Assembly: GCA_963750165.1 (NCBI GenBank)
Contig: CAVVPN010000011.1
Coordinates: forward strand, 544,001-608,000
Direction of reading: 5' to 3'
Length of the DNA stretch: 64,000 bases
From: an uncultured Gemmataceae bacterium
GTDB taxonomy: Bacteria > Planctomycetota > Planctomycetia > Gemmatales > Gemmataceae
The notes below the pieces were generated by a model that made no database searches, was not told the DNA's origin, and saw only the letters and a program-made list of their open reading frames with translations. Shown in pieces: positions 1 to 64,000 of this stretch; the stretch's first letter is position 1; each line of letters begins with the position of its first letter. The translations under genes were made by a program, and so were the position numbers.

Positions 1-651
1 GACGGGGCGCGGGCGCTGGTGGCGTGAATCGTGCTCCGGATTGGACCGGAGAGAACCCCGATTATGTTTCGCGCGGATCGCAAGCCGCGCGAAACATAAT
101 CGGGGTTCTCCGTTGACGGGGCTCTACGCTTCGCCTTCCACCCAACGTCCGGATGCGTTACACTTCGCCGAAGACCCTGACCCGTGGAGGGATTTTCGCA
201 TGTCGAGCACGAAGCCCCGCGCCCTGCTGCGCATCGAGTACGAGGAGGCCGCGGAGGCTTACCTGCGCAGCCTGCCAGCGGAGCACCACATGGAAGCGTT
301 CGCTCAGTCCACCCAGCGCAAGATCACGACCACGAGCATGGACACCGTCCGCGTTCATCGTCCCGAAGTTCAGACCTTCAGCGAACTGTTGGTGCAGTAC
401 CCGCTGCCGGGCGTCCCGCGGCCCCATCAGGTGGTGCCCGACAACATGGTCGTGCTGTGGCCCGAACCGATCCGGGTGAGCGGCAGTTTCGACTTGCCCT
501 TCCAGCCGGCCCCGCCGTTCCTGATGCTGGAGTATGTGTCCAAGGGCAGCAAGCGCAAGGACTACGAGGAGAATCTCGTCAAGTACGAGCGCGACCTGCA
601 GGTGCCCTACTACCTGATCTTCTACCCCGACGCCCAGGACTTGACACTGTA

Positions 652-3605
<2,954 letters not shown>

Positions 3606-3641
3606 CTAACATCATTCCGCCTGCAGAGATCGTCCAGCGCT

Positions 3642-3769
3642 CAGAGCGGTTCGCAAGCGCGTGGACCACCCCCCGTAGGACGGCTCTCCAGAGCCGTCTC
3701 CGAGACAAGGACGGCTCTGGAGAGCCGTCCCACAGGCTGTGCGCAAACCAAGTGTGAACCACTGCTCTG
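3642..3769. mobile_element. MITE-like repeat family A, copy 1 (terminal inverted repeats enclosing a REP doublet)
   Basis: Near-identical to 39245-39365. Ends gcggttcgca / tgtgaacc. Internal gtaggacggctctccagagccgtc...gacggctctggagagccgtcccac. Confidence 0.8.
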
Positions 3770-3852
3770 TAAATAGGCCGCATTCCTGATGGTACGTTCA
3801 GTGGTTGCGGCCATTTTCATGAACTCTGGGTGAACCCCAGTTCATGACGACT

Positions 3853-4881
3853 CTAACCCGGCACTCCCTCGATGACACTCACCTCGGTCGCCGTCGGCAC
3901 AATGCGCGTCAGGCGGAAGCCCGCCTTCTCGTACAGTTCGCGGTACTCCTGCTCCGTGCGCTCCTGGCCGCCGGGAATCACGAGCATGTTCACGTCCAGC
4001 CACTTGCCGAAGAACGGCTCGTTGCCCGGCGGGATGACGCACTCGACCAGCAGCAACTTCGCGGTCGCGGCCATCGCCTTGCGGCAGTGGCGCAGAATCG
4101 TCAGCGCCTGCTCGTCGTTCCAGTCGTGGATGATGTGCCGCATCAGGTAGGCGTCACGGCCGGGCGGCAGGTGGTCGAAGAAGCTGCCGGCGACGAGGGT
4201 GCAGCGCTGATCCAGGCCGGCGGCCTTCAGGTCCGCGCGCACGCGCTCCACCACGTCGGGCCGGTCGAACAGGACGCCCTCCAGGTTCGGGTGCCGCTCC
4301 AGCACCGCGGCCAGCAAACTGCCGTTGCCACCGCCCACGTCCACCAGAGTGCCGAACGCCGCGAAGTCGTAGGCGTCCAGCATGGCCTGCGTCTCGACGT
4401 TGTGGACACCCGTCATGGCGGCGTCAAAAATTTTGGCGGCGGTGGGATGCCGGGCCAGGTACGCGAAAATCGGCTGGCTGAACACCTTGTCGAACGCCGG
4501 CTGGCCGGTTTCCAGGCTGTAGAGCAACGCGCCCCAGGCACGGTAGTGCTCTTCGCCCATCATGATCGCCACGGGCCGCTGCGAGCCCGGCACGTCGCTG
4601 AGCAGGCAGGTCGCCAGCGGCGTCAGTCCGAAGGTGCCATCGGCGTGCTCGGTGAACACGTCCACGCTGGCCAGGGCGCGCAGCAAGCGGTACAGCGCCC
4701 GGGGATTGGTCCTCGTCGCCTCGGCCAGCTGGGCCGGCGTGCGCGGGCCGTTCTCGAGCTGGTCGGCGAGGCCGAGCAGGGCCGCCGCGTACAGGCCCTG
4801 GGCGACCCAGACGCCCGTCAACAGGTGCATCATTTGCTGCTGCGGCGGCGGCGTGACGGGGGTGTGCGCGGAGGTGGTCAT
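3853..4881 (-). CDS. SAM-dependent O-methyltransferase (dimerisation domain plus Methyltransf_2-like domain)
   Basis: LVDVGGGNG SAM motif, GSFFD and HIIHDW. ATG at 4881 after AGGAGA. Confidence 0.9.
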   Translation of the reverse strand: MTTSAHTPVTPPPQQQMMHLLTGVWVAQGLYAAALLGLADQLENGPRTPAQLAEATRTNPRALYRLLRALASVDVFTEHADGTFGLTPLATCLLSDVPGSQRPVAIMMGEEHYRAWGALLYSLETGQPAFDKVFSQPIFAYLARHPTAAKIFDAAMTGVHNVETQAMLDAYDFAAFGTLVDVGGGNGSLLAAVLERHPNLEGVLFDRPDVVERVRADLKAAGLDQRCTLVAGSFFDHLPPGRDAYLMRHIIHDWNDEQALTILRHCRKAMAATAKLLLVECVIPPGNEPFFGKWLDVNMLVIPGGQERTEQEYRELYEKAGFRLTRIVPTATEVSVIEGVPG

Positions 4882-4972
4882 GGTGCGTCTTCTCCTGTCG
4901 GTGCGGGCGGCTTGACATCGCCGCCCTGTTTGCCAGGATAGCAAGCGGGCCGATCATCTGCGAGGGCTGACC

Positions 4973-5866
4973 ATGAGCGCGGCGCTACTCGGGGCTTTGT
5001 GGTTATTGCTGACGCCGGAACCCGGCACGTGGGGCAGACATTCCTGTTTGCCGAACGCCTGGCAGACAGGAATGTCTGCCCCACGATTGCAAGCGGCGGA
5101 AAAAGATCAGCCGCGCTCGCACCCACGGCTGCCGAAGGAGCGGCCCGACGGCCGGCGCGAAAAGCTGTCGCTGGGCACGCTGTTCCTGCCGAAAGCGCTG
5201 CCGCTCAAGGGCGCGGTGCCGCTGCTGATCCACTTCCACGGCGGCGACTGGCTGGCGGAGGTGGCGGCGGCGCGGCAGGGCATGGCGGTGCTGACGGTGC
5301 AGCTCGGCAGCGGCTCCGCGGTCTACGGCAAGCCGTTCGCGGACCCGAAGCGCTTCGGCGAACTGCTGCGCGAGATCGAGACGAAGGCGAACCTTCGCGT
5401 CGGTGCCGTGACGCTGAGCGGCTGGAGCGCCGGCTATGGCGCCGTCCGAGCCATTCTGAAAACGCCGGACGGGTTCGCGCGCGTGCAGGGGGTGGTGCTG
5501 CTCGACGGCATGCACGCGGGCTACGCTGACAAGGACAAGAAACAGGTCGTCGCGGAGCACGTGGAGGTGTTTGTAAAGTTCGCGAAGGAAGCGGCGGCCG
5601 GCAAGAAGCGCATGCTCATCTCGCACAGCGAAATCGTGCCCGGCGCCTACGCCAGCACGACGGAGACGGCCGATTACCTGCTCGCGCAACTGGAACTGCC
5701 GCGCCAGGCCAGCCGGCACGTCGGGCCGGTGCGGATGCAGCAGCGCAGCGAAGCGCGGCGCGGCCGTCTGCTCGTCCTGGGCTTCGTCGGCGACGCTGCG
5801 CCGGATCACGTCGATCACCTGTACGCGCTGCCGGACTACTTGAAAACGTTGGCCCAACTCCCATAG
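4973..5866 (+). CDS. Secreted alpha/beta-hydrolase-like protein
   Basis: Hydrophobic N-terminal signal, IHFHGG, GWSAG nucleophile elbow, LLDGMH and a C-terminal DH. Confidence 0.65.
   Translation: MSAALLGALWLLLTPEPGTWGRHSCLPNAWQTGMSAPRLQAAEKDQPRSHPRLPKERPDGRREKLSLGTLFLPKALPLKGAVPLLIHFHGGDWLAEVAAARQGMAVLTVQLGSGSAVYGKPFADPKRFGELLREIETKANLRVGAVTLSGWSAGYGAVRAILKTPDGFARVQGVVLLDGMHAGYADKDKKQVVAEHVEVFVKFAKEAAAGKKRMLISHSEIVPGAYASTTETADYLLAQLELPRQASRHVGPVRMQQRSEARRGRLLVLGFVGDAAPDHVDHLYALPDYLKTLAQLP
5028..5085. repeat. REP-like palindromic doublet inside a coding sequence
   Basis: cgtggggcagacattcctgtttgcc - 8 nt - ggcagacaggaatgtctgccccacg (25-bp arms, 1 mismatch). Confidence 0.85.
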
Positions 5867-5926
5867 CAATAGCGGAGGGCTTCCTTCTTCGACGATGGCA
5901 CGCGGAACAGGGAGAACGCTACACTC

Positions 5927-6046
5927 TGTTGTGGCCTGGTCTCCGGACCAGGCCACGGGTTTGGACCGAAGGTCTCCCGAGTGCCAGGCGCAGGAAGAGG
6001 AGACCTTCGGTCGCAGAGGTGGCACGGTCGGGAGACCGGGCCACAA
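5927..6046. repeat. REP/REPIN-like composite repeat family B, copy 1
   Basis: tgtggcctggtctccggaccaggccac...gaccgaaggtctcc...ggagaccttcggtc...ggagaccgggccacaa. Homologous to 33194-33317. Confidence 0.85.
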
Positions 6047-6096
6047 AGCGGGGGATTGCTTCTTCGACGATGGCACGCGGAACAGGGAGAACGCTT

Positions 6097-8109
6097 GTGG
6101 GCCCGATCACGATGGTTTTCGGAGCAGTGCTGATCGCCCTCGGGGGCGTGGGCTTCGTCTCGACCGGGATGGAGCATCCGACGGCGTTGATCCCGGCGTA
6201 CTTCGGCCTGGCGCTGGCGCTGCTGGGCGGCCTGGCGCTGAAGGACCACCTGCGCAAGCACGCCATGCACCTGGCGGCAATGGTCGGCCTCGTCGGCTGT
6301 ATCGGCGGCCTGGTCATGGTCGTGCTGACGTTGACGAAGGGCGCGATCGAGCGGCCGGTGGCGTTCGGCATGCAGATCGGCATGGCTATCCTGTGCGCCG
6401 CGTTCGTCGGCCTGTGCGTCAAGTCGTTCATCGACGCCCGCCGCGCCCGCAAGCGCCGCGCGGCGGACTCCGCGGCCGAAACGCCGGCGCCGACGCCTGA
6501 CCCCACGGCCGCGGAAGCACCCATGAGCGACCAGCCGCCAGCCGTCAGCCGTCTGCCACCCGTCCCCAACGGCACCTCTGTCGTGTTCCTCCTGCTGCTG
6601 GCGTACAACTATTACGTCCCGTTCGCCGACCTCGATTACGCCTGGCAAATCCGCACCGGCGCCGAGATCGTCCGCAGCGGCGACCTGCGTCCAGCCGACA
6701 CGCTGACGTACACCATCGCAGGCACCCGGCCGCACGACTTCTGCTGGCTGTACGAGGTCGTCCTCTGGGCCGTCTGGAACGTCTTCGGCTACGGCGGCCT
6801 GAAACTGCTGAAAACGCTGCTGGTGCTGGCGCCGCTGCTGGTCGTGGTCTGGCACCTGCGCCGCCAGGGGGTGCGCTGGCACGGCCTTGCGCTGACCCTG
6901 GGCGTCGCGGTCGCGGCGCTGAGCAACCTCTGGAACCTGCGGCCGTTCTACTGCTCGACCGTTTGTCTGCTGCTGACCACCGCCTGGCTGCACGACCACT
7001 GCACCGGCCGCCGGCCGCTGCCGTGGCTGCTGGTGCCGCTGCTGGCGCTGGGCGCCAACTGTCACCCCAGTGTCATCATGAGCCAGGGGTTGCTCGTCGG
7101 GGCGGTCGGCTGGGAGTGGCTCAACGCCCGCCTGCGCTTGAACCCACCGCTGCCGCGGTCGGCCCTGTGGCGGTTGACCATGGTCGGCGTCCTCGGCGTG
7201 GCGGCGGGGTTTCTGAGCCCTGACCCGCTGGACCGCCTGCTGTACCCGTTCCGACCGGAGGTGCGCCACCCGATCATGCGCATCTTCACCGAAATGCAGC
7301 CGCTTTATCGATTCGCCGACACCCCCTGGGCGGTCGTGACCTACGCGGTGGCGGCCGTGACGGCGTTGACGGTCGTGCTGCGCTTCCGTCAGTATCGGCT
7401 CTGGGAAGTGGCCCTGCTCGTGGTCCTGGCGGTGCTGGCCAACACCGCCGTGCGCGCCCTGCAGGACTGGCTGCTGACCATGCTGCTGCTGAGCGTGCCG
7501 CATCTGGTGCTGCTGCTGCGTCGGGCGGCGGAGTATCGGCGGCGATCCCGTTTCGCCGCGCTGCTGCTGCGTGGCGATTGTCTGTGCAAGCGCGTCTGCC
7601 ACAGCCCGCTGTTCCGCTTCCAGCCGTTCTGGCCGCTGGCGGGCCTGGCGGTGCTGGCCGTGGTGTCGCTGACGCCGCCGTGGTGCTGGCGGGTGGAGCG
7701 GCAGGAGGGCGCTGAGCACCCGGCCGGGGCGGTCGCGTTCATCCAGGAGCGCGGCTATTTCGGCCGTTATTTCGCGCCGCCGAACTTCGGGGCCTATCTG
7801 TCGTGGAAGCTCGGCGACCGGGTCAAGGTATACGTGGACACGCGCGGCTTTTACTTCCCGCCGCAGTTGCTGGAGGACAGCGTTTACCTGCCGGCGCTGC
7901 ACGGCGACTGGCGCGAACGGCTCGACCGTGTGCTCGACACCTATCACACGGACTTTTTTTTCCTGGAGACGGACGGGGAACGCGGCAAACTGTGGTTGCT
8001 GCTCAAGCCCCACGTTCGCCACCCATTGTTCCTGGAAAAGGGCGAGAAGGTGGTGCTGCTCAGCCAGGAACAGGTGCGTGCGGCCGTGCGGATGTTGGAG
8101 CGGCGCTGA
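6097..8109 (+). CDS. Small 4-TM membrane protein (6097-~6500) in frame with a polytopic membrane protein, possibly GT-C-like (ATG at 6523)
   Basis: GTG at 6097 after GGGAGA. The second module begins ADLDYAWQIRTG...WLYEV, has many TM segments and a VYVDTR motif near the C-terminus. Confidence 0.6.
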   Translation: MGPITMVFGAVLIALGGVGFVSTGMEHPTALIPAYFGLALALLGGLALKDHLRKHAMHLAAMVGLVGCIGGLVMVVLTLTKGAIERPVAFGMQIGMAILCAAFVGLCVKSFIDARRARKRRAADSAAETPAPTPDPTAAEAPMSDQPPAVSRLPPVPNGTSVVFLLLLAYNYYVPFADLDYAWQIRTGAEIVRSGDLRPADTLTYTIAGTRPHDFCWLYEVVLWAVWNVFGYGGLKLLKTLLVLAPLLVVVWHLRRQGVRWHGLALTLGVAVAALSNLWNLRPFYCSTVCLLLTTAWLHDHCTGRRPLPWLLVPLLALGANCHPSVIMSQGLLVGAVGWEWLNARLRLNPPLPRSALWRLTMVGVLGVAAGFLSPDPLDRLLYPFRPEVRHPIMRIFTEMQPLYRFADTPWAVVTYAVAAVTALTVVLRFRQYRLWEVALLVVLAVLANTAVRALQDWLLTMLLLSVPHLVLLLRRAAEYRRRSRFAALLLRGDCLCKRVCHSPLFRFQPFWPLAGLAVLAVVSLTPPWCWRVERQEGAEHPAGAVAFIQERGYFGRYFAPPNFGAYLSWKLGDRVKVYVDTRGFYFPPQLLEDSVYLPALHGDWRERLDRVLDTYHTDFFFLETDGERGKLWLLLKPHVRHPLFLEKGEKVVLLSQEQVRAAVRMLERR

Positions 8110-8134
8110 CGCACGGGGCAGCAGTCTCCCACGG

Positions 8135-8280
8135 GCGGGTAGGGAATCCGCGCGTCCCCTGGGGCAATCAGGGGGGTCTGTGAAATGAAATGAAATGAAA
8201 CCATCCCTGGCCACCTTCTTTATTGTACCGCTCAGCCCGCTCCCGGGGAACTGCCCTGTGCCCGCGGCCAGGCCGTTCGG
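8135..8280 (-). repeat. Promoter-containing repeat family C, copy 1 (possible sRNA)
   Basis: The reverse complement aligns with 21613-21759. TTCCCC-N17-TACAAT is followed by aaagaaggtggccagggat...tttcatttcacagacccc. Confidence 0.75.
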
Positions 8281-8372
8281 GGTGCCCCCACCGGGGCTGG
8301 GAGGAAGAAGCAAACGCCCCTGAGCCCCAGACGCCGGCGCGGGCGGCCCTGCGCTGACTCCTGGGGCTGGGA

Positions 8373-11300
8373 TCAGGATGCGTCGCTCAGCGGTTCCTCC
8401 ACCTCACCGCCGAACACCTCCCGGAAGCCGCGCAGGTGCTCGGCAAGCAACTGCTTCAACTTCACACCCTGCACCTGCTCCTGATGCTGGAAGCGCAGCC
8501 GCAGCAGATCGCCCTGGCTGTGCGGCTTGATCTCCGGCCCAACGCCGAGCTTGTCCACCGCGCTCAGGTTGAACTGACCGCGTTTTCCCAGGAATCGACA
8601 ATCGAGGCTGTGCGGATCCTTGGTGCGCCACTGCGCCCAGCTGCGGCCGACGCCCGGCACCTTGATGGTGATGCTGTCGCGCGTCTCCCAGCGCACGGTC
8701 AGGCCCGGTTCGACCTCGCGCAGCACCTGGAGCAGGCTCGCCAGGACGCCGCGGTCCCAGTACACCTTGCGGCCGGGCGGGAAGCCCTTGTCGCCGAGGT
8801 GCCAGCGCTCACCGTTGACCTTCCACGGCATCACATCTTCTGGCTTCGTCCGCAGCCGCTTGAGGTTGTCGTTGAACTTCTGCACCGCTTCCTTGAGGAA
8901 TTGCTTGAACGCCGGCGTGTCGATCTCGCTGAGGCGGTGGACGAGCACGGCGACCTCCTGCCACGGCCCGCGGCGGTTGGCGACCTGCACGCGCGGCTCG
9001 CTGCCGTAGACCTCCAGGCCGGGCGTGTCGTTCAGTGGCGGGATGCCCAGGCTGCTGTTGAGTTCGTCCTGTTTGAAGCCGTTCTTGCCGACGCGGAACA
9101 CCAGCCGCACCAGCCATTCGCGGCCGGTCATGGCGTGCAGGAACCAGCCCTGCGTCTTCTGGGCCGCGGCGATCTCGATGACGGTGCGGTGGTTCCAGTT
9201 TGTCGCGCTGAAGGTGCCGAGCGCGTGGACCTGCTGGTCAATCCAGTCGATCAGCTGGCCCTCCCAGCGGGCCGGCTTGCCGTCGCTGGTGACGCGCAGT
9301 TCCGTGTGCCAGCGGCGACCGTCAGTCTCCCACGGCATCTTCGCGTCCTTGCCGACCGCCTCCAGCGGCACGTCGTCCTGTCGCTCCGCCGCCGCCCGGT
9401 GCGGGTCGAACTTGACGCGCTCCTGGTGCGGCCCCGCCTGCAAGATTTCCGCGAGGATGACGCCCGTATGCGACGCCGCGACCTGCGCCACCGTCTCCGG
9501 CGTCCCCTCGGCGACGATCCGGCCGCCGGCCGCACCGGCTTCGGGGCCGAGGTCGATCAGCCAGTCGGCTGTCTTGATCACGTCCAGGTTGTGCTCCACC
9601 ACGATGACGGTGTTGCCAAGATCGACCAGCCGGTTGAGCACGTCGAGCAGCTTGCGGATGTCGTCGAAGTGCAGGCCAGTGGTCGGCTCGTCGAGCAGGT
9701 AGACGGTGCGGCCGGTGTTGGGCCGGGCCAGTTCCGCCGCCAGCTTCACGCGCTGCGCCTCACCGCCCGACAGCGTCGGCGCCGCCTGCCCCAGCGCCAG
9801 GTAATCGAGGCCCACGTCGGCCAATGTCTGGAGCACGCGGCGAATCTTCGGGATGTTGCCGAATAACTCCAGCGCCTCGCGGACGCGCATGGTCAGCACG
9901 TCGGCGATGGTCTTGCCCTTGTAGCGCACCAGCAGCGTTTCGGGGTTGTAGCGCTGCCCCTGGCAGATGTCGCACTCCACCCACACATCCGGGAGGAAGT
10001 GCATCTCAATTTTTTTCTGACCGTTGCCCTCACACGCCTCGCAGCGGCCGCCGGGGGCGTTGAAGCTGAAGCGCTTGGCCTGGTAGCCGCGCACCTTCGA
10101 CTCCGGCAACTGGGCGAACAACTGGCGGATCAGGTCGAAAACGCCGGTGTAGGTCGCGGGGTTGGAACTCGGTGAGTTGCCGATGGGATCCTGATCGACG
10201 TTGATGACCTTGTCGATTTTTTCCAACCCGAGGATGGCGTCATGAGCGCCGACGAGCGTGCGCGCCCGGTGCAGTTTACGGGCGAGGCTGCTGTAGAGAA
10301 TCTCATGGACCAGCGACGACTTGCCCGAACCGCTGACGCCCGTGACGGCGATGAACGAGCCCAGCGGAAAGGCCACGTCAATGTCCTTGAGGTTGTTCTG
10401 CCGCGCCCCCTTGACGATCAGGGAATTAGCCACAGAGGACACAGAGGGCACAGAGGAAGAAGAGGAATTGGTTTTGTCTCCTTTGGTTTTTCTCTCTGTG
10501 TCCTCTGTGGCTAAGATTCGGCGATTGGTCGGCACCGGGATGGCCTTTTTGCCAGAGAGGTACTGGCCGGTCAGCGACGCCCTGGCGCGCTGCACCTGCT
10601 TCGGCGTGCCGGCCGCGGTGATCTCGCCGCCCTGGTCGCCGGCTCCTGGCCCGAAGTCCAGCAAATAATCCGCCGCGGCGATGACCTCGCGGTCGTGCTC
10701 CACCAGCAGCAGCGTGTTGCCAAGGTCGCGCAGGTGCGTCAGCGCTTTGAGCAAACGGCGGTTGTCACGCGGGTGCAGGCCGATGGTCGGCTCGTCCAGC
10801 ACGTAGAGCACGCCGGTCAGGCCGCTGCCGATCTGACTCGCCAGGCGGATGCGCTGCGACTCGCCGCCCGAGAGCGTCGGTGTCGGTCGGCTCAGCGTCA
10901 GGTAATCCAGGCCAACATCGACCAGGAACTGCGTGCGATTCGTGATCTCGCGCAGCAGCTCTCCCGCCACCTGCCGTTGCTCCTTCGACAGCTTGAGCGC
11001 CTTGAAAAGTTGCAGCGTTTGACCGAGCGGCAGGTCGCACAACTGGCCGAGCGTCTGGCCCTGGAAGCGGCACGCCGCCGCGTCGTCGCGCAACCGTGAG
11101 CCCTGGCAGGCGGAGCAGGGCACTTCGCTAACGACCTGATCGAGCTGGCTGCGGTATACGAAACTGACACGCGACGCCTCATCGACCGCCGGCAGCAGGC
11201 CCTTGTACTGGAACTTGACGGTCGGCCTGCCCTGGCTCGCGGCCGCCGGGTCGAGCGCAATCCACGCCTCACCGGTGCCGTGCAGGATGGCCCGCTGCTG

Positions 11301-14300
11301 GGCCGGCTCCAGCCGCTCATACGGCGTGTCCAGCGACAGCCCGAGGTGCTGGGCGAGGGCGGCGGCGAAGCGCAGGAAGGTGGTGTCCTCACTCAACGAC
11401 GGCCAGGCGGCAATGGCCCCGTCGCGCAGCGAGCGTTGCGGGTCGCGCAGCAGCGCCGCGGGGTTGGCGCCCTTCTGCACGCCAAGGCCCTCACAGGTCG
11501 GGCACCAACCGAGGGCGTTGTTGAACGAGAAATGGTGCGGGCTCAGCGGCTCGAAGCTGCGGCCGCAACGGTCGCAGGCGAAATGCTGGCTGAAGCGCTC
11601 AACCTTCCACTGTGACTCCTCGCGGTTGTTGTCCACGTGGGCGACGTGCATCACGCCCTTGCCGAGGTCCAGCGCCGCCTCGACCGCATCGGCGAGCCGG
11701 CTGCGCTGGCTGTGGCGGACGATGATGCGGTCCACGACGACCTCGACCTGGTGCTTGCGGCGGTGGTCGATGGCCGGCGGCTCCTCGACGTTGTACGACT
11801 TGCCGTCCACGCGCATGCGCAGGAAACCGGTGCGACGGATCTCGTCCCACAGCGCCTCATACGAGCCCTGGCCCTTACGCTCGACCGGTGCCAGCAGGTA
11901 GAGCCGTGTGCCTTCCGGCAGTGACATGATCTTGTCAATGATCTCGTCGGCGGTCTGGGTGCCGATGGGCGTCTGGCAGGCGGGGCAGTGTGGCTGGCCG
12001 AGCCGCGCAAACAGAATGCGCAGGTAGTCGTAGATTTCAGTGACGGTGCCGACGGTCGAACGTGGGCTCTTGCTGGTGGTCTTCTGTTCGATGCTGATGG
12101 CCGGTGACAGGCCGCTGACGTGTTCGACGCGCGGCTTTTGCAGCTGGCCCAAAAACTGGCGAGCGTAGCTGGACAGCGACTCGACGTAGCGGCGCTGGCC
12201 TTCCGCGTAAATGGTGTCCATCGCCAGCGACGACTTGCCGGAACCGCTGGGACCGCAGCAAACGCTCATCTGCTCGCGCGGCAGCGTGACGTTGACGTTC
12301 TTAAGGTTATGTTGCTGCGCCCCCTGAACGGTCAGATGGGTGATGATTTCCCCGCCTTCCTTCCCATTCCGCCGAGCTTTTCCCTTCGTTGCAACTTGCT
12401 TCGCGTTTCGCGGCGCCAGCGGCCCGGTCAGCAGTGCTTGCCCCGTGTGGGAACGCTCACACTTCGCCACGTCTTCGGGTGTGCCGACACAGACGACCTC
12501 TCCGCCACCGCTGCCGCCCTCTGGCCCGAGGTCGATGACCCAATCGGCGGTTTTGATCACGTCCAGGTTGTGCTCGATGACCACGACTGTATTGCCGCCC
12601 GCGACGAAGCTGTGCAGCACCTGCAACAGCTTGTGAATGTCCTCGAAATGCAGCCCGGTCGTCGGTTCGTCGAGGATGTACAGCGTGCGCCCGGTGCTGC
12701 GCCGGCACAGTTCGCGGGCCAGCTTGATGCGCTGCGCCTCGCCGCCGGACAGGGTAGGGGAGGGCTGCCCGAGTTTGAGGTAATCCAGGCCCACGTCGTG
12801 CAGCGTTTGCAGCATGGCCCGGACCCGTGGCACGTTCGTGAAATGCTCCAGCGCCTCCTGCACGTCCATCTCCAGCACGTCATGAATGTTCTTGTCCTTG
12901 AAGCGGATTTGCAGTGTCTCGCGGTTGAAGCGGCGGCCCTCGCATACCGGACACGTCACCCACACATCCGCGAGAAAGTCCATCTCCAGCCGGTTGGAGC
13001 CGTTGCCCTCGCACGCCTCGCAGCGGCCACCGGGACGGTTGAAACTGAAGCGCCCCGGTTTGTAACCGCGGATTTTGGCCTCCGCCATCAGCGCGTACAG
13101 CGACCGGATCTCGTCGAAGACCTTGATGTAGGTGGCCGGGTTGGAACGCGGTGTGCGGCCAATGGGGGACTGGTCGATGTCAATCACCTTGTCGATGTGC
13201 TCAGCCCCGACAATGCGATCGTGTGCCCCGACCTGTCGGCCGCGGCTCGACCCGACTTCTTCCTCATCTTCGTCAGCGCCGGCGCTGACGCCGAAGCCCT
13301 GAAGCAAGCCTTCCTTCAAGATGTCATTGATGAGCGACGACTTGCCCGAGCCGCTGACTCCCGTCACGCACACGAACTGACCCAAGGGAATATCGACCGT
13401 GACGTTTTTCAGGTTGTTGTGCCGCGCCCCGACGATTTGCAATTTGCGCTCGGTCTGCGGCCGGCGCTGCTCCGGAATGGCGATCTGCTTGCGGCCGCTC
13501 AGGTACTGGGCCGTCAGGCTCGTCTTGTGGCCGAGCACGTCCGCGTAGGAGCCCGCGGCCACCACCTCGCCGCCGCGCACCCCCGGACCGGGGCCGAAGT
13601 CCACGAGGTAGTCCGCGGCGCGCATCGTGTCCTCGTCGTGCTCCACGACGACCACGGTGTTGCCCATGTCGCGCAGCCGCTCCAGGCTGCGTAGCAGCCG
13701 CTCATTGTCACGCGGGTGCAGACCAATGCTCGGCTCGTCGAGGATGTAGAGCACGCCCACCAGGCCACAGCCGATCTGGCCCGCCAGGCGGATGCGCTGG
13801 GCCTCACCGCCGCTCAGTGTCGGGGCGGTGCGGTCGAGCGTCAAATAATGTAGGCCGACGTTGAGCAGGAAGCCGAGACGGCCGCGAATCTCCTTCAGCA
13901 CCTCCCCGGCGATGACGCCCTGCGTCGGCGTCAGCGTTTGCTTCAAGGTGCCGCGCTCCGGATCGAACCACAGGGCCAGGTCGCCGATGGGCATGGCCTC
14001 CAGTTCGATCAGCGTTTTGCCAGCGACGCGGCAGGCGCGGGCCTGCGGGTTGAGGCGCTGGCCCTGGCAGCTCGGGCAGCGCAGCACACGCATGTACTTT
14101 TCCAGCTGCATCCGCCGTGGCCCGGCAGCGGTCTTCTTGAAACTGCTGAGCAGCTGCGGGATGACGCCCTCCCACTTGCCGCCGTGCTTCCAGACGAAGC
14201 CGCCGCGTTTCTTCCACTCGAACGTGATGTGCCGGTCGCCGGTGCCGTGCAGCAGGGCGTCCTGGTGCTCCCGCGGCAGTTGCGCCCACGGCTTTTTCAG

Positions 14301-15341
14301 GTCGATGCCGAGCGTGGCGGCGACGCCCTCGAAAATGTGCCGTCGCCACCGGCCCATGCCGCGCAACGGGCCGACCAGCGGAATCGCGCCGTCAAAGAAG
14401 CTCACGTACGGATCGGGGATGAGCAGGTCCGGGGCGAAGGTGTACTGTGCGCCGAGGCCGTCGCAATCGGGGCACATGCCGTGCGGGCTGTTGAAGCTGA
14501 ACAGCTGCGGGCTCGGCGGCTCATAACTGCGGTCGCAGTGCGTGCAGGCGTAGTGCGCCGACAGCAGCAAGTCCTCTGTTGCCGGTTCCTCCGCTTCCTG
14601 CTTGGCCGCGGGCTCTGCCGCGCGCTCGACGGCGATGATGATGGCGCCTTCCGCAAGGTTGAGCGCCTGATCGACCGCCTCGGCCAGCCGCGGCCGCACC
14701 TTGCTGTCGCTCTTCAATCGGTCGATAACCACTTCGATGTGATGCTTGATGCGCTTGTCGAGTTTCAGGTCGTCGGTCAGGCGCACGACCTGGCCGTCCA
14801 CGCGCGCCCGCATGAAGCCGCGGCGCAGCAGGTCTTCAAACAGGTCTTTGTACTCGCCTTTCTGGCCGCGGATGACCGGCGCCAGCACCAGAAAGCGCGA
14901 GCCCTCGGGCAGCGCCAGGATGCGCGCGATGATCTGCTCGCGCGACTGGGCGGTGATGGGCCGGCCGCACTGCGGGCAGTGGCCCTGGCCGATGCGCGCG
15001 AACAGCACGCGCAGGTAATCGTGAATCTCGGTGATGGTGCCGACCGTCGAGCGTGGGTTGCGGCCGGCCGTCTTCTGCTGGATGCTGATGGCCGGCGACA
15101 GGCCCGCGAGGTAATCGACATCGGGTTTTTGCAGCTGGCCTAAAAATTGGCGGGCGTAGCTGGACAGCGACTCGACGTAACGGCGCTGGCCCTCCGCGTA
15201 GAGCGTGTCGAAAGCCAGCGATGATTTACCGGAGCCGCTAACGCCGGTGAAGACGACGAGCCGGTTGCGCGGCAGGTCGAGATCGACGTTGCGGAGGTTG
15301 TGTTCGCGGGCGCCGCGGATGACGATCGTTTGGTTATCCAT
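8373..15341 (-). CDS. uvrA: Excinuclease ABC subunit A, tandemly fused double UvrA with a ~350-aa C-terminal extension
   Basis: Four Walker A motifs (GVSGSGKSS x3, GPSGSGKSS), four LSGGE signatures, zinc fingers and two [20 protein letters not shown] blocks. Confidence 0.95.
10426..10514. repeat. Palindromic element inserted in frame in uvrA
   Basis: Perfect 21-bp arms ttagccacagaggacacagag / ctctgtgtcctctgtggctaa around an AT-rich spacer. Confidence 0.85.
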
Positions 15342-15349
15342 AACGCTGT

Positions 15350-15916
15350 TCAATCCTCAAAGAAGGCCCGCACGGGGCAGCGGAATCCGGCCAACACTTC
15401 GTCGTCTGTCAGTTCCTGGTCCTCGGTCAGCAGGAAGCATTCATTGATTTTGCAGAAGACGTAGACGGTGCGCGTCTCCGGGAAGACAAGCCACCACTGG
15501 CGCGTGCCCGCGCGGAAAAAGTCCAGCCGCTTCACTTCCAGGGCCAACGCCTCGTCGCTGGGGGATACCACCTCAATGGCCAGGTCCGGGGCGATCCGGC
15601 AGTGGCCCGGCGGATTGCCACCTTTCGGCAGCCGCGCCCGGGCGATGAAGCTCACGTCCGCGTAACGGACCTTGTTGGCCTCGGGGAAAATCTGAAAGCC
15701 CAGATCGGGGGTAAACACTCTCCCCAATTTATTAGTGTGCGCGTGGAGTCCGATGACCCTGAGAATATTGGCGGCCACCTCGCAGGAATCCATGCCCATG
15801 TTGCGCTCCACCAAGTGGCCATCGATCAATTCCCAGCGATGTCCACCATCCTCCAGCAGTTCTTCCGGCGTGTGCGTTGTCGCGCCGGTTCCCTCTGTGG
15901 TTTGCTCCTCCAGCAT
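15350..15916 (-). CDS. Uma2/DUF820 family putative endonuclease
   Basis: WELIDGHLVE, RYADVSF and APDLAIEVVSPSD. AAGGAGG RBS. Confidence 0.9.
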   Translation of the reverse strand: MLEEQTTEGTGATTHTPEELLEDGGHRWELIDGHLVERNMGMDSCEVAANILRVIGLHAHTNKLGRVFTPDLGFQIFPEANKVRYADVSFIARARLPKGGNPPGHCRIAPDLAIEVVSPSDEALALEVKRLDFFRAGTRQWWLVFPETRTVYVFCKINECFLLTEDQELTDDEVLAGFRCPVRAFFED

Positions 15917-15935
15917 GGTCGCCCTCCTTTCGGCT

Positions 15936-16613
15936 TCAAATCCCAATCAGCCCGCGCACCGTCGGCACCGACACCTGCTCCAGCGTCGGCACCACCAGGT
16001 CCGCCCCCGCGGCGCGAAGCCGATCCTCCGCGTGATGGCCGACGAACGTCACCGCGATGCAGCGCATGCCCGCCGCCTTCGCCGCCTCCACGCCGGCCAC
16101 CGCGTCCTCCAGCACCAGCGACCGCGCCGGCGGTACGCCCAACTTCTGCGCCGCCACCAGGAACACTTCCGGGTCCGGCTTGCCACGCTGGGTGTCTTCC
16201 ATTGCTACAATGGCTTCCAGGTAGGGCGTGATGCCGGTTAGTTGTAGAATCAGGTCGAGGTTGCCGCGCGGAGCGCTGGAGCCAATCGCCTGCCGGAAGC
16301 CGGCCGCGTGCAGCGCCTCAAGCAGCGGCCGCACCCCCGGCAACAGCTCCACCCCTTGCTGGGCCGCCGCGCGGTAGAAATGCTCCTTGCGCTCGCCCAG
16401 GTCCGCTACCTCCGATTCGGTCAGGTGTTCGCCGAACAGGTAGCGCAGGATTTCCGGATTGCGACGGCCGAAGGTGGCGGCGAAGTCGGCGCGGGTGAAG
16501 GGGCGGTCCAGTTCCTGGGCCAGGCGGACCCAGGCGGCGAAGTGCAGGTCGGCCGTGTCCACCAGGGTGCCGTCCATGTCCCACACGACCGCTCCAGGAG
16601 GCGTCAGTGCCAT
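15936..16613 (-). CDS. HAD-family phosphatase (beta-phosphoglucomutase-like)
   Basis: WDMDGTLVD motif I, GKPDP and LEDAVAG. Confidence 0.9.
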   Translation of the reverse strand: MALTPPGAVVWDMDGTLVDTADLHFAAWVRLAQELDRPFTRADFAATFGRRNPEILRYLFGEHLTESEVADLGERKEHFYRAAAQQGVELLPGVRPLLEALHAAGFRQAIGSSAPRGNLDLILQLTGITPYLEAIVAMEDTQRGKPDPEVFLVAAQKLGVPPARSLVLEDAVAGVEAAKAAGMRCIAVTFVGHHAEDRLRAAGADLVVPTLEQVSVPTVRGLIGI

Positions 16614-16938
16614 CGGTGTCCTTTCGCGTTGACGGGAAGTGCGCCCGGCATTCCGGGATTCTTCCCTTTCTCTACGGTTGTCATGTATGTTTGGACAGCT
16701 AGGTTTATTATACCGCGGCGAGCCAGATACACGAGGCCAGCCGCGACGACGGTTCCGATCAACCCCAATACAACGCTCCATCTTCCGAGATTGCGCATCG
16801 GGTCAGAGTGCCGCCGAATTCCGCACGGCGGTTCTCCGGCGCGAAAACCAGGAAGGTTTTGACAACGCACTCCGGGTTTGGCATCATAAACAGCAGTATC
16901 GGTGAAGGTTACGAAAACGCCCGTCGGCAGCCGTTTTG

Positions 16939-16967
16939 GGAACTATTGCCGAGACCCCTACGTCAAA
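16939..16967 (+). promoter_or_regulatory. Putative ECF-sigma autoregulatory promoter
   Basis: GGAACT-N17-GTCAAA, ending 15 nt before the ECF sigma start codon. Confidence 0.6.
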
Positions 16968-16982
16968 GAGTGTAAGAACGCC

Positions 16983-17564
16983 GTGAGCGCCGACGACCAC
17001 CGGTTGATAGCGGACTGCTTGCGAGGCCAAACAGAGGCTTTCGGCGAGTTGGTCCGCACCTACCAGGACCGTCTGTACAACACGGTGTATCGGCTGCTGG
17101 ACAATGCGGAAGATGCCCAGGACGTGGTGCAGGACGCCTTCCTGAATGCGTACCAGTCCCTGGACAACTTCAAGGGAGACTCGCTGTTCTTCACCTGGCT
17201 GTACCGCATTGCCATCAACACCGCCATCAGTTTCAAGCGCAAGCAGCGGGCGGTGGTCAGCATGAACGCGGCGGGCGAACACGGGCCGGCCCTGGACCCG
17301 ATGGACCCGTCCGAGTTCAGCCAGCCGGGACACGCTCTGGAACAGCGTGAAGAGGAGCGCCGGATTCAGGCTGCCTTGAACCGACTCTCCCCCGAGCACC
17401 GGATGGTGCTCATCATGAAGGACATGGAAGGCCAGAAGTACGAGACCATGGCCGAGGTGCTGGGCGTGCCAATTGGCACCATCCGCAGTCGGCTTCATCG
17501 CGCCCGCATGGAACTCCGTGAGATATTGCAACAGGACGAAGAGGCCCAGCCCCGCGGGCCGTGA
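16983..17564 (+). CDS. ECF RNA polymerase sigma factor (RpoE/SigW-like)
   Basis: AEDAQDVVQDAF, FFTWLYRIAIN and GTIRSRLHRAR region 2/4 motifs. Confidence 0.92.
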   Translation: MSADDHRLIADCLRGQTEAFGELVRTYQDRLYNTVYRLLDNAEDAQDVVQDAFLNAYQSLDNFKGDSLFFTWLYRIAINTAISFKRKQRAVVSMNAAGEHGPALDPMDPSEFSQPGHALEQREEERRIQAALNRLSPEHRMVLIMKDMEGQKYETMAEVLGVPIGTIRSRLHRARMELREILQQDEEAQPRGP

Positions 17565-17671
17565 CCCCTCGGGACTGTGGAAGCGTTGTCGCATTTTGAA
17601 GGGCAGCTGGATCCGTCCCATCCGGGCATCCGCGGTGGACGCCCGGCGGAACCGCGATCCCTGAGACCGCC

Positions 17672-18838
17672 ATGCTTTCGGAACGCCAGTGCGAACTGAT
17701 CTCGGCTTTCCTGGACGGTGAGGTGACTCCCCGCCAGCGCCAGGTCGTTCTCCGGCTGCTGCGCCAGTCGAGCGAGGCTCGCGCTCTGCTGCAGCGGCTC
17801 CAGGAGAACGCCTTCTCGCTTCACCAACTGTCCCCCCGTAAACTGCCGGATGACTTCGCGCAAAAAGTGCTCGGCGTCATCCAGGCGCGCGGCCTGCAAC
17901 CCGCGCAGCCGGCCACGCTGCCATTCCGCCCGAAGTCCATCCCGGCCTGGCTGGGCACCGCCGCGGCTGCCGCCGTGCTCCTGCTGGTGGCCGCCGGTTC
18001 CTACATCTTCTTCACCGAACTGACCGGCAGCCCCAACCCGCCGGATGACGGCTTCGTCCAACAGCCGGCGGACGAACGGCCCCAGCCCGCGCCGCCCGAG
18101 AAACTGCCGGAGCCCAAACCGGAACCGCCGCCGCTGGCCACGAAATTGGCCCTGGGGGCGCTGGCCCAGTTCGCCGAGCCGATTGAAATCAAGCTCACCT
18201 GGGAGCACGTCGGCAAACCGGAGGCGAAGACCCGGGTGGTGCAGGAGTTGAAGCAGGACACGTCCTATCATGTCAAGGTGTCCGTGCCGCACCACGGCCG
18301 GGCGCTGGCATCGCTGAAGACGGCCATGGAGCGGCGCGGCATCAAGGTCTTCACGGACCCCGCCGCCGACAAAATCATCAAGAATCGGCAGCCGCACCCG
18401 AAAACCACCTTCGTGCTCTACACGGAAAACCTGGAACCGGAAGAGGTGGCTGGCCTGCTCGAGCATCTCGGCAAGGACAAGAACATCGCGCCGGTCACTG
18501 CGAAGAATCGTGGCGGCTTGCTGCTCGCGCCGATGGACACCGACCAGCGCAAGGAGATGTCCAGGCTCCTCGGCTTGAAGGGCAAACAGCAGCTGGAAAA
18601 ACCGGTCCAGGGGCGATTGCTGGATTTGCCGATGGCGGTGCTCAACGATCAGAAGCTCGTGAAGACGAACTCCAAAACCGCGCAGCCCGCCCGGGAGCGC
18701 TTTGCCGTGGTGCTGGCGGTCACTCCGGGGGCCGCGTTCAATCCCGCCGCCAACCCCGCCATCCGGGATTTCTTGAACCGCCGCAAGCACGCGGCGCCGG
18801 GCAACTTGCAGGTGATGGTCGTGCTCGACGCGGTGTGA
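17672..18838 (+). CDS. Putative membrane anti-sigma factor
   Basis: N-terminal ELISAFLDGEV anti-sigma pattern, one TM helix and a Pro-rich linker. Directly follows the ECF sigma gene. Confidence 0.75.
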   Translation: MLSERQCELISAFLDGEVTPRQRQVVLRLLRQSSEARALLQRLQENAFSLHQLSPRKLPDDFAQKVLGVIQARGLQPAQPATLPFRPKSIPAWLGTAAAAAVLLLVAAGSYIFFTELTGSPNPPDDGFVQQPADERPQPAPPEKLPEPKPEPPPLATKLALGALAQFAEPIEIKLTWEHVGKPEAKTRVVQELKQDTSYHVKVSVPHHGRALASLKTAMERRGIKVFTDPAADKIIKNRQPHPKTTFVLYTENLEPEEVAGLLEHLGKDKNIAPVTAKNRGGLLLAPMDTDQRKEMSRLLGLKGKQQLEKPVQGRLLDLPMAVLNDQKLVKTNSKTAQPARERFAVVLAVTPGAAFNPAANPAIRDFLNRRKHAAPGNLQVMVVLDAV

Positions 18839-18856
18839 CGAGATCGGGGTGGAAGC

Positions 18857-18906
18857 GAAAAAACCCCGCGCCGGCCTCTTCGGCTGGCGCGGGGTTGCGG
18901 TTTTCA
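18857..18906. terminator. Likely bidirectional intrinsic terminator
   Basis: aaaaaaccccgcgccggcc-tcttc-ggctggcgcggggtt between convergent genes. Confidence 0.7.
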
Positions 18907-18911
18907 CCGAC

Positions 18912-21442
18912 TCACCGGAACAGGCGATCAATTTCCCCATCGCTCAGGGTTTCGCAGCCCTCACCCGGGTCGATGACCAGGGCCTTGCCCGAGGGCGTCA
19001 CCCAGAGGACGCGGTTGCCCAGCTGGAACACCTCGGCCAGTTCCGGGTGCCGCTCCAGCATGCGGAAGTACGCCGCGCTCAGCGCCTTGACGGTGACGCG
19101 CTTCATTTCGGTCTTGAAGCCCTCGTCGGTCCAGACGCCGTTGACCTCACGACAGGAGCGGCCCGCCACCTGGCGCACCGTGGCGGCGGTCACCTGGCTC
19201 TGGGTGCGCAGCTCGTTCAGCTGGACCGACTGATCGACGCCGGCGCGGCCAGCCTGGGCGTAACCCTGGAAACCAAGGCCGCCGACCCCCGCCGGAATTC
19301 CTGTGGTCGGGGTTCCAAAGTCCACAGCGGCAATGCCTCCGGTGGCCAGCGGCTTATTCGGAACCGCCCACGTCATTTGCGGAGCGACCTGCACCGGGGC
19401 GAACTGAATTCTCCCTCCCGGCAGGGCAGGGGGGGCGGAGGACGGCAAGGAGCCGGTGCTGTTGATGTTGAAGCCCGGCGCGATCATGGAGGAACCGTTC
19501 GTCGTGTTACTCAGGTCGATCGTACCCTGTCCGTGAATGTTGTAGTTCTGATAAGTGCCGCCCGAGGGGGCCGCAGCGGTCGGTCCCGAAATGAACCGCA
19601 GCGTGTTGGTCTTGGTTGGCGGGGCGGCAGGCAGTGGCCGGTTCAGCGCCACACCCGGCGCAGCATCCGGCAGCACCAGGTAGCTGGTGTACGGTGTCGT
19701 AATGCCGTGCTTCTTCGCCAGCGCCACCACCTCGTCCTTCAACTCTGTCGTCTCGCCGTTGACGCGAATCTGGTCGAGCAGATAGCCGACCTTGCGCCGC
19801 GCCCACAAATCCTCCACGAACGCCTTGTCCTTGCCGGTCTGGCCAGGAAAGCGAGTTTCGTAGACGAATTCCTTGCTGTCGCCGTCCACGGTGCCGCTCA
19901 GGGTGATGGTCGCCGAACCCGTGCCTTTGAAGCGGCCGAGCACCACCAGCTGGCTGCCGTGGAACAGGTCCGGCAGCTGCGGCGGATAGATTTCGGAGAC
20001 CGAAGCCTGCCACATTTTTTTGACGTATGGCGAACTGCCGCCCTTGGGCGGCCCCCACGGCTGGCCCTTGACCGTCAGCTTCAGGTTCGTCAGCACCGGG
20101 TTGCTGATCTTGCTGTACAATCCGCTGACCTTGGCCTCGATGTCCTCGTGCTCGCGGACATAGGTGGACACGGAGCGCGTCTTCTCGGCCAGCTGGTCGA
20201 GGAGCACGGCGTTCACGTCGTCGCCGACGCCGAAGGTGAAGATGCGCGTGCTGGTGGTATTGCGGCCCATCACGTTCTTGACGATGGCCTCGGTGTTCGA
20301 TTCGCCGACGTTCGCCTGGCCATCGGTGAAGAACACCATTGTGAAGCAGCGGTGCGGATCCTGCGAACGCATGTCGAGCGCGGCGAGCAGGGCGTCGTTG
20401 ATGTTGGTGCCGCCGTTCGCCTGCAACTCCTCGACCCACTGACGGGCGTCGTTGAGGTTCTTCGGCGTGGCGCTGGTGAGGTTGTCGCGGTATTTGGTGA
20501 CGCTCGTGGCGAAGTGGAGGATGCCGAAACGGTCCTTCGGGCCGAGGTTACGCAGGCAGAATTGTAGCGCTTTCTTCGCCTGGTCGATGCGCTGCCCCTG
20601 CATGCTGCCGGAGGTGTCGAGCACAAACACCATGTCGCGCGGCACCTGCTGCGTGTGCGACAGCTCCGCCCGCGGCGAAATCAGCATCATGAAATGGCCA
20701 TCGCTGCCGGACTGCGGCCGGTGCATCAGCGTCGTCAGGCCGACATCCCTGTTGGCGGTCGTGTAGTAGAGCTGCAAATCCTTGTCGAGCCGGGTCTGAC
20801 CGCACTGGAAGTGGACGCGAGCGTGCCGGTCACTGACGCGCTCAACGGTGACCTTGTGCGACGGGCTGTAAATGTTCTGGATGGGGTGTTGCGCCTTGAT
20901 GGTGGCGTCGAACGAGAACTGCGCCAGCGTTTTCGCGGTGTTGGCGTCCGCCTTCAGCGGGTAGACGTACTCGACCAGGCCCGCGTCGCTGCTGGCGATG
21001 GACGTGAAGCTGATGGCCAGCTTCTGGTCGCCGTTGGCCGGCACCGGGAAGACGCGGACGCGCAGCAGGTTGTTGCCGAGGTACTCCAGCAGCCCCGGAT
21101 CCTTCATGCGGCGGACGACATCGGTGTAGACCTGCCGGGCCTGCTCGGCCTGCACCAGTTCGCCGGGCACTTCCTTGCCGTCCACCCACATGACGAACTT
21201 CTTGACGCTGGCGCCCTTGGGCACCGGGAAGACGTAATCGGCTTCGAGTTGCTGGCTGGTGTGGTTGTGGAAGGTCTGCACCACCTTGGTGACGGCAACC
21301 TGGTCCTCGACGGTGACGTTGACCTGATGGCGGACGAGCTGCAACGGCGTGACGCCCGGGTCGGTGGGCATCAGGTGGCCCTGGGCGCGGCGCTGCCGGC
21401 GCCGGCCAACAGGGCCAGCAGGACGGAGAGCATACGTCGCAT
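18912..21442 (-). CDS. Secreted VIT + vWA domain protein (inter-alpha-trypsin-inhibitor-like), frameshift near 21385
   Basis: Signal peptide MRRMLSVLLALLAGAGSA lies in an adjacent frame. VIT (QTFHN..LEADYVFP), vWA DTSGSM MIDAS, GGTNI, TDG and TPYTSYLV. Confidence 0.85.
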
Positions 21443-21612
21443 GAGCAATCCTTTCCTCGCGGAGACGTGGGGGTCAGGGATGTCGGTACGGGAAGGGGGT
21501 CGTGTCGAAATGCCGGCCGGGGGTGTACCGTGAGGGGTGCGGAAGTGCAAGGGCAAAAGCTCAGTGTCCCAGGGCCGTTCGCTTTTTCCTCCTGCCCGGA
21601 GAAGGAATTCAC

Positions 21613-21759
21613 CCGAGCCGTCCTGGCCGCGGGCGCAGGACGGTTCCCCCGGAAGCGGACTGGGCGGTATAATAAAGAAGGTGGCCAGGGATAGTTTCGT
21701 CTCGTTTCATTTCACAGACCCCCTGCCATCTCTGGGGGCTGCGCCCGCTCCCTACCCGC
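21613..21759 (+). repeat. Promoter-containing repeat family C, copy 2 (possible sRNA)
   Basis: TTCCCC-N17-TATAAT (21668-21673). Homologous to the reverse complement of 8135-8280. Confidence 0.75.
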
Positions 21760-21853
21760 AACCCCAAACCGTGCGCCGTCCGGAGAGTCCCAGCAAACGG
21801 GAAGGAAGCAGCGATCTACCCTGTTACCGCCTACGTATGACGATAGGCCGCTT

Positions 21854-22573
21854 CTAACTGAGGTACGCTGCCGCCGCAGCGCGACCGTAAGTTTGCTCCA
21901 GGTCCACGAACATCGCATCCTGCAGCGACAGTGATAACCGCATCCGCGGCAGCGGCGCGCCCACCGTCAAGGACCGGCGCCAGATGGCCAGGAACCGTCC
22001 GCCGTTGGGGGCGGGCTCTCCAACACGGTAACTGACGGCGCACGGCACCGGACAGGCCGGCTGCTCCACGCGCAGTTCCTCGGCGATCCGATCCGCGAAG
22101 GAAAAACGCAATGGTCGGCGGTGAACGTCCACGAGCAGTAGGTGGACGCCCTTGAGGAGGAAAGCGGCATAGGTGCTCGCATACGCGGCACACGCCGACG
22201 GCCGATCCTTGTTGCGTGGCGACACCAACTCGACAGCGGCGATGAGTCGGCCCTGATTCTCGACGAGCAGCGCCGGCTCGCCGGACAGCGTGCTGACGGC
22301 GATTTCCTGGTCCGGCTCCTCGTCAGGCTCGCCCGGCGCGGCGGTACTCGACTCGGCCTCTGACAATGACGACCCATTTCCCTGGGGCACGGCGCGCACC
22401 CCCACGTCGGGCCGCTCCTCTCCCGGGGCGCCGATCGCAAACGTGGGAGTCATGCCGATGTAGGCGCGATACCCGTCCGGCAAGCGCGGCTTGATCCAGT
22501 AAAGCAATTCCACGATCCATACTTGATGGACGCCCTCCCAACCAGAAAGCGTGGCCCAGTCGTGCAGCGGCAT
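21854..22573 (-). CDS. DUF4058 family protein
   Basis: MPLHDW...HQVWI start and IAAVELVSPRNKDRP motif, typical of this planctomycete-expanded family. Confidence 0.8.
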   Translation of the reverse strand: MPLHDWATLSGWEGVHQVWIVELLYWIKPRLPDGYRAYIGMTPTFAIGAPGEERPDVGVRAVPQGNGSSLSEAESSTAAPGEPDEEPDQEIAVSTLSGEPALLVENQGRLIAAVELVSPRNKDRPSACAAYASTYAAFLLKGVHLLLVDVHRRPLRFSFADRIAEELRVEQPACPVPCAVSYRVGEPAPNGGRFLAIWRRSLTVGAPLPRMRLSLSLQDAMFVDLEQTYGRAAAAAYLS

Positions 22574-22750
22574 GGCTCGTTTCCTTTCCGATGGCAGCTG
22601 AGGATCGGACTCTCACACGTCGAGTGCAACGCCCACTCGTGCCAGTATACCGAACGAGCGCGGGGAGGGGGCGCTTGACACGCCAGCCGCGACGTGTTAC
22701 CCCAGGATGTAACCCCGTGTTGCCACTGCCCCTTTCAGGAGAAGCCACCG

Positions 22751-23646
22751 ATGCACCTCTCGACCGACCGCGGCCCGAGTCGCCGCGCCTTCCTGCAAAC
22801 CGCTGGCGTTACCGCCCTCGGGCTGACCCCGCTGGCCGGCGCCCTGGCCGCCCCCGTGCCCCAGGGAGGCGGCCAGAAGCCCGACCCATTCGGTGGCTTC
22901 ACCGTCGGCATCCAGAGTTACAGCTTTCGCAATTTCAAGCTCGAACAGGCCCTGGAGCGCACCCGCGCCCTGGGGCTGCGCTACGTCGAGTTGTCCCGCG
23001 GTCACGTGCCGCTCACCAGCACCGCCGCGCAGATCAAGGCGGTCCTCGGTCTGTGCAAGCAGTACAACATCACGCCGGTCGCTTTCGGCGTCGAACGGTT
23101 CACCAAGAACCACAACGAAAACCGTCAGAAGTTCGAGTTCGCCCGCAGCCTCGGCCTCCGCTCGCTGACCGCGGACCCGGACCCGGACAGCTTCGCTAGC
23201 CTGGACAAGCTGGTCGCGGAGTTCAACATCAGCATCGCCATTCACCCGCACGGCCCGTCCGGCAAGAACCTGCACCGCTGGTACAACGCCGAGACGATTT
23301 TGACCGCGGTGCAGAAACATCACCGTCTGATCGGCACCTGCCTGGACACCGGCCACCTGATTCGCGCCGCCCAGGCGCCGTTCAACCGCAAAATCGACCC
23401 GGCCCAGCAAATCCGCCACATGGGAGCGCGCAACTTCGGCCTGCACCTGAAGGACCACGACAACGCCAAGCGCACGGACGTGATTTTCGGCAAGGGGGTA
23501 CTGAACGTGCGGCAGGTGATCGCGGCGCTTGCGCGGTCAAGTTCACGGGCTTCATCAGCATCGAATACGAGGCCAACCCCAACAACCCGTCGCCGGACAT
23601 TCGCGCCTGCCTGGATGTGTTCCGCGAGGCGGTGCGGCCCGGTTGA
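22751..23646 (+). CDS. Tat-exported sugar phosphate isomerase/epimerase (TIM barrel), frameshift near 23530
   Basis: SRRAFL Tat motif, IQSYSFR, IHPHG, DTGH and HLKD. The C-terminus VKFTGFISIEYEANP...RPG* is in another frame. Confidence 0.85.
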
Positions 23647-23852
23647 GCGCGTTCCTGATGGCGAGCCGGAACGTCAGTGACCGACTCGCCTCCATCTGGT
23701 TGGTCTTGCTCCGCCGGCTGAATCCCGTTACCAAAAAGCTGTATCATGACCGTATGAGTTCGCCGGCGGACGACAGGGCAGGGGAGGGGAGGGCGAGCAC
23801 ACCTGTTCGCCCCGAGGCACGGTGGCATTCCCAAACCCCACGAGATCGAGCC

Positions 23853-24785
23853 ATGACTGACGATCGGGCCCGCGAGTTGCGGCAGAAGAAGTACAACGCG
23901 ACGGTGGTTGCGCTGCAGAAACCGCAGTCCGAATTGATGATCGTTCGCGTTCGCCCGGACTTCCCGCGGCCGATTCACAAGCCGGGTCAATATTGCACGC
24001 TCGGCCTGGGCTTCTGGGAACCGCGCGTACCCGACTGTCAGCCAGAGATCGTTTCCGCCGCCCAGCAGGAGCAACTCGTCCGCCGCGCGTACTCGATCAG
24101 TTGCAGCGTCCTGGACGAGAACCACCGACTGCTGGATGTCGCCGCCACGGACTGGCTGGAGTTCTACATCGTGCTGATGCGGCAGTCCGGCACGGAGGAG
24201 GCGCCGGCGCTGACGCCGCGGTTGTTCATGCTTCAGGAAAGCGACCGCCTGTACATGGGCGAGAAGATCACCGGCCACTACACGAGCGCTCCGGTGCGGC
24301 CGGGTGACTCGGTGCTGCTGCTGTCCACTGGCACCGGTGAGGCGCCGCACAATTATCTGGTGTGGGATCTGCTGCACCGCGGCCACCAGGGCAAGATCTT
24401 CTCGGCCTGCTGCGTCCGCTACCGCCGCGACCTGGGTTACCTGCCGATCCACGATGCGTTGATGGCCCAGTACCCCAACTATCGGTACATCGCCCTGACG
24501 ACGCGCGAGGCGGACACGATTCATCAAAAAGTCTACATTCAGGATCTCATCACCAGCGGCCAGCTGGAGCAGCATCTGGGCGAGTCGCTGGAGCCGGCGC
24601 GGACGCACGTGTACCTGTGCGGCAATCCAAAGATGATCGGCGTGCCGGTGAAGGACCGGGTGACAGGGGAGCGGACCTACCCGCAGCCGGAGGGCGTGGT
24701 GGAGATTTTGGAGAAGCGCGGTTTTCAACTCGACCAGCCCGCGGCCAAAAAAGTGGGCAACATTCACGTCGAGGAATACTGGTGA
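23853..24785 (+). CDS. fpr: Ferredoxin/flavodoxin-NADP+ reductase family protein
   Basis: RRAYSI FAD motif, STGTGEAP, YLCGNPKMI and C-terminal EEYW. Confidence 0.85.
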   Translation: MTDDRARELRQKKYNATVVALQKPQSELMIVRVRPDFPRPIHKPGQYCTLGLGFWEPRVPDCQPEIVSAAQQEQLVRRAYSISCSVLDENHRLLDVAATDWLEFYIVLMRQSGTEEAPALTPRLFMLQESDRLYMGEKITGHYTSAPVRPGDSVLLLSTGTGEAPHNYLVWDLLHRGHQGKIFSACCVRYRRDLGYLPIHDALMAQYPNYRYIALTTREADTIHQKVYIQDLITSGQLEQHLGESLEPARTHVYLCGNPKMIGVPVKDRVTGERTYPQPEGVVEILEKRGFQLDQPAAKKVGNIHVEEYW

Positions 24786-24798
24786 ACGGGGAAGGGTC

Positions 24799-25663
24799 AT
24801 GGCCGAGGAAATCATTGGCGGGTACAAGCTGCAAAGCTTGTTGATGACGGGACAGAACAGTCAGGTCTGGGAGGTGGTCGAGATCACCAGCCAGCGCCAC
24901 TTCGCCATGAAGTTGTTGCTGCCGGAGAAGATGGAGGGCGAGCCGCGGCGGCTGCTGATCCACGAGGCCGAGGTCGGCCAGAAGCTTGCCCACCCAAACA
25001 TTATCCGCATTGTCCACGTCGAAAAGAGCTCCAAGCAGCCGTTCTTCGTGATGGAGTTTTTCCCATCGGGCAGTTTGAAACTGCGCATCGCTGCGCAAGC
25101 AATTCGACTGGATCAAGGAGCGGGCGCACGGCATCTTCAAGCAGGCGGCGACCGGCCTGGCATACATGAACGCCAGCGGCTGGGTGCATCGCGACATCAA
25201 GCCGGACAACCTCCTGGTGAACAGCGCCGGCGAGGTGCGCATCATCGACTTTGCCATCGCCATGCGCATCCAGAAGCCGAGCTTTTTCGCGCGGCTGTTC
25301 AAGATCAAGCAGCAGGCGCAGGGGACACGGACGTACATGTCGCCGGAGCAGATCCGCGGCGAGTACCTGGACGGTCGGGCCGACATTTACAGCTTCGGCG
25401 CCAGCGCTTACGAAATCGTCACGGGTCGGCCGCCGTTCCGCGCGGCGAGCAACCACGACCTGCTGGTCAAGCAGATCGTGGAAAAGCCGACATCGCCGCA
25501 GGCCCACAACCCGGACGTGAGCGACGAATTCGCCAAGCTGATCCTGCACTGCCTGGGCAAGAAACGCGAGGATCGGCCGCGCGACTTCCACGAGGTGCTG
25601 ATGCGGCTCAAGCAGATCAAGATTTTCAAAAGCGACGCCCCGCTCAAGCGCGACCAGGGGTGA
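24799..25663 (+). CDS. Stand-alone Ser/Thr protein kinase, frameshift near 25095
   Basis: FAMK and HPNII in the first frame. HRDIKPDN, DFA, GTRTYMSPEQ and DIYSFG in the second frame. Confidence 0.85.
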
Positions 25664-25669
25664 AGGCTC

Positions 25670-26665
25670 ATGCCACCGAAAAGCTCGCTGCCGTTTGAAA
25701 AAGAAATCCACGCCATGGAAGAACTGCTGGCCCAGCTGGAGGCCAACGCCGGCGACCAGCTGGGCGGCAGTGCCGAGGTGCGCCGCATGCGCCGGGAGTT
25801 GGCCCAGTTGAAACACCGCATTTACAGCAACCTGACGCCCTGGCAAACCATCCAGGTGGCCCGACACCGTGAGCGGCCACAGACGACGGATTACCTTGAT
25901 CTGATCTTTGACGAGTTCGTGGAGTTGCACGGCGACCGCGCCATCGGCGACGACCGCGCGATTCGTACCGGCTTTGCCCGGCTGGGCGATTATCGCATTC
26001 TGCTGGTCGGCCATCAGAAGGGGCACAACCTCAAGGAGAACAGCGAGTGTCTGTGGGGGTGTGCCCACCCGGAGGGGTATCGCAAGGCCCTGAACAAAAT
26101 GCGCCTGGCGGCGAAGTTTCGGCTGCCGATCATTTGCCTGATCGACACGCCGGGGGCATACCCGGGCATCGGGGCGGAGGAGCGCGGCCAGGCGCAGTTG
26201 ATCGCGACGAACCTGCTGGAGATGTCACGGCTGCCGACGCCGATCATTTGCGTGGTGATCGGGGAAGGGGGGTCCGGCGGAGCGCTGGGCATTGGCATTG
26301 GTGACCGGGTGAGCATGCTGGAGCATGCTTACTATTCGGTGATCAGTCCGGAGGGTTGCGCCGGCATTCTGTGGAAGGTTGCCACGGAGGAAACGCGGCC
26401 CCTGGCTGCGGAGGCGCTGAAGCTCACCGCCCGCGACCTGCATCGGCTGCGGGTCATCGACGACATCATTGCCGAGCCGCTCGGCGGGGCCCACCGCGAT
26501 CACCGCGAGATGGGCAACATTCTGAAAGCCTACCTGCTGCGCTATCTGCGCGACCTCCGCAACCTACCGACGGAGGAACTGCTGGAGAAGCGCTACCAGA
26601 AGTTCCGCCGCATGGGCGTCTTCGACGATGGACTGCAACTCGGCGGGGCCACCGACGAGGCGTAA
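25670..26665 (+). CDS. accA: Acetyl-CoA carboxylase carboxyltransferase alpha subunit
   Basis: ELHGDR, PEGYRKA, IDTPGAYPGIGAEERGQ, GEGGSGGAL and YSVISPEGCA. Confidence 0.97.
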   Translation: MPPKSSLPFEKEIHAMEELLAQLEANAGDQLGGSAEVRRMRRELAQLKHRIYSNLTPWQTIQVARHRERPQTTDYLDLIFDEFVELHGDRAIGDDRAIRTGFARLGDYRILLVGHQKGHNLKENSECLWGCAHPEGYRKALNKMRLAAKFRLPIICLIDTPGAYPGIGAEERGQAQLIATNLLEMSRLPTPIICVVIGEGGSGGALGIGIGDRVSMLEHAYYSVISPEGCAGILWKVATEETRPLAAEALKLTARDLHRLRVIDDIIAEPLGGAHRDHREMGNILKAYLLRYLRDLRNLPTEELLEKRYQKFRRMGVFDDGLQLGGATDEA

Positions 26666-27076
26666 CCCCGACCCGCCGCGCACATTTCGCTGCAAAGCCA
26701 TCGATTGCACCTAAACCCAAGTTATACTTTAACTTGCGGCAAATGCATAACTGAACATAAGATACATTATCGGACCTTTCTGTTCCTCCGCTTGCGACTT
26801 GGCGGACAAACTGCATCCGCAAAGAGACAGCAGTTAACGTCCGATAATCAATATTATGTTAAAATACTTTTCAGCCGTTCCATCGCATGGACGGCTTTCC
26901 AGACCGGTCTTTTTCAGCAGACCCCGTTGCTAACGGTGTCTATATCCTTACAGTAGGTCGGTGCCAGTCACGGAAGGCGTTCCCACCGCAACGGTCGTTT
27001 CAACCGGACGGGACATAGCGATCGTCGGGAAGACAGCGTTTCCTGTGGGTTCTTAACTCTGTGAACGGAGGACAAC

Positions 27077-27535
27077 ATGACGACGCGGAATTGGCGGTTG
27101 GGCCTGGTGGCCTTGGTGGGGTTCGCCGGCGCCCTGTTGCTCGGCGCCACCACCACCCAGGCAGTCCAGGGCGACAAGGTGTACGAGGTCCGCAACGACG
27201 GCCTCAAGATCGACGGCAAGCTAGACGCCAACGACAAGCGCGACGACGTCCGCAAGGGGTCGTACGCCAAGGTGTACCTGGTCAAATTGCAGAAGGACAA
27301 GACTTACACGATCCGGCTGAACAGCCCCGACACCAAGGCCCTCGATCCCTACCTGCGCGTCGAGGACGCCGGCAAAAAGCAACTGGCGTCCAACGACGAC
27401 GACCCGGACGGGATGGGCGATCTGAATTCCAGGCTGGACTTCACGGCGCCCCAGGACGGCACCTACCGGATCATCGCCACCACATTCGGGTCCAATCAGA
27501 CTGGCGACTTCGCGCTGCTCATCAAGGCCAAATGA
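27077..27535 (+). CDS. Secreted PPC (pre-peptidase C-terminal)-like domain protein
   Basis: Signal peptide and DPYLRVED...NDD...NSRLDF...GTYRIIAT. GGAGG RBS. Confidence 0.8.
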   Translation: MTTRNWRLGLVALVGFAGALLLGATTTQAVQGDKVYEVRNDGLKIDGKLDANDKRDDVRKGSYAKVYLVKLQKDKTYTIRLNSPDTKALDPYLRVEDAGKKQLASNDDDPDGMGDLNSRLDFTAPQDGTYRIIATTFGSNQTGDFALLIKAK

Positions 27536-27582
27536 GTCTCGTTCCTCGTTCTTCGCGACCATTTTTGACGACGGAGGAAGAC

Positions 27583-28047
27583 ATGACCAAATACGGTTGG
27601 TGCGTGGGCCTGCTGGCAGTGGCGTTCGGCTGCTCGGCCCTGTCCGCGGCCGCCACGCCCCAGGCCGCGCAGAAGCAGAAGGACAAGATCCACGAGGTTC
27701 GCGTCAAGGATGGCCTGACCGTCAAGGACAAACTCGACGTCGGCGATGACCGGGACAAGAAGTTCAAGGACAGTTACTGCAAGGTCCATCTTGTCCGCAT
27801 GACCGCAGGCAAGACCTACGTCATCCGCATGAACGCCGAGGACGAGGACAAGATTGATTCGGTGCTGCGCGTCGAAGACGCCAAGGGCAAGGAACTCGCC
27901 TGGAACGATGACGCTCCGGGAGAGATGACCCTCAATTTGCGCATCGACTTCAAGTGCGCCAAAGACGGCGTCTACCGCATCAGCGCCACGAGTTTGAACG
28001 ACAACGAAACCGGCAACTTCACCCTGACCGTCAAGCTCGCCGAATAA
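27583..28047 (+). CDS. Secreted PPC-like domain protein (paralog of the upstream gene)
   Basis: Signal peptide and DSVLRVED...NDD...RIDF...GVYRISAT. GGAGG RBS. Confidence 0.8.
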   Translation: MTKYGWCVGLLAVAFGCSALSAAATPQAAQKQKDKIHEVRVKDGLTVKDKLDVGDDRDKKFKDSYCKVHLVRMTAGKTYVIRMNAEDEDKIDSVLRVEDAKGKELAWNDDAPGEMTLNLRIDFKCAKDGVYRISATSLNDNETGNFTLTVKLAE

Positions 28048-28195
28048 CCCCACCCAGTCATTGCGGCACCGCCCCAGAACGGGGCGGTGCCGCCGCTGCC
28101 GCACGCAAATCCAGTTCCGGCGAATTGCCGCGCGACAAATGCGCACCTAGACTTGGGTGGCAAAATCGCCGTCGGAACCAGGCCAGGTGCGTGCC

Positions 28196-29557
28196 ATGAA
28201 CGCCGGGAAGACTGCGCCGCGGGGGGAAATTTATTTGGGCCGCTATGAGGCCCTGCGCCAGATCGGCCGGGGCGGCATGGGCACCGTGTTTCTCGGCCGT
28301 CAACTCGACCAGCCGCGGCCCGTCGTCATCAAGGTCATGCACCCCGAAATCGCTGACAACCCGCGCTTCCGTCAGAACTTCGCCCGTGAAATACGCCTCA
28401 TGGCGTCCTTCCAGCACCCGCACGCCGTCACCCTCTTTGACGCCTCGGTGGACGACCCCGTCAAGCCCTGCATCATCATGGAGTACGTCCCCGGCATCTC
28501 CGTCGCCGACCTGCTCCAGCGTCACCGCCGCCTCACCCCGCACCACGTCGGCCGGCTGCTGGCGCAACTGTGCAAGGTCCTGCAGGCCGCCCATGACGCC
28601 GGCATCCTGCACCGCGACCTCACGCCGCACAACCTGATGGTCATGCACCCCTGCACGCCGCAGGAAACCCTCAAGGTCCTCGACTTCGGCCTGGCCCGCA
28701 TGGGCGCCGCCCCGTACATCGCCCTGGAAAAACTGACCGGCAGCGGCGACAGCATCGGCGGCGGCACCCCCGATTACCTCTGCCCTGAACAAATCCGCCG
28801 CGAGGAGGTCGATCACCGCGGCGATCTGTACAGCGTCGGCGTCCTCCTCTTTCAGATGCTCAGCGGCCGCCTGCCCTTCGACGCCGGCACCGACGTGGCC
28901 GACATCCTCCTGGCCCACCTGGACAAACCGCCTCTTACCTTCGCCGCTGCCGGCGTCGGCCCGCTCGTCACGCCCGACATTGAGGAGGTCGTGCAGGCGT
29001 GTTTGATGAAGTATCCGCGCGAACGGCCGCAGTGTGCCCGCGACCTGGCCAAACGGTTTGAAAAGGCCCTCGGCAAAAAACTGCTCACCGACAGCGAGGC
29101 CGACAAACCCGCCGTGCAGCTGCCGCCCACGCCCCGGAACCACGACCGGCCACACATCAAAGCGCACGAATTGATGGACTGCCTCGAAGCCTGGATGCCC
29201 GAGCAGATCGCCGTGGTCAAGTTGCGCGGCTTCGTCAGCGACCTGGGCGGGGAGGTGATCGAAAGCGAACCCGGTCTGATCCGCGTCCGCCTGCCCGGGC
29301 CCGAGGAGGCGGCCACGGAAGCCCCCCCACAGGGCGGCCTCATGGGCTGGTTTGGCCTGGGGACGCGCGTGAAGGTGCTCCCGACAGTGCTGATGGAACT
29401 GCACCTGGAAAAGAAGCTGGCCAACGGACGCAACCAGCTGCAAATCACCGTGGCCATGCGTCCCGAGCAGGACGAGCACCTCGGCCATCAACCGACGTGG
29501 CGCCCCTGGTGTCAGGGCATCTGCCGCGATCTCCGCGCCTACCTCATCAGCGGCTGA
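28196..29557 (+). CDS. Ser/Thr protein kinase with uncharacterised C-terminal domain
   Basis: GRGGMGTV, VVIK, HRDLTPHN, DFG, GTPDYLCPEQ and DLYSVG. Confidence 0.9.
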   Translation: MNAGKTAPRGEIYLGRYEALRQIGRGGMGTVFLGRQLDQPRPVVIKVMHPEIADNPRFRQNFAREIRLMASFQHPHAVTLFDASVDDPVKPCIIMEYVPGISVADLLQRHRRLTPHHVGRLLAQLCKVLQAAHDAGILHRDLTPHNLMVMHPCTPQETLKVLDFGLARMGAAPYIALEKLTGSGDSIGGGTPDYLCPEQIRREEVDHRGDLYSVGVLLFQMLSGRLPFDAGTDVADILLAHLDKPPLTFAAAGVGPLVTPDIEEVVQACLMKYPRERPQCARDLAKRFEKALGKKLLTDSEADKPAVQLPPTPRNHDRPHIKAHELMDCLEAWMPEQIAVVKLRGFVSDLGGEVIESEPGLIRVRLPGPEEAATEAPPQGGLMGWFGLGTRVKVLPTVLMELHLEKKLANGRNQLQITVAMRPEQDEHLGHQPTWRPWCQGICRDLRAYLISG

Positions 29558-29748
29558 CCATCTCCGAGTTTTCCGCAACTGACCTTGATTCTTTCCTTCC
29601 AATCAGGGATTTTCCTTTCACCTTGAACGACGGTACAGTTCACATGCTCATCATCCGATAGAAAGGGTGCCCAATCTCGGTTGAGAAGCGCGGTCTGCCA
29701 ACGGGCGGCGGCAGCCATCGTCCGCCCAACACTTGAAGGAGGATCCCA

Positions 29749-30231
29749 ATGAGTTCGAAGAACGGCGTCAAACGCATCCCCGACCACATGCACACGCTCA
29801 GCCCGCATCTGGTGATCAAAAACGCCCCCCAGGCCATCGACTTTTACAAGAAGGCGTTCGGGGCCGTCGAGCAGCACACCAGCACGATGCCGGACGGCCG
29901 GCTGCTGCACGCCAGCTTGAAGATTGGCGATTCCGTGCTGTTCCTGGCAGAAGAGTTCCCCGAATGGGGCAGTAAGGGACCGCTCACCCTGGGCGGCACT
30001 CCGGTGACGCTGCACCTGTGCGTCGAGGACGCCGACGCCGCCTTCCAGCAGGCCGTCACCGCCGGCGCCACCGTCAAGATGCCGCCGATGGACATGTTCT
30101 GGGGCGACCGCTACGCCCGCATCATCGACCCGTTCGGTCATGAATGGGCGATCTCGCACCGCATTGAGGATCTGACCCCCGCACAGATGAACGACCGCGC
30201 CCAGCAGTTCTGCGCCAAGATGGGCAAGTAA
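29749..30231 (+). CDS. VOC/glyoxalase (PhnB-like) protein
   Basis: AIDFYKKAFGA, HASLKIGDS and DMFWGDRY...DPFGHEW. Confidence 0.9.
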   Translation: MSSKNGVKRIPDHMHTLSPHLVIKNAPQAIDFYKKAFGAVEQHTSTMPDGRLLHASLKIGDSVLFLAEEFPEWGSKGPLTLGGTPVTLHLCVEDADAAFQQAVTAGATVKMPPMDMFWGDRYARIIDPFGHEWAISHRIEDLTPAQMNDRAQQFCAKMGK

Positions 30232-30342
30232 CCGTCCTTGCCGTGGTGCAGGTGGCCCGCCGCGGAACCGGAGGACAGGCGAGCCGCCTGCACCACGGCA
30301 GTACCTGTTCACTTGCTGTCGGCGGGTGATTATGATGGGGCC

Positions 30343-31635
30343 ATGAGCACTCCCGCGAACCTGGAACGCCATTCCCTCCGTGCCGGCATGGTCGGCACGG
30401 GCATGATCTTCGACGACACCTACCGGCCGCTATTCGAGCAACTGTACCGCAGCGGCCTCTACCGCCGCGACTTCGGCCTGGTGGACGTGGACCTGATCGC
30501 CGTTGCCAGCCGCACCGGCTCCCGGGCGGCGCGCTACCAACAAACCGCCCACGGTCGCATCGGCGATTTCGTCAACTGCTCCGGCCCCGGCGCCGTCGCG
30601 GACCTGCTCCGCCAGCGGCCGGATGTCGTCTGCGTCGCCACGCCGGACGACCGCCACTTCGACGCCGCCCGCCTCGCCCTGGAAGCGGGCAAGCACGTCC
30701 TTATCGAAAAACCCTCAGTGCTGCGGTTGCAGGAACTCGACACGCTCACTGCGCTGGCCGGGCGGCACAACGTTTTGGCCAAGATCGTGTACCACAAACT
30801 GGCCGACCCCGATCACAAGAAATTGCGGACGCACGTGGTCGATGGCGTGCTGCGGCACGTCAACAATGGCTACTGCTCGCTGCTGGAACCGCGGCAAATC
30901 AGCGGCAGTCAGTTCGCCGAGTGGATCAGCGGCCGGAACCCGGGCACCTATGTCGCCGTCCATTACATCAAGCTCATCGACTTCACCTTCGGCCCCGATT
31001 GGCGGCTGACGCGCGTCGCCGCCACGGGGCAGCGCGGCCTGGTCGGGCCGGCGACCGGGCCGACGTGGGACTCCGTGCAGTTGCAACTGGTCTACACGCA
31101 CCCGGACAACCGCGAAGCTGCGTTCGACATCCACACCAGCTGGGTGACGCCGGACAATTTCCCCGGCTACGTTGAGCAGGAGGTGCAGTTCCGCTTCGAC
31201 AACGGCGTCTGGAACGCCCACCAGCGCAAGCGCGGCGTCGAGGTCACGGTCGAGGGCCGCAGCCCGCACGAGATCAAGAACACGCCGAACCACCATTACA
31301 ACGGCACCTTTATCGAGCCGTGGGGCGAGCGCTCACAGCGCGGCTATGGCATCGAGATTTTGCAGCGGTTTCTGGAGGAGGTGGCGTTGGTCGAATACGG
31401 CGGCCCCCCTGCCCTGCGGGCCGAACGTCTGGAGCAGATGCGCTGTCTGTCGTACAACGACCTGACGGCGGATCGCCCCACGGTGGCGGCGGTCCAGGCG
31501 CTGGAGGCGTTGCTCCAGGCCCACGCGGACGGCTATCCGGGCAGCAGCGTGCTCGTCAACGGCCGCGACGGCGGCCTGGTGCTGCGCCGGCCGGGACAGG
31601 TCGAGCCCATCGTCCTGTACCCGGATGTGGTTTGA
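30343..31635 (+). CDS. Gfo/Idh/MocA family NAD(P)-dependent oxidoreductase
   Basis: GMVGTGMI Rossmann motif, VATPDDRH and HVLIEKP. Confidence 0.85.
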   Translation: MSTPANLERHSLRAGMVGTGMIFDDTYRPLFEQLYRSGLYRRDFGLVDVDLIAVASRTGSRAARYQQTAHGRIGDFVNCSGPGAVADLLRQRPDVVCVATPDDRHFDAARLALEAGKHVLIEKPSVLRLQELDTLTALAGRHNVLAKIVYHKLADPDHKKLRTHVVDGVLRHVNNGYCSLLEPRQISGSQFAEWISGRNPGTYVAVHYIKLIDFTFGPDWRLTRVAATGQRGLVGPATGPTWDSVQLQLVYTHPDNREAAFDIHTSWVTPDNFPGYVEQEVQFRFDNGVWNAHQRKRGVEVTVEGRSPHEIKNTPNHHYNGTFIEPWGERSQRGYGIEILQRFLEEVALVEYGGPPALRAERLEQMRCLSYNDLTADRPTVAAVQALEALLQAHADGYPGSSVLVNGRDGGLVLRRPGQVEPIVLYPDVV

Positions 31636-31638
31636 AAC

Positions 31639-32205
31639 ATGGACAGCGCACAAGTGATCAAGATCAGCAAATACCTGAGCAAACACCTGCGGCACCAGCC
31701 CGAACGGCTCGGCCTGGAGCTGGACGCCGGCGGCTGGGTGGCCGTGGACGTTTTGCTGCAGGCGTGCGCCCGCCAGCGCTTCCCGATCACCCGACAGCAG
31801 CTCGACGAGGTGGTGGCGACCAACGATAAGCAACGATTTGCCTTCGACGAGACCGGCTCCAAAATCCGCGCCAACCAGGGGCATAGCGTCGAGGTCGATT
31901 TGCAACTCGAACCCCTGGATCCCCCTGCCCTGCTCTACCACGGCGCGCCCGAGGGCATCGTCCCACTGCTGCTGACGGACGGCCTGGCAAAAATGTCTCG
32001 CCATCACGTCCACCTCAGCGCCGACGTGGCCACTGCGGTCAAGGTCGGCGCCCGCCGCGGCCGGCCCGTCGTCCTGGTCGTGGACGCGGCGGCGATGCAC
32101 CGGGCAGGCCACCTGTTTTACTGCTCCGCCAACGGCATCTGGTTGGTGGACGAGGTGCCGCCGTATTTCCTGCGACGACTCGACTCCGAACAACCAGCCG
32201 GTTGA
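31639..32205 (+). CDS. kptA: RNA 2'-phosphotransferase (Tpt1/KptA)
   Basis: SKYLSKHLRH, DKQRF, IRANQGHS, LYHG and RHHVHLS. Confidence 0.95.
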   Translation: MDSAQVIKISKYLSKHLRHQPERLGLELDAGGWVAVDVLLQACARQRFPITRQQLDEVVATNDKQRFAFDETGSKIRANQGHSVEVDLQLEPLDPPALLYHGAPEGIVPLLLTDGLAKMSRHHVHLSADVATAVKVGARRGRPVVLVVDAAAMHRAGHLFYCSANGIWLVDEVPPYFLRRLDSEQPAG

Positions 32206-32457
32206 TCAAGTGAGCAGAGGATTGGTCTCCGGAAGGATGCCACGAGAGCGGAGGATCCCCAGCACCAAACCCATGTGTAACGGCTCCACCGGGTCGGTCG
32301 GAGTGTGCTCTGGGAGCACGATCATACTCGCGGCCACCTGGGGGTGCTCGAACACCTGCACGCGCTGGCCGCGCACCTCTGCCTGATTCTCCTCGAAGCC
32401 AAGTTCGCGGAGTTTGGCGTACAACCGGCCGTAAGTCAAAACCTTGTCCTTTGCCAT
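32206..32457 (-). CDS. Small hypothetical protein (possibly HicA-like fold)
   Basis: 83 aa with a GGAGG RBS. Starts immediately after the DUF4365 stop. LRELGF...VFEHP...IVLP pattern. Confidence 0.6.
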   Translation of the reverse strand: MAKDKVLTYGRLYAKLRELGFEENQAEVRGQRVQVFEHPQVAASMIVLPEHTPTDPVEPLHMGLVLGILRSRGILPETNPLLT

Positions 32458-32458
32458 T

Positions 32459-33004
32459 TCAGGTTTCCCTCCGCGTGCCGCTGCGAATCTCCTCGGCACG
32501 CTGTAGCTTCCGTTGCCGCATGAGCCGGAAGGTCTGGACGCCCAGGATGTGGTTACGTGGGACGCGCAACCTCACGATTTTTCCCTGGGCCTCCTGCTGC
32601 TGGGCCGCGGTCAGGTCGTGCAGATCGAGCCAGTATGCCTCCGCCAGCCGTGCATCGTACAGGATCAGGAAGACGGGCAGCGGTTCCTCACGCCACAGGC
32701 GATAGTCCTTGGCGCTGACAGGAAAGGAGAATGCCTCTTCTTGAGCCAGTTCGTAGGGTTGAAGGCTGTCGCTCGCTTTCAACTGGAGGAGGACGTAGGC
32801 ACCTTCAATCTGGCCCGCCTCGTTGTAGGTTGTCAACCACAAATCGTAGCCGTAATCGGCGACAATCCGCTGCACCGTGTAGCCACACTTGAGAGCCAGA
32901 CCCTCAACGTGGTGGACGCTCTGGTCCGCGATCACATGCTCGCGCGTTCGCCGCTTGCGGTCGGCTTCTCCGGGGGAAGGACTCTTCGGCGCCTTCTTGG
33001 CCAT
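32459..33004 (-). CDS. DUF4365 family PD-(D/E)XK-like protein
   Basis: KRRTREHVIADQS, DYGYDL, LQLKAS and PVFLILYD...AYW. Confidence 0.8.
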   Translation of the reverse strand: MAKKAPKSPSPGEADRKRRTREHVIADQSVHHVEGLALKCGYTVQRIVADYGYDLWLTTYNEAGQIEGAYVLLQLKASDSLQPYELAQEEAFSFPVSAKDYRLWREEPLPVFLILYDARLAEAYWLDLHDLTAAQQQEAQGKIVRLRVPRNHILGVQTFRLMRQRKLQRAEEIRSGTRRET

Positions 33005-33193
33005 CGTGTGCCGTCCGTAGATTGGAGCTTTTTCCCTTCTTGCGATTGTCTCGTGCAGCCTGATCGAAGTCAATCCCGCAACTGGGCAACTCACGGCGGT
33101 CGGCGACTCCGCCCCGCGACTTTGCCACACCTCCGCTCCGCTTCGCTCCGAGTTTGTTCGTTCCCTCGGCTCAACCTGCCTGATCTGCTTGCC

Positions 33194-33317
33194 TGTTGTG
33201 GCAGGGTCTCCAGACCCTGCCACGGCGTTGGACCGAAGGTCTCCTTCGGGTGGTAGCGACAAAAAGAGGAGACCTTCGGTCGCTGCGGGTGGCATGGTCA
33301 GGAGACCTTGCCACAAC
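33194..33317. repeat. REP/REPIN-like composite repeat family B, copy 2
   Basis: Same three-hairpin architecture as 5927-6046. Confidence 0.85.
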
Positions 33318-33475
33318 GAGGCGATACGACCTTGCTCCTTACCATTCTCTATCGACTGCTGCCGTTCCCGCCTTCAAAATCGAAAAATAAAAAGATAGCA
33401 AATATATTTAATTCTATGCGCGGCCCCTCGCTGCGCTCGGGGCAAAGGGTAAAAAGACAAAGAGCATAGTGTAAA

Positions 33476-35775
33476 TCAGTCCAGGCGGAAACACACGCGG
33501 AAACCGATGATGTCGCTCCGGTCGCCGGGCGCGCTCCTGATACGGGCGGCGGAACGGCAGCCCCCGGGATTGCCGACCCACGACCCGCCGCGCAACACAC
33601 GGGCATCCTCCGATTTGATACCTTTGGGGTCGCTAATATACTTATTGAGATCGCCGATGTCCATTTCCGGGTAAGGTCCGTAATAATCCTCGCACCACTG
33701 CCAGACGTTGCCGGCCATGTCGTACAAACCCCAGGGGTTCGGCTGCTTGGTGCCGACCAGCTGCGTCGAGTTGTTGCTGTTGGCAAAGTACCAGGCGTAG
33801 GCGCCCAGCTGGTTCGCATCGTTGCCGAAGAAGTAGGCCGTCTGCGTGCCGGCCCGGGAAGCGTACTCAAACTCCGCCTCGGTCGGCAGCCGATACTCCC
33901 TGCCGTCCTGCGTCTTCGCTTGCAATTGCTTCAGGAAGTCCTTGCACCTGTTCCAGAAAACCATCTCCACGGGATAATTGTCACCGTTCTTGAAAGTGCT
34001 GGGATTGTCCCCCATGACCGCCCGCCATTGACCCTGGGTGACCGGGGTAACGCCCATGTAGAAGCCCTTTGTCAGCTTGACGCGGAACTGCCGTTCATTG
34101 TCGAACCGATTCGCTTCGCCCGGTGGACTGCCCATCAGGAAAGTGCCGGGCGGAATCCAGCGGAACTTCATGTCCACGGAGTTGGTGACGTGCAGGGGCG
34201 GTTCCTTGTCCCCTGGGATTTTGTCCGGTCCCTTGTCGCGGGGCGGGTTGGACGATTTTTTGGGATCGGGTTGGTTGACTACCGGGCTGGAAGGATCCGC
34301 AGGCCTGCCGCCGAAATTGGCCCACCAGATGCCGCCCACCAGCACCACCGCGAGGAGCACGGCCAGCAGCAGCCCCACCGCCACGCCGCCACCTGGCGCC
34401 GCTGTCTGTTCCTTGACGGGAGGACGCGGTCTCGAAACCGGGGGCGGCGGCGCCACCGGCCTGGCAACGGGGACCACCGCCACCGGCTCGTCCTGGATCG
34501 CCTGGAGCCGTTCGGCCAGGGCGTGGCCGTCGGCAGGCCGTTCCTGCGGGTCGTCATCGACGCAGGCTTCCAGCAAGTCCAGCACCGCCGCGTCCAGGCG
34601 CAGGTCGGCGACGCGCTTGCGCCACTTGCCCGCGGGCCGCTCCAACGTCAGGTCGCCCAGCAATAATTGGTGCCACATCACCCCGAGCGCGAACACGTCG
34701 TCGCGCACGTCGGCGTCCTTCATCAGCTTCTGCTGCGGTGAGGCGTACAGGGGAGTGTGGCGCCGCGCAGGGTGGGGGCCACGCTGCCGCGCGGCGTGGT
34801 GCGGCGCGACAACTCCAGGGCCTGGTGAGCGGTGACCTGGCTGATGCCGAAGTCGCAGATGCGCAGGCGGAGTTTGCCGTCGGGACCGTGACACACGAGG
34901 ATGTTGGCCGGTTTCAGGTCGCGATGGACAATCGGCACCTGAAGGCGATGGAACTGGCCCACGACGGTGGCGAGGCGGCGGACCACCACCGTCGCCTGCC
35001 GGGCGCGCTGCGCCGGCGTCAGGCTGACCCAGGTGCGCACCAGCCCCGCCAGGTCGTGCCCCTCGACGTATTCATACTTCAGCCACGGCGGGTCGCAGGT
35101 CAGATTGGCGTCCTGCAACGGGACGATGCCGTCGGCGCCGGCGAACCGGAGACCGGCCTGGGCCTTCATGGCGAGCTGGACCTGCCGGCCCTCGTGCTTG
35201 AGGAAGTGCTCACGCGCCACGGCATCGAGGCAGAATTTGAAGGCGGCGCGCAGGTCGGGGAAGCTGACGTTGCGCGCCAGCCAGACCTCGCCGAAGCCGC
35301 CCATGCCGAGCAGATCGACCAGTTCCCAGCCGCCCAGCGCCGCCGGCCGCTCGCCCGGCTGGAAGCGCGGCGCCTGCTCGGGCAACAACCGCAGCAGGTC
35401 TTCGGGCCGGCCGAGCGGCAGCCCGGGCGGGACGGTGGTGCCGGTCGGATCGTCGGGCCGCTTGAACGATTGCCGCACCGCGGACGGCAGCAGCGACAGG
35501 TAAATCGCCAGGGCCTGTCGCGCCGGGGCCGGCAGTTGGGCGGCGACTTCGCGGCTGACCTGCTCGGCCACGCGGCGGGCCTGGTCCGCGGTGACCTGCT
35601 GCGCGACCTGTTGCAACTCGGCGCGCAACTCGGCCTCGCGGCGGTGCGCGTGCCAGCGCTCCCAGGCATCCACGGCCACGTCGTAGAGGAATTCGCCCAG
35701 CGGCAATTCGCCGATCAGACCGCGAATGCCCTTGCCCACCACCGCCTGGCCCACGCAACGGAAGAACAGCAGCAT
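33476..35775 (-). CDS. Ser/Thr kinase - TM - FGE/SUMF1 (C-type lectin fold) protein, frameshift near 34760
   Basis: GMGGFGEV, HRDLKPAN and DFG, then HTPLYASPQQ, DVFALG, a TM helix, FLMGS, RLPTEAEFEY, NPWGLYDMAGNVWQW and RGGSW...GFRV. Confidence 0.88.
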
Positions 35776-35950
35776 GAGAGTGATTCCCGGAGTATCGGTG
35801 CAGGACGTTTCACGGGGTTATTCGACGGCGGCGGCAGCGGATTTTAGAATATTCTACTCGCCACAGGAGCAAACGGCGTCCGGCGGATGGACGCAACGCC
35901 GCCGGCATGCGTAAAATGGCTCGAAACTAACCTCAACCCAGGCCACTGCG

Positions 35951-37369
35951 ATGACCACTCCCCTGCACCACTCCCACGAACCGACTTCCAACGGCGTCCG
36001 CGATCAGGTGGCCGCCCTGGAGCCGAAGGCGCTGCGCACCTTCACGCCGACACAGGCGGTGCTGGCCCGCAGCGCCGGCGTCGAGCACTGGACGCCGGAG
36101 GGCCGCCGGCTGTACGACTTCACCTCTGGCGTGCTCGTCGCCAACCTCGGCCACAACCCCACGCGCTGGCAGCAGCGTTTCAGCGGCTACATGCAGTGGC
36201 CGTCCTTCGCCGCGGGCCTGGGCGATGGCGGCGAGTATTTCGAGGGCTTGCCGCTGACGGCGTACAACGCGGTGACGCCGCTGGAACTCGAAACGACGCA
36301 GCGACTCACCACCTTGCTGCAAAGCCGGCCCGGCGGCCAGCGCTTGCAACAGGTCATGTGGGCCGCGTCCGGTTCCGAGGCGATTCAGAAAGCGTTGTGG
36401 GCGGCCCTGGCCCGCGACCCCAACCGCGAAATGATTCTGGCCACGCGCTACGGCTTCCACGGCAAGAAGGGCCTGGCGGGCGCCGTCACCGGCTGCGAAA
36501 CCGACCACGACCGCGACCCGCGTGTGCGCTTCATCAGCTTCCCAATGGCCGAGTGCGCCGACGTCAGCCAGCGCGACCAGCCCTTCGACCCGGAGCCCTA
36601 CCGCAAGGAATTGCTGGCCCTGCGCGGGCAGTTCGGCCGTCAGCTCGGCGTGCTCATCACCGAGCCCTACCTCGGCGGCGGCGGCTCCTATCATCCGCCG
36701 AAAGCATATCTGCACCTGCTCCAGCAGTTCTGCCGCGAACAGGACATTGTCTTCATTCTGGATGAGGTACAGTCGTGTTTCGGCCGCACCGGCGAAATGT
36801 TCGCCTTCGAGACCTACGGCATCGAGCCGGACATCGTGGTGCTGGGCAAGGGCCTGGGCAACGGCGTGCCGGTGGCGGCGGCGGTCGGCCGGGCGGACCT
36901 GTTCGCGGCCCTGGACTACGGCGAAGGCTCCGACACCTGGAGCGCCAACCCGCTGTGCTGCGCCGGCGTGCTGGCGACGCTCGACGAGTTCGCCGAGCGC
37001 GACGTGCTCGGCCAGTGCCGTCGCTCCTCCGCGGTAATTGAGGAGGGCTTAAATCGCTTGAAGCAGTTGCCGTTCGTGGCCCGGGTGCGCGGCGAACGCG
37101 GCGGCATGGTTTGGGGCGTCGAGTTGCGCGACCACGCCGGCCGCAGCGCCGCCGACTGGGCCGCGGCGGTGGTGCTGGCGTGCTACCGCGGCGCCGGCGG
37201 CGCCGGCATTCACCTGCTCGGGCCGCTGGCGAAGAAGGTGCTTCGCATCGCGCCGCCGCTGGTCATCACGGAATTGCAGGCCCGGGAGGCGCTAGAATTG
37301 ATGTACCGGTTGCTGGCGCCGCTGGCGGAACCGGTCGGCCCGCGCCCGGCCCTGGCCCACGCGCATTGA
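35951..37369 (+). CDS. Class III PLP-dependent aminotransferase
   Basis: SGSEA, GFHG, EPYLGGGG, DEVQSCFGRTG and PDIVVLGKGLG. Confidence 0.9.
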   Translation: MTTPLHHSHEPTSNGVRDQVAALEPKALRTFTPTQAVLARSAGVEHWTPEGRRLYDFTSGVLVANLGHNPTRWQQRFSGYMQWPSFAAGLGDGGEYFEGLPLTAYNAVTPLELETTQRLTTLLQSRPGGQRLQQVMWAASGSEAIQKALWAALARDPNREMILATRYGFHGKKGLAGAVTGCETDHDRDPRVRFISFPMAECADVSQRDQPFDPEPYRKELLALRGQFGRQLGVLITEPYLGGGGSYHPPKAYLHLLQQFCREQDIVFILDEVQSCFGRTGEMFAFETYGIEPDIVVLGKGLGNGVPVAAAVGRADLFAALDYGEGSDTWSANPLCCAGVLATLDEFAERDVLGQCRRSSAVIEEGLNRLKQLPFVARVRGERGGMVWGVELRDHAGRSAADWAAAVVLACYRGAGGAGIHLLGPLAKKVLRIAPPLVITELQAREALELMYRLLAPLAEPVGPRPALAHAH

Positions 37370-37404
37370 CCGCCCTGCCCTGCCCGTTTTCAGCGAGGTC
37401 CACC

Positions 37405-38976
37405 ATGTTGCACCATCGTCGGTTCCGTGTCGCGGCGCCCATCACGTTGCTGCTGGCGGCCTGGGCCGGGCTCATCCCCGTGGCCCGCGGACAGGATCTC
37501 ACCGCCGACGACTACACCAAACGCGGTCACGCCCTGGTCAGGAAGGGCCAGTATCGCGCGGCCGTCGCCGAATACACCCACGCCATCCGGGTCGATCCCA
37601 AATTCGCCAGGGCGTACGCCTACCGCGGCAGCGCCTACCTGCGGCTCAAGGACGACAAGCAGGCGCTGCAGGACGCGGAAGCGGCGCTGAAACTGGATGC
37701 CAGCCTGCACGACCCGTACAACACGCGCGGTATCGTGCGGACCAACCAGGGCAAGTATGCCGAGGCCATCAAGGATTTTGGCGAGGCCATCCTGCGCAAG
37801 CCCGGCGGGTTTGCGTACTACTCCAACCGGGCCTGGGCCTACAACCTCAACCGCGAACCGCAGCAGGCGCTGGCCGACTGCGATGCCGCCCTGCGGTTGC
37901 CGGGGGGCAGGCAGGACGCGCTGACCTGGAACGAACGCGGCCTGGCCCTGTCCGCCCTGGCCCGCACCGACCTGGACCACGGCCGAGCGGACATGGCGCC
38001 GACGAAGTGGCGCCAGGCCGTCGCCGATTTCACCGAGGCGGTCCAGCTGGCGCCCCGGGTCTGCACGTATTACGCCAACCGGGCCCACGCGCGGAACTTC
38101 CTCAAGGACTACCAGCACGCGGCAGAGGACGCCACCACGGCGGTGGACCTCAACCCCCGAGATGCGGCGGCATTCAACGAACGCGGCCTGGCGTTGACCC
38201 ACACGGGCCGGTATCCGGACGCCGTCAAGGACTTCACGAAGGCCATCGAACTGCGGCCGGGCCAGCACGTCTACCACCTCAACCGTGCCTGGGCGCACAA
38301 CCTCAACCACGACCGCGACCAGGCCATCGCCGACTGCACCGCGGCCCTGAAACTCAACGCCGGCTACGCCCGGGCCTACAACGAACGCGCCAACGCCTTC
38401 CTGGCGAAAAACCAGGTGCAGCTGGCCCTGCAGGATTACACGAAGTGCATTGACCTGGAGCCGAGCAATGGCTTCTATTACGGCAACCGTGCGTCCGTGT
38501 ACAACCGGCTGAAAAAATGGGACCAGGCCATCAAGGATTGCACCGAGGCCATCCGGCTGCTGCCGAACGACGCCTACGCTTACAACCAGCGTGGCGTCGC
38601 CCATGATTACAAGAAGCAGTATGACAAGGCCGTGGCCGACTACACCGAGGCCATCCGTCTCAGGCCGAACGAGCCGCAGTATTACCTGAACCGCAGTTAC
38701 GCCCACACGCGCAAGAAGCATTTCGATCAGGCCATTGAGGACTGCACCGCGGCCATCGCGCTCAACCCGAAATTCGCCCTGGCTTACAAGGACCGTGGGT
38801 TTGCCTACGCCAACAAGCGCGACTACCAGAAAGCCATCGCCGACTATGGCGAGGCGATCAAATTACATCCGCACGACGCCGAGGCGTTCCGCTGGCGCAG
38901 CCAGGCGTATGAGGCTGTGGGCGACAACGCCAGGGCGCGGGCGGATTTTCAGGAGTATCAGCGCTTGAAGAAGTGA
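37405..38976 (+). CDS. Secreted tetratricopeptide repeat protein
   Basis: Signal peptide followed by about 13-14 34-aa repeats of the A.AY.NRG...AI.D.T.AI.L.P type. Confidence 0.92.
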   Translation: MLHHRRFRVAAPITLLLAAWAGLIPVARGQDLTADDYTKRGHALVRKGQYRAAVAEYTHAIRVDPKFARAYAYRGSAYLRLKDDKQALQDAEAALKLDASLHDPYNTRGIVRTNQGKYAEAIKDFGEAILRKPGGFAYYSNRAWAYNLNREPQQALADCDAALRLPGGRQDALTWNERGLALSALARTDLDHGRADMAPTKWRQAVADFTEAVQLAPRVCTYYANRAHARNFLKDYQHAAEDATTAVDLNPRDAAAFNERGLALTHTGRYPDAVKDFTKAIELRPGQHVYHLNRAWAHNLNHDRDQAIADCTAALKLNAGYARAYNERANAFLAKNQVQLALQDYTKCIDLEPSNGFYYGNRASVYNRLKKWDQAIKDCTEAIRLLPNDAYAYNQRGVAHDYKKQYDKAVADYTEAIRLRPNEPQYYLNRSYAHTRKKHFDQAIEDCTAAIALNPKFALAYKDRGFAYANKRDYQKAIADYGEAIKLHPHDAEAFRWRSQAYEAVGDNARARADFQEYQRLKK

Positions 38977-39014
38977 CCGAACTTCTGCCCGTTTTTAGCG
39001 CGGATTGCAGGTGC

Positions 39015-39100
39015 GTGTAGCGGGTAGTAGGTCCGGCGAGCCGAGCCGGACCCGCCGCGGGTGCCGCTCGGCTCGCGGCACCTACCCCAGACCGCTACAC
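39015..39100. repeat. GTAG-type REP doublet bounded by a gtgtagcgg/ccgctacac inverted repeat
   Basis: gtaggtccggcgagccgagccggacc ... ggtgccgctcggctcgcggcacctac. Confidence 0.7.
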
Positions 39101-39222
39101 CCAACCGCAATCCGCTTTGGTTTCGCGCGCTGCCAGCGCGCGAAACTAAAAAACGAGCCGCGCGAGCGAACCTTCAAACAAACGCCGCCGCCTGCTTGGA
39201 GCTGGTGGCGGAAAGAACTGTT

Positions 39223-39705
39223 TTCGTTCGTAGTACCGCCTTTAGCGCGGTTCGCAAGCGCGTGGATCACGCCCCGTAGGACGGCTCTCCAGAGCCGTCT
39301 CCGAGACATGGACGGCTCTGGAGAGCCGTCCCACAGGCTGTGCGCAAACCAAGTGTGAACCGCGCTAGACGGAATCTGCCTGTCAGATTCCGCCTGGCGC
39401 GGTTCGCAGTGGCGTGGACCACGAACGGCAGGCCGGCGCTGCCAGGCGCCGCATCTCGACGTATGAAAAAGTTGGCGTCCTTGGCGTCCTTGGCGTCCTT
39501 GATTTGACAACCGCCGCCGGTGGGTGTCGCGCCGTGCCACCCCTACGGAGCCAGGGCGCCGCATCTCGACGTGTGAAAAAGTTGGCCCCCTTGGCCTCCT
39601 TGGCCCCCTTGCTGTGGCAGTGCAGGCCGCTGGTGGTCAGCCCGTGCCCGCCCCCTCGTGTGCAAACCGTGCGTGAACCGCTCTAAAGGCGGTACTACGA
39701 ACGAA
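39223..39705. mobile_element. REP doublet interrupted by two family-A MITEs (39245-39365 and 39397-39683)
   Basis: Outer arms tcgttcgtagtaccgcctttag / ctaaaggcggtactacgaacga. Each insert begins gcgcggttcgca, ends gtgaaccgcgc or gtgaaccgctc, and is flanked by TA..TA or TG..TA. Confidence 0.75.
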
Positions 39706-39716
39706 GAACCCAGAGG

Positions 39717-40766
39717 ATGCCCGCTGTTCGCCACAACTTTACAGAATCTTTTCCTCCCCCGGTGGTCACCGTGCCAACCTCCATCCTGCTCCCCGCCCAG
39801 TCCGGTCCTGAATGGTTGCTCGCAGTCATCCACTGGCTGTGCAACCAGTTCCCCCCGGGCGAATTCCTGTCGTACCCGTGGAACATGCAGGGCCTGATCG
39901 CCATCGCCCTGGTTGGGATGATCTGCGGCGCGGTCGGCTCGCTGGTGGTCGGCAACCGCATGGCCTTTTTCAGCGACGCCCTGGCGCACTGCGCCTTCGC
40001 CGGCGTCGCCCTGGGACTGCTGCTCGGCGTCGTCACCGGCGCCGGCGACGAGGACTTCGCTGAGTGGGTCACCCTGGTGATGATCGTCTTCGGCATCGTC
40101 ATCGGCCTGGGCATCGCCTTCGTGCGCGAGTTCACTGCCCAGGCCAACGATACCGTCATCGGCGTCTTTTACGCCGGCGCCATTGGCCTGGGGGCGGTCT
40201 TCCTCAAGGCCGGCAGCGGTCGCCGTTACCTGCCGCCGGAGGACTTCCTGTTCGGCAACCTCGTCACCATCCAGCCCGTGGACCTGCTCGTGCTGGCGGG
40301 CCTGACCGTCCTGGCCGCCGTCGTGCTGGGATTCATGTACAACCAGCTCCTGTTTACCAGTTTCAACCGTAGCCTGGCGCTGTCGCGCCGCATCCCGGTG
40401 CGGTTGTGCAATTACCTGTTCATCGTGCTGCTGGCGCTGATCGTCAACCTGTGCCTGAAGGTGGTCGGGGCCATGCTCATCAACGCCCTGCTGGTGGTAC
40501 CCGCCGCGACCGCCGCCAACCTGGGCCGCAACATGCGGCAGCTGTTCTGGTGGTCGATGCTCCTGTGCCTGGCCGTCGGCGTCGGTGGCTTCTGGCTCAG
40601 CTGGGATCTCCGGCTGCCCTCCCCCGGTGGGACGGAGACGACGCGGCCCGGTGAGAGCGGCACCATTGTCGTGCTGGCGGTGCTGCTGTTCTTCCTGTCG
40701 ATGTGGGTGCCGATGCTGCGCCGGTGGTGGGCGGAGCGTAAAAAGCCCGGCACTGCGAGGGTTTGA
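39717..40766 (+). CDS. Metal (Zn/Mn) ABC transporter permease, ZnuB-like (true start probably somewhat downstream)
   Basis: RMAFFSDALAHCAFAGVALG, FLFGN and KVVGAMLINALLVVPAATA. Confidence 0.9.
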   Translation: MPAVRHNFTESFPPPVVTVPTSILLPAQSGPEWLLAVIHWLCNQFPPGEFLSYPWNMQGLIAIALVGMICGAVGSLVVGNRMAFFSDALAHCAFAGVALGLLLGVVTGAGDEDFAEWVTLVMIVFGIVIGLGIAFVREFTAQANDTVIGVFYAGAIGLGAVFLKAGSGRRYLPPEDFLFGNLVTIQPVDLLVLAGLTVLAAVVLGFMYNQLLFTSFNRSLALSRRIPVRLCNYLFIVLLALIVNLCLKVVGAMLINALLVVPAATAANLGRNMRQLFWWSMLLCLAVGVGGFWLSWDLRLPSPGGTETTRPGESGTIVVLAVLLFFLSMWVPMLRRWWAERKKPGTARV

Positions 40767-40901
40767 TGGCAATGAGTGGATCGCGGCCTTGCAGAACCCC
40801 GGCCAGCGCCTGAGAATAACCCTCACCACTGAACCCGGCGCCGGCGGCCCGCGTAAGGACGTACAGGCCCGGGCCTGCGCCGCCTCAAGGTTGCCACCGA
40901 C

Positions 40902-41927
40902 GTGGACTACACCGACCTTATCATCACGTTCGCCAGCATCATCTACGAGGCCCTGCCCTTTATCGTGCTGGGCGTCGTGCTCGCCGGTTTGCTGGAAGAG
41001 TTCTTGCCCCAGCAACTGCTGGCGCGCCTCATCCCGCGCGGCAAGACGCTCATGGTCGGTGCCATTTGCCTGGGCGGCCTGCTCGGCCTGCTCTTCCCCA
41101 TGTGCGAGTGCGGTATCATCGCCGTCATGCGCCGATTGCTCCGCAAGGGCATCCCGCTCAGCGTCTGTGTCTGCTACATGCTCGCCGGGCCAATTATCAA
41201 CCTTGTCGTCATGATGAGCACCGCGGTCGCCTTCTCGGCCACCAAGGACAACGTGTTCGGCAACCCGTACATGGCCGTGATCCTGCGCTGCGGCATGGGC
41301 TACGTCGTGGCCGTGGTCGCCAGCCTGATCGTCGAACGGCAGCGGCGCAAGCACGGCATGAGTCTGCTCAAGCCCAGCCTGGTCGCCGAGACCCAGGGCG
41401 TCACCCGTGACGAGGACGCTCCGGGGCAGCGCAAAACCTTGATGATGCGCATCAACAACATCACCGCCACGGCGCTGAGCGACTTCGTGGACATCATGGC
41501 GTTCCTGGTCATCGGGGCGGCGCTGGCGTCGATGGGCCGGTTTTTCCTGACGCCCGCCCTCGCGGCTGGCTCGCACCCGGTGGTGAAAATCCTCATCATG
41601 ATGGGCTTCGCCTTCGTCTTCTGCCTGTGCAGCGAGGCGGACGCCTTTGTCGCGGCCAACTTCCAGCCGGTCGGCGCCTGGCCCGCGGCTTCCAAACTCG
41701 CTTTCCTGGTGCTCGGGCCGATGCTTGACATCAAGCTGTATCTGATGTACACGCGCGTCTTCCGCCACCGCCTCATCTGGACGATTGTGACGGCGGTGGT
41801 CCTGCAAGTGTTTGTGTTCTGCGTGCTGTTCCACTACCTCGACGAGGAGTTCCTGTTGATTGACCAGGCGAAACAGTATTTCCCAATCTCCGCTCCCGAA
41901 AAGACGGTGTCGCCCGGCACCGAATAG
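40902..41927 (+). CDS. DUF318/YcgR-like permease
   Basis: EALPFIVLG, FPMCECG, AGPIIN, CSEADAFVA and GPMLDIK. Confidence 0.88.
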   Translation: MDYTDLIITFASIIYEALPFIVLGVVLAGLLEEFLPQQLLARLIPRGKTLMVGAICLGGLLGLLFPMCECGIIAVMRRLLRKGIPLSVCVCYMLAGPIINLVVMMSTAVAFSATKDNVFGNPYMAVILRCGMGYVVAVVASLIVERQRRKHGMSLLKPSLVAETQGVTRDEDAPGQRKTLMMRINNITATALSDFVDIMAFLVIGAALASMGRFFLTPALAAGSHPVVKILIMMGFAFVFCLCSEADAFVAANFQPVGAWPAASKLAFLVLGPMLDIKLYLMYTRVFRHRLIWTIVTAVVLQVFVFCVLFHYLDEEFLLIDQAKQYFPISAPEKTVSPGTE

Positions 41928-41939
41928 GAGAACCCGTTC

Positions 41940-43264
41940 ATGGCAGCCCACGACCATCATCACGAAAATGACTCGTTTTACCTCGACCAGCTGTGCCTGA
42001 TCGGCATCAGCGGGGCCTTCGCCGCCATCTGTGTGACGCTCTACCTCGTCCGGCAAAACATGCTGCGGGCCATGTTCGGCCCCCTCGACCAGACGTGGTT
42101 TGGATGGTTCGTGTTCGTGAGCGGCATCATCCTGGCGGTGCTGGTGTTTTTCCGCGCCCTCGCAGTCTGGCGCTCGGTCGGCAACCCGGCCCTGCGCGGC
42201 ATGGGCCCCGAGCACGACCACGGCTTCGAACACCATGAAGCCATGCACCCGGACGAGCCCCACCATCACCACGAGCACGGCGTCTGCGACCACGGCCACG
42301 AGCACGGTCACCATCACCACGCCGAGGAAGGCATTCAGGCGGCCCCCTCCCCTGCCCAGGCCGGCGCCGTGCCGCACACCCACACCCACGACCACGGGCA
42401 TGATCACGGCCACGGACATGACCACGACCACGACGATCACGATCACGGCTGGGCGCCGTGGCGTTACGCAGTGCTGCTGGTGCCGGTGGCCCTGTTCCTG
42501 CTGGGGCTGCCGAACCAGGGCCGGGCGGTCAAGGCGCTGGAGAACGTGGACACCACGCAGGAGGCGATGAATGTGGCCACCTTCCTCGCCCTGGGCCCGA
42601 ACCCGTTGCTGCAGCTGACGCCCCTGGCCGCCGCCACGGGCGGCAATAACAATGAGACCCCCATTTACCTCAACGGCACGCTGAGTTCGTTCAGTGAACT
42701 GAAGCCGGACATGAAGGTGTTCCTCAAGCTGGCGCGCGGCAACGTGATCGGTGTGGGCGTGGAGGAAATCCGCGATAAGGCTTCGGCCCACGGCAAGAGC
42801 GGCCTGGTGCCGGCGGTCATCAAGGCGGTCCACCCCGAGGACCGCAGCGTCACCCTGGAGCTGGACCGGGACGGCAGCAAGCAGACCGAGCGTGTGGATC
42901 TGCGCAGGGGCCGGTGTACGGCATGGACTTCAAGACGCTGGAAGCACTGGCCGCCAATGAGATCCAGCGGAAAAAATGGGAGGGCAAGGCGGTCCAGGTC
43001 GTCGGTCAGTACGCGCCGAAGGGAGATCGCTACTTCGGCCTGGCCCGGATGCGCATCCAGTGCTGCGGGGCCGACGCGGTGCAGCTCAATGTGCCCATTT
43101 TGTCGCGCGAGCCGATCCGCGGCTTCGCGGCCAACGACTGGATTCAGGTGACCGGCCGCGTGGAGTTCCGCCAGCAGGGCGGTCGCTGGAACACCGTGCT
43201 GCTCGTCAACCGCCGCGATCAGGTGCGACCCGCGCCGCCAGAGCCGGATATTTACATCCGCTGA
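41940..43264 (+). CDS. TIGR03943/YcgQ (DUF1980)-like membrane protein with His-rich loop, frameshift near 42905
   Basis: N-terminal TM helices and a long His-rich tract (~42212-42445). The C-terminal RMRIQCCGADA...WIQVTG is in another frame. Confidence 0.8.
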
Positions 43265-43294
43265 CCGCGGGGACTGAGGAACCGGAGCGATTTT

Positions 43295-43326
43295 ACCGGG
43301 GCGCCGGCGGCGCCCCGGTTTTTTTT
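43295..43326 (+). terminator. Intrinsic terminator
   Basis: accggggcgcc-ggc-ggcgccccggt followed by a T-run. Confidence 0.85.
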
Positions 43327-43448
43327 GCCCAGCCTGTTGCTCTTGCACGGTCGGCGACGGCATAATACAAGAAGTGCCGGCGCCTGCCTGCCGCCGACCA
43401 CCCCCCGTGATGACGCGACCCCGAAGTTCGTTTTCAGGAGATGTGCTG

Positions 43449-44678
43449 ATGGCTGCCGTGCGCTTTGGCCGTTTGGCGGCGGTGCTGGCCGGGTTCGGGC
43501 TCCTTGGGGCCCTGGCGCTGGCCCCCAACCGGGCGGAGGCCTGTCCCTTCTGCTCGGCGGAATCCAAGGGCCCGACGCTGGTCGGCGACTTCAACCAGGC
43601 CACCATCGTGCTGGTGGGCACCTTCAGCAACCCCCGGCGCATCGGCGGCCGGGGCGACCTGGAGAGCGGCTTGACGGACTTCACCATCAACCAGTGCCTC
43701 AAGGGCGGCAACCACGAACTGGTCAAGGGCAAGACCGTCATCGTCCTGCCGCGGTACCTGCCATCGACCAGGAGCAAGTTCGTCATCTTCTGCGACGTGT
43801 ACAAGAACACCATCGACCCCTTACGCGGCGTTGAGTTGTCGGCCCAGAGCGACCTGGTGAACTACCTGATGAAGTCACTGGCGCTGAAGGACCGGCCCCT
43901 GAGCGAGCGACTGCGGCACTGCTTCAACTACCTCGACAGCGCCGACCCGGAGGTGTCGCTCGACGCCTACCGCGAGTTCGCGGCGGCCGACTACGCCGAC
44001 TATCGCGACATGGCGAAGAAGCTGCCGGCGGACAAAATCGCCGGCTGGCTGAAGGACGAGAAGACGCCGGCATACCGCTACGGTCTGTATGCCTCGCTGC
44101 TGGGCCTGTGCGGCGACAGCAAGAAGCACGGCGACCTGCTGCGCAGCATGGTGGACGACCCCAAGAAGCGCACCGGCTCCGGCATTGAGGGCCTGATGGC
44201 CGGTATGCTCATGCTGCAACCGAAACAGGGCTGGACCTACCTGGAGAACATCCTGAAGGACGAGAAGGAAGAGTTCCTGGTGCGCTACGCCGCGTTGACG
44301 ACGCTGCGGTTTTTCTGGAGCACGCGGCCGGACGTGTTCCCGAGGGAGCGACTGGCCCAGGGCGTTTGTCTGTCGCTGGTCCACAGCGACATGGCCGACT
44401 TCGCCATTGAGGATCTGCGCAAGTGGCACCGCTGGGAGTTGACGCCGCGGGTGCTGGGGCTGTTCACCCAGGAGTCGCATGACTTGCCGGTGGTCAAGCG
44501 GGCGATTCTGCGCTTCGCCCTGCAGGCAGCCAAGGAAGGCAAGAACCGCGAGGCCCAGGCGTTCGTGGACGCACAGACGAAACTGAATCCGGAGATGGTG
44601 AACGACACCTGGGAGCTGCTGCGGATCGACCTCGAAGCGACGCCGCCGGAAGCCACGCCGGCGCCCGTGAAGAAGTGA
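43449..44678 (+). CDS. Secreted hypothetical protein with N-terminal CPFC motif and helical-repeat body
   Basis: Signal peptide ending AEA, followed by CPFC. AGGAGA RBS. Paralogous to the next gene. Confidence 0.75.
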   Translation: MAAVRFGRLAAVLAGFGLLGALALAPNRAEACPFCSAESKGPTLVGDFNQATIVLVGTFSNPRRIGGRGDLESGLTDFTINQCLKGGNHELVKGKTVIVLPRYLPSTRSKFVIFCDVYKNTIDPLRGVELSAQSDLVNYLMKSLALKDRPLSERLRHCFNYLDSADPEVSLDAYREFAAADYADYRDMAKKLPADKIAGWLKDEKTPAYRYGLYASLLGLCGDSKKHGDLLRSMVDDPKKRTGSGIEGLMAGMLMLQPKQGWTYLENILKDEKEEFLVRYAALTTLRFFWSTRPDVFPRERLAQGVCLSLVHSDMADFAIEDLRKWHRWELTPRVLGLFTQESHDLPVVKRAILRFALQAAKEGKNREAQAFVDAQTKLNPEMVNDTWELLRIDLEATPPEATPAPVKK

Positions 44679-44700
44679 CCTGGTCTTTTATCGTCGGGTT

Positions 44701-44765
44701 CGAGCGGCGCGGCGTCAGGCCGCCGGTACTGCGATGTTACCGGCGGCCTGACGCCGCGCCGCTCG
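44701..44765. repeat. REP-like palindrome family D, copy 1
   Basis: cgagcggcgcggcgtcaggccgccggta...taccggcggcctgacgccgcgccgctcg. Homologous to 53721-53788. Confidence 0.8.
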
Positions 44766-44799
44766 CCCAGAGCAAACGCCCGAACAGAAGGAGAAGTGC

Positions 44800-45969
44800 A
44801 TGACGCGCTCACTCTGGCCGGCCCTGGGATTGCTGCTGCTCGCGCTGCCCTGCCCTGCCCCGGCGTGCAGCCTCTGCGGCTCGCTGCGCGACAAGCTGAC
44901 GTTTCGACAGGAGGTCCAGCAGGCGGTCGTGGTGCTCTACGGCACCGCCGCCAACCCGCGCTTCGACAACGACCCGAAAGCCCCGCCCGGCGCCGGCAGC
45001 ACGGACTTCCACATCCGCGCCGTCCTCAAGTCGGCCCCAATCCTGGGCGAGCAGAAAAGCATCGTCCTGCCGCGCTACCTCCCCGTGCTCAACCCCAAGG
45101 ATCCGCCGCGCTTCGTGGTTTTTTGCAGCGTCCGCGAAGGCAAGCTCTTCGCCTATGAGGGCCGCACCGTCAAATCGGAAGCCCTGCTGAAGTACCTCGA
45201 AGAAGCGAAGGCCATCCAGGGTAAGGACCGCACCACCGCCCTGCTCTTCTACTTCCGCTACCTCGACCACGAGGACGACGTGATTGCCCAGGATGCGTTC
45301 CTGGAGTTCGCCCGCTCGTCGGACCAGGAAATCGGCCAGGTCGCCAAACATCTGCCCGCGGACAAACTGCGGCAACTGCTGGCCAACCCGAAAACGCCCT
45401 CGGAGCGCATCGGCCTGTATGCGTTCCTGCTCGGCGCGGTCGGCGGCGACCAGGACGCGGCGTTCCTCAAGGCCATGATTGACCGGCCGACCGAGCGCAA
45501 TGTGAACGCCCTCGACGGGCTGCTGTCCGGCTACATCCATCTGCGCGGCCGCGCCGGCTGGGATGTGGTGGTGGCGTTACTGGCGGACTCGAAACGGAAT
45601 TACAACGAGCGTTTCGCCGCGGCCCGAACGCTGCGCTTTTACCAGTCGTGGAAGCCAGCGGAGGCGAAGGAGCACATCCTGCGCGGCCTGGCGGTGCTGG
45701 TCGCGGACGGCGAGTTGGCGGACATGGGCATCGAGGATTTACGCAAGAACAAAATCTGGGATCTCACCGACCTGGTGCTGGCCCAGTATAGCAAGGCCAG
45801 TCACAACACGCCGATCATCCAGCAGGCCATTGTCCGCTACGCCCTGGACTGCGCCGCGCAGAAAGGGCCGGCCCGCGCCGCCGCGTTCGTCGAGCAGGTG
45901 CGCCGTCAGAACGCCGACCTCGTCCGCCAGGCGGAAGAAGCGCTGGCATTCGAGAAACAGAATCCCTGA
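44800..45969 (+). CDS. Secreted hypothetical protein with N-terminal CSLC motif (paralog)
   Basis: Signal peptide ending APA, followed by CSLC. Shares VLPRYLP, F.YLD...DA..EFA, GLYA.LLG and AD..IEDLRK blocks with the upstream gene. Confidence 0.75.
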   Translation: MTRSLWPALGLLLLALPCPAPACSLCGSLRDKLTFRQEVQQAVVVLYGTAANPRFDNDPKAPPGAGSTDFHIRAVLKSAPILGEQKSIVLPRYLPVLNPKDPPRFVVFCSVREGKLFAYEGRTVKSEALLKYLEEAKAIQGKDRTTALLFYFRYLDHEDDVIAQDAFLEFARSSDQEIGQVAKHLPADKLRQLLANPKTPSERIGLYAFLLGAVGGDQDAAFLKAMIDRPTERNVNALDGLLSGYIHLRGRAGWDVVVALLADSKRNYNERFAAARTLRFYQSWKPAEAKEHILRGLAVLVADGELADMGIEDLRKNKIWDLTDLVLAQYSKASHNTPIIQQAIVRYALDCAAQKGPARAAAFVEQVRRQNADLVRQAEEALAFEKQNP

Positions 45970-45992
45970 CCTTTCGCACTGGGTTGTCGTTC

Positions 45993-47483
45993 ATGCCGTT
46001 CACCGTGCAGTTTGCTCCCCTGGCCGAGGTCGCGGCCGACTGGCTCATCGTGATCGTTCCCGAGGACGAGGCGCCGTTCGGCTCACTCGCCGAGCTGGAC
46101 GCCCGGTTGGAGGGGGCACTGTCCAGGCTCAAGCAGGCCGGCGATCTGACCGGCAAAGCGCTGGAAATCACCACCCTGTTTGACCGCCCGGGCATGGCCG
46201 CGCGGCGGCTGTTGCTGGTCGGGCTCGGCAAGCGCGACAAGGCCGACCGGGCGGCGCTCACCAGCGCTGCCGCGGCTGCGGCGCTGGCCGTCACGGACAA
46301 ACAGCACCAGCGTGTCGCCCTGGCGCTGCCGGAGAACGAACCGCACCTGGACTGGGCGGCGGTGACGCTGGCGGTCGGCGTCGGTCTGATGCAGGGCAGC
46401 CAGGGCTCCGGCATCCGCAAGAGCAAGGCAACGCGCTTCACGCCGCGCGAAGTGGTGTTGGTGGCGCCACCGACGGCGCCGGCCGCGGAGATCCAGCAGG
46501 CGGCCCACCGTGCCGGCGTCGAGGCACGGGCCGTGACGCTGGCCCGGGAGCTGATCAACACTCCCCCCAACGAACTCTATCCCGAAACCTTCGCGGCCCG
46601 CGCCCAGCAGGTCGCCCAGGCTGTCGGCGTCGAGTGCGTTGTCTGGGACGAGCGGCAGCTGGAGGCGGAGCACATGGGCGCGCTGCTTGGCGTCGCCCGC
46701 GGCTCCGACCGGCCGCCGCGCTTCGTGGCGCTGCGCTACCGCCACGGCGGCGGCGAACGCACGCTGGGCCTGGTCGGCAAGGGCGTGACCTTCGACAGCG
46801 GTGGCCTGTCGCTGAAGCCGACCGATGGCATGCTCGACATGAAGTGCGACATGGCCGGCGCCGCCACGGTGCTGGCCGCGGTGCAGGCGCTCGCGGAGAT
46901 GCAGGCGCCGGTGAACGTGCTGGGCGTGATGCCATTGGTGGAGAACATGCCCAGCGGCAAGGCGCTCAAACTCGGCGACGTGCTCCGCGCGCGCAGCGGC
47001 AAGACCATCGAGATTCACAACACTGACGCGGAGGGCCGGTTGATCCTGGCGGACGCGCTAGCCTACGCGGTTGAGCAGAAGGTCGATCATCTGGTGGACC
47101 TGGCGACACTGACCGGCGCGTGCCTGGTGGCGCTGGGCACGGACGTGGCGGGGCTGATGACGAACAACGAGGCCTGGGCGGAGCAGGTGCGGTCGGCGGC
47201 GGCGCGCTGCGGCGAGCTGGTGTGGCCGTTGCCGATGTTCCCGCACTACGCCGAGCTAATCAAGAGCAAGGTCGCGGACATCAAGAACACGGGCGGCACG
47301 CGCTGGGGCGGCGCCATCACCGCGGCGAAGTTTCTGGAGGAGTTCGTCAACGGCGTGCCGTGGGTGCATCTGGACATCGCCGGGCCGGCATGGGCCGAAC
47401 ACGAAGGGCCAACACGCGAGGCCGGCGGCACCGGGACGTATGTGCGGACGCTGGTGGAACTGGCGCTAGCTTATGGGAAATGA
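45993..47483 (+). CDS. pepA: Leucyl aminopeptidase (M17)
   Basis: GKGVTFDSGG, MKCDMAGAA, NTDAEGRLILAD, DLATLTGA and HLDIAG. Confidence 0.95.
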   Translation: MPFTVQFAPLAEVAADWLIVIVPEDEAPFGSLAELDARLEGALSRLKQAGDLTGKALEITTLFDRPGMAARRLLLVGLGKRDKADRAALTSAAAAAALAVTDKQHQRVALALPENEPHLDWAAVTLAVGVGLMQGSQGSGIRKSKATRFTPREVVLVAPPTAPAAEIQQAAHRAGVEARAVTLARELINTPPNELYPETFAARAQQVAQAVGVECVVWDERQLEAEHMGALLGVARGSDRPPRFVALRYRHGGGERTLGLVGKGVTFDSGGLSLKPTDGMLDMKCDMAGAATVLAAVQALAEMQAPVNVLGVMPLVENMPSGKALKLGDVLRARSGKTIEIHNTDAEGRLILADALAYAVEQKVDHLVDLATLTGACLVALGTDVAGLMTNNEAWAEQVRSAAARCGELVWPLPMFPHYAELIKSKVADIKNTGGTRWGGAITAAKFLEEFVNGVPWVHLDIAGPAWAEHEGPTREAGGTGTYVRTLVELALAYGK

Positions 47484-47606
47484 AAAGACGAATCACGAAA
47501 ACACGAAAAAAGACAGAAAAATTGATAAATCAGAGTTGAAGTCTACCGTCGAGGATCTGATTACTCACTCTTTCTGTCTTTTTCGTGTTTTCGTGATTCG
47601 TCTTTT
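47483..47606. repeat. Long AT-rich inverted repeat filling a convergent intergenic gap (probable bidirectional terminator or palindromic element)
   Basis: ~36-bp arms aaaagacgaatcacgaaaacacgaaaaaagacagaaa / tttctgtctttttcgtgttttcgtgattcgtctttt. Confidence 0.8.
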
Positions 47607-48464
47607 TTACTTCCGCTTCAACTGAGCTGTGGGAATCACCCACAAATCCATGCCGCCCTTGCCGCCGGGCCGATCCGATGCGAAATACAGCTTCCTGTCG
47701 TCGGCGCTCAGGCTCGGGCAGGTGTCGCCGCGCGGCCCCTCCGAGTGATTCAGCGCCGTCAGCGGTTCCGGGTTCGACCACTTCGCACCGACCTTCGCCC
47801 GCTTGCTGACGAACAGGCCCCAGCGCTCCTTTGCCAGCGGCCCCTGCAAATACATCATTAGACCGTTGCTGCTCACGGTGGCGTGATGGAAGCCGGCCGC
47901 AAAGCCCACCTCATCGTCGTCCCTGACCGGCCCCGGCACCGGTCCCTTGGCGACGAACTGTTTCCAGCCATCCTTCGTCTTGCGGCTGAAATAAAACTCC
48001 CGGCCGTTGGCGGTGATCCACGGGTGCAGTTCGTCCATCCGGGTGCTGATGCCCAGCAGCGGCAGCGCCGCCCGCGTACCTTCCTTCATCTTCAGGTCAT
48101 AATTTTTGGCCTTCGCGAACTTCGCGTCCGGCACCGCGTTGGTGGCGAAGTAAAGCACGCGCTCCTTCGTAAAGAACGGGCTGCGCGAGTCGGCGTCCTT
48201 GCTATTGGTCTGAGTGAGCGGCTTGCCCGCCGGCCAGGTCGTGCCGCTGCGTGTGGACGCGAACAGGTTGAAATAACCGCTGCTGTTGGCGGCGTAAAGC
48301 AAATACTTGCCGTCCGCCGTGGCGAACGGATCGACCTCATCGGCGGCGGTGTTGATCCTGTCGAGGTTGACCGGCTTGAGTTTGCTGTCGTCGCCGGCCG
48401 GCGTCGTCGGCACCGTCGTCAGCAGCGACACCAACGTCAGCACCGCGACAAGGAATCGGCACAT
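47607..48464 (-). CDS. Secreted PD40/TolB-like beta-propeller protein
   Basis: Signal peptide and repeated P....DG..LYF.S motifs (DPFATADGKYLLY, HPWITANGREFYFSR, CPSLSADDRKLYFASDRPGGKGGMDLW). Confidence 0.85.
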   Translation of the reverse strand: MCRFLVAVLTLVSLLTTVPTTPAGDDSKLKPVNLDRINTAADEVDPFATADGKYLLYAANSSGYFNLFASTRSGTTWPAGKPLTQTNSKDADSRSPFFTKERVLYFATNAVPDAKFAKAKNYDLKMKEGTRAALPLLGISTRMDELHPWITANGREFYFSRKTKDGWKQFVAKGPVPGPVRDDDEVGFAAGFHHATVSSNGLMMYLQGPLAKERWGLFVSKRAKVGAKWSNPEPLTALNHSEGPRGDTCPSLSADDRKLYFASDRPGGKGGMDLWVIPTAQLKRK

Positions 48465-48719
48465 CGGGGCACACTCCCGGAAGGTTTTTGAGGTTCGTTC
48501 CTGTTCGTTGGACGCCAGGGCGCGGCCGTTGGTTTCCGATTCGCCCCGCGGCGGCGGTCAGGGATACCCTTCACATCCTGCCCGCAGGCGCCCTGATCTT
48601 CAATCCCATTCGCCAGGAATTGCTTACCCCCAAGCAAACTTTTCAGCTGGTGGTCCGTCTTGTTAATGTCCGAAGAGTTGGCTTCATCAGGTTTTCTAAT
48701 TTTGAAGGAGGACACGAGA

Positions 48720-49949
48720 ATGCGTCGCACGCTGACAGGACTGATGGCCGGTGCCCTGCTGATCGGGGCCGCGGCGGGGGCCGGCGCCCAGCAGGCCGGC
48801 GGCAAGCCCCAGGACGTGGCGAACGTGGTCAAGGGCAACGATGCGTTCGCCTTTGACCTGTACGGACAGCTGGCGAAAAAGGACGGCAACCTGTTCTTTT
48901 CGCCGTACAGCATCTCGACGGCGCTGGCGATGACCTATGGCGGCGCCCGCGGCCAGACCGCCGTGGACATGGCCAAAACGCTGCACTTCACGCTGTCGCC
49001 GGACGAACTGCACGCCGCCTACGGCAAGCTGCGCCACCAGATCAACGACGGCAAGGACCGCAAGTATCAGCTGTACACGGTGAATCGTCTGTGGGGCCAG
49101 CGCGATTACCAGTTCCAGCCGGCCTTCCTGAACCTGACGCGCGACCACTACGGTGCCGGTCTCGAAGAGGTCGATTTCGTCGGCGCCCGCGCCCAGGCCC
49201 GCAAGACCATCAACGACTGGGTCGCGAAGCAGACGCAGGACAAGATCAAGGACCTGGTCCCGGCAAAAGCGCTCAGCGTGGACACGCGGCTGGTGCTGAC
49301 CAACGCCATCTACTTCAAGGCGGCGTGGTCCCGGATCTTCCACGACGGGGCCACCCAAAAGGGGAAGTTCCATCTGAACGGCAAGGACACCGTCACCGCG
49401 CCGTTCATGCACAAGGACGAGCACCTGCCGTACTTCGCCAACGACCAGTTCCAGGCCGTGAGCGTGCCGTATGAGAACGGCCAGCTCAATTTGGTGGTCC
49501 TGCTGCCGCGCAGCGCCAACGGCCTCCGCGACCTGGAGAAGCAGCTCAGCGCCGCCCGCCTGGCGGAGTGGCGCGGCAAGATGAAGTGGACCAACGTCCG
49601 GCTGGCGCTGCCGAAGTTCAAGTTCACCTCGACGTTCAACCTGAACGAGGTGCTGTCCGACCTGGGCATGGCGAACGCCTTTTCGGACAAGGCCGACTTC
49701 AGCGGCATGACGACGCAGAACAAGCTGCACATCTCGAACGTCATTCACAAGGCGTTTATCGACGTGCATGAGAAGGGCACCGAGGCGGCCGCGGCCACCG
49801 CGGTCGTCATGGACAAGGAGGCCAGCGCCGTGCAGCCGACGCCGCCGCAGCCGTTCCGCGCCGACCGGCCCTTCGTCTTCCTGATCCAGGAGGCGCGTAC
49901 CGGCAGCATCCTCTTCGCCGGCCGCGTCGCCAACCCGGTCGCCGAGTAA
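48720..49949 (+). CDS. Serpin family protease inhibitor 1
   Basis: Signal peptide, NLFFSPYSI, LTNAIYFKA, EKGTEAAAAT hinge and FRADRPFVFLI. Confidence 0.95.
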   Translation: MRRTLTGLMAGALLIGAAAGAGAQQAGGKPQDVANVVKGNDAFAFDLYGQLAKKDGNLFFSPYSISTALAMTYGGARGQTAVDMAKTLHFTLSPDELHAAYGKLRHQINDGKDRKYQLYTVNRLWGQRDYQFQPAFLNLTRDHYGAGLEEVDFVGARAQARKTINDWVAKQTQDKIKDLVPAKALSVDTRLVLTNAIYFKAAWSRIFHDGATQKGKFHLNGKDTVTAPFMHKDEHLPYFANDQFQAVSVPYENGQLNLVVLLPRSANGLRDLEKQLSAARLAEWRGKMKWTNVRLALPKFKFTSTFNLNEVLSDLGMANAFSDKADFSGMTTQNKLHISNVIHKAFIDVHEKGTEAAAATAVVMDKEASAVQPTPPQPFRADRPFVFLIQEARTGSILFAGRVANPVAE

Positions 49950-49959
49950 AACATCCCCT

Positions 49960-49994
49960 GCCCCGGGGCCGGTTCGCGGAACCGGCCCCGGGGC
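49960..49994. other. Perfect 16-bp GC-rich hairpin between serpin 1 and serpin 2
   Basis: gccccggggccggttc-gcg-gaaccggccccggggc. Only a weak U-tract, so possibly an mRNA stabiliser or partial terminator. Confidence 0.6.
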
Positions 49995-50020
49995 GATCCT
50001 TTCTTGCCCCGAGGTGACCC

Positions 50021-51253
50021 ATGCGACTGACTGCTGGCATGCTGCTCGCCGGCGCCGCGGCGCTGGCCCTGACCGGCCGCGGCGCCGGCCAACCGCCGGC
50101 CCAGGTCCCGCTCGTCCCGAAAGCGGTCGTGGACGGCAACACCGCCTTCGCCTTCGACCTGTACGGCCGGCTGGCGAAGCAGGACGGCAACCTGTTCTAT
50201 TCGCCCTACAGCATCTCGACGGCGCTGGCGATGACCTACGCCGGCGCCCGCGGCCAGACCGAAACGGCCATGAGCCGCACGCTGCACTTCACGCTGCCCC
50301 AGGCGGAGCTGCACCCCGCCTTCGCCGGCCTGATGCGGCACGTGAATGACGACCGTAAGGACCGCAAGTTTCAGCTGGTCACGGCGAACCGGCTCTGGGG
50401 CCAACAGGGATATTCGTTCCTGAAGGACTTCCTGAAGCTGACGCACGACCAGTACGGCGCCGGCCTGGAGGAGGTCGATTACATCGCCGCCCGGGAACAG
50501 GCCCGGCAGAAGATCAACGCCTGGGTCGAGAAGCAGACCCGGGAGAAGATCAAGGACCTGGTGCCGCTCGAGGCGCTCGACGAGCAGACCCGGCTGGTGC
50601 TGACCAACGCCATTTATTTCAAGGCGTCCTGGGCCAACGCCTTCCCGGAAGGGGCGACGTTCAAGGACAAGTTCCGCCTGGCCGGCGGCGGCACGGTCGA
50701 GGCGCCGTTCATGCTCAAGACCGAGCGCCTGCCGTATTTCGACAACGACCAGTTCCAGGCGGTCCTCATCCCGTATGAGCACGGCCAGCTGTACATGACC
50801 ATCCTGCTGCCGCGGCAGCCCAACGGCCTGGCGGAACTGGAAAAGCAGTTGACCGCCGCCCGCCTCAAGGAGTGGCAGGGCAAGCTGGCGCTGGCGAACG
50901 TGACGCTGACGCTGCCGAAGTTCAAGTTCACCTCGACGTTCAACCTCAAGCAGGTGCTGACCGACATGGGCATGGGCGTCGCCTTCTCGAAGGCGGCGGC
51001 CGACTTCAGCGGCATGACCGACACCAAGAAGCTCTACATTTCCGAGGTGATCCACAAGGCGTTCGTGGACGTGCATGAATCGGGCACCGAGGCGGCGGCG
51101 GCCACCGCCGTCATCATGAAAGGGAAGTCCAGGCCGCCGCAATTGCCGGAGCGCACCGTCCGCGCCGACCGGCCCTTCGTCTTCCTGATCCAGGAGGCGC
51201 GCACCGGCAGCGTCCTCTTCGCCGGTCGCGTCGCCAACCCGGTCGCCAAGTAA
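50021..51253 (+). CDS. Serpin family protease inhibitor 2
   Basis: Same serpin motifs, with an ESGTEAAAAT hinge. Confidence 0.95.
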   Translation: MRLTAGMLLAGAAALALTGRGAGQPPAQVPLVPKAVVDGNTAFAFDLYGRLAKQDGNLFYSPYSISTALAMTYAGARGQTETAMSRTLHFTLPQAELHPAFAGLMRHVNDDRKDRKFQLVTANRLWGQQGYSFLKDFLKLTHDQYGAGLEEVDYIAAREQARQKINAWVEKQTREKIKDLVPLEALDEQTRLVLTNAIYFKASWANAFPEGATFKDKFRLAGGGTVEAPFMLKTERLPYFDNDQFQAVLIPYEHGQLYMTILLPRQPNGLAELEKQLTAARLKEWQGKLALANVTLTLPKFKFTSTFNLKQVLTDMGMGVAFSKAAADFSGMTDTKKLYISEVIHKAFVDVHESGTEAAAATAVIMKGKSRPPQLPERTVRADRPFVFLIQEARTGSVLFAGRVANPVAK

Positions 51254-51280
51254 AATAACCCCTGTCCCCGGAGGTGATTC

Positions 51281-52492
51281 ATGAAATTGTTTACCGGAAT
51301 GCTGTTCGCGGGCGTCGCGGCGTTCGCCCTGACCGCGACCAGCGCCGGCCAGCCGCCGGCCAAGCTCTCCCCCGACACGAAGGCACTCGTGGACGACAAC
51401 AACCGTTTCGCGTTCGACCTGTACGGCAAGCTCCGCGACGGCAAGGGCAACCTGTTCTATTCGCCCTCCAGCATCTCGACGGCGCTGGCCATGACCTACG
51501 CCGGCGCCCGCGGCCAGACCGCCGAGGAGATGGCCGCGACCCTGCACTTCCACCTGCCGCGCGAGCGGCTGAACGCGGCCTACGCCGACCTGCTCCGCCA
51601 GCTGAAGGGCGGCAAGGACCGCAAGGCCCGCCTCGAAGTCGCCAACCGTCTGTGGGGCCAGCAGGACTACGGCTTCCTGCCCGGCTTCCTGAAGGTGACG
51701 CAGGACGACTACGGCGCCGGCCTGAAGGAAGTCGATTTCGTCGGCCACACGGAGGAGGCGCGGAAGGAGATCAACGCCTGGGTCGAGAAGCAGACGCAGG
51801 ACAAGATCAAGGAACTGATCAAGCCGGGCCTGCTGACCGTGGACACGCGGTTGGTGCTGACCAACGCCATCTACTTCAAGGCGGCGTGGCTGCGGCCGTT
51901 CGACCCGAAGGCGACGAAGAATGACACGTTCTTCGTCACGCCGAACCAGAAGGCGACCGTCAAGATGATGAGCGGAAACGTCCGCACCAACTTCCGCGAC
52001 TTCGGCGACAAGGCCATCCTGGAGCTGCCTTACGAGAATCTGGAGATGTCGATGGTCGTGCTGCTGCCGAAGCAGGCGGACGGCCTGCCGGCGCTGGAGA
52101 AGGAGCTGACCGCGGCGAACCTGAAGCAGTGGCTGGCGAAGCTGAGCGATCATCGCGTGGACGTGAAGCTGCCGAAGTTCAAGTTCACCGCCGAATTTCG
52201 GCTGGATGACCAGCTCAAGGCGCTGGGCATGAAAAAGGCGTTCGGGCCGGGGGCGGACTTCAGCGGCATGACCAGCCGGGAGAAGCTGTACATTTCCGCG
52301 GTGGTTCACAAGGCGTTCGTGGACGTGAACGAGGCCGGCACCGAGGCGGCCGCCGCGACGGCGGTCATCATGGAACGGCTGTCGGCGCCGCCGCCGGGCA
52401 CCTTCCGGGCCGACCACCCGTTCGTGTTCCTGATCCGCGACAACCGCACTGGCACCGTGCTGTTCGCGGGCCGCGTCGTCAACCCGGGCTGA
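51281..52492 (+). CDS. Serpin family protease inhibitor 3
   Basis: Same serpin motifs, with an EAGTEAAAAT hinge and FRADHPFVFLI. Confidence 0.95.
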   Translation: MKLFTGMLFAGVAAFALTATSAGQPPAKLSPDTKALVDDNNRFAFDLYGKLRDGKGNLFYSPSSISTALAMTYAGARGQTAEEMAATLHFHLPRERLNAAYADLLRQLKGGKDRKARLEVANRLWGQQDYGFLPGFLKVTQDDYGAGLKEVDFVGHTEEARKEINAWVEKQTQDKIKELIKPGLLTVDTRLVLTNAIYFKAAWLRPFDPKATKNDTFFVTPNQKATVKMMSGNVRTNFRDFGDKAILELPYENLEMSMVVLLPKQADGLPALEKELTAANLKQWLAKLSDHRVDVKLPKFKFTAEFRLDDQLKALGMKKAFGPGADFSGMTSREKLYISAVVHKAFVDVNEAGTEAAAATAVIMERLSAPPPGTFRADHPFVFLIRDNRTGTVLFAGRVVNPG

Positions 52493-52515
52493 GCGGAGCG
52501 GCTGTCTCTGCCCTG

Positions 52516-52566
52516 ACCCCGTTTACGTTTCGCGCGGCGTGCGCGAAACGTAAACGGGGTTCTTTT
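52516..52566. terminator. 20-bp palindrome, probable terminator between convergent genes
   Basis: accccgtttacgtttcgcgc-ggcgt-gcgcgaaacgtaaacggggt followed by tctttt. The core resembles the gtttcgcgcg/cgcgcgaaac hairpin near 39120-39148. Confidence 0.7.
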
Positions 52567-52583
52567 GGGTTCAGGTTTCTCGA

Positions 52584-53619
52584 TCATCGACCGCGCCAGA
52601 AAGCGATGCTGATGTGCAGGATGCTCCAGTACGCGAAGCTGGAGCGGGCGAACAACTCGCAGAACCACCCTGCCCTGCCCCAGCAGTGGACCCGCAGCGC
52701 CATCAGCAGCAGCACCGCCAGCGCCACGCCGAGGTGCAGTATCACGAAGCCGCGCGGCGTCGTCCGCAGCCATTGCCACCAGGACGGCCGCTCCACCGGC
52801 GGCCGGCCGGCCAGCTGCCGGCACACGAACACCAGCCAGGCGGTGACGTGGACCAGGATGATGAGGTTGAAGCCGACCGACCCCAGCACCGCGCCAATCA
52901 TCAGCAGACCGAGGATGCCAGCGTAAACCAGCCACAACGGCCGGTGCAACCGCAGTAACTCCCCTGCCCTGCCCCTGCCCCACAGAGCCAGGCTGAGCAG
53001 TCCGCAGCTGGCGGCCGTTAGCAGGACCATCAACACCATCAGCCACACCCGCGGCGAGTCCACCAGGGCGCGCGTTCTCGCAACGGCGCTGCCGTGCAGG
53101 AGGTAGACGCCGACCAGCACCGCCGTCAGCAGCAGGGCCACCGCCACGCTCAGGCGGCCGAGCAGCCGCGCCGTCGCCGCGGGGTCGCCGGGGGCGTCGC
53201 CATACGCCTGAAATAGCCGGGCCTGGTCGCGGACCTCGTGAATCAGGAAATAGGCGTAGAACAGCAGCAGCAGCAGAGGATTGCGCAGGCCGCCGAGCCG
53301 GGCCAGCAGCACGCACAGGGTCACGCCCAGGGTGGTCCAGCCGGCACAGCGCCAGCGCCGCGGGGCGGCGCAGCTGCGGTGAGGTGAGCAGGAATAACCA
53401 GCCGACCAGGAAATGCGCCAGGCCGAGCGCCCGCATCATCACGTCGCTGGGGTTTTCCAGGAAGCGGCGCGGGCTGCGCAGCAGGCCGGTTTCGACGGCG
53501 TAACCGAGGCAGCCCAGCGCGAGCGCCGCGGCGGCGACCAGGACGGCCCGGCCGAACTGGCGCACCGTCGTCGAGGACCACGCGGGCCGTGCGGCCGCCG
53601 ACAGCGCGACGCTTGCCAT
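52584..53619 (-). CDS. Hypothetical polytopic membrane protein, frameshift near 53345
   Basis: Hydrophobic ORFs 53619-~53345 and 53324-52584 join into one. Intramembrane His residues (GLAHF, LIHEVRD, ILVHVTAW, SILHI). Confidence 0.65.
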
Positions 53620-53720
53620 GATGGCGGGCCTCCCTGCCCTGCCGAGGAGGACGGACCACTCCCGAAGTCGGCGGATTATACGCCAGGGGCGCCGCGGACA
53701 AAAGAGAGGATAGATTGTGA

Positions 53721-53788
53721 GGCAAGCGGCGCGGCGTCAGTCCGCCGGTGCGGACCAGCACCGGCGGGCTGACGCCGCGCCGCTCGCC
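53721..53788. repeat. REP-like palindrome family D, copy 2
   Basis: agcggcgcggcgtcagtccgccggtgc...gcaccggcgggctgacgccgcgccgct. Confidence 0.8.
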
Positions 53789-53919
53789 AAAGCCGACTCA
53801 TTGTCGAGGTCTTCTACCGAGCACATCGCGCTTGCTTTCGACGTTTCTCCACTCGATACTACTTCCAGGGCTGACCCCCTCGCCCCACTTTCCCAAATCA
53901 CCGCAGGAGAAGCCATCCC

Positions 53920-56378
53920 GTGAACGAACAATCTTCCCCCGGCACCCCCGCCCGTTGCGCCGCGGCGTTGACCGCGCTGCTGGGCCTGTTCACCGCGTCG
54001 CCGCTGGAGGCCCAGACCGGCTATCAGAAACCGCCGAAGGAAATCCTGGACGCGCTCAAGGCCCCGCCGACGCCGCAGGTGTCGGTCAGCCCGGACGCCG
54101 AGCACGCGCTGCTGATGCAAGGCGAGACCGCCCCGGGCATCGCCGAGGTGGCCCAGCCGATGCTGCGCCTGGCGGGCCTGCGGATCAACCCGGCGACCAA
54201 CGGTCCACACCTGCCGCCGCGCATCCAGGGCCTGACGCTGGTGCGTCTGCCGGGGGGCGAGCACGTCCCGGTGAAGGGTCTGCCGGAGCAGGCCAACCTG
54301 AACGCGGCGCTGTGGTCGTTCGACGGCAAGCGCTTCGCCTTCACGCACACCACCAGGACCGGCATCGAACTGTGGGTCGGCGACGCGGCCACGGCCCAGG
54401 CACGGCGGTTGCCAGGCGTGACGCTGAACGCGGTCTACGGGCCGACGGTGCAGTGGCTGCAGGATGGCAAGACGCTGCTCTGCCTGGTGGTGCCCGTCGC
54501 GCGCGGCCCCGCCCCAGCCGTCCCCATGGTTCCGACCGGCCCGACCATCCAGGAGAGTTACGGCAAGGTCTCCCCGGCATGGACCTATCAGGATTTGCTG
54601 CGAAACGCCCACGATGCGGCCCTGTTTGACTATTACGCCACCGCCCAGCTGGCCCGCGTGGACACGGCCACCGGGAGGCGAACCGCCGTCGGCAAGCCCG
54701 CCATTTTTGGCACGGTGACCCCGTCGCCGGACGGTAAATTGCTGCTCGTTAGTCGGGTAGTGCGGCCCTACTCTTACCTGCTGCCTGTCACCTCCTTCGC
54801 GCGTGAAATCGAGGTGTGGGACCAGAACAGCAAGAAGGTGCATACGGTGGCCAGCCTGCCGCTGGCGGACCAGGTGCCGATCGAGGGAGTGCCGACAGGA
54901 CCGCGGCAGGTCCACTGGCGGCCGACGGCACCGGCGACGCTGATCTGGGCTGAGGCGCTGGACGGCGGCGACCCGAAAAAGAAGGTGGCGCACCGCGACC
55001 GCTTGCTGGCGCTGGCGGCGCCGTTCACGGGCAAGCCGACGGCCTGGCACAAGACGGTGCAGCGCTTCCTGGGCGTCACCTGGGGCGAGCCGGACCTGGC
55101 ACTGATCCAGGATTACGACCGGAATAAGCGCTGGTCCCGGACGGTGCTGGTCAACGCCGACAACCCGGCGAAGAAACCGCGTGAAGTCTGGAGTTTGTCG
55201 AATCAGGACCGCTACAAGCACCCGGGAGCGCCGGTGCTGCGCACGCTGCCGAACGGTCACCGCATCCTGCAACAACACAACGGCAACATCTTCCTGATCG
55301 GCCAGGGGGCCTCGCCCAGGGGGGATCTGCCGTTTCTGGACCGCATGAACCTGACCACGTTGAAGACGGAGCGCTATTCCGCAGCGCGGAGAAAACCTAC
55401 GAGGCGGTGCTGGCCGTGCTGGCGCCGGACGGCTCCCGAGTGCTGACGCGCTTCGAGACGCCGACGGACCCGCCGAACTATTTCACGCGCGCGCTGCCGG
55501 ACGGCAAGAAAGGCCGGCTGACCGACTTCGCCGACCCGGCCCCGCAACTGCGCGGCATTCAGAGCCGGCTGGTCACGTACAAGCGCGCCGACGGCGTCCC
55601 GCTGTCATTCACACTGTACCTGCCGCCGGGCTACCAGGAAGGCCAGCGGCTGCCGGCGGTGCTCTGGGCGTACCCGCGGGAATACCTGGACGCCAGCACT
55701 GCCGGCCAGGTCAGCGGCTCGCCGTACCACTTCACGACCCTGCGCGGCCCAACGCACCTGTTTTTCCTGTTGCGCGGCTACGTCGTCCTGGACGGCGCCA
55801 CCATGCCGGTCATCGGCAACCCGGAAACGGTCAACAACACCTACGTCGAGCAAATCGTCTCCAGCGCCAGGGCGGCCATCGACAAGGCGGACGAGCTGGG
55901 TGTGATCGACCGCCAGCGTGTGGGCGTCGGCGGCCACAGTTATGGGGCGTTCATGACGGCGAACCTGCTGGCCCACTCGAACCTGTTCCGGGCCGGCATC
56001 GCTCGCAGCGGCGCCTACAACCGCACGTTGACGCCGTTCGGCTTCCAGAGCGAGCGCCGCACGTTCTGGGAAGCGCCGGAGCTGTACTTCAAGGTGTCGC
56101 CGTTCATGCACGCCCACAAGATCAAGTCGCCGATCCTGCTGATTCACGGCGAGCAGGACAACAACTCCGGCACGTTCCCGATTCAGAGCGAGCGGCTGTA
56201 CATGGCCATCAAGGGCAACGGCGGCGACGTCCGCTACGTGACGCTGCCGCACGAGTCGCACGGCTACCTGGCGCGCGAGTCCGTCGAGCACACGCTGTAC
56301 GAGATGCTGACGTGGTTTGATCGGTTCGTGAAGCACACGCCCGGCGCCCGGAAGAACGGCAAGCCCGGCCCGGAATGA
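53920..56378 (+). CDS. S9 family (prolyl oligopeptidase clan, glutamyl-peptidase-like) serine peptidase, frameshift near 55375
   Basis: Signal peptide and propeller region, then WAYPRE, GGHSYGAFMTANL, GAYNRTLTPFGFQ, HGEQD and ESHGY. Confidence 0.9.
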
Positions 56379-56545
56379 CAGAACCGGAACCGGTCCCTGT
56401 GAAAAGGCAACGCCTGCGCCGGCCGTGGCGGACGCTCAACGTTCCACGAGGCCGCTGTCATCGGTTCGCGGATTGCTGAAGGGAACTCTGTGTGGGATAA
56501 CAACAGGGGGTGCTTTCCGTCCCGGGTTCCGGGGAGGTCGTTCTG

Positions 56546-57115
56546 ATGACAAACAACGTGAAGCGTTTCTGGATGGTTATGGTGGGGGCGTTGCTGTGCC
56601 TGACCCTGGCCACCGCGGCGGATCTGGGCGCGATCCGCGGCGCACAGGAGCCCGGCCAAGAAAAAGATAAACCCGACCAGGGCGACAAGGGCAAGAAAAA
56701 GGACGAAAAGAAGAAACCGCGGGAAATCTACGGCACCATCGATTTGCGTGATGGTTCGACGATCCAGTGCCAGTTTCTGACGCCCAAGGAGATCACCCTC
56801 CAACTGGAGGATCTGGGCATGGTGACGGTGCCCCTCGCTCAAATCCGGTTCGTGGAAAGTGAGTCCGCCCAGAACCGTGTCTCCACCTTCGGTCTGGACC
56901 TGTTCGTCGGCACGATCACCACGCCGGAGTTCAAGGTGCGACTGCTGAACACCAAACAGGAGGTGACCGTCAAGCGCGAACGCATCAAGCGCATGAACTT
57001 CCCCGATGCGCCGCAGCCGATGGAGTCGCTGTTCTCCGAAGCAAAACCGTTACCGATACCGAAAGACAAGAAGGACAAGAAGGACAAGAAGGGCAAGTCA
57101 AAACCCGAAATGTGA
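56546..57115 (+). CDS. Hypothetical secreted protein
   Basis: GGAGG RBS, signal-like N-terminus and Lys/Asp-rich ends. Confidence 0.65.
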   Translation: MTNNVKRFWMVMVGALLCLTLATAADLGAIRGAQEPGQEKDKPDQGDKGKKKDEKKKPREIYGTIDLRDGSTIQCQFLTPKEITLQLEDLGMVTVPLAQIRFVESESAQNRVSTFGLDLFVGTITTPEFKVRLLNTKQEVTVKRERIKRMNFPDAPQPMESLFSEAKPLPIPKDKKDKKDKKGKSKPEM

Positions 57116-57135
57116 GCCCGTTTGGCAGGTCGTTT

Positions 57136-57200
57136 TCGTTCGTAGTTTCGCCTTCAGGCGGTCTTCGCTCAAGACCGCCTGAAGGCGGAACTACGAACGA
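57136..57200. repeat. Intact GTAG-type REP doublet (same family as the interrupted one at 39223-39705)
   Basis: tcgttcgtagtttcgccttcaggcggtctt-cgctc-aagaccgcctgaaggcggaactacgaacga. Confidence 0.85.
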
Positions 57201-57205
57201 ACCCC

Positions 57206-58222
57206 TCAGCCCAGGTCGCGGCCGAGCGCCCGGGCCACCTGGCGGCACTCCTGCATCAGCTGGCGGAAGGCCGCGGGCGTCAGCGCCTGGAAGCCGTCGC
57301 TGAGCGCCTTGCCCGGGTCGGGGTGGACCTCCACGATCAGCCCGTCCGCGCCCGCGGCCACCGCGGCGCGGGCCATCGGCACCACCAGGTTCGCCTTGCC
57401 GGTGCCGTGGCTCGGGTCCACCATCACCGGCAGGTGCGTGGTCTGCTGCAGGTGCGGCACCGTCGCCAGCGGCAGCGTGAAGCGCGTGTGGTCCTCGAAC
57501 GTGCGGATGCCGCGCTCGCACAGGATCACCTGCGCGTTGCCCGTTTTGAGGATGTACTCCGCCGCCAGCAGGAACTCGTCCATCGTGGCGCTGGGGCCGC
57601 GCTTGAGCAGCACCGGCAGCTTGCTTTCGCCGACCGCCTCCAGCAGCGGATAGTTCTGCATGTTCCGCGCCCCTACCTGGAGCACGTCCGCGTAGTTGCC
57701 GACCAGCGCCACCTGCTCCGGCGCCATCACCTCCGTCACGACCGCCAGCCCCGTCTCCTCGCGGGCCAGGGCCAGCAGCTCCAGGCCCTTTTCCTTCATG
57801 CCCTGAAAACTGTACGGGCTGGTGCGCGGCTTGAACGCGCCGCCGCGCAGGCCGGTCGCGCCCGCCTCCTTGACAAGGTGCGCGATTTCGAGGATTTGCG
57901 CCCGACTCTCGACCGAACACGGGCCGGCGATGACGCCGATGACCTTGCCGCCGACCTGGAGCCGGCGGGCACTGACGCAGGTGCGCTCCTTCTTGACCTC
58001 GGTGCTCGCCATCTTGTACGGGGCCAGGATCGGAACCACTTTCTCCACCCCTTCCAGTGTCTCGAGCGCCTGCTTGGCGCCGTCGCGCTTCTCGCCGAGG
58101 GCCGCCACCACCGTGCGCTCGGTGCCGACGATCACCTGGCTGTTCAGTCCGAGTTGCCGGATGCGCTCGACCACGTCGTCGAGCAGGCGCTGCGCCGCGC
58201 CCGGTTTCATGACCACGATCAT
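57206..58222 (-). CDS. aroF: 3-deoxy-7-phosphoheptulonate (DAHP) synthase, type I-beta with N-terminal regulatory domain
   Basis: MIVVMK start after [46 protein letters not shown] and DPSHGTG. Confidence 0.95.
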
Positions 58223-58329
58223 TGGGAAACTCCCTGGGGTACTGGTTACGGAACCTGCGCTCTTCCCTGCGACCCTGCCGGCGTTTCCCTCCGCCAGAAG
58301 AACCGTCCTGCCGTGAGGTCGCACAACTG

Positions 58330-58391
58330 CCGTACCGGCAAGCGGCCCGCTTGCCGGTTGTCGTCGGCAAGCGGGCCGCTTGCCGGTACGG
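58330..58391. repeat. REP-like doublet in the aroF 5' region
   Basis: ccgtaccggcaagcggcccgcttgccgg...tcggcaagcgggccgcttgccggtacgg. Confidence 0.8.
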
Positions 58392-58398
58392 GGCACAC

Positions 58399-58441
58399 AA
58401 ACGCAAACGGCCCTGAAACCCGTGTTGGGTTTCAGGGCCGT
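58399..58441 (-). terminator. Attenuator terminator upstream of aroF
   Basis: Perfect 15-bp stem (58407-58421 / 58427-58441) with a 5-nt loop, then TTGCGTTT on the minus strand. Confidence 0.8.
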
Positions 58442-58471
58442 GAGTGTTTCAAGAGCAAACCCGGAACCACC

Positions 58472-58534
58472 TCACATCCTGACACCCAGGAGAGGGGTAA
58501 AGTAAAACCAGAACCGGGAAACCAAGCTCTGCAT
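58472..58534 (-). CDS. Putative aroF leader peptide MQSLVSRFWFYFTPLLGVRM
   Basis: A 20-codon ORF with five consecutive aromatic codons (TTC TGG TTT TAC TTT). Its 3' end is complementary to the 5' arm of the downstream terminator. Confidence 0.8.
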   Translation of the reverse strand: MQSLVSRFWFYFTPLLGVRM

Positions 58535-58550
58535 CGTCAATCCGGGTTGG

Positions 58551-58588
58551 AAAAGAGGCCCCGCGGTGAGATAGACACCGCGGGGCCT
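58551..58588 (-). terminator. Intrinsic terminator upstream of the leader ORF
   Basis: Perfect 13-bp stem aggccccgcggtg / caccgcggggcct with a 7-nt loop, then CTTTT. Confidence 0.75.
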
Positions 58589-58770
58589 TACGAACAAATT
58601 ACGGCTGCACCGACGGCAGCCCGTCGGCGGCGTCAGCTCAGCCGCACCTGGTTACCACTACACACGGGACCACCTCCTTCCGCTAGACACTCCCCAGCCC
58701 CGGGCGGATACCAGCACACACGGGGGTGGGCTCTAGCCCGTCACGCCACGGTAGCGCGACCCGATCAAAC
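58551..58770 (-). ncRNA. Putative structured small transcript carrying a 10-codon ORF (58633-58665, MCSGNQVRLS)
   Basis: Bounded by a promoter and a terminator. AAGGAGGTGGTCC SD with 7 nt between AAGGAGG and the GTG. Several stems. Confidence 0.5.
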
Positions 58771-58776
58771 AAAGAG

Positions 58777-58805
58777 ATCATACACACGACCGAAAACCGG
58801 GGCAA
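58777..58805 (-). promoter_or_regulatory. Sigma70-type promoter
   Basis: TTGCCC-N17-TATGAT with TGTG just upstream of the -10. Confidence 0.65.
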
Positions 58806-58871
58806 GCGGTTCGCGCCTTTTTCTCGATTTCCCGCCCGGCGCCGCGGCCGCACAATCTCTATAATGCCGGC

Positions 58872-59543
58872 ATGTATGTATTGCTGTTTGACATCGACGG
58901 CACCCTGCTGAACAGCGGCGGCGCCGGAAAGTCCGCCATCGAGGAAGCGCTGGCGGTCCAGTTCGGCGTCGCGGTTACCGCTCAGGTAACCTACAGCGGC
59001 CGTACCGACCGCGCCATCGGCCGCGACCTGCTGCGGCTGCACGGCATCGCCGAGACGGCCGAGAACTGGCAGCGGCTGCTGACCGGCTACCTGGAGCGCC
59101 TGCCGGCGGCCCTGGCGCGACACCGCGGCCAGGTGTTGCCGGGCATCGCGGAACTGATCGGACAGCTGGAGGCGCGGACGGACGCGGTGCTGGGGCTGCT
59201 GACCGGCAACGTCCACGCCGGGGCACGGCTGAAGCTCGGCCATTTCGGCCTGTTCGAGCAGTTCGCGTTCGGCGGCTTCGGCGACCACCATTACGACCGC
59301 GACGAGGTGGCGCACCTGGCCCTGGCGGCGGCGCGGGCGCATCTGAAGCGTGAGGTTGCCGCGGAGCGGGTGTGGGTGATCGGCGACACGCCGCTGGACG
59401 TGCGCTGTGCGCGGGCCATCGGGGCGCGGGCCGTGGCGGTGGCGACCGGCTGGCATTCGCTGGGGGAGTTGGCGGCGGTGGGGCCGGACGTGCTGGTGGC
59501 GGATTTGTCGGACCCGCTGCCGCTGCTGGAGCGGTTGACCTGA
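58872..59543 (+). CDS. HAD-family hydrolase (phosphoglycolate phosphatase-like), probably leaderless
   Basis: FDIDGTL, LLTGN and IGDTPLD. TATAAT lies 6 nt before the ATG and there is no SD. Confidence 0.9.
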   Translation: MYVLLFDIDGTLLNSGGAGKSAIEEALAVQFGVAVTAQVTYSGRTDRAIGRDLLRLHGIAETAENWQRLLTGYLERLPAALARHRGQVLPGIAELIGQLEARTDAVLGLLTGNVHAGARLKLGHFGLFEQFAFGGFGDHHYDRDEVAHLALAAARAHLKREVAAERVWVIGDTPLDVRCARAIGARAVAVATGWHSLGELAAVGPDVLVADLSDPLPLLERLT

Positions 59544-59558
59544 GAAGGAGAGTCGGCC

Positions 59559-61616
59559 ATGCACACCTGGCAAGTCGGTGTTGTCGGCGGGTTGGTGGTC
59601 GTTGCTCAGCTGCTCGCCCAGCCAGGGGCCGCCCCCGGCCAGGAAAAGGAGAACGTGTTCAAGGCGGACGTGGTCGTCTACGGCGGCACGCCGGGCGGCA
59701 TCATCGCCGCCGTGACGGTGGCACGCGAGGGCAAGCGCGTCGTGCTGCTGGAGCCGGGTAAGCACCTCGGCGGCATGCTCACCGGCGGCCTGTGCGCCAC
59801 CGACACGGGTAACCGCGCCACCATCGGCGGTTACTCCCGCAAGTTCTTCAACCGCGTCCGTGCCTACTACGTCAAGAAGTACGGCGCGAAGTCCGAGCAG
59901 GTGCGCGACTGCTCCGACGGCTTTCGGCCCGAGCCGCACGTCGCCGCCATCATCTTCAAGGAGATGCTGGCCGAGGCGAAGGTCACGGTGCATTATGATT
60001 CCCCGCTCGCGGCCGTGGGGTTTGAAAACAAGATCCCCCGCATATTAAACATCGGGACCCGTGAGAAAATCTATTTCGCCAAGGTCTTCATTGATGCGAC
60101 CTATGAGGGTGATTTGCTCGCGCTGGCCGGCGTCAAATACGCCGCGGGCCGAGAGGGCCGAGAACAATACAACGAGTCGCTGGCCGGCGTTCAGGAATTC
60201 AGCAAGTTCCACCAGTTCTCCGTCAAGGTGTCGCCCTACGACGACAACAAAAAGTTGCTTCCGTTGGTGCAACCGTGGCCCTACGGCAAGCCGGGCGAAG
60301 GCGACAAGAAAGTGCAGGCGTACAACTTCCGCCTGTGCCTGACGCGGAACCCCGACCTGCGGATGCCCTGGCCCAAACCCAACAAATACGATCCGAAGCG
60401 CTTTGAATTGCTGGCCCGCTATCTGGAGAAGAACCCCACGGTCAAGTTCGGTCAATTGTGCAACCCCGTCAAGTTGCCCAACGGCAAGACCGACACGAAT
60501 AACAATGGCCCCATTTCCACGGACCACATCGGCGCCAACTACGATTATCCGGACGGCGATGTCAAGACTCGCAAGCGCATCCATGACGATCACGTCGAGT
60601 ACACCAAGGGCTTCTTCTACTTCCTCGCCACCGACCCGCGCGTGCCCAAAAAGTTGCAAGCGGAGGTCAACAGCTGGGGCCCGTCAAAGGGCGAGCACGT
60701 GGACAACGACGGCTGGCCGCACCAGCTCTACATCCGCGAAACGCGGCGCATGATCGGCGCCTACGTGATGACGCAAAGCGATTTGCTGGTCAATCGCACC
60801 AAACCCGATTCCGTTGGCCTGGGCTCTTACAACGCCGACTCGCATCACGTGCAGCGCGTCGTCAAGGACGGCTTCGTCATCAACGAGGGTGATTTCCAGG
60901 TCGGCGTGAAGCCGTATGCCATCCCCTACCGCAGCCTGATCCCGAAGGAAACGGAGTGTACCAATCTGCTGGTGCCGGTGTGCGTGTCCACGTCGCACGT
61001 GGCCTACGGGACCGTGCGCATGGAGCCGGTGTTCATGATTCTCGGCCAGGCGGCCGGCAACGCCGCGGTGCTCGCCATCGACGGCGGCAGCAGCGTGCAG
61101 AAAGTTTTGATAGAGAAATTGCAGGCGAAACTGAAGGTTCAGAAAGCAGTGCTGTCACCGGAGGGCCTGACGCCGAAAAGCCCGCTCAGCCTGGACCCCG
61201 CGAAGTTGCCGGGCATTGTCGTCGATGACACGCAGGCGAAAAAGACCGGCACCTGGCACGAGTCCAAGTCGGTCGGCCCGTTTGTGGGCGCCGGCTACCT
61301 GCACGACAACAACGAGAACCAGGGCAAATGCAGCATCCGCTTCACACCGAACCTGCCCGCCGCAGGCAAGTATGAGGTGCGCGTGTTCTACACCGCCAAC
61401 CCCAACCGCGCCACCCGCGTCCCGGTGAAAGTCTTCAGTGACGAAGGCTCGCTCTACGACCAGATCAATCAGCGGCAGCCGCTGAAGAACAACGAGGGCC
61501 GCAGCCTGGGTGTGTTCGAGTTTGTCGCTGGAATGAAGGGCTACGTGGAAATCCGCAATGACGGTGCCAACGGCTTTGTTGTCGCCGACGCGGTGCAATT
61601 TATTCCGCAAAAGTAA
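59559..61616 (+). CDS. Secreted FAD-dependent oxidoreductase with C-terminal golvesin/xanthan-lyase-like beta-sandwich
   Basis: VVVYGGTPGG, FIDATYEGD, QAYNFR, YIRETRR and RMEPVFM. C-terminal GIVVDD...GKYEVR...VVADAVQF. Confidence 0.88.
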   Translation: MHTWQVGVVGGLVVVAQLLAQPGAAPGQEKENVFKADVVVYGGTPGGIIAAVTVAREGKRVVLLEPGKHLGGMLTGGLCATDTGNRATIGGYSRKFFNRVRAYYVKKYGAKSEQVRDCSDGFRPEPHVAAIIFKEMLAEAKVTVHYDSPLAAVGFENKIPRILNIGTREKIYFAKVFIDATYEGDLLALAGVKYAAGREGREQYNESLAGVQEFSKFHQFSVKVSPYDDNKKLLPLVQPWPYGKPGEGDKKVQAYNFRLCLTRNPDLRMPWPKPNKYDPKRFELLARYLEKNPTVKFGQLCNPVKLPNGKTDTNNNGPISTDHIGANYDYPDGDVKTRKRIHDDHVEYTKGFFYFLATDPRVPKKLQAEVNSWGPSKGEHVDNDGWPHQLYIRETRRMIGAYVMTQSDLLVNRTKPDSVGLGSYNADSHHVQRVVKDGFVINEGDFQVGVKPYAIPYRSLIPKETECTNLLVPVCVSTSHVAYGTVRMEPVFMILGQAAGNAAVLAIDGGSSVQKVLIEKLQAKLKVQKAVLSPEGLTPKSPLSLDPAKLPGIVVDDTQAKKTGTWHESKSVGPFVGAGYLHDNNENQGKCSIRFTPNLPAAGKYEVRVFYTANPNRATRVPVKVFSDEGSLYDQINQRQPLKNNEGRSLGVFEFVAGMKGYVEIRNDGANGFVVADAVQFIPQK

Positions 61617-61726
61617 CGGCGTTACGGCATCACAGCGCCTTATTTTGCTTGACGGCGATTGCCGGTAGTGTTCAACTGTCTAAACGTTCGCCACCGTTCA
61701 CCCACGTTCAACGAAGAGAGCCCACC

Positions 61727-62617
61727 ATGCCCGTCATCAATTGCCCCAACGGCCACTCCATCCGGGTCGGCGACCAGCACGTCGGTCAGCTGGTCAAATG
61801 CCCCACCTGTCAGGCGTCGTTTGTCGCCAACGGCAACGGCCAGGGTGGCGAATTCGCCGAGTTGAGCGGCGGCGGCAGTACGGCCACACCCCGCGGCGGC
61901 AAGGCCGTGGCTGGGTTGTCAGGCCTCGTCGGGATGGTCAACTCGTTCGTCGGCAAACCGCTGCTGTTCGTGGGGCTGTTCCTCGTGGTCCTCGGCCGCG
62001 GCTGTGACGCGACCAGCATGCGGGCGGCCTCGCGGAGTGAGGCGCAGTATCGCCAGCTCCGGGTGCCGTTCCAGATGGAATGGGACACCAAACTGGCGAC
62101 CGCCCAGCAGAACATCGAGAAGAAAAACCGGCAGATGCACGAGTTGAATGCGAACCGCTTCAAGAAGGACGCCGGGGACCCCGCGGAACTCCAGAAGCGG
62201 TCGGAAAAGCTGAATGAGGAAATGACCGCCCTGAACAAGGAGCAGACCAAGCTGCGCGAGGATTATCAGACGGCGCTGTTCGATAAAGAGCACGGCGACT
62301 GGAAGCCGACGCACGAGGCGGCGCTGAGCGCCGTGAACCACCACCGCATGTGGGGCTACTGGTTCGAGATGGTGTTCATCTTCGGCACCATGGTGCTGCT
62401 GGCCGGCATCCTGACGCTGGCCTTCACCGGCCAGGGGGCCGAGCGCTGGGTCGCCTACATCATGATCGCCATCATCACCTTCAGTATCTACGTCGGCGGC
62501 GCCGCCTGGATCGAATCGATCGTTACCTCCACCACCAGTAATATCCCCGGCTCCGGAGGCGGCGGCGGCCCACTTGGGGGGCCGCGCTTCGAGGAGAAGG
62601 GTCCGCGCTTCCCCTGA
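61727..62617 (+). CDS. Hypothetical membrane protein with N-terminal zinc ribbon and coiled coil
   Basis: CPNGH...KCPTC, one TM helix, a long coiled coil and two C-terminal TM helices. Confidence 0.7.
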   Translation: MPVINCPNGHSIRVGDQHVGQLVKCPTCQASFVANGNGQGGEFAELSGGGSTATPRGGKAVAGLSGLVGMVNSFVGKPLLFVGLFLVVLGRGCDATSMRAASRSEAQYRQLRVPFQMEWDTKLATAQQNIEKKNRQMHELNANRFKKDAGDPAELQKRSEKLNEEMTALNKEQTKLREDYQTALFDKEHGDWKPTHEAALSAVNHHRMWGYWFEMVFIFGTMVLLAGILTLAFTGQGAERWVAYIMIAIITFSIYVGGAAWIESIVTSTTSNIPGSGGGGGPLGGPRFEEKGPRFP

Positions 62618-62676
62618 TGCACCCCGGCCGCCGGCGCGGCGCCGACGGCCCGCCCGCACCACGACCCGAGGGCACC

Positions 62677-64000
62677 ATGTCCGCCGATGACTTTTCACGC
62701 CGCGACTTCCTCGCCACGAGCGCCGCCGGCCTCACTTTAGCCCCGGCCCGGGCGGGCGACGACAAACAACCCCGGCCGCGCAGCTCACCGCCGCCACGGC
62801 CCGCCAAGGCCAAGCGCCGCCTCGCCGTGGTCACGACGGCGTACCACTACCTGTCGCATGCGTACCACATCTGCGGCCGTTTCCTGCACGGCTACCTGCG
62901 CAACGGCCAGATGCACTACCCGGACTGGCAGATCGCCGGCATGTACGTCGATCAGCCGAAGCACGCCGGCGACCTGAGCGCGGAGCTGGCGCAGCGGCAC
63001 GGCTTCACGCGCTACGGCACCGTGGCCGGGGCGCTGACGCTCGGCGGCGACAAACTGGCCGTGGATGGCGTGCTGCTGATCGGCGAGCACGGCAACTATC
63101 CGTACAACGACCGCGGCCAGAAACTGTACCCGCGCTACGAACTCTTCCAGCGCATCGTCGAGGTCTTCGAGAAGTCCAAGCGGACTGTCCCTGTCTTCAA
63201 CGACAAGCATTTCTCCTACAGCCGCAAGCACGCCTTCGCAATGACGGCGACCGCCCGCAAGCTCGGCATCCCGCTGTACGCCGGCAGCAGCCTACCGGTC
63301 ACCTGGCGGCGGCCGGAGTTGGAACTGCCGCTGAACGTGCGCCTCACCGACGCCCTGGTGGCGTCGCGCGGCGAGCTGGAGATTTACGGCTTCCACGCGC
63401 TGGAGGCGCTGCAGTGCATGGTCGAGCGGCGGCGGAACGGCCAGCAGGGCGTGACTGCCGTGCGCTGCCTGGAGGGTGACGCGGTGTGGAAGGCGGGCGA
63501 CGCGGGCGTCTGGTCGTGGGAGCTGCTGGAGCACGCGCTGGGGCGCACGCCGTCGCTGAACGTCGGCGACGTGCGCGACAACTGCCGCCATTACAGGCCG
63601 CCAGCCGGCCGGCCGACGTTCCCGCGCGCCCCGGTCGCGTTCGTGGTCGAGTACCGCGACGGCCTGCGGGCGACGGCGCTGCTGCTCAACGGCCACCTCG
63701 ACGACACCTGCTTCGCGGCCCGCATCGCGGGTGAGAAGCGGCCGGTTTCGACGCAGTTTTATCTGCCGCCGCCTCCCGGAGCGTCGTTCCTGCAGGCGCT
63801 GGCGATGAAGATCGAGGGCTTCCTGGCGAGCGGGCGGCCGCCCTACCCCGTTGAGCGCACGCTGCTGACCAACGGCATTCTCGACGCGTCGCTGGAGTCG
63901 CGCGTCAAGGGCCAGCAGCGACTGCTGACACCGGAGCTGGACGTGTCGTATGACCCGCCGAAGGACTCGGGGTTCATGCGCGGGGACGCGACCAACCCAG
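62677..64000 (+). CDS. Tat-exported hypothetical oxidoreductase-like protein (runs off the window end)
   Basis: SRRDFL Tat motif, LAVDGVLLIGEHGNYP, FNDKH, AGSSLP and YGFHALE. No stop before 64000, so it is missing from the ORF track. Confidence 0.8.
   Translation, partial: MSADDFSRRDFLATSAAGLTLAPARAGDDKQPRPRSSPPPRPAKAKRRLAVVTTAYHYLSHAYHICGRFLHGYLRNGQMHYPDWQIAGMYVDQPKHAGDLSAELAQRHGFTRYGTVAGALTLGGDKLAVDGVLLIGEHGNYPYNDRGQKLYPRYELFQRIVEVFEKSKRTVPVFNDKHFSYSRKHAFAMTATARKLGIPLYAGSSLPVTWRRPELELPLNVRLTDALVASRGELEIYGFHALEALQCMVERRRNGQQGVTAVRCLEGDAVWKAGDAGVWSWELLEHALGRTPSLNVGDVRDNCRHYRPPAGRPTFPRAPVAFVVEYRDGLRATALLLNGHLDDTCFAARIAGEKRPVSTQFYLPPPPGASFLQALAMKIEGFLASGRPPYPVERTLLTNGILDASLESRVKGQQRLLTPELDVSYDPPKDSGFMRGDATNP

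Follow-up and report, generated by a model that had tools for sequence, protein, structure and literature searches.

The window, i.e., the whole stretch of 64,000 nt analysed here, carries on its minus strand the gene for a small structured RNA, followed by an aromatic leader peptide, its attenuator and aroF. The features referred to below are:

58800..58805, minus strand: predicted −35 hexamer TTGCCC of a sigma70-type promoter, from a promoter scan
58777..58782, minus strand: predicted −10 hexamer TATGAT, with a 17-nt spacer to the −35 hexamer
58551..58770, minus strand: gene for a small RNA or mini-mRNA of about 220 nt, single copy, based on homolog searches and RNA-library contigs (58602-58765)
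58740..58760, minus strand: P1, the 5′ hairpin, with a conserved 7-nt loop and CGUG at the loop end
58682..58737, minus strand: P2, a long irregular hairpin (arms 58737-58732 and 58687-58682) that stops 2 nt short of the Shine-Dalgarno sequence
58710..58714, minus strand: P2 apical loop CUGGU, 5′ strand of a predicted pseudoknot
58667..58679, minus strand: extended Shine-Dalgarno sequence (SD), conserved over 12 nt and in this genome paired over 13-15 nt
58633..58665, minus strand: ORF of 10 codons (MCSGNQVRLS*), GTG start, TGA stop within the P3 bulge
58648..58652, minus strand: ACCAG in codons 5-6, 3′ strand of the predicted pseudoknot
58601..58645, minus strand: P3 hairpin, outer stem over the last codons, inner stem CCGACGG/CCGUCGG
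58551..58588, minus strand: T1, a likely leaky intrinsic terminator, 13-bp hairpin (58588-58556) and four U (58554-58551)
58472..58534, minus strand: aroF leader peptide MQSLVSRFWFYFTPLLGVRM with the aromatic cluster FWFYF
58400..58441, minus strand: T2, terminator of the aroF-leader attenuator, stem 58441-58407, interrupted U tail
57206..58222, minus strand: aroF, DAHP synthase plus ferredoxin-like domain (Pfam PF00793 and PF18152)

Sequence and conservation together support the predicted promoter, P1, P2, SD, ORF, P3 and 3′ hairpin. The initial annotation had named a promoter, stems, SD, ORF, hairpin and terminator, and each was found at its minus-strand position; P1 (58760-58740) and the pairing of the P2 loop with the ORF had been overlooked. 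The promoter TTGCCC-N17-TATGAT was recovered at 58805-58777 as the sole promoter-like match in a scan of 57800-59600 (shuffles 0.2 ± 0.6), the long hairpin overlapping the ORF stop is P3 (58645-58601), and the 13-bp terminator (58588-58556) indeed ends 16 nt ahead of the leader ATG (58534). A simple terminator scan missed T1 because it requires five T. Transcription of the small RNA would start near 58770. In the homologs, TTGA occupies the −35 place in 97 of 115 scored copies, and a promoter-like match precedes P1 in 123 of 151 loci. The element folds moderately better than shuffled sequences (z −2.38; 5/200). The view of a structured transcript is supported, as a probable stand-alone unit organised around its ribosome-binding site.

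On the opposite strand a divergent HAD-family gene (58860-59543, plus strand) has its promoter back to back with that of the RNA. Its TATAAT lies 6 nt upstream of the ATG (58872), as would be expected for a leaderless mRNA. Among the loci tested, this gene stands beside the RNA in this genome only.

Twenty of 24 sequencing runs listed contain a small share of a 1-kb query, and 14 of these are RNA libraries. In four RNA runs from four studies, contigs span 58602-58765 (164 nt with one difference, 151 nt with none). Two contigs terminate at 58765, a weak hint at the start site. The runs were selected for containing the stretch and the contigs come without strand, level or ends; they are consistent with transcription in close relatives, and nothing beyond. 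The missing contig cover of 58201-58508 (aroF leader) is uninformative.

The genome carries one copy of the RNA gene, and BLASTN detected the element in 15 of 24 genomes of the same family. A covariance model built from 18 copies found one copy each in 31 of 41 relatives and, phylum-wide, in 35 of 151 genomes, where absences may be due to divergence or to incompletely assembled genomes. The species collection was scanned with a pattern that specified the SD and the QxRL codons and left start, frame and stop free, which returned at least 119 loci (estimated ~130). Among the matches listed, labels were Gemmataceae, Isosphaeraceae, Planctomycetaceae and Pirellulales, and cultured genera include Tautonia and Paludisphaera. 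Our set comprised 137 loci, and removal of 11 duplicates and one locus with a short flank left 125 distinct homologs. One locus with a Burkholderiales label (L067) was considered as a non-planctomycete copy; it has neither an in-frame start nor a model match, is a chance match, and was excluded from the counts after the reading-frame tally. The covariance model gave no match in 101 genomes of that record's phylum. Four records titled Alcaligenaceae (L046, L080, L140, L142) carry typical planctomycete copies in genomes of 6.7-7.8 Mb, and these labels are probably wrong. With one copy per genome and no plasmid match, a repeat or mobile element was ruled out. Phage carriage was rejected as well: of 25 pattern matches in viral contigs one is a true homolog (L188), and the remaining 24 represent normal ribosome-binding sites or chance matches. 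The L188 contig carries the full RNA-leader-attenuator-aroF cassette, which is likely host DNA.

The 16S rRNA tail of this genome reads GGAUCACCUCCUUUCU in DNA. The SD pairs with it over 13 nt (−23.6 kcal/mol), and pairing rises to 15 nt (−26.8 to −27.9 kcal/mol, two G·U) if the mature tail is longer. The 13-nt anti-16S SD proposed earlier therefore stands as a pairing, but conservation is limited to 12 nt, the 13th base being C in 40 of 125 homologs. The strict 12-mer occurs nine times in 9.6 Mb, both strands counted. Another gene with the full 13-nt extended SD lies in this genome on contig C11 near 1871907 (minus strand), where the SD precedes a protein of 200+ residues that by eye resembles Uma2-type endonucleases.

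Of the 125 distinct homologs, 123 have a start codon in frame (GTG 113, TTG 6, ATG 4) at a distance of 13-18 nt from the SD's first base, and 122 have an ORF of 9-13 codons. The GTG ORF MCSGNQVRLS* (58665-58633) was thereby confirmed as a conserved short frame, and the homolog search suggested with it showed SD and ORF to be kept in related genomes. Deviations were seen in L013, whose 10-codon ATG frame has a shifted end, and in L007, in which the frame extends to 20 codons. All 29 distant homologs have the SD and a frame of 10-18 codons; as background, 6.6% (113/1717) of the AGGAGG-plus-start sites in the genome give 9-18 codons. Because close homologs end in TAA (72) and TAG (21) besides TGA (30), selenocysteine read-through of the window's TGA was ruled out. 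A cysteine-sensing leader was ruled out as well, since many homologs lack Cys, and no aromatic codon cluster was found in the 10-codon ORFs.

The peptide is conserved to a lesser degree. Close-set peptides are similar (M[C/S]S[G/D]NQxRLx), and pN/pS is 0.80 at codons 2-5 and 10, which lie outside the search pattern (44 distinct codon sets). The Cys codon is TGT in 102 of 102 cases, while neighbouring genes use 3 TGT versus 19 TGC. Distant peptides, e.g., MGSPNRRPSS and MIVRGSAERCLL, have little in common with that of the window. We infer that selection acts on the translation signals and much less on the peptide product. The idea of a micropeptide gene, raised in the initial annotation, consequently finds weak support: the frame is kept, but the pN/pS value and the divergence of peptides across the phylum speak against it.

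In an alignment of 100 copies to the model, which was fitted to P1 and P3 and in which kinship inflates the pair statistics, the 37 named pairs were 87.3% paired and 21 of them showed two-sided changes, a count exceeding all 500 shuffles and all slid controls. Two-sided changes occurred at all seven pairs of P1 (98.3% of cells paired) and at all four pairs of the middle helix of P2 (87% paired); the basal helix of P2 was 63% paired and the P3 helices 87.9% and 98.6%. The P3 pair 58644/58602 co-varies (z 16), and where the Arg codon changes in its first position, the residue becomes Trp or Gly with the P3 pair maintained. The stop codon of the ORF is located where the P3 bulge begins.

The apical loop of P2 is complementary to codons 4-6, and both change together. 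Many copies share the loop/ORF pair CUGGUU/AACCAG; others have UGAUUGCC/GGCAAUCA (L006, L011), GGACUUC/GAAGUCC (L148, L157), GCUACAA/UUGUAGC (L162) or GUAGAUC/GAUCUAC (L176). Copies paired better with their own partner than with permuted ones in the distant set (n = 29; 13.21 versus 10.65, 0/20000 permutations as high) and in the dereplicated set (n = 32; 13.50 versus 10.77, 0/20000), figures that are overstated because kin are not independent. In the close set the margin was small (13.59 versus 13.08, 11/20000; neighbouring control segment 12.80). A helix of at least 5 bp can form in 19 of the 29 distant copies and in 86 of the 124 close ones, and none in L014; in the window it comprises 5 bp plus 2 (−8.6 kcal/mol) and is rivalled by a local helix. 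On the basis of this co-variation, we predict a pseudoknot that encloses SD and start codon in its loop.

Two further pairings were discarded. GACGG after P1 might pair with the 3′ strand of P3, but it varies in 32 of 100 copies with no matching changes, and the ORF/P3-loop pair 58655/58619 follows clades. In Gemmataceae-type copies the T1 loop NNUAUCU (58569-58575 in the window) is conserved while its stem varies; it could pair with the AGGUG of the SD. Isosphaeraceae-type loci (L033, L034, L049 and others) have an extra small conserved hairpin between P3 and the 3′ hairpin, and their 3′ hairpin lacks a U-tract.

Downstream of T1, the aroF leader and T2 fit a textbook ribosome-mediated attenuator in folding models. 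The 5′ arm of T2 is taken by an antiterminator when a ribosome is modelled on codons 9-12, and not at codons 13 or 20. In Corynebacterium glutamicum, aroR-aroF is an aromatic leader-peptide attenuator before aroF. The window leader (FWFYF) and T2 would fit ribosome-mediated attenuation of this type; in contrast to it, the leader is apparently promoterless and stands behind a separate small RNA gene.

Among loci with at least 700 nt of downstream flank, 62 of 82 close loci have aroF behind the RNA in the same orientation and 20 do not, and it follows in none of 28 distant loci, where the neighbours are unrelated genes. A strict filter found an aromatic-cluster leader between RNA and aroF in 39 of 59 aroF-linked loci. 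A promoter-like site lies within 90 nt before P1 in 53 of 58 aroF-linked loci, within 90 nt after P3 in none of 58, and in 9 of 58 at some point between RNA and aroF (366 nt on average). The 3′ hairpin is followed by a run of at least four U in 19 of 62 aroF-linked loci versus 35 of 48 other loci, and many aroF-linked copies have no U-tract. Runs of at least five U were counted in 6 of 45 loci that have both aroF and leader, in 6 of 9 that have aroF but lack the leader, and in 9 of 17 where aroF is missing; this tally leaves out seven rows with a hairpin score below 22, includes two leader calls that are false by eye (L030, L062), and is overstated because kin are not independent.

The initial annotation had seen no separate promoter for the aroF leader and had concluded that aroF may depend on read-through. 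We came to the same view: since the leader seems to lack its own promoter, and from the position of the promoter sites and the short U-tract of T1 where the attenuator follows, read-through from the promoter of the RNA is likely and would, in the simplest reading, supply aroF transcription across T1. In 10 genomes without a downstream aroF, an ortholog of about 80% identity was not found in eight, and in the other two it lies elsewhere without the leader.

Whether translation of the mini-ORF changes T1 was modelled by pairing. In the window, T1 pairing was 0.98 free and 1.00 with a 30S on the SD or a ribosome at the stop. Means over 118 loci were 0.885, 0.883 and 0.870 for the free, 30S-bound and stop-occupied states, with shifts above 0.2 in 3 and 7 loci, respectively; the model is an equilibrium model that ignores kinetics, Rho and pausing. 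The T1 arms are free to vary together, and thus there was no sign of a conserved antiterminator. Since T1 is unchanged by modelled ribosome position, a translation-coupled first switch, as suggested in the initial annotation, is unsupported, and 20 of 82 close and all 28 distant loci have the RNA but no aroF behind it.

Several observations concern the surroundings of aroF. The aromatic leader was lost with aroF still downstream in L029, L030, L031, L039, L040, L077, L079, L095, L010, L062 and L119, and in the last three the T2 hairpin alone is retained. A long GC-rich REP-like palindrome lies between T2 and aroF (58328-58392), and its 17-letter core has eight matches in the genome, both strands counted. 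Further DAHP-synthase-family matches are at 441759 and 1127393-1128484 on contig C11 and at 242408 on contig C3, one of them split in two pieces. In two loci of another family (L169 and L174, f44) the gene immediately behind the RNA, in the same orientation, encodes a peptide-chain release factor; the hibernation factor PF02482 is absent from all four genomes sampled from this family.

A Rfam scan of the window, one of the checks proposed in the initial annotation, gave no match at the gathering score; the element is not an Rfam family. Weak matches (miRNA, F6, ClpQY, Ms_IGR-5) were dismissed as hairpin-only or low in score. The window holds neither a tRNA nor tmRNA, and 6S RNA was ruled out, its gene lying elsewhere in the genome (C12:1023817-1024003, minus strand). 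The best weak match was RF01867 (CC2171, a Caulobacter sRNA) with 25.4-25.5 bits, short of the gathering score of 75, and its alignment is confident solely over the SD, the first codons and the final hairpin, with a low-confidence middle. Like the window RNA, the CC2171 consensus opens with an extended SD and GUG and closes with a GC-rich hairpin, but it lacks P1 and P2. According to the accessible part of the source (10.1101/2022.01.24.477521), the function of CC2171 is not known. No paper on this planctomycete RNA was found in the literature searched, which covered few subscription papers. In the supplements of PMC2864571, as far as available, a summary table lists Rhodopirellula-1 as a motif with Planctomycetes; it was not among the Rfam-scan matches of the window. 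The main text, as available, of a 2026 preprint on prokaryotic noncoding clusters does not mention Planctomycetes.

The closest known genes appear to be rreB and rreR, 30S-binding small mRNAs of Alphaproteobacteria, a likeness drawn from the published description and a link that the initial annotation had not made. In the literature searched rreB was found in PMC5711450 alone (Hahn et al., RNA Biol 14:1353), and what follows is limited to the accessible text of that paper, in which Planctomycetes, a pseudoknot and read-through are nowhere mentioned. In that work, 30S binding and weak translation of the rreB RNA were observed, and the start codon was required for its decay. A 20-fold overproduction had no effect on growth, and ribosomes far outnumber rreB. 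The window RNA would share with rreB/rreR the small stand-alone transcript with own promoter and terminator (predicted here), an SD spanning the whole free 16S tail, a GTG start at equal spacing with an ORF of 10-18 codons, a peptide unshared across clades, and a neighbourhood conserved within the clade only. It differs by about 90 nt of 5′ structure (P1, P2), 12 conserved SD bases with G·U allowed, the predicted pseudoknot around the SD, P3 with its bulged stop, and aroF downstream, while rreB has 165 nt, with 8 nt ahead of a perfect 17-nt match, and its SD lies mostly in a hairpin. The order of extended SD, near-cognate start and short ORF is that of rre genes. For the stand-alone transcript, promoter and terminator are predicted by sequence and RNA contigs exist, with the U-tract missing in many aroF-linked copies as noted. 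Complementarity to 16S rRNA is 13 nt with the canonical tail and 15 nt with the longest tail, compared to at least 16 nt demanded for rre genes (PMC5711450). Because of this shortfall and the 5′ domains that are absent from rreB, we do not class the RNA as an rre member.

For the predicted fold, the uS15 operator of E. coli rpsO offers a parallel, as far as described in the available parts of PMC10931766 and PMC3985624. There, 30S binds the SD in a pseudoknot loop and can be trapped. Common to both would be an upstream hairpin loop that pairs with early coding sequence and a pseudoknot loop holding SD and start codon, here predicted from co-variation; 30S binding ahead of unfolding, possible in rpsO, would be so here as well. 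In contrast, rpsO is a full protein gene that requires its repressor, and the window RNA has a 10-codon ORF, no known repressor, no sequence likeness to rpsO and a much longer SD. Instead of a cognate ribosomal-protein gene, aroF or unrelated genes follow. Judged as an attenuator, the 10-codon ORF with T1 has no pathway codon cluster and shows no modelled switching in the equilibrium model.

We favour, with moderate confidence, the view that the element is a structured ribosome-docking small mRNA of the rreB kind that works through its fold, and that aroF rides on its promoter through a fixed leak at T1. That the RNA binds 30S, is translated and is read through we infer; 30S binding, weak translation and translation-linked decay are taken from rreB by analogy. 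As predicted from co-variation, the P2 loop would pair with codons 4-6, and the connecting loop of the resulting pseudoknot would contain SD and start codon. A 30S subunit may dock on the exposed SD with the full length of its free 16S tail and would be held until the pseudoknot melts, so that initiation would be slow. The rare translating ribosome would open the outer stem of P3 and halt at the bulge, and this stop may set the lifetime of the RNA, as shown for rreB. The selected trait would be the passage of a ribosome across the fold, not the peptide. In genomes of the Gemmataceae and Isosphaeraceae type, the aroF leader probably became placed downstream of the RNA gene. A fixed share of polymerases would cross T1 and then meet an ordinary Phe/Trp/Tyr attenuator, T2, as the regulated step.

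Other readings have to be weighed against this one. The 10-residue product itself might be functional, with fold and long SD merely holding expression low. Start, frame and stop are strictly conserved, close-set peptides are alike, and Hahn et al. interpret RreB and RreR as small proteins conserved within clades (PMC5711450, accessible text). Yet pN/pS is 0.80 at codons outside the pattern, a single Cys codon is used, residue changes track base pairing, peptides of other classes differ widely and the L007 copy reads through to 20 codons, and we regard such a micropeptide gene as unlikely. Ribosome loading on the mini-ORF might alternatively decide T1 and gate aroF ahead of the amino-acid attenuator. 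The lasting linkage to aroF (62 of 82 close loci), the second promoter not being seen, the short U-tract of T1 where the attenuator follows and the ~80% ortholog missing in 8 of 10 genomes without downstream aroF point in this direction. Against it stand modelled T1 pairing of 0.98-1.00 whatever the ribosome covers (in a model without kinetics, Rho and pausing), T1 arms that vary freely with no conserved antiterminator seen, and the RNA standing ahead of unrelated genes in all 28 distant loci; a first switch of this kind is rather improbable. In a bolder version that we likewise consider quite unlikely, the RNA would be a phylum-wide 30S clamp: once the long SD has docked on the 16S tail, pairing of the P2 loop with codons 4-6 near the mRNA entry channel would lock the 30S until released by a signal, and in Gemmataceae and Isosphaeraceae this occupancy would tune read-through into aroF.

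That the RNA stores or shields 30S subunits through the anti-SD tail, with the ORF as release route, is very unlikely, even though the whole free 16S tail is paired, the RNA is present in assemblies of four studies, and it occurs in 3 of 6 genomes without a hibernation factor (one family only). Of 151 genomes, 145 carry the hibernation factor PF02482, which rules out the RNA as its general replacement, and this genome has two matches to it; in addition, 20-fold overproduction of rreB had no growth effect, ribosomes far outnumbering it (PMC5711450, accessible text). We give hardly any weight to a trans-acting RNA that would pair with other RNAs or bind a protein through the P1 loop and the T1 loop UAUCU, with SD and ORF as stability control. 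The P1 loop is conserved and NNUAUCU is common in Gemmataceae-type copies, but the T1 loop is lost in Isosphaeraceae-type and most distant copies, and all of the best-conserved features are signals for translation.

For the preferred reading of a ribosome-docking small mRNA, the significance would lie in the rre class, which is without known purpose and of which a larger planctomycete version offers a testable structure, with a pseudoknot and a stop in a fixed bulge. If the clamp were true, aromatic synthesis in Gemmataceae and Isosphaeraceae would be gated by the supply of free ribosomes and then by charged tRNA. If T1 is ribosome-sensitive, this would amount to control in two stages, of which no example was seen in the literature searched; if it is not, it would be a clear case of an attenuated operon fed by read-through from a small-RNA gene. 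In both families the RNA appears to provide the aroF promoter, which gives it a measurable output and a likely phenotype.
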